DNA from: Chiloscyllium plagiosum
Lineage: Eukaryota
Assembly (NCBI RefSeq): GCF_004010195.1
Contig: NC_057755.1
Span: 4,330,032-4,363,013, forward strand
DNA length: 32,982 nt
Direction of reading: 5' to 3'
Shown: positions 1 through 32,982 of the stretch, piece after piece
How positions within the stretch are numbered: the first letter of the stretch is position 1
Layout: every line of letters starts with the position of its first letter
Translations under genes and position numbers: made by a program
The notes under the pieces: generated by a model
Seen by the model: the letters and a program-made list of their open reading frames with translations, nothing else
Databases searched by the model: none
Told to the model about the DNA's origin: nothing

Positions 1-2080
1 GAACTTCAGCTCTTAGATCTGGTCTATCCTTTTCCATCATTATTTTAAATCTAATAGAATTATGGTCTCTGGCCCCAAAGTGCACCCCCACTGACACCTC
101 AGTCACCTGCCCTTCCTTATTTCCCAAGAGTAAGTCACGTTTTGCACCTTCTCTCGTAGGCGCATTCACATACAAAATCAGAAAATTGTCTTGTACGCAC
201 TTAACAAATTCATCTCCATTTGAACCCTTACCATTATGGCAGTTGCAGTCTATGTTTGGAAAGTTAAAATTCCATCCGAAAACCACCCGATTATTCTTAC
301 AGATCGCTGAGATCTCCTTACAAGTTTGTTTCTCAATTTCCCTCTGACTATTAGGGAATCTATAATACAATTCCAATAAGGTGATCGTCCCTCTCTAATT
401 TCTCAGTTCCACCCAAATAACTTTCCTGGATGTATTTCTGGAACTATCTTTCCTTAACACAGCTGTAATGCTATCCCTGATCAAAAATGCCACCACCCCC
501 TCCTCTCTTGCCTCCCTTTCTATCCTTCCTGCGGCATTTGTATCCTGGAACATTAAGTTTCCAGTCCAGCCCATCCCTGAGCCATGTTTCTGTAATTGCT
601 ACGATATCCCAATCCCATGTTTCTAACCATGCCCTGAGATCGTCTGCCTTACCTGTTGGGCCCCTTGCATTGAAATAAATGCAGTTTAATTTATTAGTAA
701 TACCTTGTCCCTGCCTGCCCTGAATGTTTGACTCGCTTCTGTTCTCAATTGTACCAGTATCAGATTGATCTCGTTCCTCACTGTCTGCCTGGGCCCCACC
801 CCCCCAACTTACTAGTTGGAATCCTCCCGAGCAGCTCGAGCAAATTTCCTTGCCAGTACATTAGTCCCCTTCTAATTGAGGTGCAATCCGTCCTTCTTTT
901 ACAGGTCACTTCCACTCCAAAAGAGATTCCAATGATCCAAAATTGCGAATCCATCTCCCCTGCACCAGCCCCTCAGACATGCATTCATCTGCTCTATTCT
1001 CCTATTCCTGACTTCACGAGTTCGGTGTACTGGGAGTAATTCAGATATTACTACTCTTGAGGGCCTCCTTTTTAAATTTATGCCTAACTCCCTGTAATGT
1101 CCCTTTAGAATCTCAATCTTTTCCCTTCCTATCTCGTTTGTTCCAATGTGTGCAATGACCTCCTGCGGCCCCCTCTCTCCCTTGAAAACACTCTGCACCC
1201 TCTCTGAGGCATCCTTGATCCTAGCAGCAAGGAAGCAACACACCATTCTTACTTTTCGTTGCTGGCCACAGAAGCATCTGTCTATACCTTGGACGAGAAT
1301 GTCCCCTAACACAATCGATCTCTTGTAAACCGACGTACCATCATTGCATTTGAGCCAGTCTGGATCTTAGAAACTTGACGGTTAATGCTGCATTCCTCTG
1401 AGGATCCATCACCCCTGACATTTTTAAAAACAGTATACTTGTTTGAAATGGGGATCGACACAGAAGGCTCCTAAACTACCTACCTACCTGAGTTATCTTT
1501 CCTGGAGTTACTCCATCTGTGTGACCGTATCTGTGACTTTTCTCCCTTCCTACAACTGCCATCCATCACACCCCCTTGCTCTTATAAATTCCTCATTTTC
1601 TCTCCAACGATCCAATCCATCTGATTGAGTTCACAACCAATGCATTTATTGCAGATATAATCTGCAAATACACGTAAACTCTCCCTAAACCACCACAATT
1701 GACAAGAACAGCGTATCACTGAACTAAAGGTCATTTTTATTCTTTTTTCAATACAATGACCAAGAAAATAGCCCATTCTCGTCCCTCTACAAAACACCAC
1801 TCCAGGCTAACTTAATACTTATGGCTTATATTCTTAAGTTTAAACAAGAGTCATATTTTAATACAACATATTATCAAAAAAGAACCCAGTTAACTCGCTA
1901 CTGCAAAGTCACTGTACGGCCACACTTAAAATATTCACTTATCGGTTTATGTGCTGTGACCCCTCCCAAAAAGGTCCCTCCAAGTTCAGCAGCGAATTTC
2001 GCTGTTTGTTCATTTTCCCAGACCACTCTGACGTCCAGCGATACATGGATTCAAACAGTAAAGACAGTCACTGTGCAGAT
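1..2080 (-). mobile_element. CR1-clade LINE, 5' portion (5'UTR, ORF1 with Cys-rich N-terminus and SGNH esterase domain, start of ORF2 APE endonuclease); decayed, runs off the window edge
   Basis: Minus-strand translations MVCCFLAARIKDASERVQSVFKGERGPQEVIAHIGTNEIG (esterase GxN block of CR1 ORF1) and CSCQLW..RE....DYICNKC. Paralogous to 17768-19850. Confidence 0.9.
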
Positions 2081-2093
2081 ACATTGTGGTGAA

Positions 2094-2157
2094 GTCTCTC
2101 TCTCTCTGTCTGTCCCTCTCTCTCTCTCTCTCTCTCCCTCTCTCTCTCTCTCTCTCC
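2094..2157. repeat. (CT)n microsatellite
   Basis: Directly visible. Shorter version in the paralog at ~19860-19892. Confidence 0.95.
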
Positions 2158-2609
2158 TGCACTGACCTCACCTTGTATTTCCTTTGTCTGTTCCTGTCCC
2201 TTTTCCAAGTGCTATTGGTTTCAATTAATTTTCCAAAGTTCCGAAACAACGCAACAGCATACAAAAAAGTGATTGTAGCTCCTGGAATTTGAGGAAATCA
2301 CCTCCAACACCTCAAATGCCTCAAAAAATGAGCAACTTGTTACTGACAGAAATTGTTCCCATCCTTGAACTTTGATTACCCAGAGAGATTTCACAAATGA
2401 GAATGTGGACAATATACAGTAGTGATGAAGTGTAGAGGTGATGAAACCTTCACTGGACTTTTCTTATTGGTATTCTTTCAATAAAATATGGTTCGAGATG
2501 TGAACTGAGAACTGTTTGCGGAGAGTAACTTGTGGCCTTACAGGCAGCTTGTGGGAAAAGGAACAGACTAAACAATCTTTGTTTGTTTGTGAAGCCACCA
2601 TTTGAAGGT

Positions 2610-3010
2610 CCTCAATTCCTGAAGCAGTCCATGTTCAAATAGTGCAAGACCTGGACAATGTTCTTGCAGCATGACCATCTCGAGCAAGGTCCTTGTGTTT
2701 CAATGGCATTATCAATATTACGTTCCCGACAGTTACCATTGATCAGAAATTGAACAGGCGTAGCCAAACAAATCCTGTGTGTCCAACAGCAGTTCAGATG
2801 CTGGGAATCCTGCAAAGAGTAACTTACTGCTGAGCTCTTCCCATTTCCTCTTGGCCAAAGCTTGCTCAGCATCAGCAAGGCATAAGTTGGGAGTGTGATG
2901 AAGCTCTCTCTACTTGCCTGGATGAATACACCTCCAACAACACTCAAGAGAATTGTCCTGATGCAGAACAGAGCAGCCCCTGGATTTGACCCATATCCAC
3001 AAACACTCAT
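2610..3010 (+). mobile_element. Old LINE ORF2 C-terminal fragment (CR1/L2-like family)
   Basis: MKLSLLAWMNTPPTTLKRIVLMQNRA resembles MVEHSPFAEMSEAATTLKKLDTIRDK at 23002, which follows an RT remnant. Confidence 0.55.
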
Positions 3011-3759
3011 CCTTCCACAATCAATGCTCATTGTGTCATATGAGATCTCCTGCAGCTTCTCACTTGGCATTGAAGCGATATTCTGGGTAGTTTCATCGAT
3101 TTTATTTGTCTGCCTCCAGTCCACTCAGACTCTCTGATGGAGGAGGGTATTGTACACTTTCGGACATTCAGAGTGACTTTGACATGCGATGAGTGTATGA
3201 TGGTGGATCTATGGGGTTGGGGCGCAGTGGCTTTCTTTCTGAAATAATAAATAAAATCTTCTGTCCGAACGATGGTTTTGTTGTTTAAGTGAAAAGTAAA
3301 GCATCAGATTTGGAAAATTAACATCATCTCCATTTGTATTTTTTGAATCTTGAAGGCAGTGCCCAAGACAAGAGCATTTCCTTGTATCGTCTTGGCTGAC
3401 ACGGTCTGCTCGGTAAATACAGTGTTGAGAAACTCTTTCAGTCAGTCCTTACGAAGGAGAAATAGTTTTTCCCCTGAACTCAGAAGCGAGTATTTCAGAA
3501 ACAAGAAAAAGCAGCTGCTCAGTTCCATCACAGGTTTCTTGTCCCTCCATTAATTGGAGATAACAGAAGCCCTCTCTGTCCAGTCCCCATCCCAACAAGC
3601 CCAACAGGATCCTAAAGCAGAGCCTGGTCTTCAGTTCTCTCGGATTTTCCCTGTCATTGGCTCCATACCTCCCTCCGTTGTGACCATTGCTGATTGGTGT
3701 GCAGTGTCCACTCCACAGTAAAAGGATCTACAAACGGGCAGATTCCATCAAAACCCTGC

Positions 3760-4560
3760 CCCACCCGCAAATGAATCTGGGAGCTGGACTATGAGGAAGC
3801 TGATGGATAACACCAGCACCAATAGACCTGAATGATACACTGCTGCCATCGCCCAGCATTACAAAATGGTCATCACCGCCGTGAGTGGGATATGACTGGC
3901 AGGAGAAAGGCAACTTAAAGAAAAAGATGGCGGGTATACCTTTTTCTGGAAAAGCAAGCACAGGACATTGTCTCAATGGGATCGGCTTCACCACAACAAA
4001 TAAATTGGTCAGACCTTCCAACAAATCCCCTGTGGTGTAAATGAGCTCCTCATGACCCTCTGACACACCCTGGACCAGAAGCAGTCCTCTCAGCAGTCAG
4101 TGCCTCTGCGCTGAATCGAGACACAATGGAGAAGACAAAATATTCATTTAACACGAGCCTCGAACTATCGCTATCCCACTGAAGGAAATTTACCTCTGGC
4201 AGTGTTTCACAGCCGACCTGATGATGACAAAGTTACCTGAGTGACAGAGTGCCCACAGCATCTGTTCTACAAGAAACGCCTCCCCAGTCAGCAGCTCTGT
4301 GGAGACCCTCAGTGAGAATAACGGGAGATCCAGGATCTCCGAGATTGCAAACGTGAGGTAGTCCTGAACCGGCATCTCCACCATAACTCCAGCAAAAGGA
4401 AACAAGCGGAAACGCTACTGCAGTCTGAGGTGAAACAAAAAAGCCACGGCCTAAAGAATAGATGATGGGTGGAGAGAGTCAGCAGGCGAGTCCGTGATTC
4501 ACTGACAGACAACAACCTGCTCAGTGGCACCACTCAGCTCCTGACCTCATTCCAGCCTTA
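3760..4560 (+). mobile_element. RTE-clade LINE remnant (APE endonuclease region)
   Basis: Manual translation GERQLKEKDGGYTFFWKSK ... GVNELLMTL, typical of RTE/BovB-like endonuclease. Many stops and frameshifts. Confidence 0.75.
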
Positions 4561-4599
4561 GTCCTAACATGGACGAAAAAAGCTGAATTCCAGAGATGG

Positions 4600-5037
4600 A
4601 GTGAGGCTGACTGTACTTAACTTCAAGCATGCATATGGCCTGGTGTGGCTTGAAGGAGCCTGAGCAAATCTGGACGCAATGGAAATCGGGGGATCTCTCC
4701 ACTGAATGGAGTCATCCCTGGCAGAAAAGAAGAAAGTTGTGGTTCTTTGAGGTCAGTCACCACAGCTGCAGGGCATCTCTGTCCTCAAAGGAGTGTCTTA
4801 GGCCAAACCATCTTCGGTAATTTCATCAATGGACTCCTCTCCATCACAGGGTCAGACATGGGGATATTAGCTGATGTTTACACTGTGTTCAGCAGTATTT
4901 GCGACTACTCAGATACTGAAGTAGTCCTTATCCAAATGCAGTGAGACCGGGGTAATATCCAGGCTTGGAATGAAAAGTGGTAAATCGCATACATGACACA
5001 AAAATGCCAGACAGTGATCAACTCTAACAACAGAGAA
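4600..5037 (+). mobile_element. Old LINE RT fragment, cut by assembly gap
   Basis: PQRSVLGQTIFGNFINGL...GILADVYT is a degenerate PQGSVLGP.LF..FINDL...ADD RT motif. Confidence 0.75.
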
Positions 5038-5537
5038 NNNNNNNNNNNNNNNNNNNNNNNNNNNNNNNNNNNNNNNNNNNNNNNNNNNNNNNNNNNNNNN
5101 NNNNNNNNNNNNNNNNNNNNNNNNNNNNNNNNNNNNNNNNNNNNNNNNNNNNNNNNNNNNNNNNNNNNNNNNNNNNNNNNNNNNNNNNNNNNNNNNNNNN
5201 NNNNNNNNNNNNNNNNNNNNNNNNNNNNNNNNNNNNNNNNNNNNNNNNNNNNNNNNNNNNNNNNNNNNNNNNNNNNNNNNNNNNNNNNNNNNNNNNNNNN
5301 NNNNNNNNNNNNNNNNNNNNNNNNNNNNNNNNNNNNNNNNNNNNNNNNNNNNNNNNNNNNNNNNNNNNNNNNNNNNNNNNNNNNNNNNNNNNNNNNNNNN
5401 NNNNNNNNNNNNNNNNNNNNNNNNNNNNNNNNNNNNNNNNNNNNNNNNNNNNNNNNNNNNNNNNNNNNNNNNNNNNNNNNNNNNNNNNNNNNNNNNNNNN
5501 NNNNNNNNNNNNNNNNNNNNNNNNNNNNNNNNNNNNN
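5038..5537. other. Assembly gap (500 N)
   Basis: Run of N. Other gaps at 7567-7690, 13330-13478, 14513-15121 and 25538-26037. Confidence 1.
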
Positions 5538-6836
5538 CAAGGGGGCAGTGTTATAGTAATGCTATTTTGTCCAATCAATCTGACGCTGTTCAAGATGTTT
5601 CGCTCATGCCAATAAAGCTGATACTGTTTCTAAAGTAGTGGGTAAGTATATGCAGCTGCCAAGTAGGCCGGCTTTCACAGCAAAATTCTGATCCCATTGG
5701 GTCCCCAGCAAAACGCGGTGAGGCACAGAATAAGGACGGGTATGCCAGCTCTGGGTAAGGTACAGAAATCACCAGTGAATGAGACTATCTGTTCAGTGCC
5801 AATTCACAATGTAATGGTTGATTTATCTATTGCTTACTCACTGTAAGCAGGTTTACTGTTTGAATCATTTTCCATATTGTTTAGAAATTTGGAAGTAATT
5901 TTCAAATGACCATTTCTGAAATGATAAAGGCACTTTATATTAAAATATACTACTGACTGAATTATCAAGTGATTTGAGTTCATACATAGACACTAAGACT
6001 AAATGTCTTTGCTTTGTGTTTGCAGCTTATCTGAATGCACACTAGTTGATTTGATTTATCTTTGGACGGGGCTGTTAGATGTAAGGAGGAATGTCCGGCT
6101 GAACTATTACCTTCAATTATACATTTGACAGTGAACAGTAATGGTTTATAATTTTAAGACTGTGCCAATGTCCAAATTCAAGGTTAGATCAATATTAGAA
6201 AATGTCAGTGTGGTTTGAAAGCTTTGTGTCATGTTACTATAATTTGGGGACAGCATTGCCCACCAGCTACTCATCGCCAACTTTTCTGCTCAAAATGACC
6301 ATCTGGTTGCTACACTGAATTCTAAATACTGTTAACTACAGCTGTAGGTCGGGCCATTCGCTTGGGCACGAAGTTGACGTATGATTTTAAAGAGAATACA
6401 ATATATTGCGGAACTAATCTAAATTTTAGGTAAAACTGATGTTTTTCGCAGCAAACCTTCGAAGACTATTACCTCTTAGCAAAGCTGGCTTTCTAAAAAT
6501 AGGATTGTTTAATTCGCCCATGCCAGGGCTCCTCCATATAAAGTAAGAAAATAATGGGTAGGAAGGGAATCTCTGGTGCAAAGTTTAGAATGAATGAGCC
6601 TTTTGCCAGTGTGAGCGATATATTTACTCAAGTGGGCTACATGAGTTTGATTAAGTAGAGAATTATTTATTTCAAAATTGCTCTTAAGACTTCTAGCCTG
6701 CTGATGGGCACACATTATGGCCTCAAATAGGGTACTCCCACGATATTCAAACCAGAATATAGGTGAGTCCTACTACATTAGTTTGTGTTACTGCTTTGCT
6801 GCTGCATATTTTAATTGAGGATGTTTATATTGTATA

Positions 6837-7566
6837 AACTTATATACAAGGAGGGAATGGTTTATACTTTATTACAATGGACACTCCACGGCCTCATACC
6901 CTGATGGGAAGGAACCCTCCAGGTCGTCCTCACCACCCCAACTGTTGCTTAGGTCGCAGAACGTTCTGGCTGAGTCCATCTCCATCATTGCAAGGTCATC
7001 AGAAAAGCCACTTGCACGCGGGATGGAAGAGGAGAGATAATATAGATCGAACTTGCTCGGCTGTGTGGACTTGCCATTGCCAGCTTTGGAGCACAAGAAG
7101 GGACAGTTTACCTGTGCGATCCTGAGCAACCAGAGACTGTGTATCATCTCTGCCAGGAAGATGTCCTTGTGTGCCAAGAGACTGAATGTTACCAAGAATG
7201 ACTAATGCAGTGGTCAACTGCATCAAAAAGATTGACCAGTTCATTTACAGAACAAATCTAAATGGTCTTTACCCTCTAAAGGTGGTGTGTGCCAGTTTAA
7301 TTTCATTTGTACTATGGGCATCCCTGGTCAGCCATGTCCCCTTTTAGATAGATCATGCAGTAAAAGAGGAAAGGTGGGATGCGATCTTTCACTAACAATT
7401 TGTTTGTCGAAACCCATAATAACATATTTGGAGAGGTTGAAGTTACGCCTTTACTTCAGCAATAGACTCCCTGACTCTTTTCTCCCTTCTAAATCCTATC
7501 ATGGGGGTATCGAATAGTTCTAAAGTATTTACAGGATTATGGACATCCTCCAATAAATCCGCAATA
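6837..7566 (+). mobile_element. Endogenous retrovirus, partial copy 1 (integrase C-terminus and 5' env), cut by gap
   Basis: 6741-7566 is nearly identical to 7691-8516. Contains the degenerate WEG...VVLTTPT...VHLHHCK motif at 6905-6994. Confidence 0.88.
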
Positions 7567-7786
7567 NNNNNNNNNNNNNNNNNNNNNNNNNNNNNNNNNN
7601 NNNNNNNNNNNNNNNNNNNNNNNNNNNNNNNNNNNNNNNNNNNNNNNNNNNNNNNNNNNNNNNNNNNNNNNNNNNNNNNNNNNNNNNNNNCGATATTCAA
7701 ACCAGAATATAGGTGAGTCCTACTACATTAGTTTGTGTTACTGCTTTGCTGCTGCATATTTTAATTGAGGATGTGTATATTGTATA

Positions 7787-7960
7787 CACTTATATACAAG
7801 GAGGGAATGGTTTATACTTTATTACAATGGACACTCCACGGCCTCATACCCTGATGGGAAGGACCCTTCCAGGTCGTCCTCACCACCCCAACTGTTGCTT
7901 AGGTCGCAGAACGTTCTGGCTGAGTCCATCTCCATCATTGCAAGGTCATCAGAAAAGCCA
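7787..7960 (+). pseudogene. pol: Retroviral pol remnant: integrase C-terminal GPY/F region
   Basis: 7849-7944 translates P*WEGPFQVVLTTPTVA*VAERSG*VHLHHCK, matching the gamma/epsilon-like consensus PRWEGPY/FQVLLTTPTAVKV....WIH.SHCK. Confidence 0.92.
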
Positions 7961-7986
7961 CTTGCACGCGGGATGGAAGAGGAGAG

Positions 7987-9759
7987 ATAATATAGATCGA
8001 ACTTGCCCGGCTGTGTGGACTTGCCATTGCCAGCTTTGGAGCACAAGAAGGGACAGTTTACCTGTGCGATCCTTAGCAACCAGAGACTGTGTATCATCTC
8101 TGCCAGGAAGATGTCCTTGTGTGCCAAGAGACTGAATGTTACCAAGAATGACTAATGCAGTGGTCAACTGCATCAAAAAGATTGTCCAGTTCATTTACAG
8201 AACAAATCTAAATGGTCTTTACCCTCGAAAGGTGTTGTGTGCCAGTTTAATTTCATTTGTACTATGGGCATCCCTGGTCAGCCATGTCCCCTTTTAGATA
8301 GATCATGCAGTAAAAGAGGAAAGTTGGGATGCGATCTTTCACTAACAATTTGTTTCTCGAAACCCATAATAACATATTTGGAGAGGTTGAAGTTACGCCT
8401 TTACTTCAGCAATAGACTCCCTGACCTCTTTTCTCCTTCTAAATCCTATCATGGGGGTATCGAATAGTTCTAAAGTATTTACAGGATTATGGACATCCTC
8501 CAATAAATCCGCAATACCCTATCCCAATTGCTGCAATAGTAAGGGATGGGGGTGCACGGATTGGAGTGTAACTATGTAAAATTGCCTAAAATTATCCCCT
8601 GTGCTATGCCTAAATGTATCAGTTGTCACTGTTTCCCGGAAGGACCACACATTCCTTCAGGAGGAATGAGTCTCTATTACCTCTGGTATTCAAATTCTTT
8701 GTGGGGTATTTTACCACCACCAACTTCATTATGATACACCTAATTGCACTAATATTTTCCCCGTTATTGGATGGGTAGAACCATTCTGCGATGTCGATCA
8801 CGTTTCTTATCAAGAGACCCACCTCATTCGACTGAATGATTTCCAGCCTTAATGTTCGGGACCAAACTATATAATCAAGGATTACCCAGGTACCTCAGGA
8901 AGTCACAAAGATAGGCCCGCTTCTGATTGGGAAGGTCACTCCATTATCTATACTTAACCTGGATATTATGATTCAGTTATAGTAAGGCATCTTGTCCTGA
9001 ATATAGCAAGTACTCCACATGTTGTAGCTGTAGAAGCATTATTTCCAAGTCCTGTTCCCTGTCCAATTACCTGGCACCGAGATTCAAATTCCCGTGTCAA
9101 ACTTTCAGTTTCTCCTGAGTTTTGTGCAGAATGGAAGGATCCAAAGTTTCTATCAAATAGTAAAACTCACTCATTAACATATGCAGCACTTAGTGTTCTT
9201 TCCGTTAGACGGTCTTCAGGAGTTATTAGTCATCAAAACATTTGTGGACCCACAATCTCATGAAATGAGACAATTGCTTCCTAATCGAAGTAAGGGTCGT
9301 GCTTTCAGTATTGTGCCTATATACCCAACAAAACCTGCTATGCTCTCGATTACATTATTGTGAAGGAAGGTGGCGTTTGCATCATAGTCCAAGGAAAGTG
9401 CATCATGGGGTCACTAACTTTATCGAAAACATTACTGGACAAATAGATATCATCCGCACTTCTGTCAACCAAATGAATGAAGGTGCAGGGTGGGGAGATT
9501 GGGGTTTTGGTTTATGCGACAAAGGGCTTATCAATATGGCTATGTATGCTGCTATTGTTCATTTGGTCATTTTGTTAGTATTGCTATTGATCAGTGTATT
9601 ATTGCTAAAATATTAATTTATATTGACAACATTGGTTTCACCCAGAACATGCTAATTCTCCACTTTGATGATGATGCGGAAGCATCATCGCCGGTCCCTG
9701 ATTCCTCTTCAGACGAAGAGAAAGGATTGCAGTCTTTCACTGCCATAGAATTGGATTAA
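7987..9759 (+). pseudogene. env: Retroviral env pseudogene (SU + TM) with filovirus-GP2/ASLV-like TM
   Basis: Signal-peptide-like II*IELARLCGLAIASFGA. Decayed furin site RVKL|SVS (9093-9104). ICGPTIS*NET (9240-9272). TQQN/(C)YALDYIIVKEGGVCIIVQGKC (9323-9401). NITGQID. Hydrophobic anchor MAMYAAIVHLVILLVLLL. Multiple stops and frameshifts; start position is inferred. Confidence 0.92.
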
Positions 9760-9802
9760 TTTGGTCCATGCATTTATGGTGTAGTCATTGAATGATCAAC
9801 GC

Positions 9803-9814
9803 AGGGAAGGAGGA
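9803..9814 (+). promoter_or_regulatory. Polypurine tract (PPT)
   Basis: agggaaggagga about 45 nt after the env C-terminal stop. Copy 3 reads agggaatgagga. Confidence 0.7.
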
Positions 9815-9816
9815 TC

Positions 9817-10479
9817 TATAATTTGAATTTAGCTGTTGTCAGATGCAACAAGTATATGTAGATTTTTATTAACTACGAAATAGCTTTACAATTTAAAATA
9901 ACACAACATAATGGCTAAAAGTAAGAACTTGACTCTGTGAACTTGTGCTGCTGCTTTGTTGAGTTAATCAAAATAGAAGATAAGTGATTATAATGGATTT
10001 TCATAATATGAATTATAAGACAGTGATTTCGTATTTGAGGTAAACTTGAACTAGTAAATATGCGTACAACAATCTGTTTCCCTTGAAATGTCATTGGATT
10101 AGCCTGTCGTCAATCATGTCACTATATTACAGTCGATTGGACTTTTCTGCTAATTAAGATACTTTTCCCAGGAAATATCATTGGATTAACCTGCTGTAAA
10201 TGATGTCACCTTATTAGATATGATTGGTCTTTTCTTGTAATTCAGGCTGTACTATCTATAAAAAACATAAGTAATAAGTAATTGTCAAATGTATTTGCAC
10301 TATTTCTCTACGGAGCACAGAAACGTTTAACCTCCGTGTTGCTTGGCAAATCTACCCCAGGCTACTTCTATTTATTAATTTATTAAACGTGTAACCTTGC
10401 TTTAAACAGATTGTACTCCTCGTCATTCTTTTGACCAGTCCTAAAACCAAGAGGGCCTGCAACGGGGTATAAATCTTCA
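9817..10479 (+). repeat. Putative 3' LTR
   Basis: Follows the PPT. Contains an 87-bp tandem repeat with ATTGG boxes, TATAAAA at 10257 and ATTAAA at 10382. Ends in CA at 10478-10479 where CR1 homology begins. No 5' LTR in the window to confirm the ends. Confidence 0.6.
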
Positions 10480-11295
10480 CTCCAACAGGACCTCCCTGTT
10501 CTTATGTCTCTAATGGTAAAGACACATATCCTATACGCCTTCTGAACGACCCTATTAACCTGTCCTGCTACCTTTAGAGATGTGTTAACAAGCTCCTCAA
10601 GATCTTTTGGTTCCTTTGCCTTACCTTGTGTCGTATTATTCATTGAGTACTGCCTTGTTTTGAAGCTTCTAGTAACCGGTATCACCTACAGGTTTATCAG
10701 GGTTACATTCCACCTGTCATTGATCTGCCCATTCACCAACCTTTCTATTTCTGATTGTCACCAAAGAATATTTTTCTCACTGTCAAACATCCGATCAATA
10801 TTTGTGACATGGCAAACATATTTATCATCTCCACACACACTCAACCCCTACAGCACACACATTCACAACACATAAGCTTACTCTGACACACACAAACACG
10901 AACACACACACTCACTCACATACAGACACAACAGACACACACACACACGTGCGCACGTGTGCATGCACAAAAAGGCACATTCTTCATTATCATTTATGAA
11001 TATCACAAACAGTAAGGGACCCAACATTCATCCGAGTAGTACACCACTTCATCTGATCACCAGCCTTCAATTAAACATCCAGCTTTCTATCAACACCCTC
11101 TGCCTCCTCTGACAGAGCAAATTTTGGAACCAAATTGCTAATTAATTGTGGATGCAACGTGCTTTTACCTTAGTTATCAATCTCCCATGTGCTGCCTTGT
11201 CAAAGGCCTTGGTGAAAGGCATCAGTTGCCCTACACTGCATCAGTTGCCCTACCCTCATCGACAGACACGGTCAACTACTCGAAAAGTCCCATCA
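10480..11295 (-). mobile_element. Decayed CR1 RT fragment interrupted by CA-rich repeat
   Basis: Minus translation SLKVAGQVNRVVQKAYRICVF resembles LKLESQVDRRVKKASGMVSF in the CR1 at 16154-16351. Confidence 0.75.
10831..10970. repeat. Imperfect (CA)n microsatellite
   Basis: Directly visible. Confidence 0.9.
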
Positions 11296-11304
11296 GATTT
11301 GTGA

Positions 11305-11602
11305 GCGGCACGGTGGCACAGTGGTTAGCACTGCTGCCTCTCAGCGCCTGAGACCCGGATTCAGTTCCCGACTCAGGCGACTGACTGTGTGGAGTTTGCA
11401 CATTCTCCCCGTGTCTGCGTGGGTTTCCTCCGGGTGCTCCGCTTTCCTCCCACAGTCCAAAGATGTGCAGCTCGGGTGAATTGGCCATGCTAAGTTGCCA
11501 GTAGTGTTAGGTAAAGGGGTAAATGTACGGGAATGGGTGGGTTACGCTTCGGCGGGTCGGTGTGGACTTGTTGTAAATACTGTAAATAATCTCATCTAAT
11601 CT
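11305..11602 (+). mobile_element. tRNA-derived V-SINE (shark HE1-type), near full length
   Basis: A-box tggcacagtggttagc, B-box-like ggattcagttccc, V-domain tgtgtggagtttgcacattctccccgtgtctgcgtgggtttcctccgggtgctcc, and (atcta)-like tail. Confidence 0.9.
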
Positions 11603-11909
11603 CTGTAAAAAAGCCGCAGTGACTGATCTAGCCTTGCCACTCAAAATGGAGATCAGTTCTCTCCTTCAGAATTTTCTCTAATAGTTTCCCGTGCACTGCG
11701 AATCTCTGACGTGTAATTCCAGGTCAATCTCCACCACACTTCTTGAAAAGTGGAAACACATCAGCTGTGCTGAAGTCCTCTGATTCATCGGGTAGCTGAA
11801 GACGAATTAAAAATTTGATCACAGTACTTGTAATTTCCACCATCATCGCCTTGGTTACAGCTCCCACAGACCTCAGGACTTGTCCACTTTTAAATCGCCA
11901 AAATTACTG

Positions 11910-12129
11910 TATAGAATAGAATCCCTACAGTGTAGAAACAGGCCCTTCGGCCCAACAAGCCCATGCCGACCCTCCGAAGGGCAACCCATACTGGCCCAAT
12001 ACTCTACACCTAGCCGCAACGAATGCACCCAAACTAGTCTTACCCGAACATTATGGGCAATTTCGCTTGGTCAATTCATCTAACCTGCACATCTTTGGAT
12101 TGTGGGAGGAAACCAGAGCACCTGGAGGA
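11910..12129 (-). mobile_element. 5'-truncated HE1-type SINE, antisense
   Basis: gcacatctttggattgtgggaggaaaccagagcacctggagga is the reverse complement of the V-domain 3' part. atagaatagaat tail. Confidence 0.85.
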
Positions 12130-12702
12130 TCAAAACATTCCAACGTCCTTTAAAGCTGAGTGAGAGAAAGAATTCTTAATAAAACACTCATAATGTTGAT
12201 GAATCAGGCATTTTACACACACACATTCAAGCACACGCATGACACATATGCCCTTACACGTAAATTATTCTTCTACCTTTCTACTTAATACATTACTTTG
12301 CACAGGAAAACAGTTCCCTCGGCTTATCAATGATTCCTTCAGGCTTCCCACTGAAAAAGATACACGAACCCATCTCAATCAGAGTCAACCTAAATGGTTT
12401 CACAATTGTTCACAGTCAATCCAATTAAATGAAATTTTCAGCCCCATTATGTCTACATTCCCATTTGGTAGGAATCAAATAATGAGAAATTAATATTACA
12501 CTCAATGTTAAATAACAAAACAGAAAACCCTTATTTTGTTTATTGGAATCCGCATCACCACCTCTGAAAAGTCTTATCATGATGACTTCCGGAACTTCAG
12601 TTTAATGTGTAATTGGAATTTTGCCTCTAATACTATCACGTTTGGATTCGAAATATTCAGATACTTCCAAAGTATTATGATGGATTCAGGTCATCTTATC
12701 AT

Positions 12703-12876
12703 GATTAGAGTGGCGCTGGAAGAGCACAGCAGGACAGGCAGTATCCGAGGAGCAGAAAAATCGAACTTTCGGGCAATAGCCCTTCGTCCTGATGAAGTGC
12801 TTTTGCCTGAAACATCGATTTTTCTGCTCCTCAGATGCTGCCTGACTTGCTGTACTTTTCCATCACCACTCTAATC
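12703..12876. mobile_element. ~174 bp palindromic Penelope-derived element with hammerhead-like core
   Basis: Left arm gattagagtggcgctggaagagcacagcagg... pairs with right arm ...ctgtacttttccatcaccactctaatc. Centre ctgatgaagtgcttttgcctgaaacatc. Confidence 0.75.
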
Positions 12877-12989
12877 TTGACTCTAATCACCAAAATCCGC
12901 ATCACCACCTCTGAAAAGTCTTATCATGATGACTTCCGGAACTTCAGTTTAATGTGTAATTGGAATTTTGCCTCTAATACTATTATTGT

Positions 12990-13078
12990 CAATTGTTGTA
13001 AAAAAAACCATTGTTTCACTAATGTCCTTTTGGGGAAAGAAAACTACTGTCTGTACCTGGTGTGGTCTACATGTGACT
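12990..13078 (+). mobile_element. Fragment of an old SINE (SacSINE/DeuSINE-like)
   Basis: aaaccattgtttcactaatgtccttttgggg...acctggtgtggtctacatgtgact resembles the recalled shark DeuSINE core. Related decayed pieces near 30570-30660 (-) and 32200-32290. Confidence 0.45.
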
Positions 13079-13478
13079 GGTCTGTTTGTTGGAGGTCAGC
13101 CATTTAAGCTCCAGGACTTCACTGCTGGCGTTCCTCAAGAATGTGTCTGAGGCCTAATTGTGTTTAGTGACTGAATAACTGCCACCCCCTCAATCATAAC
13201 GTCATAAATCAGAATCCGTTAACACAATTGGTTGTACGACTGATGTGAGATGTAGAGAAGCAAGGTGATCTTTAGGTTCAAATTGCCAACTGCCGTCTAT
13301 CTCTCTCTCTCTCTCTCTCTCCCTCTCCCNNNNNNNNNNNNNNNNNNNNNNNNNNNNNNNNNNNNNNNNNNNNNNNNNNNNNNNNNNNNNNNNNNNNNNN
13401 NNNNNNNNNNNNNNNNNNNNNNNNNNNNNNNNNNNNNNNNNNNNNNNNNNNNNNNNNNNNNNNNNNNNNNNNNNNNNN

Positions 13479-14512
13479 CCTCGGCTTATCAATGATTCCT
13501 TCAGGCTTCCCACTGAGTAAATGCACGAACCCATCTCAATCAGATGCAACCTAAATGGTTTCACAATTGTTCACAGTCAATCCAATTAAATGAAATTTTC
13601 AGCCCCATTATGTCTACATTCCCATTTGGTAGAAATCAAATAATGAGAAATTAATATTACACTCAATGTTAAATAGCAAAACAGAAAACACTTATTTTGT
13701 TTATTGGAACAAAAGTATCACGTTTGGGTTCGAAATATTCAGATACTTCCAAAGTATTATGATGGACTCAGGTCATCTTATCATGATGAGAGTGGCGCTG
13801 GAAGAGCACAGCAGGACAGGCAGTATCCGAGGAGCAGAAAAATCGAAGTTTCAGGCAATAGCCCTTCGTCCTGATGAAGTGTTTTTGCCCGAAACATCGA
13901 TTTTTCTGCTCCTCAGATGCTGCCTGACCTGCTGTGCTTTTCCATCACCACTCTAATCTTGACTCTAATCTCCAAGATCCGCATCACCACCTCTGACAAG
14001 TTTTATCATGATGGCTTCCGGAACTTCAGTTTCATGTGTCATTGGAATTTTGCCTCTCATACTATTATTGTCAATTGTTGTCAAAACCCATTGTTTCACT
14101 AATGTCCTTTTGGGGAAAGAAAACTACTGTCTGTACCTGGTGTGGTCTACATGTGACTGGTCTGTTTGTTGGAGGCCAGCCATTTAAACTCCAGGACTTC
14201 ACTGCTGGCGTTCCTCAAGACTGTGTCTGAGGCCTAATTGTGTTTAGTGACTGAATAACTGCCACTCCCTCAATCATAACGTCATAAATCAGAATCCGTT
14301 AACACAATTTGTTGTACGAATGACTTGGGATGTAGAGAAGCAAGGTAAACTTTAGGTTCAACTTGCCAACTGCCGTGTCTCTCTCTCTCTCCCTCGCCCT
14401 CTCTCTCTCTCTTTCCCTCTCCCCTCTCTCTCCCTCTCTCTCAGCTTCTTTCTCTCTCCCCTTCTATCATTCTCTCTCCCCCTATATCCCCCTCTCTCTC
14501 CCTCTCTCCCTC
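13479..14512 (+). repeat. ~1 kb tandem unit, copy B, ending in CT-rich tract
   Basis: Colinear with 12317-13329. Confidence 0.95.
13785..13958. mobile_element. Second copy of the palindromic Penelope-derived element
   Basis: Same arms. Centre ctgatgaagtgtttttgcccgaaacatc. Confidence 0.75.
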
Positions 14513-15121
14513 NNNNNNNNNNNNNNNNNNNNNNNNNNNNNNNNNNNNNNNNNNNNNNNNNNNNNNNNNNNNNNNNNNNNNNNNNNNNNNNNNNNNNNNN
14601 NNNNNNNNNNNNNNNNNNNNNNNNNNNNNNNNNNNNNNNNNNNNNNNNNNNNNNNNNNNNNNNNNNNNNNNNNNNNNNNNNNNNNNNNNNNNNNNNNNNN
14701 NNNNNNNNNNNNNNNNNNNNNNNNNNNNNNNNNNNNNNNNNNNNNNNNNNNNNNNNNNNNNNNNNNNNNNNNNNNNNNNNNNNNNNNNNNNNNNNNNNNN
14801 NNNNNNNNNNNNNNNNNNNNNNNNNNNNNNNNNNNNNNNNNNNNNNNNNNNNNNNNNNNNNNNNNNNNNNNNNNNNNNNNNNNNNNNNNNNNNNNNNNNN
14901 NNNNNNNNNNNNNNNNNNNNNNNNNNNNNNNNNNNNNNNNNNNNNNNNNNNNNNNNNNNNNNNNNNNNNNNNNNNNNNNNNNNNNNNNNNNNNNNNNNNN
15001 NNNNNNNNNNNNNNNNNNNNNNNNNNNNNNNNNNNNNNNNNNNNNNNNNNNNNNNNNNNNNNNNNNNNNNNNNNNNNNNNNNNNNNNNNNNNNNNNNNNN
15101 NNNNNNNNNNNNNNNNNNNNN

Positions 15122-15335
15122 CGACCCTCTCTTCCTCTCCCTCTGACAACCTCTCACTCCCTCCCGCTCTTTCTCTCTCTCCCTCCCTCTCCCTTTCTCT
15201 CCCTAACCCTCTCTTTCTCACACCCCCCTCTCCCCTTTCCTTCTCCCTCCGTCTCCCTCCCTCCCTAACTCTCTCTCTCTCTACCAGTCTCTCACCTCCT
15301 CCCTCTATCTCTCTCTCCCACTCTCCCTTTCTTTT
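15122..15335. repeat. Polypyrimidine (CT-rich) low-complexity tract
   Basis: Directly visible. Probably continuous across the gap with 14378-14512. Confidence 0.9.
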
Positions 15336-15361
15336 GGGGGGAAGTAAACGTTGAAATGTTG

Positions 15362-15548
15362 TAACGCTCAAAGTAGCCTTCTCAACCATCAAATATTTCT
15401 GCTGATGAATGTTCAATTTCCTGGAGAAATGTCTGATAGGTCTTTCTATTTTCTTGCCGTCTTTCTGCAGGGGCACAGCACCAGCACTCACATCGCTCGC
15501 ATCCAGCCACTTTGAATGACGTTGCGTAATTAGGTATGGGAAAAACAC
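15362..15548 (-). mobile_element. Ty3/Gypsy LTR-retrotransposon RNase H fragment
   Basis: DASDVSAGAVPLQKDGKKIERPIRHFSRKLNIHQQKYLMVEKATLS matches the Ty3/Gypsy RNase H pattern DAS..G.GAVL.Q.....PI.YFSRKL...Q.KYS..EKE.L. Confidence 0.88.
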
Positions 15549-15560
15549 CTAATGGTTAAC

Positions 15561-18500
15561 ATAGTCATAGAGTCATAGAGATGGACGGCATGGAAACAGA
15601 CCCTTCGGTCTAACCCGTCCATGCCGACCAGATATTCCAACCCAATCTCGCCGCATCGCCAGCACCTCTCCCATAATCTTCCAAACCCTTCCTATTCATA
15701 TACCCATCCAAATGCCTCTTAAATGTTGCAATCGTGCCAACCTCCACCACTTCCTCTGGCAGCTCATTCCATACACGTACCACCCTCTGTTTGAAAACTT
15801 TGGTGCTTATGTCTCTTTTATGTCTTTCCCCCTCACCCTGAACTGTATCCACTAGTTCTAGATTCCCCAACCCCAGGGAAAAATCTTTATCTATTTGCCC
15901 TATCCATGCCCCTCATGATTTTTTAAACCACCACAAGGTCAACCCTCCGCTTCTGACGCTCCAGGGAATACAGCCCCAGCCTGTTCAGCCTCTCCTTATA
16001 GCTCAAATCCTCCATCCTGGCAACATGCTTGCGGGTTTTTTTCTGAACCCTTTCAAGTTTTACAACTTCTTTCCGATAGGAAGGAGACCAGAATTGCATG
16101 CAATATTCCAACAGTGGTCGAACCAATGTCCTGTACAACCGGGACATGTGGTCCTAAATGCTGTACTCAAAACTCTGACCAATAAAGGAGACCATACCAG
16201 ACGCCTTCTTCACTCTCCTATCTACCTGCGACTCGAGTTTCAAGGAGCAATGCAACTGCACTCCAAGATCTCTTTGTTCAGCAACACATCCTAGGACCTT
16301 ACCATTAAGTGTATAAGTCGTGCCAAGATTTGTTTTCCCAAAATTCAGCATCTCTTATTTATTTGAATTAAAATCCATTTGCCACTTCTCAGCCAATTGG
16401 CCAATCTGTTCAAGATCCTGTTGTAACCTGAGGTAACTCTCTTCGCTGTTCACTACACCTCCAATTTTGATGTCATCTGCAAACGTACTAACTGTAACTT
16501 CTGCTCGCATCAAAATCATTTATGGAATTGACAAAAAGTAGACGAACCAGCACCGATCCATGCAGCACTCCACTGGTCACAGGCCTCCAGTCTGAAACAC
16601 AACCCTCCACCACCACCCTCTGTCTTCTACCTTTCAGCCAGTTCTGTGTGCAATGCCTCATGCCCCCGTGTATTCCGTGAGATCTCACCATTCCAATCAG
16701 TCTCCCATGTGGAACCCTATCGAACTACTTACTGAAAGTCCATATGGATCACGTCGACAGCTCTGCCCTCATCAATCCTCTTCGTTACTTCATCAAAAAT
16801 CTCAATCAATTTTGTGAGACATGATTTCCCACGCACAAAACCATGTTGACCATCCCTAATCAGTTTTTGCCTTTCAAAATACATGTACAACCTTTCCCTC
16901 AGGATTTATTCCAATAATTTGCTCACCACCGATGTCAGGCTCACTGGTCTATAGTTCCCTGGCTTGTCCTAACCATCCTTCTTAAATAGTGGCACCACGC
17001 AAGACAAACTCCAATCTTCTGGCACCTCATAAGTGACTATCGATGACACACATATCTCAGTAAGAGGCCCAGCAATCACTTCTCCAGCTGCCCATAGAGT
17101 TCTCGGGTACACCTGATTAGGTCCTGAGGATTTATCCACCTTTACCCGTTTCAAGACATCCAGTACTTCCTCCTCTGTTATATAGACATTTTGCAAGCTG
17201 TCACCATCTATTTCCCGATAGTCTATCTGTTCCATATCCTTTTCCACAGTATATACTGTTGCAAAATATTCATTTAGTATCCCCCCCACCCCACCCATTT
17301 TCTGCATCTCCACACAAACGCCGCCTTGCTGATCTGTGAGGGGGCCTATTCTCTCCCTAGTTTGCATTTTGTCCTTAATGTATTTGTAAAAACTCTTTGG
17401 ATTCTCCTTAATTCTATTTGCCAAAGGTATCTCATGTCCTCTTTTTGCACTTCTGATTTCCCTCTTAAGTATACTCCTGCTTCCTTTTTCCTCTTCTGAG
17501 GATTCACTCGATCTATCCTGTCCATACATTACATATGCTTTCTTCTTTTTCTTATTCAAACACTCAATTTCTTTAGTCATCAAGCATTCCCGAAAAGTAC
17601 CAGCCTTTCCTTTCCCCCTGACAGGAATATACTTTCTCTGGATTCTTGTTATCTCATTTCAGAAGGCTTCCCATTTCCAGCCGTCCTTTTACCTGCGAAC
17701 ATTTGCCCCCAGTCAGCTTTCGAAAGTTCTTGCCTAATACCATCAAAGATGGCATTTCTCCAATTTAGAACTTCAGCTCTTAGATCTGGTCTATCCTTTT
17801 CCATCATTATTTTAAATCTAATCGAATTATGGTCACTGGCCCCAAGGTGCACTCCCACTGACACCTCAGTCACCTGCCCTTCCTTATTTCCCAAGACTAA
17901 GTCACGTTTTGCACCTTCTCTAGTAGGTACATTCACATACAGAATCAGAAAATTGTCTTGTACGCACTTAACAAATTCGTCTCCATCTAAACCCTTAACA
18001 CTAGGGCAGTTGCAGTCTATGTTTGGGAAGGTTACAATTCCCTCCTATAACCACCCTATTATTCTTACAGATAGCTGAGATCTCCTTACTAGTTTGTTCC
18101 TCAATTTCCCTCTGACTATTAGGGGATCTATAATACAATTCCAATAAGGTGATCGTCCCTTTCTAATTCCTCAGTTCCACCCAAATAACTTTCCTGGATG
18201 TATTTCTGGAACTATCTTCCCTTAACACAGCTGTAATGCTATCCCTTATCAAAAATGCCACCACCCCCTCCTCTCTTGCCTCCCTTTCTATCCTTCCTGC
18301 AACATTTGTATCCTGGAACATTAAGCTTCCAATCCTGCCCATCCCTGAGCCATGTTTCTGTAATTGCTATGATATCCCAATCCCATGTTTCTAACCATGC
18401 CCTGAGTTCATCTGCCTTACCTGTTCGGCCCCTTGCATTGAAATAAATGTAGTTTAATTTATTAGTACTACCTTGTCCCTGCCTGCCCTGAATGTTTGAC

Positions 18501-19850
18501 TCGCTTCTGTTCTCAACTATACCAGTATCAGATTGATCTCTTTCCTCACTATCTGCCTGGGCCCCATCCCCCCAACTTACTAGTTGGAATCCTCCCGAGA
18601 AGCTCGAGCAAATTTCCTTACCAGTACATTAGTCCCCTTCTAATTGAGGTGCAATCCGTCCTTCTTTTACAGATCACTTCCACTCCAAAAGAGATTCCAA
18701 TGATCCAAAATTACGAATCCGTCTCCCATGCACCAGCCCCTCAGACATGCATTCATCTGCTCTATTCTCCTATTCCTGCCTTCACTAGTTCGGAGTACTG
18801 GGAGTAATTCAGATATTACTACTCTCGAGGGCCTCCTTTTTAAATTTATGCCTAACTCCCTGTAATGTCCCTTTAGAATCTCAATATTTTCACTTCCTAT
18901 CTCGTTTGTTCCAATGTGTGCAATGACCTCCTGCGGCCCCCTCTCTCCCTTGAAATCACTCTGCACCCTCTCTGAGGCATCCTTGATCATAGCACCAGGG
19001 AAGCAACACACCATTCTTACTTTTCGTTGCTGGCACAGAAGCGTCTGTCTATACCTTGGACTAGAGAGTCCCCTAACACAATCGATCTCTTGGAAACCGA
19101 CGTAGCCTCATTGCATTTGAGCCAGTTTAGATCTTTGAAACTTGACGGTTAATGCTACATTCCTCTGAGGATCCATCACCCCAAACAATTTCGAAAACAG
19201 TATACTTGTTTGAAATGGGGATAGCCACAGAAGGCTCCTGAACTACCTACCTGAGTTATCTTTCCTGGAGTTACTCCATCTGTGTGACCGTATCTGTGAC
19301 TTTTCTCTCTTCCTACAACTGCCATCCATCAGACCCCCTTGCTCTTGTAAATTCCTCATTTTCTCTCCAACGATCCAATCGATCTGATAGATTTTACAAA
19401 AAATGGCATATATTGCAGATATAAACTAGAAATGCACGTAAACTCTCCCTAAACTACCACAATCGACAAGAACAGCGTATCAGTCAACTAAAGGCCATTT
19501 TTCTTTTATTTATTCAATACAATGACCAAGAAAATAGCCCATTCTCGTCCCTCTAGAAAACATCACTCCAGGCTAAATTACTCCTTTTGGCTTATATTCC
19601 TAAGTTAAATCAAGAGACATATCTTAATACAACATATTATCAAAAAAGAACCAGTTAACTCGCTACTGCAAAGTCACTGTACGGCCAGACTTAAAATATT
19701 CACTTATCGGTTTATGTGCTGTGACCCCTCCCAAACAGGTTCCTCCAAGTTCAGTTGCGAATTTCGCTGTTTGTTCATTTTCCCAGACGCACTCTGATGT
19801 CCAGCGATACATGAATTCAAATAATAAAGACAGTAGCTGTGCAGATTCAT
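15561..19850 (-). mobile_element. Near full-length CR1-clade LINE (ORF1 esterase; ORF2 APE + RT), pseudogenised
   Basis: ORF1 esterase 18667-19014. Endonuclease PTREGAKRDLVLGN...GASDHNSIRF. KSSGPNQVYPRTL. SGVLHGSVL. FADD at ~16472-16483. LYRTLVRPLLEYCMQFWSP. 3' tail (ctctatga)n at 15561-15580. Confidence 0.95.
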
Positions 19851-19859
19851 TGTGGTGAA

Positions 19860-19892
<33 letters not shown>

Positions 19893-22792
19893 CTGCACTG
19901 ACCTCACCTTGTATGTCCTTTGTCTGTTCCTGTCCCTTTTACAAGTGCTGTTGGTTTCAATTAATTTTCCAAAGTTCCAAAACAACGCAATAGCATATAA
20001 AACATTAATTGCTGCTCCTGGAATTTGAGGAAATCACCTCCAACACCTCAAATACCTCAAAAAAGGAGCAACTTGTTACTGACAGAAATTGTTCCCGTCC
20101 TTGAACTTTGATGACCCATGGAGATTTCACAAATGAGAATGTGGACAATATACCAGTAGTGATGAAGTGTAGAGGTGATGAAACCTTCACTGGACTTTTG
20201 TTATTGGTATTCTTTCAATAAGATGTGGTTCGAGATGTGAACTGTGAACTTGTGGCCTTCCAGGCAGCGTGCAGGAAAAGGAACAGACCAAACAATCTAT
20301 GTTTGTTTGTGAAGCCACCATTTGAAGGTCCTCAATTTCTGAAGAAGTCCATGTTCAAATAGTGCAAGACCTGGACAATGTTCTTGCAGCATGACCATCT
20401 CGAACAAGGTCCTTGTGTTTCAATGGCATTATAAAGATTAACTTCCCGGCAGTTAGCATTGATCAGATATTGAACAGGCGGAGCCAAACAAATCCTGTGG
20501 GTCCAACAGCAGGTCAGATGCTGGGAATCCTGCAGAGAGTAACTTACTGCTGAGCTCTTCCCATTTCCTCTTGGCCAAAGCTTGCTCAGCATCTGCAAGG
20601 CATAAGTTGGGAGTGTGATGAAGCTCTCTCTACTTGCCTGGATGAATGCACCTCCAACAACACTCAAGAGAATTGTCCTGATGCAGAACAGAGCAGCCCC
20701 TGGATTTCACTCATATCCACAAACACTCATCCTTCCACCATCAATGCTCATTGTGTCATGTGAGATCTCCTGCAGCTTCTCACTTGGTTTTGAAGCTATA
20801 TTCTGGGTAGTTTCATCGATTTTATTTGTCTGCCTCCAGTCCACTCAAACTCTCTGATGGAGGAGGGTATTGTACACTTTCAGAGATTCAGAGTGACTTT
20901 GACATGCGATGGGTGTATGATCGAGGATCTATGGGGTTGGGGTGCAGTGGCTTTCTTTCTGAAATAATAAATACAATCTTCTGTCCGAACGATGGTTTTG
21001 TTGTTGAAGTGAAAAGTAAAGCATCAGATTTGGAAAATTAACATCATCTCAATTTGTCTATTTAAGGATCTTGAAGGCAGTGCCCAAGACAAGAGCATTT
21101 CCTGGTATCGTCTTGGCAGACACGGTCTGCACGGTAATTATAGTGTTGAAAATTTCTTTCAGTCACTCCTTAAGTAGGAGAAATATTTTTTTCCCCTGAA
21201 CTCAGAAGCGAGTATTTCAGAAACAGGAAAAGCAGCTGCTCAGTTCTATCACAGGTTTCTTGTTCCTCCATTAATTGGAGATAACAGAAGCCCTCTCTGT
21301 CCAGTCCCTATTCCAACAAGCCAAACAGGATCCTAAAGCAGAGACTGGACTTCAGTTCACTCAGATTTTCTCTGTCATTGGCTCCAGACTTCCCTCCGTT
21401 GTGACCATGTGGTAATTGGTGTGCAGTGTCCACTCCACAGTAAAAGGATCTACAAACGGGCAGATTCCATCAAAACTCTGCCCCACCCGCAAATGAATCT
21501 GGGAGCTGGACTATCAGGAACCTGATGGATAACACCAGCACCAAAAGACCTGATTGATACACTGCTGCCATCGCCCAGCATTACAAAATTGACATCACCG
21601 CCGTGAGTGGAATATGACTGGCTGGATATAGGCAACTTAAAGAAAAAGATGGCGAGTATACCTTTTTCTGGAAAAGCAAACACAGGACATTGTCTCAATG
21701 GGATCGGCTTCACCACAACAAATAAATTGGTCAGACATTCCAACAAATCCCCTGTGGGGTAAAGGAGCTCCTCATGACCCTCTGACACACCCTGGGTCAG
21801 AAGCAGTCCTCTCAGCTGTCAGTGCCTCTGCGCTAAATCTAGACACAATGGAGAAGACAAAAGACTCATTCCACACCAGCCTCGAACTATTGCTATCCCA
21901 CCGAAGGAAATGTTTCTCAGGCAGTGCCTCACAGCCGACCTGATGATGACTAAGATACCTGAGTGACAGAGTGCCCACAGGATGTGGTCCACCCTAAATT
22001 CCTCCCCAGTCAGCAGCTGTGTGGAGACCCTCAGGCTCTCAAATAGGAAACTCCAGGATTGGCCCAGTGAGAATAACGGGAGATCCAGGATCTCCGAGAT
22101 CGCAAACGTAAGGTAGTTCTGAATTGGCAGCTCCACCGTAACTCCAGCAAAAGGAAACAAGCAGAAACGCAACTGCAGTCTGAGGTAAAGCAAAGAAGCC
22201 ACGATCTAAAGAATAGATGATGAGTGGAGAGAGTCAGCAGGAGAGTCCGTGATTCACTGACAGACAACAACCTGCTCAGTGACACCACTCAGCTCCTGAC
22301 CTCATTCCAGCCTTAGTCCAAACATTAACGAAAAAAGCTGAATTCCAGAGGTGGGGTGAGGCTGACTGTACTTAACTTCAAGGCTGCATATGGCCTGGTC
22401 TGGCTTCAAGGAGCCTGAGCAAAACTGGATGCAATGGAAATCGGGGGAACTCTCCACTGGATGGAGTCATCCCTGGCAGAAAAGAAGAAAGTTGTGGTTC
22501 TTTGAGGTCAGTCACCACAGCTGCAGGGCATCTCTGTCCTCAAAGGAGTGTCTTAGCCCAAACCATCTTCGGAAATTTCTTCAATGGACTCCCCGCCATC
22601 ACAGGGTCAGACATGGGGATATTAGCTGATGATTACATTGTGTTCAGCAGTATTTGCGTCTACTCAGGTACTGAAGTAGTCCTTATCCAAATGCAGTGAG
22701 ACCGGGGCAATATCCAGGCTTGGGATGAAAAGTGGTAAACCGCATACATGACACATAAATGCCAGACAGTGATCAACTCTAACAACAGAGAA
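17768..22792 (+). repeat. Segmental duplication block A' (direct copy of 1-5037)
   Basis: See block A. Confidence 0.97.
21470..22320 (+). mobile_element. RTE-clade LINE remnant (paralog of 3760-4560)
   Basis: QLKEKDGEYTFFWKSK; colinear with block A. Confidence 0.75.
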
Positions 22793-23600
22793 TCACATCA
22801 TCGCCCTGTGACATCAATGGGGTTACCGTTGCTGATTCCTCAACTATCAACATGTTGAGATTAGCATTGACTAGACTCTGAAGTTGACAATCCATTTAAA
22901 TACAATGGTCACAAGGCAGGACAGAAGCGAGGAATACTGCAGGGAATAACACAGTTCCTGACTTCCACCTGTCCACCATCTGATAGGTCCAAATCAGGAG
23001 TGTGGTGGAACACTCCCCATTTGCCGAGATGAGTGAGGCTGCCACAACACTCAAGAAGCTTGACACTATCCGGGATAAAACAGTTCACCTGATGGCCACT
23101 ACAACCATCTTATTTCCACCACTGACTCTCAGTAGCAGCAATATGTACCAACCACCAGATGCATTGCAGAAATGCACCAAAGTTCCTCAAATAAAACCTT
23201 CCAAACCCACATCATCACAAAGGATATGGGCAGCAGATACATGGAATCACCATGCACTACAAATTCCTATCCAAGTCAATCATCTTCCTTGATTGGAAAT
23301 ATATCACCTTTCTGTAAGTATCTCTGCTTCACATTTCTTCATTAGAGACAAAAAAAAACGTCGACATATCCACTTCCTGTTAGCCCAGTCCTGATGAAGG
23401 ATTGCATCCAAATCATTGATGTCTCTACCCGCTGATGCTGCCTGGCTTGCTGTGTTATTCCAGCCTCCTGCTTGTCTATTTACAGCCCTTCAAAACAGCA
23501 TTGTGTGTCTATTACAGCCCACCGACAACAACAGTTCAGGAAAACAGCTCACCAACACATTCTCAGCAACCACTAGAGATGAGCAATAAATGCTGACCAT
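22380..23600 (+). mobile_element. Old LINE 3' half (RT to 3' end)
   Basis: PQRSVLAQTIFGNFFNGL...GILADD, then EHSPFAEMSEAATTLKKLDTIRDK, ending near gcaataaatgctgacc. Confidence 0.75.
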
Positions 23601-23619
23601 GAATGGATTAGGATTCATT

Positions 23620-24660
23620 AAAAGTGTTGTCCAATCATGACGAATGGTGGAAACAGGGTTTGATGTTTTTTGAATGGAAGCTGGTGGGCTGCAGGCGGTA
23701 CCTTGCTTGTTGTGAAGAACTGAAGTGATATGCTGTTTGGAACAATCTGTCAGTCTTTCAGAGGCACGGCCTACTTATGTGGTATCACTCAGAAACTGAG
23801 ATTCATATCCCAGATTATTCACATGCGAGATAGATAGCATAAATTTGATATGTTCTCGTATCTGTAATATTTGGAAACATAGTTAAATTATTGTCATGAA
23901 AACAATTAGGACGTGGAATATTTTCATTCGAGGGAAAAATAATAGGATATTTTCAAAGTGCTTGGACAAAGTAATAATTTGATCCTTGGTGCAATAAACA
24001 GACTCAACATTTGTGCGCTATGTTTTCATTAGATTTCAATCTGAAAATTGAACTCAACAAATGGGTGGATTTGTTCATTGGACAAACAAGTGGCTATGAT
24101 CAAAGCATTCAATGATTACACTTTGCTGTGAATGATAAATAAGATGTTGCAAACATCTTCATAAAATTTCAACAGTAATGTTCGTTGGGATCATGCTGGC
24201 CATTAATGTAGATGCACAATTCTGTTCAGACACTGGGATTGTGGAGCTGATATACACTGGATATTGTTGATGAGGGATTCAATGCAATATGTCGCGTAAT
24301 CCATCACTTCTCGAACACCTTCAGAAAGGGTTTGCTCTAAAGTGTAAAATTATGAAGCTTACATGACTCACTGGATGTAAAAAACATGGACGAACTTACG
24401 AGACATTGGCAGCTCATTTGTATAAATGGTAAAAATTGCGCTGAGCCTTGTGCTAGTCCACTGGCCAATCTGCTCCATGCACTTCCCCCTTGTTTAAGAA
24501 CAGATTTAAATTGTCTGTTGTGAGGAAATGTTTGAATAACCGTCCAGATCCAGATTGGGAGCTGTCTGGAGATACTTAGGAGCTGGTCACTCTTTACCTG
24601 TGGTGCCAATGGCTGTCCAGGAAGACTATATTTAAATTCCGGCTTTCCAATCGGATTATT
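23620..24660 (-). mobile_element. Ancient Ingi/Vingi-like LINE RT remnant
   Basis: IQTFPHNRQFKSVLKQGGSAWSRLASGLAQGS, frameshifted FTIYTNELPMSRKF, then LNPSSTISSVYQLHNPS..TELCIYINGQHDPN. Clade assignment is from recalled motifs. Confidence 0.6.
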
Positions 24661-26037
24661 GATGTATATAGTATTGCAAAGATCTTGTGTTTACCCATCT
24701 AAACATGATTCAGCTGTTTATTGCAATTATTGAACTGAGCAATAATCAGCTAGTGAGGATCGTTACTAAATTTAGCAATAATTAGGTGTGCATTCCGATT
24801 ATTGAAGTGAATAATCTTCAAGTGAATAAAACCGTTATTTTGGTTTGATCTTAAGAGCCAAAGAAACAAAGAGAAGTTTACTCATTAATGTATAAAACTT
24901 AAACCTGACCTGCAGTATATTTCTCACAGACTATTCCAGCAACAATCAAACATAGTCACGCTCACAGAATCCCACATTGTAGACAATGTCCCGGACAAAA
25001 CTATGATCGTCGCAGAGCAGGTCCTGTCCCACTGGCAGGATAGAGCCAGCAGAGGTTGCAGCTCTGTGGGATACATTCGGGGAGGGGGGTACGCTGGAAG
25101 TGCTCAGAATTGATGCCTGTCCCCAGGAATCCTTCTGGCATCAGGTTAAACACGGACCCAGAAACATTCTGCTGATTATCAATTACCGCATCCCTCAAAT
25201 TTCCCTGTTTGAACACAACATTGAATGTGGAAAGGACAGAGAATGGACTCTGTGTGGGAGGCTTCAGTGTCCATCACCAAGACAGGCTTAGCAGCAGCAC
25301 CTGCTGATTGTGCTGGCACACTCCAAAAGGCATTGCCACGAATCTACCTGACCAACATTTTATAGTTGCTGCATTATGTGATGTGACACTGTCTCTGTGT
25401 GAAATGAGACAGAATTCAAACAGCTCGACCAACTTATGACGAGGTGTTCATGAAGTTTAGTGGGCCATCTGCAGCATCAGAATTATACCTTGCAAAGACA
25501 ATCAGAGACCATCTGCTCAACATAGCTGACTGGAGGTNNNNNNNNNNNNNNNNNNNNNNNNNNNNNNNNNNNNNNNNNNNNNNNNNNNNNNNNNNNNNNN
25601 NNNNNNNNNNNNNNNNNNNNNNNNNNNNNNNNNNNNNNNNNNNNNNNNNNNNNNNNNNNNNNNNNNNNNNNNNNNNNNNNNNNNNNNNNNNNNNNNNNNN
25701 NNNNNNNNNNNNNNNNNNNNNNNNNNNNNNNNNNNNNNNNNNNNNNNNNNNNNNNNNNNNNNNNNNNNNNNNNNNNNNNNNNNNNNNNNNNNNNNNNNNN
25801 NNNNNNNNNNNNNNNNNNNNNNNNNNNNNNNNNNNNNNNNNNNNNNNNNNNNNNNNNNNNNNNNNNNNNNNNNNNNNNNNNNNNNNNNNNNNNNNNNNNN
25901 NNNNNNNNNNNNNNNNNNNNNNNNNNNNNNNNNNNNNNNNNNNNNNNNNNNNNNNNNNNNNNNNNNNNNNNNNNNNNNNNNNNNNNNNNNNNNNNNNNNN
26001 NNNNNNNNNNNNNNNNNNNNNNNNNNNNNNNNNNNNN

Positions 26038-28339
26038 CAAGGGAAACAGATTGTTATATGCATGTTTACTAGTTCAAGTTTACCTCAAATACGAAATCAC
26101 TGTCTTATAATTCATATTATGAAAATCCATTATAATCTCTTATCTTCTATTTAGCATAACTCAACAAAGCAGCAGCACAAGTTCACAGAGTCAAGTTCTT
26201 ACTTTCTGCCATTATGTTGTGTTATTTTAAATTGAAAAGCCATTTCGTAGTTAATAAAAATCTACATATACTTGTTGCATCTGATAACAGGTAAATTCAA
26301 ATTATAGATCCTCATTCCCTGCGTTGGTCATTCAATGACTACACCATAAATGCATGGACCAAATTAATTCAATTCGATGGCAATGAAAGACTGCAATCCT
26401 TTCTCTTCCTCTGAAGAGGAATCAGGGACAGGCGATGATGCTTCCACATCATCATCAAAGTGTAGAATTAGCATTTTCTGGGTGCAACCAATGTTGTCAA
26501 TAGGAATTAATATTTTAGCAATAATACACTTATCAACAGCAATACTAACAAAATGACCAAATGAACAATAGCAGCATACATAACCATATTGATAAGCCCT
26601 TTGTAACATAAACCAAAACCCCCATCTCCCCACCCTGCACCTTCATTCATTTGGTTGACAGAAGTGCGGATGATATCTATTTGTCCAATAATGTTTTCGA
26701 TAAAGTTAGTGACCCCCATGATGCACTTTCCTTTGACTATGATGCAAACGCCACCTTCCTTCACAATAATCTAATCGAGCGCATAGCAGGTTTTGTTGGG
26801 TAAATAGGCACAATTCTGAAAGCACGACCCTAACTTCTATTAGGAAGCAATTGTCTAATTTCATGAGATTGTGGGTCCATAAATATTTTGATGACTAATA
26901 ACTCCTGAAGACCGTCTATCGGAAAAAACACTAAGTGCTGCATATGTTAATGAGTGAGTTTTACTATTTGATAGAAACTTTGGATCCTTCCATTCTGCAC
27001 AAAGGACAGGAGAAACTGAAAGTTTGACACGGGAATTTGAATCTCGGTGCCAGGTAATTGGACAGGGAACAGGAGTTGGAAATGATGCTTCTACAGCTGC
27101 AACATGTGGAGTACTTGCTATATTCAGGACAAGATGCCTTACTATAACTGAATAATAATATCCAGGTTAAGTATAGATAATGGAGTGACCTTCCCAATAA
27201 GAAGCGGGTCTATCTTTGTGACTTCCTGAGGTACCTGGGTAATCCTTGATTACATAGTTTGTTCCCGAACATAAAGGCTGGAAATCATTCAGTCGAATGA
27301 GGTGGGTCTCTTGATAAGAAACGTGATCGACTTCGCAGAATGGTTCTACCCATCCAATAACTGGGAAAATATTAGGGCAATTAGGTGTATCATAATGAAG
27401 TTGGTGGTGGTAAAATACCCCACAAAGAGTTTGAATACCAGAGGTAATAGAGACACATTCCCTCCTGAAGGAATTTGGGGTCCTTCCGGGAAACAGTGAC
27501 AACTGATACATTTAGGCATAGCACAGGAGATAATTTTAGGCAATTTTACATAGGTACACTCCAATCCGTGCACCCACATCCCTTACTATTGCAGCAATTT
27601 GGATAGGATATTGCGGATTTATTGGAGGATGTCCATAATCCTGTAAATACTTTAGAACTATTCGATACCCCCATGTTAGGATTTCGAAGGAGAAAAGAGG
27701 TCAGGGAGTCTATTGCTGAACTAAAGGCGTAACTTCATCCTCTCCAAATATGTTATTATGGGTGTGGAGAAACAAATTGTGAGTGAAAGATCGCATCCCA
27801 CCTTTCCTCTTTTACTGCATGATCTATCTAAAAGGGGACATGGCTGACCAGGGATACCCATAGTACAAAACAAATTAAACTGGCACACAACATCTTTAGA
27901 GGGTAAAGGCCATTTAGATTTGTTCTGGAAATGAACTGGTCAATCTTTTTGATGCAGTTGACCACTGCATTCGTCATTCTTGGTAACATTCAGTCTGTCG
28001 GCACACAAGGACATCTTCCTGGCAGAGATGATACACAGTCTCTGGTTGCTCAGGATCGCACAGGTAAACTGTCCTTTCTTGTGCTCCAATGCTGGCAATG
28101 GCAAGTCCACACAGCCGGGCAAGTTCGATCTATATTATCTCTCCTCTTCCACCCCCATTTGCAAGTGGCTTGTCTGATGAGCTTGCAATGATGGAGATGG
28201 ACTCAGCCAGAACGTTCGGCGACATAAGCAACAGTTGGGGTGGTGAGGACGACCTGGAAGGGTCCTTCCCATCAGGGTATGAGGTCGTGGAGTGTCCATT
28301 GTAATAAAGTATAAACCATTCCCTCCTTGTATATAAGTG
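26038..28339 (-). mobile_element. Endogenous retrovirus, copy 3 (IN C-terminus, env, PPT, first ~270 bp of LTR; cut by gap)
   Basis: Reverse complement of 7787-10085. Integrase motif at 28182-28271. Confidence 0.92.
26364..28140 (-). pseudogene. env: Retroviral env pseudogene, second full copy
   Basis: IEVRVVLSELCLFTQQN/(C)YALD*IIVKEGGVCIIVKGKCIMGVTNFIENIIGQIDIIRTSVNQMNEGAGWG...LINMVMYAAIVHLVILLVLLL. Confidence 0.92.
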
Positions 28340-28545
28340 CACAAGTTCCACTAAGTGCCTTTTTGTTGCTGCTCTATCCATTTAAAGACGATCACCTTCA
28401 CTTCTTATCACATTATACTCCAATACAGACTATTTAACATCTGTCTCAACTATGAATATCTCACCACAAACTGCTTGTATCCCTCTTATGACCTGCATTT
28501 CCAGCCATTGTGATGTCGTTTGCTATTTTGGAGACAGGATTTTCA
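28337..28545 (-). mobile_element. Highly decayed CR1 RT fragment abutting ERV copy 3
   Basis: Minus strand SKIANDITMAG (cf. SKFADDTKLGG), LEYNV, and KRHLVELVH (cf. QRDLGVLVH). Confidence 0.55.
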
Positions 28546-28799
28546 CTTCCTTGCTCCAACTCATGAAGCCCCTGCAGGTCCCATCTTCTCAGTCTCTCCC
28601 CTCGCCTGGTGTGGGGTGACCCCTCTAGTTAAACCACAACCAGCTGTCTCCCAATGATTACACATTTCTTCGAAGCTGCTGTTGTTTTCTTCAATATTTA
28701 CCTCTGACGCGGAACCAGTCGCCATCCTGTCTGACTCTCTTTCTCAAGATGTTTGGTATCTTGCCCTCGCTGTGAACAAACAGTTTACTCCCTGCCCGA

Positions 28800-29000
28800 C
28801 TCACAGCAAGAAAGGAGGAAGGCAGATGGTATGTTGGCCTTCATTGGAAGCGGATTGGAGTTCAGATTCGGGATGCTCACTGACGCTATAGAGGTCATGG
28901 TGAGGTCACTCCTGCATTATTGTGTCTGGTGTTGGTCCCCCTACCTCAAAGATGATATTCTCACAACTGACAGAGTGCCCATGAGACTGATCCACCACGC
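28800..29000 (+). mobile_element. CR1 ORF2 C-terminal fragment
   Basis: RKADGMLAFIGSGLEFR...MVRSLLHYCVWCWSPYLKDDILTTDRV. Confidence 0.8.
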
Positions 29001-29927
29001 AATGAGATCATCGCTGAAATGATCATCACCAACACACTTCCCTGCCTTTTCCTCATTACCCTCCATTTACTTCCTGATTAAAAACCTCTCTATCATAACA
29101 CATAAACACGTAGTGATTTGGTGGATGCAGACGATGAGCAGGCAGTTGGGATTAGAGGAGAATAACATCATGGTCTGCACAGAAATGGTGATTTGAATGG
29201 CCTGATGTTCTGTAGCACTCTTCGGAATTCCCAATGTGCTCGTATATGTTAAAGCATGCAAGGCTGTGAGCCAAGTGCTGGAAAATGTGACGAGAATAGG
29301 ATGTGATTACTAGGGTGCTGATGGCCAAGTGGTATTATTGTTGTTCCGTTAGTCTCTAGTCCCAGATAGCGTTTTGAGGATGATGTGCAAACAAGGCTTG
29401 GACAGATGGTGTTTGAACTGAACTGATGAGTCAGAGGCGGGAATCAATGTCACAGACTTCCCAGGCCTAGCTACAGCTGTGTCTGTCCCATCAGGTATGG
29501 TCCATGGGATACGGCAGGACGACAGGAATTCCGGGCCAGAATTCAGAGGTTACATTCCCATCTCAGTTAACACCAGCCAGTGATGTGTCCCATGACCTCC
29601 AAGAACAGCTCGATGGAAGATTGTAACGAGCCTGCGCAATCCACCCCCTCGCATTCCCAATGGGCACACTCAATGGTCTGGCCCTTTAGCACGTTGAAGA
29701 TGGAGGCTGTGATAATTAACTAATGAACCGTTTATTTGTTCATATAATATGCTACGGTGCTCCTGCACCTCACACTGTGGCTGGACAGTGATCACCAGAG
29801 GATGGTTAAAGCGTTGAATTAGCTGCTTCTGTCCCTGATAGTGGCCAAGCCTATCGCTGCTGATGGAGACAGGGAATCCTGGCTGTTGGTGGGAGGTGAG
29901 GATGTCTTTCAAAGGGAATGTGAGCAA

Positions 29928-30125
29928 GGAGAATGCTGGAGAAAACCCAAGCCAGTCTGGCAGCGTCCGAGGAGGGAGAGAAACTCTGCTCACATTTCCA
30001 GTTCGATTCTTAAAGACATTCTGAAGAAGAGAGAGAACAGACTGTAAACGTGAACTCTGTTTCTCTCTCTGTCACTTCACAGATGCTTGCCAGGCCTGCT
30101 GAGTCTCTCCATCAGTGTCTGCTTC
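29928..30125. mobile_element. Decayed palindromic Penelope-derived element
   Basis: atgctggagaaaacccaagccagtctggcagcgtc...gagagaaac pairs loosely with gtttctctc...gatgcttgccaggcctgctgagtctctccatca. Confidence 0.5.
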
Positions 30126-31249
30126 AGATTGTCAGCACCAAAGGATTTAGCCTTTAGTCTGTTGAGGTAAGCAAGGTATTGGTGGGGGCAGGAGCTAGAC
30201 TGGGCAAAAGAATAAAGCCATTCAACCTTCTCACCTCTGAATTCTGCGATTCCACCTGTGTTTGTCCAAGCTTCATTACATCACGTGTCTGCTTTGCTCA
30301 CCTATCCCCCCAACCCTGGTTTCTCCGCAATCTCTTGCTGTCGGAAACACTTCTAGGGATCTGTTCCCCTCAGGATCTGGAGTCATGCACGTGATGTGAA
30401 TTGTCACAGGCCAGCATGCTTTCACAGACAAATTCCATCCTGAATTACATCCCATTCCATGGTCCCTTATTGTATATTCCAGATTCTTCATTGGGTGTGA
30501 GTGATGCATTCCAATGTTCATCGTCTGTCAGTAATCACAGCTGAGAGGGCAGCTGAGAGATAGCGACACATTACTCTGGTTCTGGAGTCTCATCGAGCCA
30601 GACTAAGTGAAAAATAGCGTTTTTATTCCAGAACAAGTATTCTTGAACCAGATGGATATTTAGGAAATTTGGGAATTGGCACAGCTGCATCGTTATTACA
30701 TTTTTTCTTCCCATTTCACACTTCACCAGCTGTTATGGTGGGAATGTTCTCTTGTGTTTCTGGATGATTATTGCAGTGAAATTCACATCGTCGCTCCACC
30801 ACCATTCTCATTCTCCAAAGTGATGTAGTTTGACCAGCGAGAGAAAAGTCGAAAGGGAGATTGAAGAACTGGGCGAGGGAATCTAAACTTTTAGGGAAAT
30901 CGCATTTTGTTTGTACAAGTTATTCGGTTGGATTTAAGTGAAATCTACAAGTAAAGATGTGATATTTCCATATTTCAGGAACGTTAGACAAGATCTACCT
31001 GGGGAGCAATATACTTGGCCTTATTTACTCAAAGAAACAGCTGAAAATGGCTCCTCCACAACTGAGTCAGATCGATTCCATCTGGTTGGAGCATATGAAT
31101 CTTGTCAAACGAGAGCAACTCACCACTTGGGTTGCTCTTACACTAGAATATCTGTTGCAAGCTTTATATTAAGCCAGCGATGAACATTAAGTTCAAGTAA
31201 GATGTGAAAACATGTAAATCTAAACCTAACCAGAGAAAATAGAAGCAGT

Positions 31250-31760
31250 TAATTGGAGCACATTCAGTCCAGCAGCAATGAGTATGTGTTGCAGCTGCAG
31301 TATGTGAGCATTTGGCTAAAATACAGACAATGTCTTGGGAAGGGGGAATGTTCATTGGATTATTGGCAGCAGGAGGGCGTCTCAACGTTTAGGGTTAGAC
31401 TGCGTGATTTGGTCAGTGTTCAGCGACAAGAGAGTGTGATTGACAGTCGGGTTTTCCATAGGGAGCCAGACAGCAGGGATACAGGTGCCTCATCTATGGC
31501 AAGAGTGGTACCAGAATGAACAGAAAACCAGTCAAGTGGGAGAACACCAAAAGTAATGGAATTGTAGGAGGGGGCTCACAGGAATCGAAACCTTTCTCTG
31601 CAGTAATGAACGTGAGTCCAGGAGGCTGTGTTCCATTCCTGTGCTGGGGTTCAGGGCCCAAGGTCATGGCTGTCGATAAGTTCACAATGGGATGGACATG
31701 AGACAATCTTACTGATCCACGTACTTATAGACAACACATACCAGGCAAGGAACAAGGTTT
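31250..31760 (-). mobile_element. Possible Penelope GIY-YIG endonuclease remnant
   Basis: Minus-strand fragments VVYKY and YGKPDCQSHSLVAEH, compared with the pattern VVY...C..C...YIG.T.R.L..R..EH. Very decayed. Confidence 0.35.
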
Positions 31761-32982
31761 TGCCAACACACTGTCAGGAGCTCGGTGTCCAATTTAGAAG
31801 CTAAACCTCTGGATTAATATCTCTCCCAAGTGTTACTTGGCACAGGGCCATTCAGGTTAGGCAGGAACATTGGTGACGAAGAGGCTAGCGCGAGAGAAAA
31901 GGGATGTGGTTCTCTCATCACAGATACTGCCAGACCTGCTGAGATTAGATTTCAATTTTTCAATAATGGCACTTTTTCTTCATGCATTTCCTGTCATTTG
32001 TTCTCGCGATGTAATTTGTCATATGCAAGATCCTATACGGTTGCTATTATGCTCTTTAGCTGATCGTGTCACATTAAAAGATGGATGCACATGAATACCA
32101 TGGTGACTCTATTCCTATTCGCATTGAAACCTTTGCCGTTCTGTAGATGTCTGGATGGACAGTGTCAGTAAGAGTGAGGTCAGTGATCTCTCCATTGTTG
32201 GAAGCCCATATTATTCACTGATTACCCTTCCCTCAGGAAAGACAGTGCGTTGTCCTCACTCGGTCCTTCATGTGACTCCAAATCCTGGGAAATAGCGAAT
32301 GGGGAATAAATGCTGACCTCAGCAGCAAACACACATTCAGAGTGTGAGAAGATTCCCATGTCAATCAGTGAGTGAAATGTTCTTGTTTAAAGAGGGCAGC
32401 TCCTACCCTGGAATGCAGAAGGACAGCTCTGTGACATATTTTCACACAGGAATAAATTGTCCCGATGCAATATCAAACGAAATATTCTGTGATCTCGGGA
32501 TGGGGCCAATGGTGTTTGAGTAGAAAGCGTATTTGCTGGCAGATTCCGGTTTCTGTTTTTATTATTTCTTTATGACATGCTGAGCAGCAACACACATTCA
32601 TAATTGGGATTAAACAGGTTATTGTAATTAGTTTGTTCATTGGCAGAATTTGAAAAACAGCAACAAAGTTGTGATGCTGCGACCTCGACCTCCCCAAGGA
32701 GCTTCCACACTGTATAAGGTCGCGTCTCTGGGAATGCAGCACCTCAGAGTTTCAAACAAGGAGGTTGTCAGCTGCCTGGAGGGGCACATCACCTCACATG
32801 GAGAAATGCATCGACCAATTCAACACGTTGAGAGGGTGTTCATTAACATCTTTGCTTTTATCTGTGCTCTTGGTGTGGCATTATGAGAATTAAATGTTCA
32901 CTTGACCCAAAATATTAACTCTGCTTTCTCTCCCACGGATGATGCCAGTCCTGCTGAGTTATCTCTGTCTTTGTCTTTGGGC

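Follow-up and report, generated by a model that had tools for sequence, protein, structure and literature searches.

A broken retroviral envelope with a filovirus-like TM subunit in the shark Chiloscyllium plagiosum, and its possible kinship with lizard and snake-virus envelopes

Introduction

Filovirus-like fusion ectodomains are already known from retroelements of cartilaginous fish. Nino Barreat and Katzourakis (2024; PMC11521997) described 14 such loci and built an argument about filovirus exchange on them. They name Chiloscyllium, Scyliorhinus, Amblyraja, and Leucoraja as hosts, and their table adds Rhincodon; the best viral matches of the loci are Tapajos, Mengla, Marburg, Ebola, Lloviu, and CAS viruses. 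In their tree, the shark-ray group is sister to the mammalian filoviruses (posterior 0.83), and Tapajos virus groups with lizard elements (1.0). Their table shows the lizard envelope Mab2 matching Tapajos in two segments, one of which is N-terminal. The available portion of PMC11398700 repeats this result.

Retroviral envelopes of cartilaginous fish have been described more broadly as well. Chen et al. (bioRxiv 10.1101/2021.11.23.469661), as far as the accessible text goes, report that 6 cartilaginous fish carry endogenous retroviruses (ERVs) whose Env is gamma-type, with nine clades and a CXnC subtype. A survey of env genes in 40 chondrichthyans is outlined in the accessible part of PMC12813294. 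According to the excerpts of a 2013 paper (PMC3758190), the third cysteine of the CX6CC motif makes the SU-TM bond in gamma-type Env, and retroviruses with a cysteine-flanked fusion peptide were known only from birds.

Here we analyze 32,982 nucleotides from the shark Chiloscyllium plagiosum (the window). A sequence-only reading of the window had described positions 9093–9500 as the filovirus-GP2-like TM subunit of a shark ERV, from a possibly undescribed chondrichthyan lineage. We conclude that 9093–9500 is very probably the TM of a dead env from a class I ERV family of sharks and rays, of the published filovirus-like kind. The lineage is chondrichthyan, since its relatives come from sharks and a ray, but judging from the accessible part of PMC11521997, it cannot be called undescribed. 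What may be new is that the shark family is closer to a snake filovirus (Tapajos) and to the lizard Env-Mab2 than has been reported.

Results

Two inverted proviral 3' ends

The window contains two inverted copies of a proviral 3' end: copy A on the plus strand (about 5538–10479) and copy B on the minus strand (28339–26038). The sequence-only reading had used both copies as joint evidence. They are not independent: they are 95.5% identical over 2302 nt and have lesions in common.

Copy A begins with a degraded 3' part of pol that ends in the integrase C-terminal domain (5538–6997, plus strand; blastn, 78–94% identity to the pol-side DNA of the genomic copies L023, L024, L026, and L029; Pfam MLVIN_C at about 6881–6997, E = 8e-4). 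This is the first copy of a duplicated stretch. Positions 6741–7566 and 7691–8516 form a direct repeat (98.4% identical) that flanks an N gap, and the sister copy L029 has this stretch only once, so the repeat is probably a gap-overlap assembly artefact. The integrase C-terminal domain that lies directly 5' of env is at about 7831–7947 (plus strand; MLVIN_C, E = 1.1e-5, 25.5 bits, which is below the curated cut-off of 29.2). It is followed by a broken SU with several stops and frame changes (7990–9104, plus strand; the start is approximate). Read in their different frames, pieces of this SU match a profile of the shark-clade SU (E = 2.9e-11), the clade protein P0002, and natural frames of L013 and L027.

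The broken TM (9105–9756, plus strand), when read frame by frame, comprises an internal loop, HR1, an ISD-like stretch, a CX6C loop that lacks the final cysteine of CX6CC (9378–9401), HR2, a membrane anchor, and a tail. The peptide pieces that had been quoted are present in the implied frames. So are the two cysteines, at 9123 and 9243: separated by 39 other codons, they surround a putative internal fusion loop (9123–9245) and would form a disulfide. Downstream of env lie a purine-rich, PPT-like tract (9800–9809), at the same position as the tract before the 3' LTR of L016, and a 3' LTR with an internal tandem duplication (about 9810–10479; the end is approximate), which matches the paired LTRs of L013, L016, and L018. 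The gene thus sits behind an integrase and before a PPT and LTR, as had been claimed.

The TM of copy A is interrupted by a stop at 9261 and shifts frame near 9282, 9336, 9408, and 9558, and the joined reading of 9093–9500 passes through one stop and shifts frame three times. In a Pfam scan, the raw window frames had no env match. Copy B (26038–28339, minus strand) holds the integrase C-terminus (MLVIN_C, E = 2.9e-6), a broken env, and the start of the 3' LTR, which is cut by an N gap. Most of its TM is in one frame, and the second loop cysteine is absent there. We also considered a live or co-opted env gene at this locus, and we reject it.

Elsewhere in the window, 1–5037 and 17768–22792 form a direct repeat with 92–94% identity, which is part of a segmental duplication and which contains, as judged by eye, degraded pieces of a CR1-like LINE. 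Overlapping duplications surround an N gap at 12317–14407. A 182-nt imperfect palindrome at 12699–12880 and again at 13781–13962 is possibly a small DNA transposon.

The carrier and its genomic family

We searched the 3.56-Gb genome for env and took 20 ten-kilobase regions around the matches for study. The size of the family is seen in 139 env matches genome-wide (126 of 1131 candidates were scored), which are fragments and not a copy number. The proviral order can be read directly in L018, as an LTR (15–399), a gag zinc knuckle, protease, RT, RNase H, integrase, env, and the second LTR (9088–9490). Parts of the same order are found in L013, L016, L021, and L027. With an RT frame of L013, MLV-type RT scores 176 bits, foamy RT 101, and the next retroviral RT 43. 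On these scores we assign the carrier to the class I (gamma/epsilon-like) retroviruses, in agreement with the earlier claim of a retroviral carrier. The nearest named relatives of the shark-ray clade are from three sharks (Pristiophorus, Heterodontus, and Rhincodon) and one ray (Mobula).

The paired LTRs are 80.6% (L018), 88.1% (L022, partial), or 94.7% (L016) identical, so the insertions are old and spread in time. L003–L006 have 340–360 bp of host flank beyond the LTR in common (94–98% identity), and the deletion and the stop of copy A are also found in L001, L003, and L005. This common flank and these common lesions indicate that the local copies are segmental duplicates of one dead insertion. 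The window copies make no protein, and they descend from one insertion that was later multiplied by segmental duplication. In two more distant copies (L008 and L010), the in-frame stop in HR1 of the window copies is present and the deletion is absent, which suggests that an already defective lineage was amplified. At about 3.9–4.42 Mb of G000:C46, a cluster of env copies in both orientations (77–89% identical to copy B) suggests a repeatedly duplicated region.

Anatomy of the TM

We took the anatomy of the TM from natural open-frame pieces of nine other genomic copies. The cleavage site is dibasic in four of six copies, without the upstream arginine of the canonical furin motif, and is degenerate in the window. 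Both loop cysteines are present in all six copies that cover the loop, with spacings of 43, 43, 43, 43, 39, and 46 residues; the spacing in four filovirus GPs is 44. The 39-residue spacing in the sequence-only reading is true of copy A, but it reflects a 12-nt deletion in window-type copies, and the family mostly has 43. The first 15 residues after the first cysteine are polar (KD −1.2 to −1.5), and hydrophobicity peaks at about loop position 20. By this hydropathy the family's TM lacks an MLV-type N-terminal fusion peptide, and the loop is internal, as proposed. Prolines are absent from the hydrophobic window in the shark clade (0 of 10 rows), versus two prolines in both filovirus rows, in a comparison of hydropathy and prolines whose L020 row is based on a wrong cysteine. 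An N-x-T site opens HR1 in all nine copies, and the ISD-like stretch of HR1 aligns without gaps.

The third cysteine of CX6CC is absent from both window copies, from all nine genomic copies, and from 12 of 12 clade relatives in the alignment, while CX6CC is present in 4 of 4 mammalian filoviruses. The shark-ray family thus lacks one motif of gamma-type Env in the strict sense, and its SU and TM are probably linked non-covalently. Its CX6C fits the CXnC subtype in the accessible text of Chen et al. The anamniote gamma-type Envs described there resemble the shark family in coming from cartilaginous-fish ERVs with class I pol and in having novel fusion peptides. The motifs of the shark-ray family may already be described in that preprint.

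The avian gamma-type (ASLV-like) Env has a cysteine-flanked internal fusion peptide and an HR1 glycan site (PMC3758190, in the excerpts available), as does the shark TM. Unlike the shark family, it has CX6CC, a proline in the loop, a shorter loop, and a class II carrier, and it scores only 18 bits. The sequence-only reading had likened the loop to those of filoviruses and ASLV. This is right for a cysteine-bracketed internal loop but overstated, given that the family has no loop prolines and only CX6C in place of CX6CC. (A pocket mouse protein, P0068, has an ASLV-like TM with both the cysteine-flanked loop and CX6CC, which is the avian gamma-type outside birds.)

The ectodomains of PMC11521997 (its Fig 6) resemble the window family in host group, retroviral context, Ebola-like HR1-HR2, and best viral matches. 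The window family is very probably of the same kind, with the identity of the clade resting on host group and best matches. The fusion loop, the missing third cysteine, and the SU are not described in the accessible part of that account.

Likeness to filovirus GP2

The likeness to GP2 is beyond chance, as the sequence-only reading had supposed. When we compared the single natural frame of copy B (with X at stops) to the PDB (177,635 sequences), it matched filovirus GP with E = 6e-5, and Marburg/Ravn GP2 with E of about 3e-3, ahead of MLV p15 (E = 0.93). A profile built from the nine natural open-frame pieces matched filovirus GP with E = 1.5e-14. The order of PDB entries for the profile was filovirus GP2 (up to 57.5 bits), 4n21 (31.7 bits), which we take to be CAS virus GP2, syncytin-2 (27.3), MLV (22.6), and ASLV (18). 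This ranking is skewed towards filoviruses because the PDB contains few non-mammalian ERV Envs.

With filovirus GP2 as the top PDB matches, we considered that the gene might be an endogenous filovirus glycoprotein gene instead of a retroviral env. However, it sits between the integrase and the LTR of a class I provirus, the ranking is skewed as described above, and there is no similarity to filovirus GP1: the GP1 core (Pfam Filo_glycop) is absent from the window frames and from the clade relatives scanned. There is no negative-strand genome context either. The proviral context refutes this explanation, which is almost certainly wrong. Of the Pfam domains that the earlier reading had named as a check, the two other than Filo_glycop do occur in the retroviral env. 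Ebola-like_HR1-HR2 is present in 8 of 9 copies with E values no greater than 1 (the lowest being 2e-6), and 5 of the 6 clade relatives scanned exceed its curated cut-off; TLV_coat is present in 5 of 9 copies.

Other searches were less sensitive. A word-based homolog search with the raw frame of copy B gave no matches. A reciprocal search with the Tapajos TM found just four retroviral Envs, all of them weak matches, and Mab2 was not among them; a search of such low sensitivity cannot rank relatives. In the ESM Atlas, generic TLV_coat clusters came first and a filovirus cluster was at rank 11, with recognition below its threshold. A natural TM piece and P0003 were modelled as AlphaFold2 monomers with low confidence (pLDDT of 51 and 48). 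With these models, Foldseek against BFVD had no match at E up to 0.001, and the best VIA-align hits (Z = 6.8) were generic helical hairpins, tied with the retroviral fusion core 4jf3 (6.7). Neither the models nor the fold searches are used as evidence.

Relatives of the shark-ray envelope

Two views of its kinship have to be weighed. In the published topology, the shark-ray ectodomain is the sister group of the GP2 of Ebola, Marburg, Lloviu, and Mengla viruses; we think that this is rather unlikely. Alternatively, over the whole envelope, the shark-ray Env is closest to Mabuya Env-Mab2 (ATY46612.1) and the Tapajos glycoprotein (YP_010798909.1), which we judge to have about an even chance of being correct.

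The TM profile favors the Mab2 and Tapajos relationship. Among the best 150 of 433 matches from 1.84 billion representatives, ranks 1–14 are the shark-ray clade, rank 15 is the Tapajos glycoprotein (84 bits), which is the best match outside the clade, and the first mammalian filovirus comes at rank 40 (57.5 bits), after 20 ordinary gamma-type Envs. The filovirus affinity that had been claimed is real as homology to GP2, but against this profile the best mammalian filovirus GP scores lower than these gamma-type Envs. Similarly, the mean identity in HR1-HR2 is 31.4% to 4 filoviruses, versus 36.8% to Tapajos and 31.3% to 36 gamma-type Envs, a figure that is biased upward because these Envs were picked by the same profile. 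On the side of the published topology, the clade protein P0003 shares 38% identity with a filovirus GP along 138 residues, and the loop lengths are similar (43 vs. 44). But the loop alone shows no similarity to filovirus loops (at most 1.2 bits). (Among the filovirus relatives, Lloviu is named by its record; we take P0044 to be Mengla, P0049 to be Marburg, and P0093 to be an ebolavirus, and in our analysis only their Pfam filovirus domains were seen.)

The motifs can be compared in the same way. Like the shark TM, mammalian filovirus GP2 (Ebola, Marburg, Lloviu, and Mengla) has a cysteine-flanked internal loop of similar length, a Cys-x6-N-x-T start of HR1, an ISD-like stretch, and HR2. It differs in having CX6CC and a proline- and aromatic-rich loop. 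Mab2 and Tapajos, like the shark family, have a cysteine-bracketed, proline-free loop and no third cysteine, although they have CX7C instead of CX6C and a loop of 37 residues, and the Tapajos glycoprotein is carried by a negative-strand RNA virus. A well-supported squamate clade (P0031, P0054, P0059, P0070, P0079, and P0145; those named are from Anolis and Pseudonaja) also has the bracketed loop without the third cysteine, and it has no SU similarity to the shark clade, so the loss of this cysteine may be convergent.

The SU provides another comparison. A profile of nine clade SUs identified the SU of Env-Mab2 as the best of 85 non-clade targets, with 42.9 bits; the next target had 9.9 bits and the maximum of 500 shuffles was 7.9. 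The same profile scored only 5.3 bits against Tapajos GP1 (shuffle maximum 6.3), which is not significant and weakens the case for kinship with Tapajos. In pairwise comparisons, the Mab2 SU matched Tapajos GP1 (46–48 bits) and four of five clade SUs (14–28 bits; P0002, 4.5), but not two filovirus GP1s or an Anolis SU. The shark SU showed no similarity to filovirus GP1 in profile or pairwise comparisons, which counts against the published topology. SU similarity thus connects the shark family to Mab2, and Mab2 to Tapajos, without a direct shark-Tapajos match. A literature search on the shark-Mab2 SU link found none, which is not proof that it is unpublished. As a separate observation, the window at about 8050–8135 and P0002 at residues 21–51 have an extra cysteine-containing N-terminal part of SU, which precedes the core common to shorter shark Envs and is reminiscent of an added receptor-binding domain.

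In trees, the shark-ray clade forms one branch, and the bootstrap counts for its sister group differ between the two alignments. (Both trees were built without reptarenavirus, true ASLV, MLV, percomORF, or Varanus sequences.) The core tree (88 columns and 68 rows, with 5 rows omitted as partial or redundant) recovered the clade with 93/90 support, but it leaves the deep branching order open, and its bootstrap had yet to stabilise. Sharks joined the mammalian filoviruses in 439 of 1000 bootstraps, and joined Tapajos and Mab2 in 122 of 1000, or in 480 when one long-branch row was included. The tree constrained to shark plus filovirus was 0.85 log-units better than the free tree (AU p = 0.516), and the posterior of 0.83 in the accessible part of PMC11521997 points the same way. 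The fusion-loop tree (125 columns, 28 rows with the cysteine loop) also has the shark-ray clade as one branch (91/87), and it places sharks with Tapajos and Mab2 in 749 of 1000 bootstraps, versus 2 of 1000 for sharks with filoviruses. However, the branch support for this placement is weak (75/74), and the AU p for shark plus filovirus is 0.195. The AU tests reject the shark plus mammalian-filovirus topology in neither tree. Finally, SU and TM can recombine, which counts against the Mab2 and Tapajos relationship.

Discussion

By analogy with other class I fusion proteins, the ancestral Env would have been cut at a basic site into SU, which would have bound a receptor, and TM. The internal loop, closed by a putative disulfide, would have inserted into the target membrane. 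HR1, with its N-glycan site, would then have trimerised, and HR2 would have packed back to form a six-helix bundle. With no third cysteine after CX6C, SU and TM probably acted without the usual inter-subunit disulfide.

We tentatively propose, at a little short of an even chance, that the shark-ray Env, the lizard Env-Mab2, and the Tapajos glycoprotein form one whole-envelope family, with a related SU, a proline-free cysteine-closed loop, and no cysteine for the SU-TM disulfide.

The window locus itself contributes no more than one further dead copy of a published kind. The family does show that retroviruses of hosts well outside birds have a cysteine-flanked internal fusion loop and that such a loop can exist without the SU-TM disulfide cysteine. 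In the open question of how filoviruses acquired their fusion subunit, the sister group proposed in the literature is the shark ERV envelopes. The SU and fusion-loop characters of the family lie outside the short ectodomain and suggest a link to Mab2 and Tapajos. The published sister-group relationship is called into question by the SU and cysteine characters, and the topology becomes testable by sequence analysis. If the whole-envelope family is real, then the reptile filovirus capture would trace back to the shark elements as its deep source, the donor of the Ebola and Marburg GP2 would be open again, and the published three-capture tree would change.
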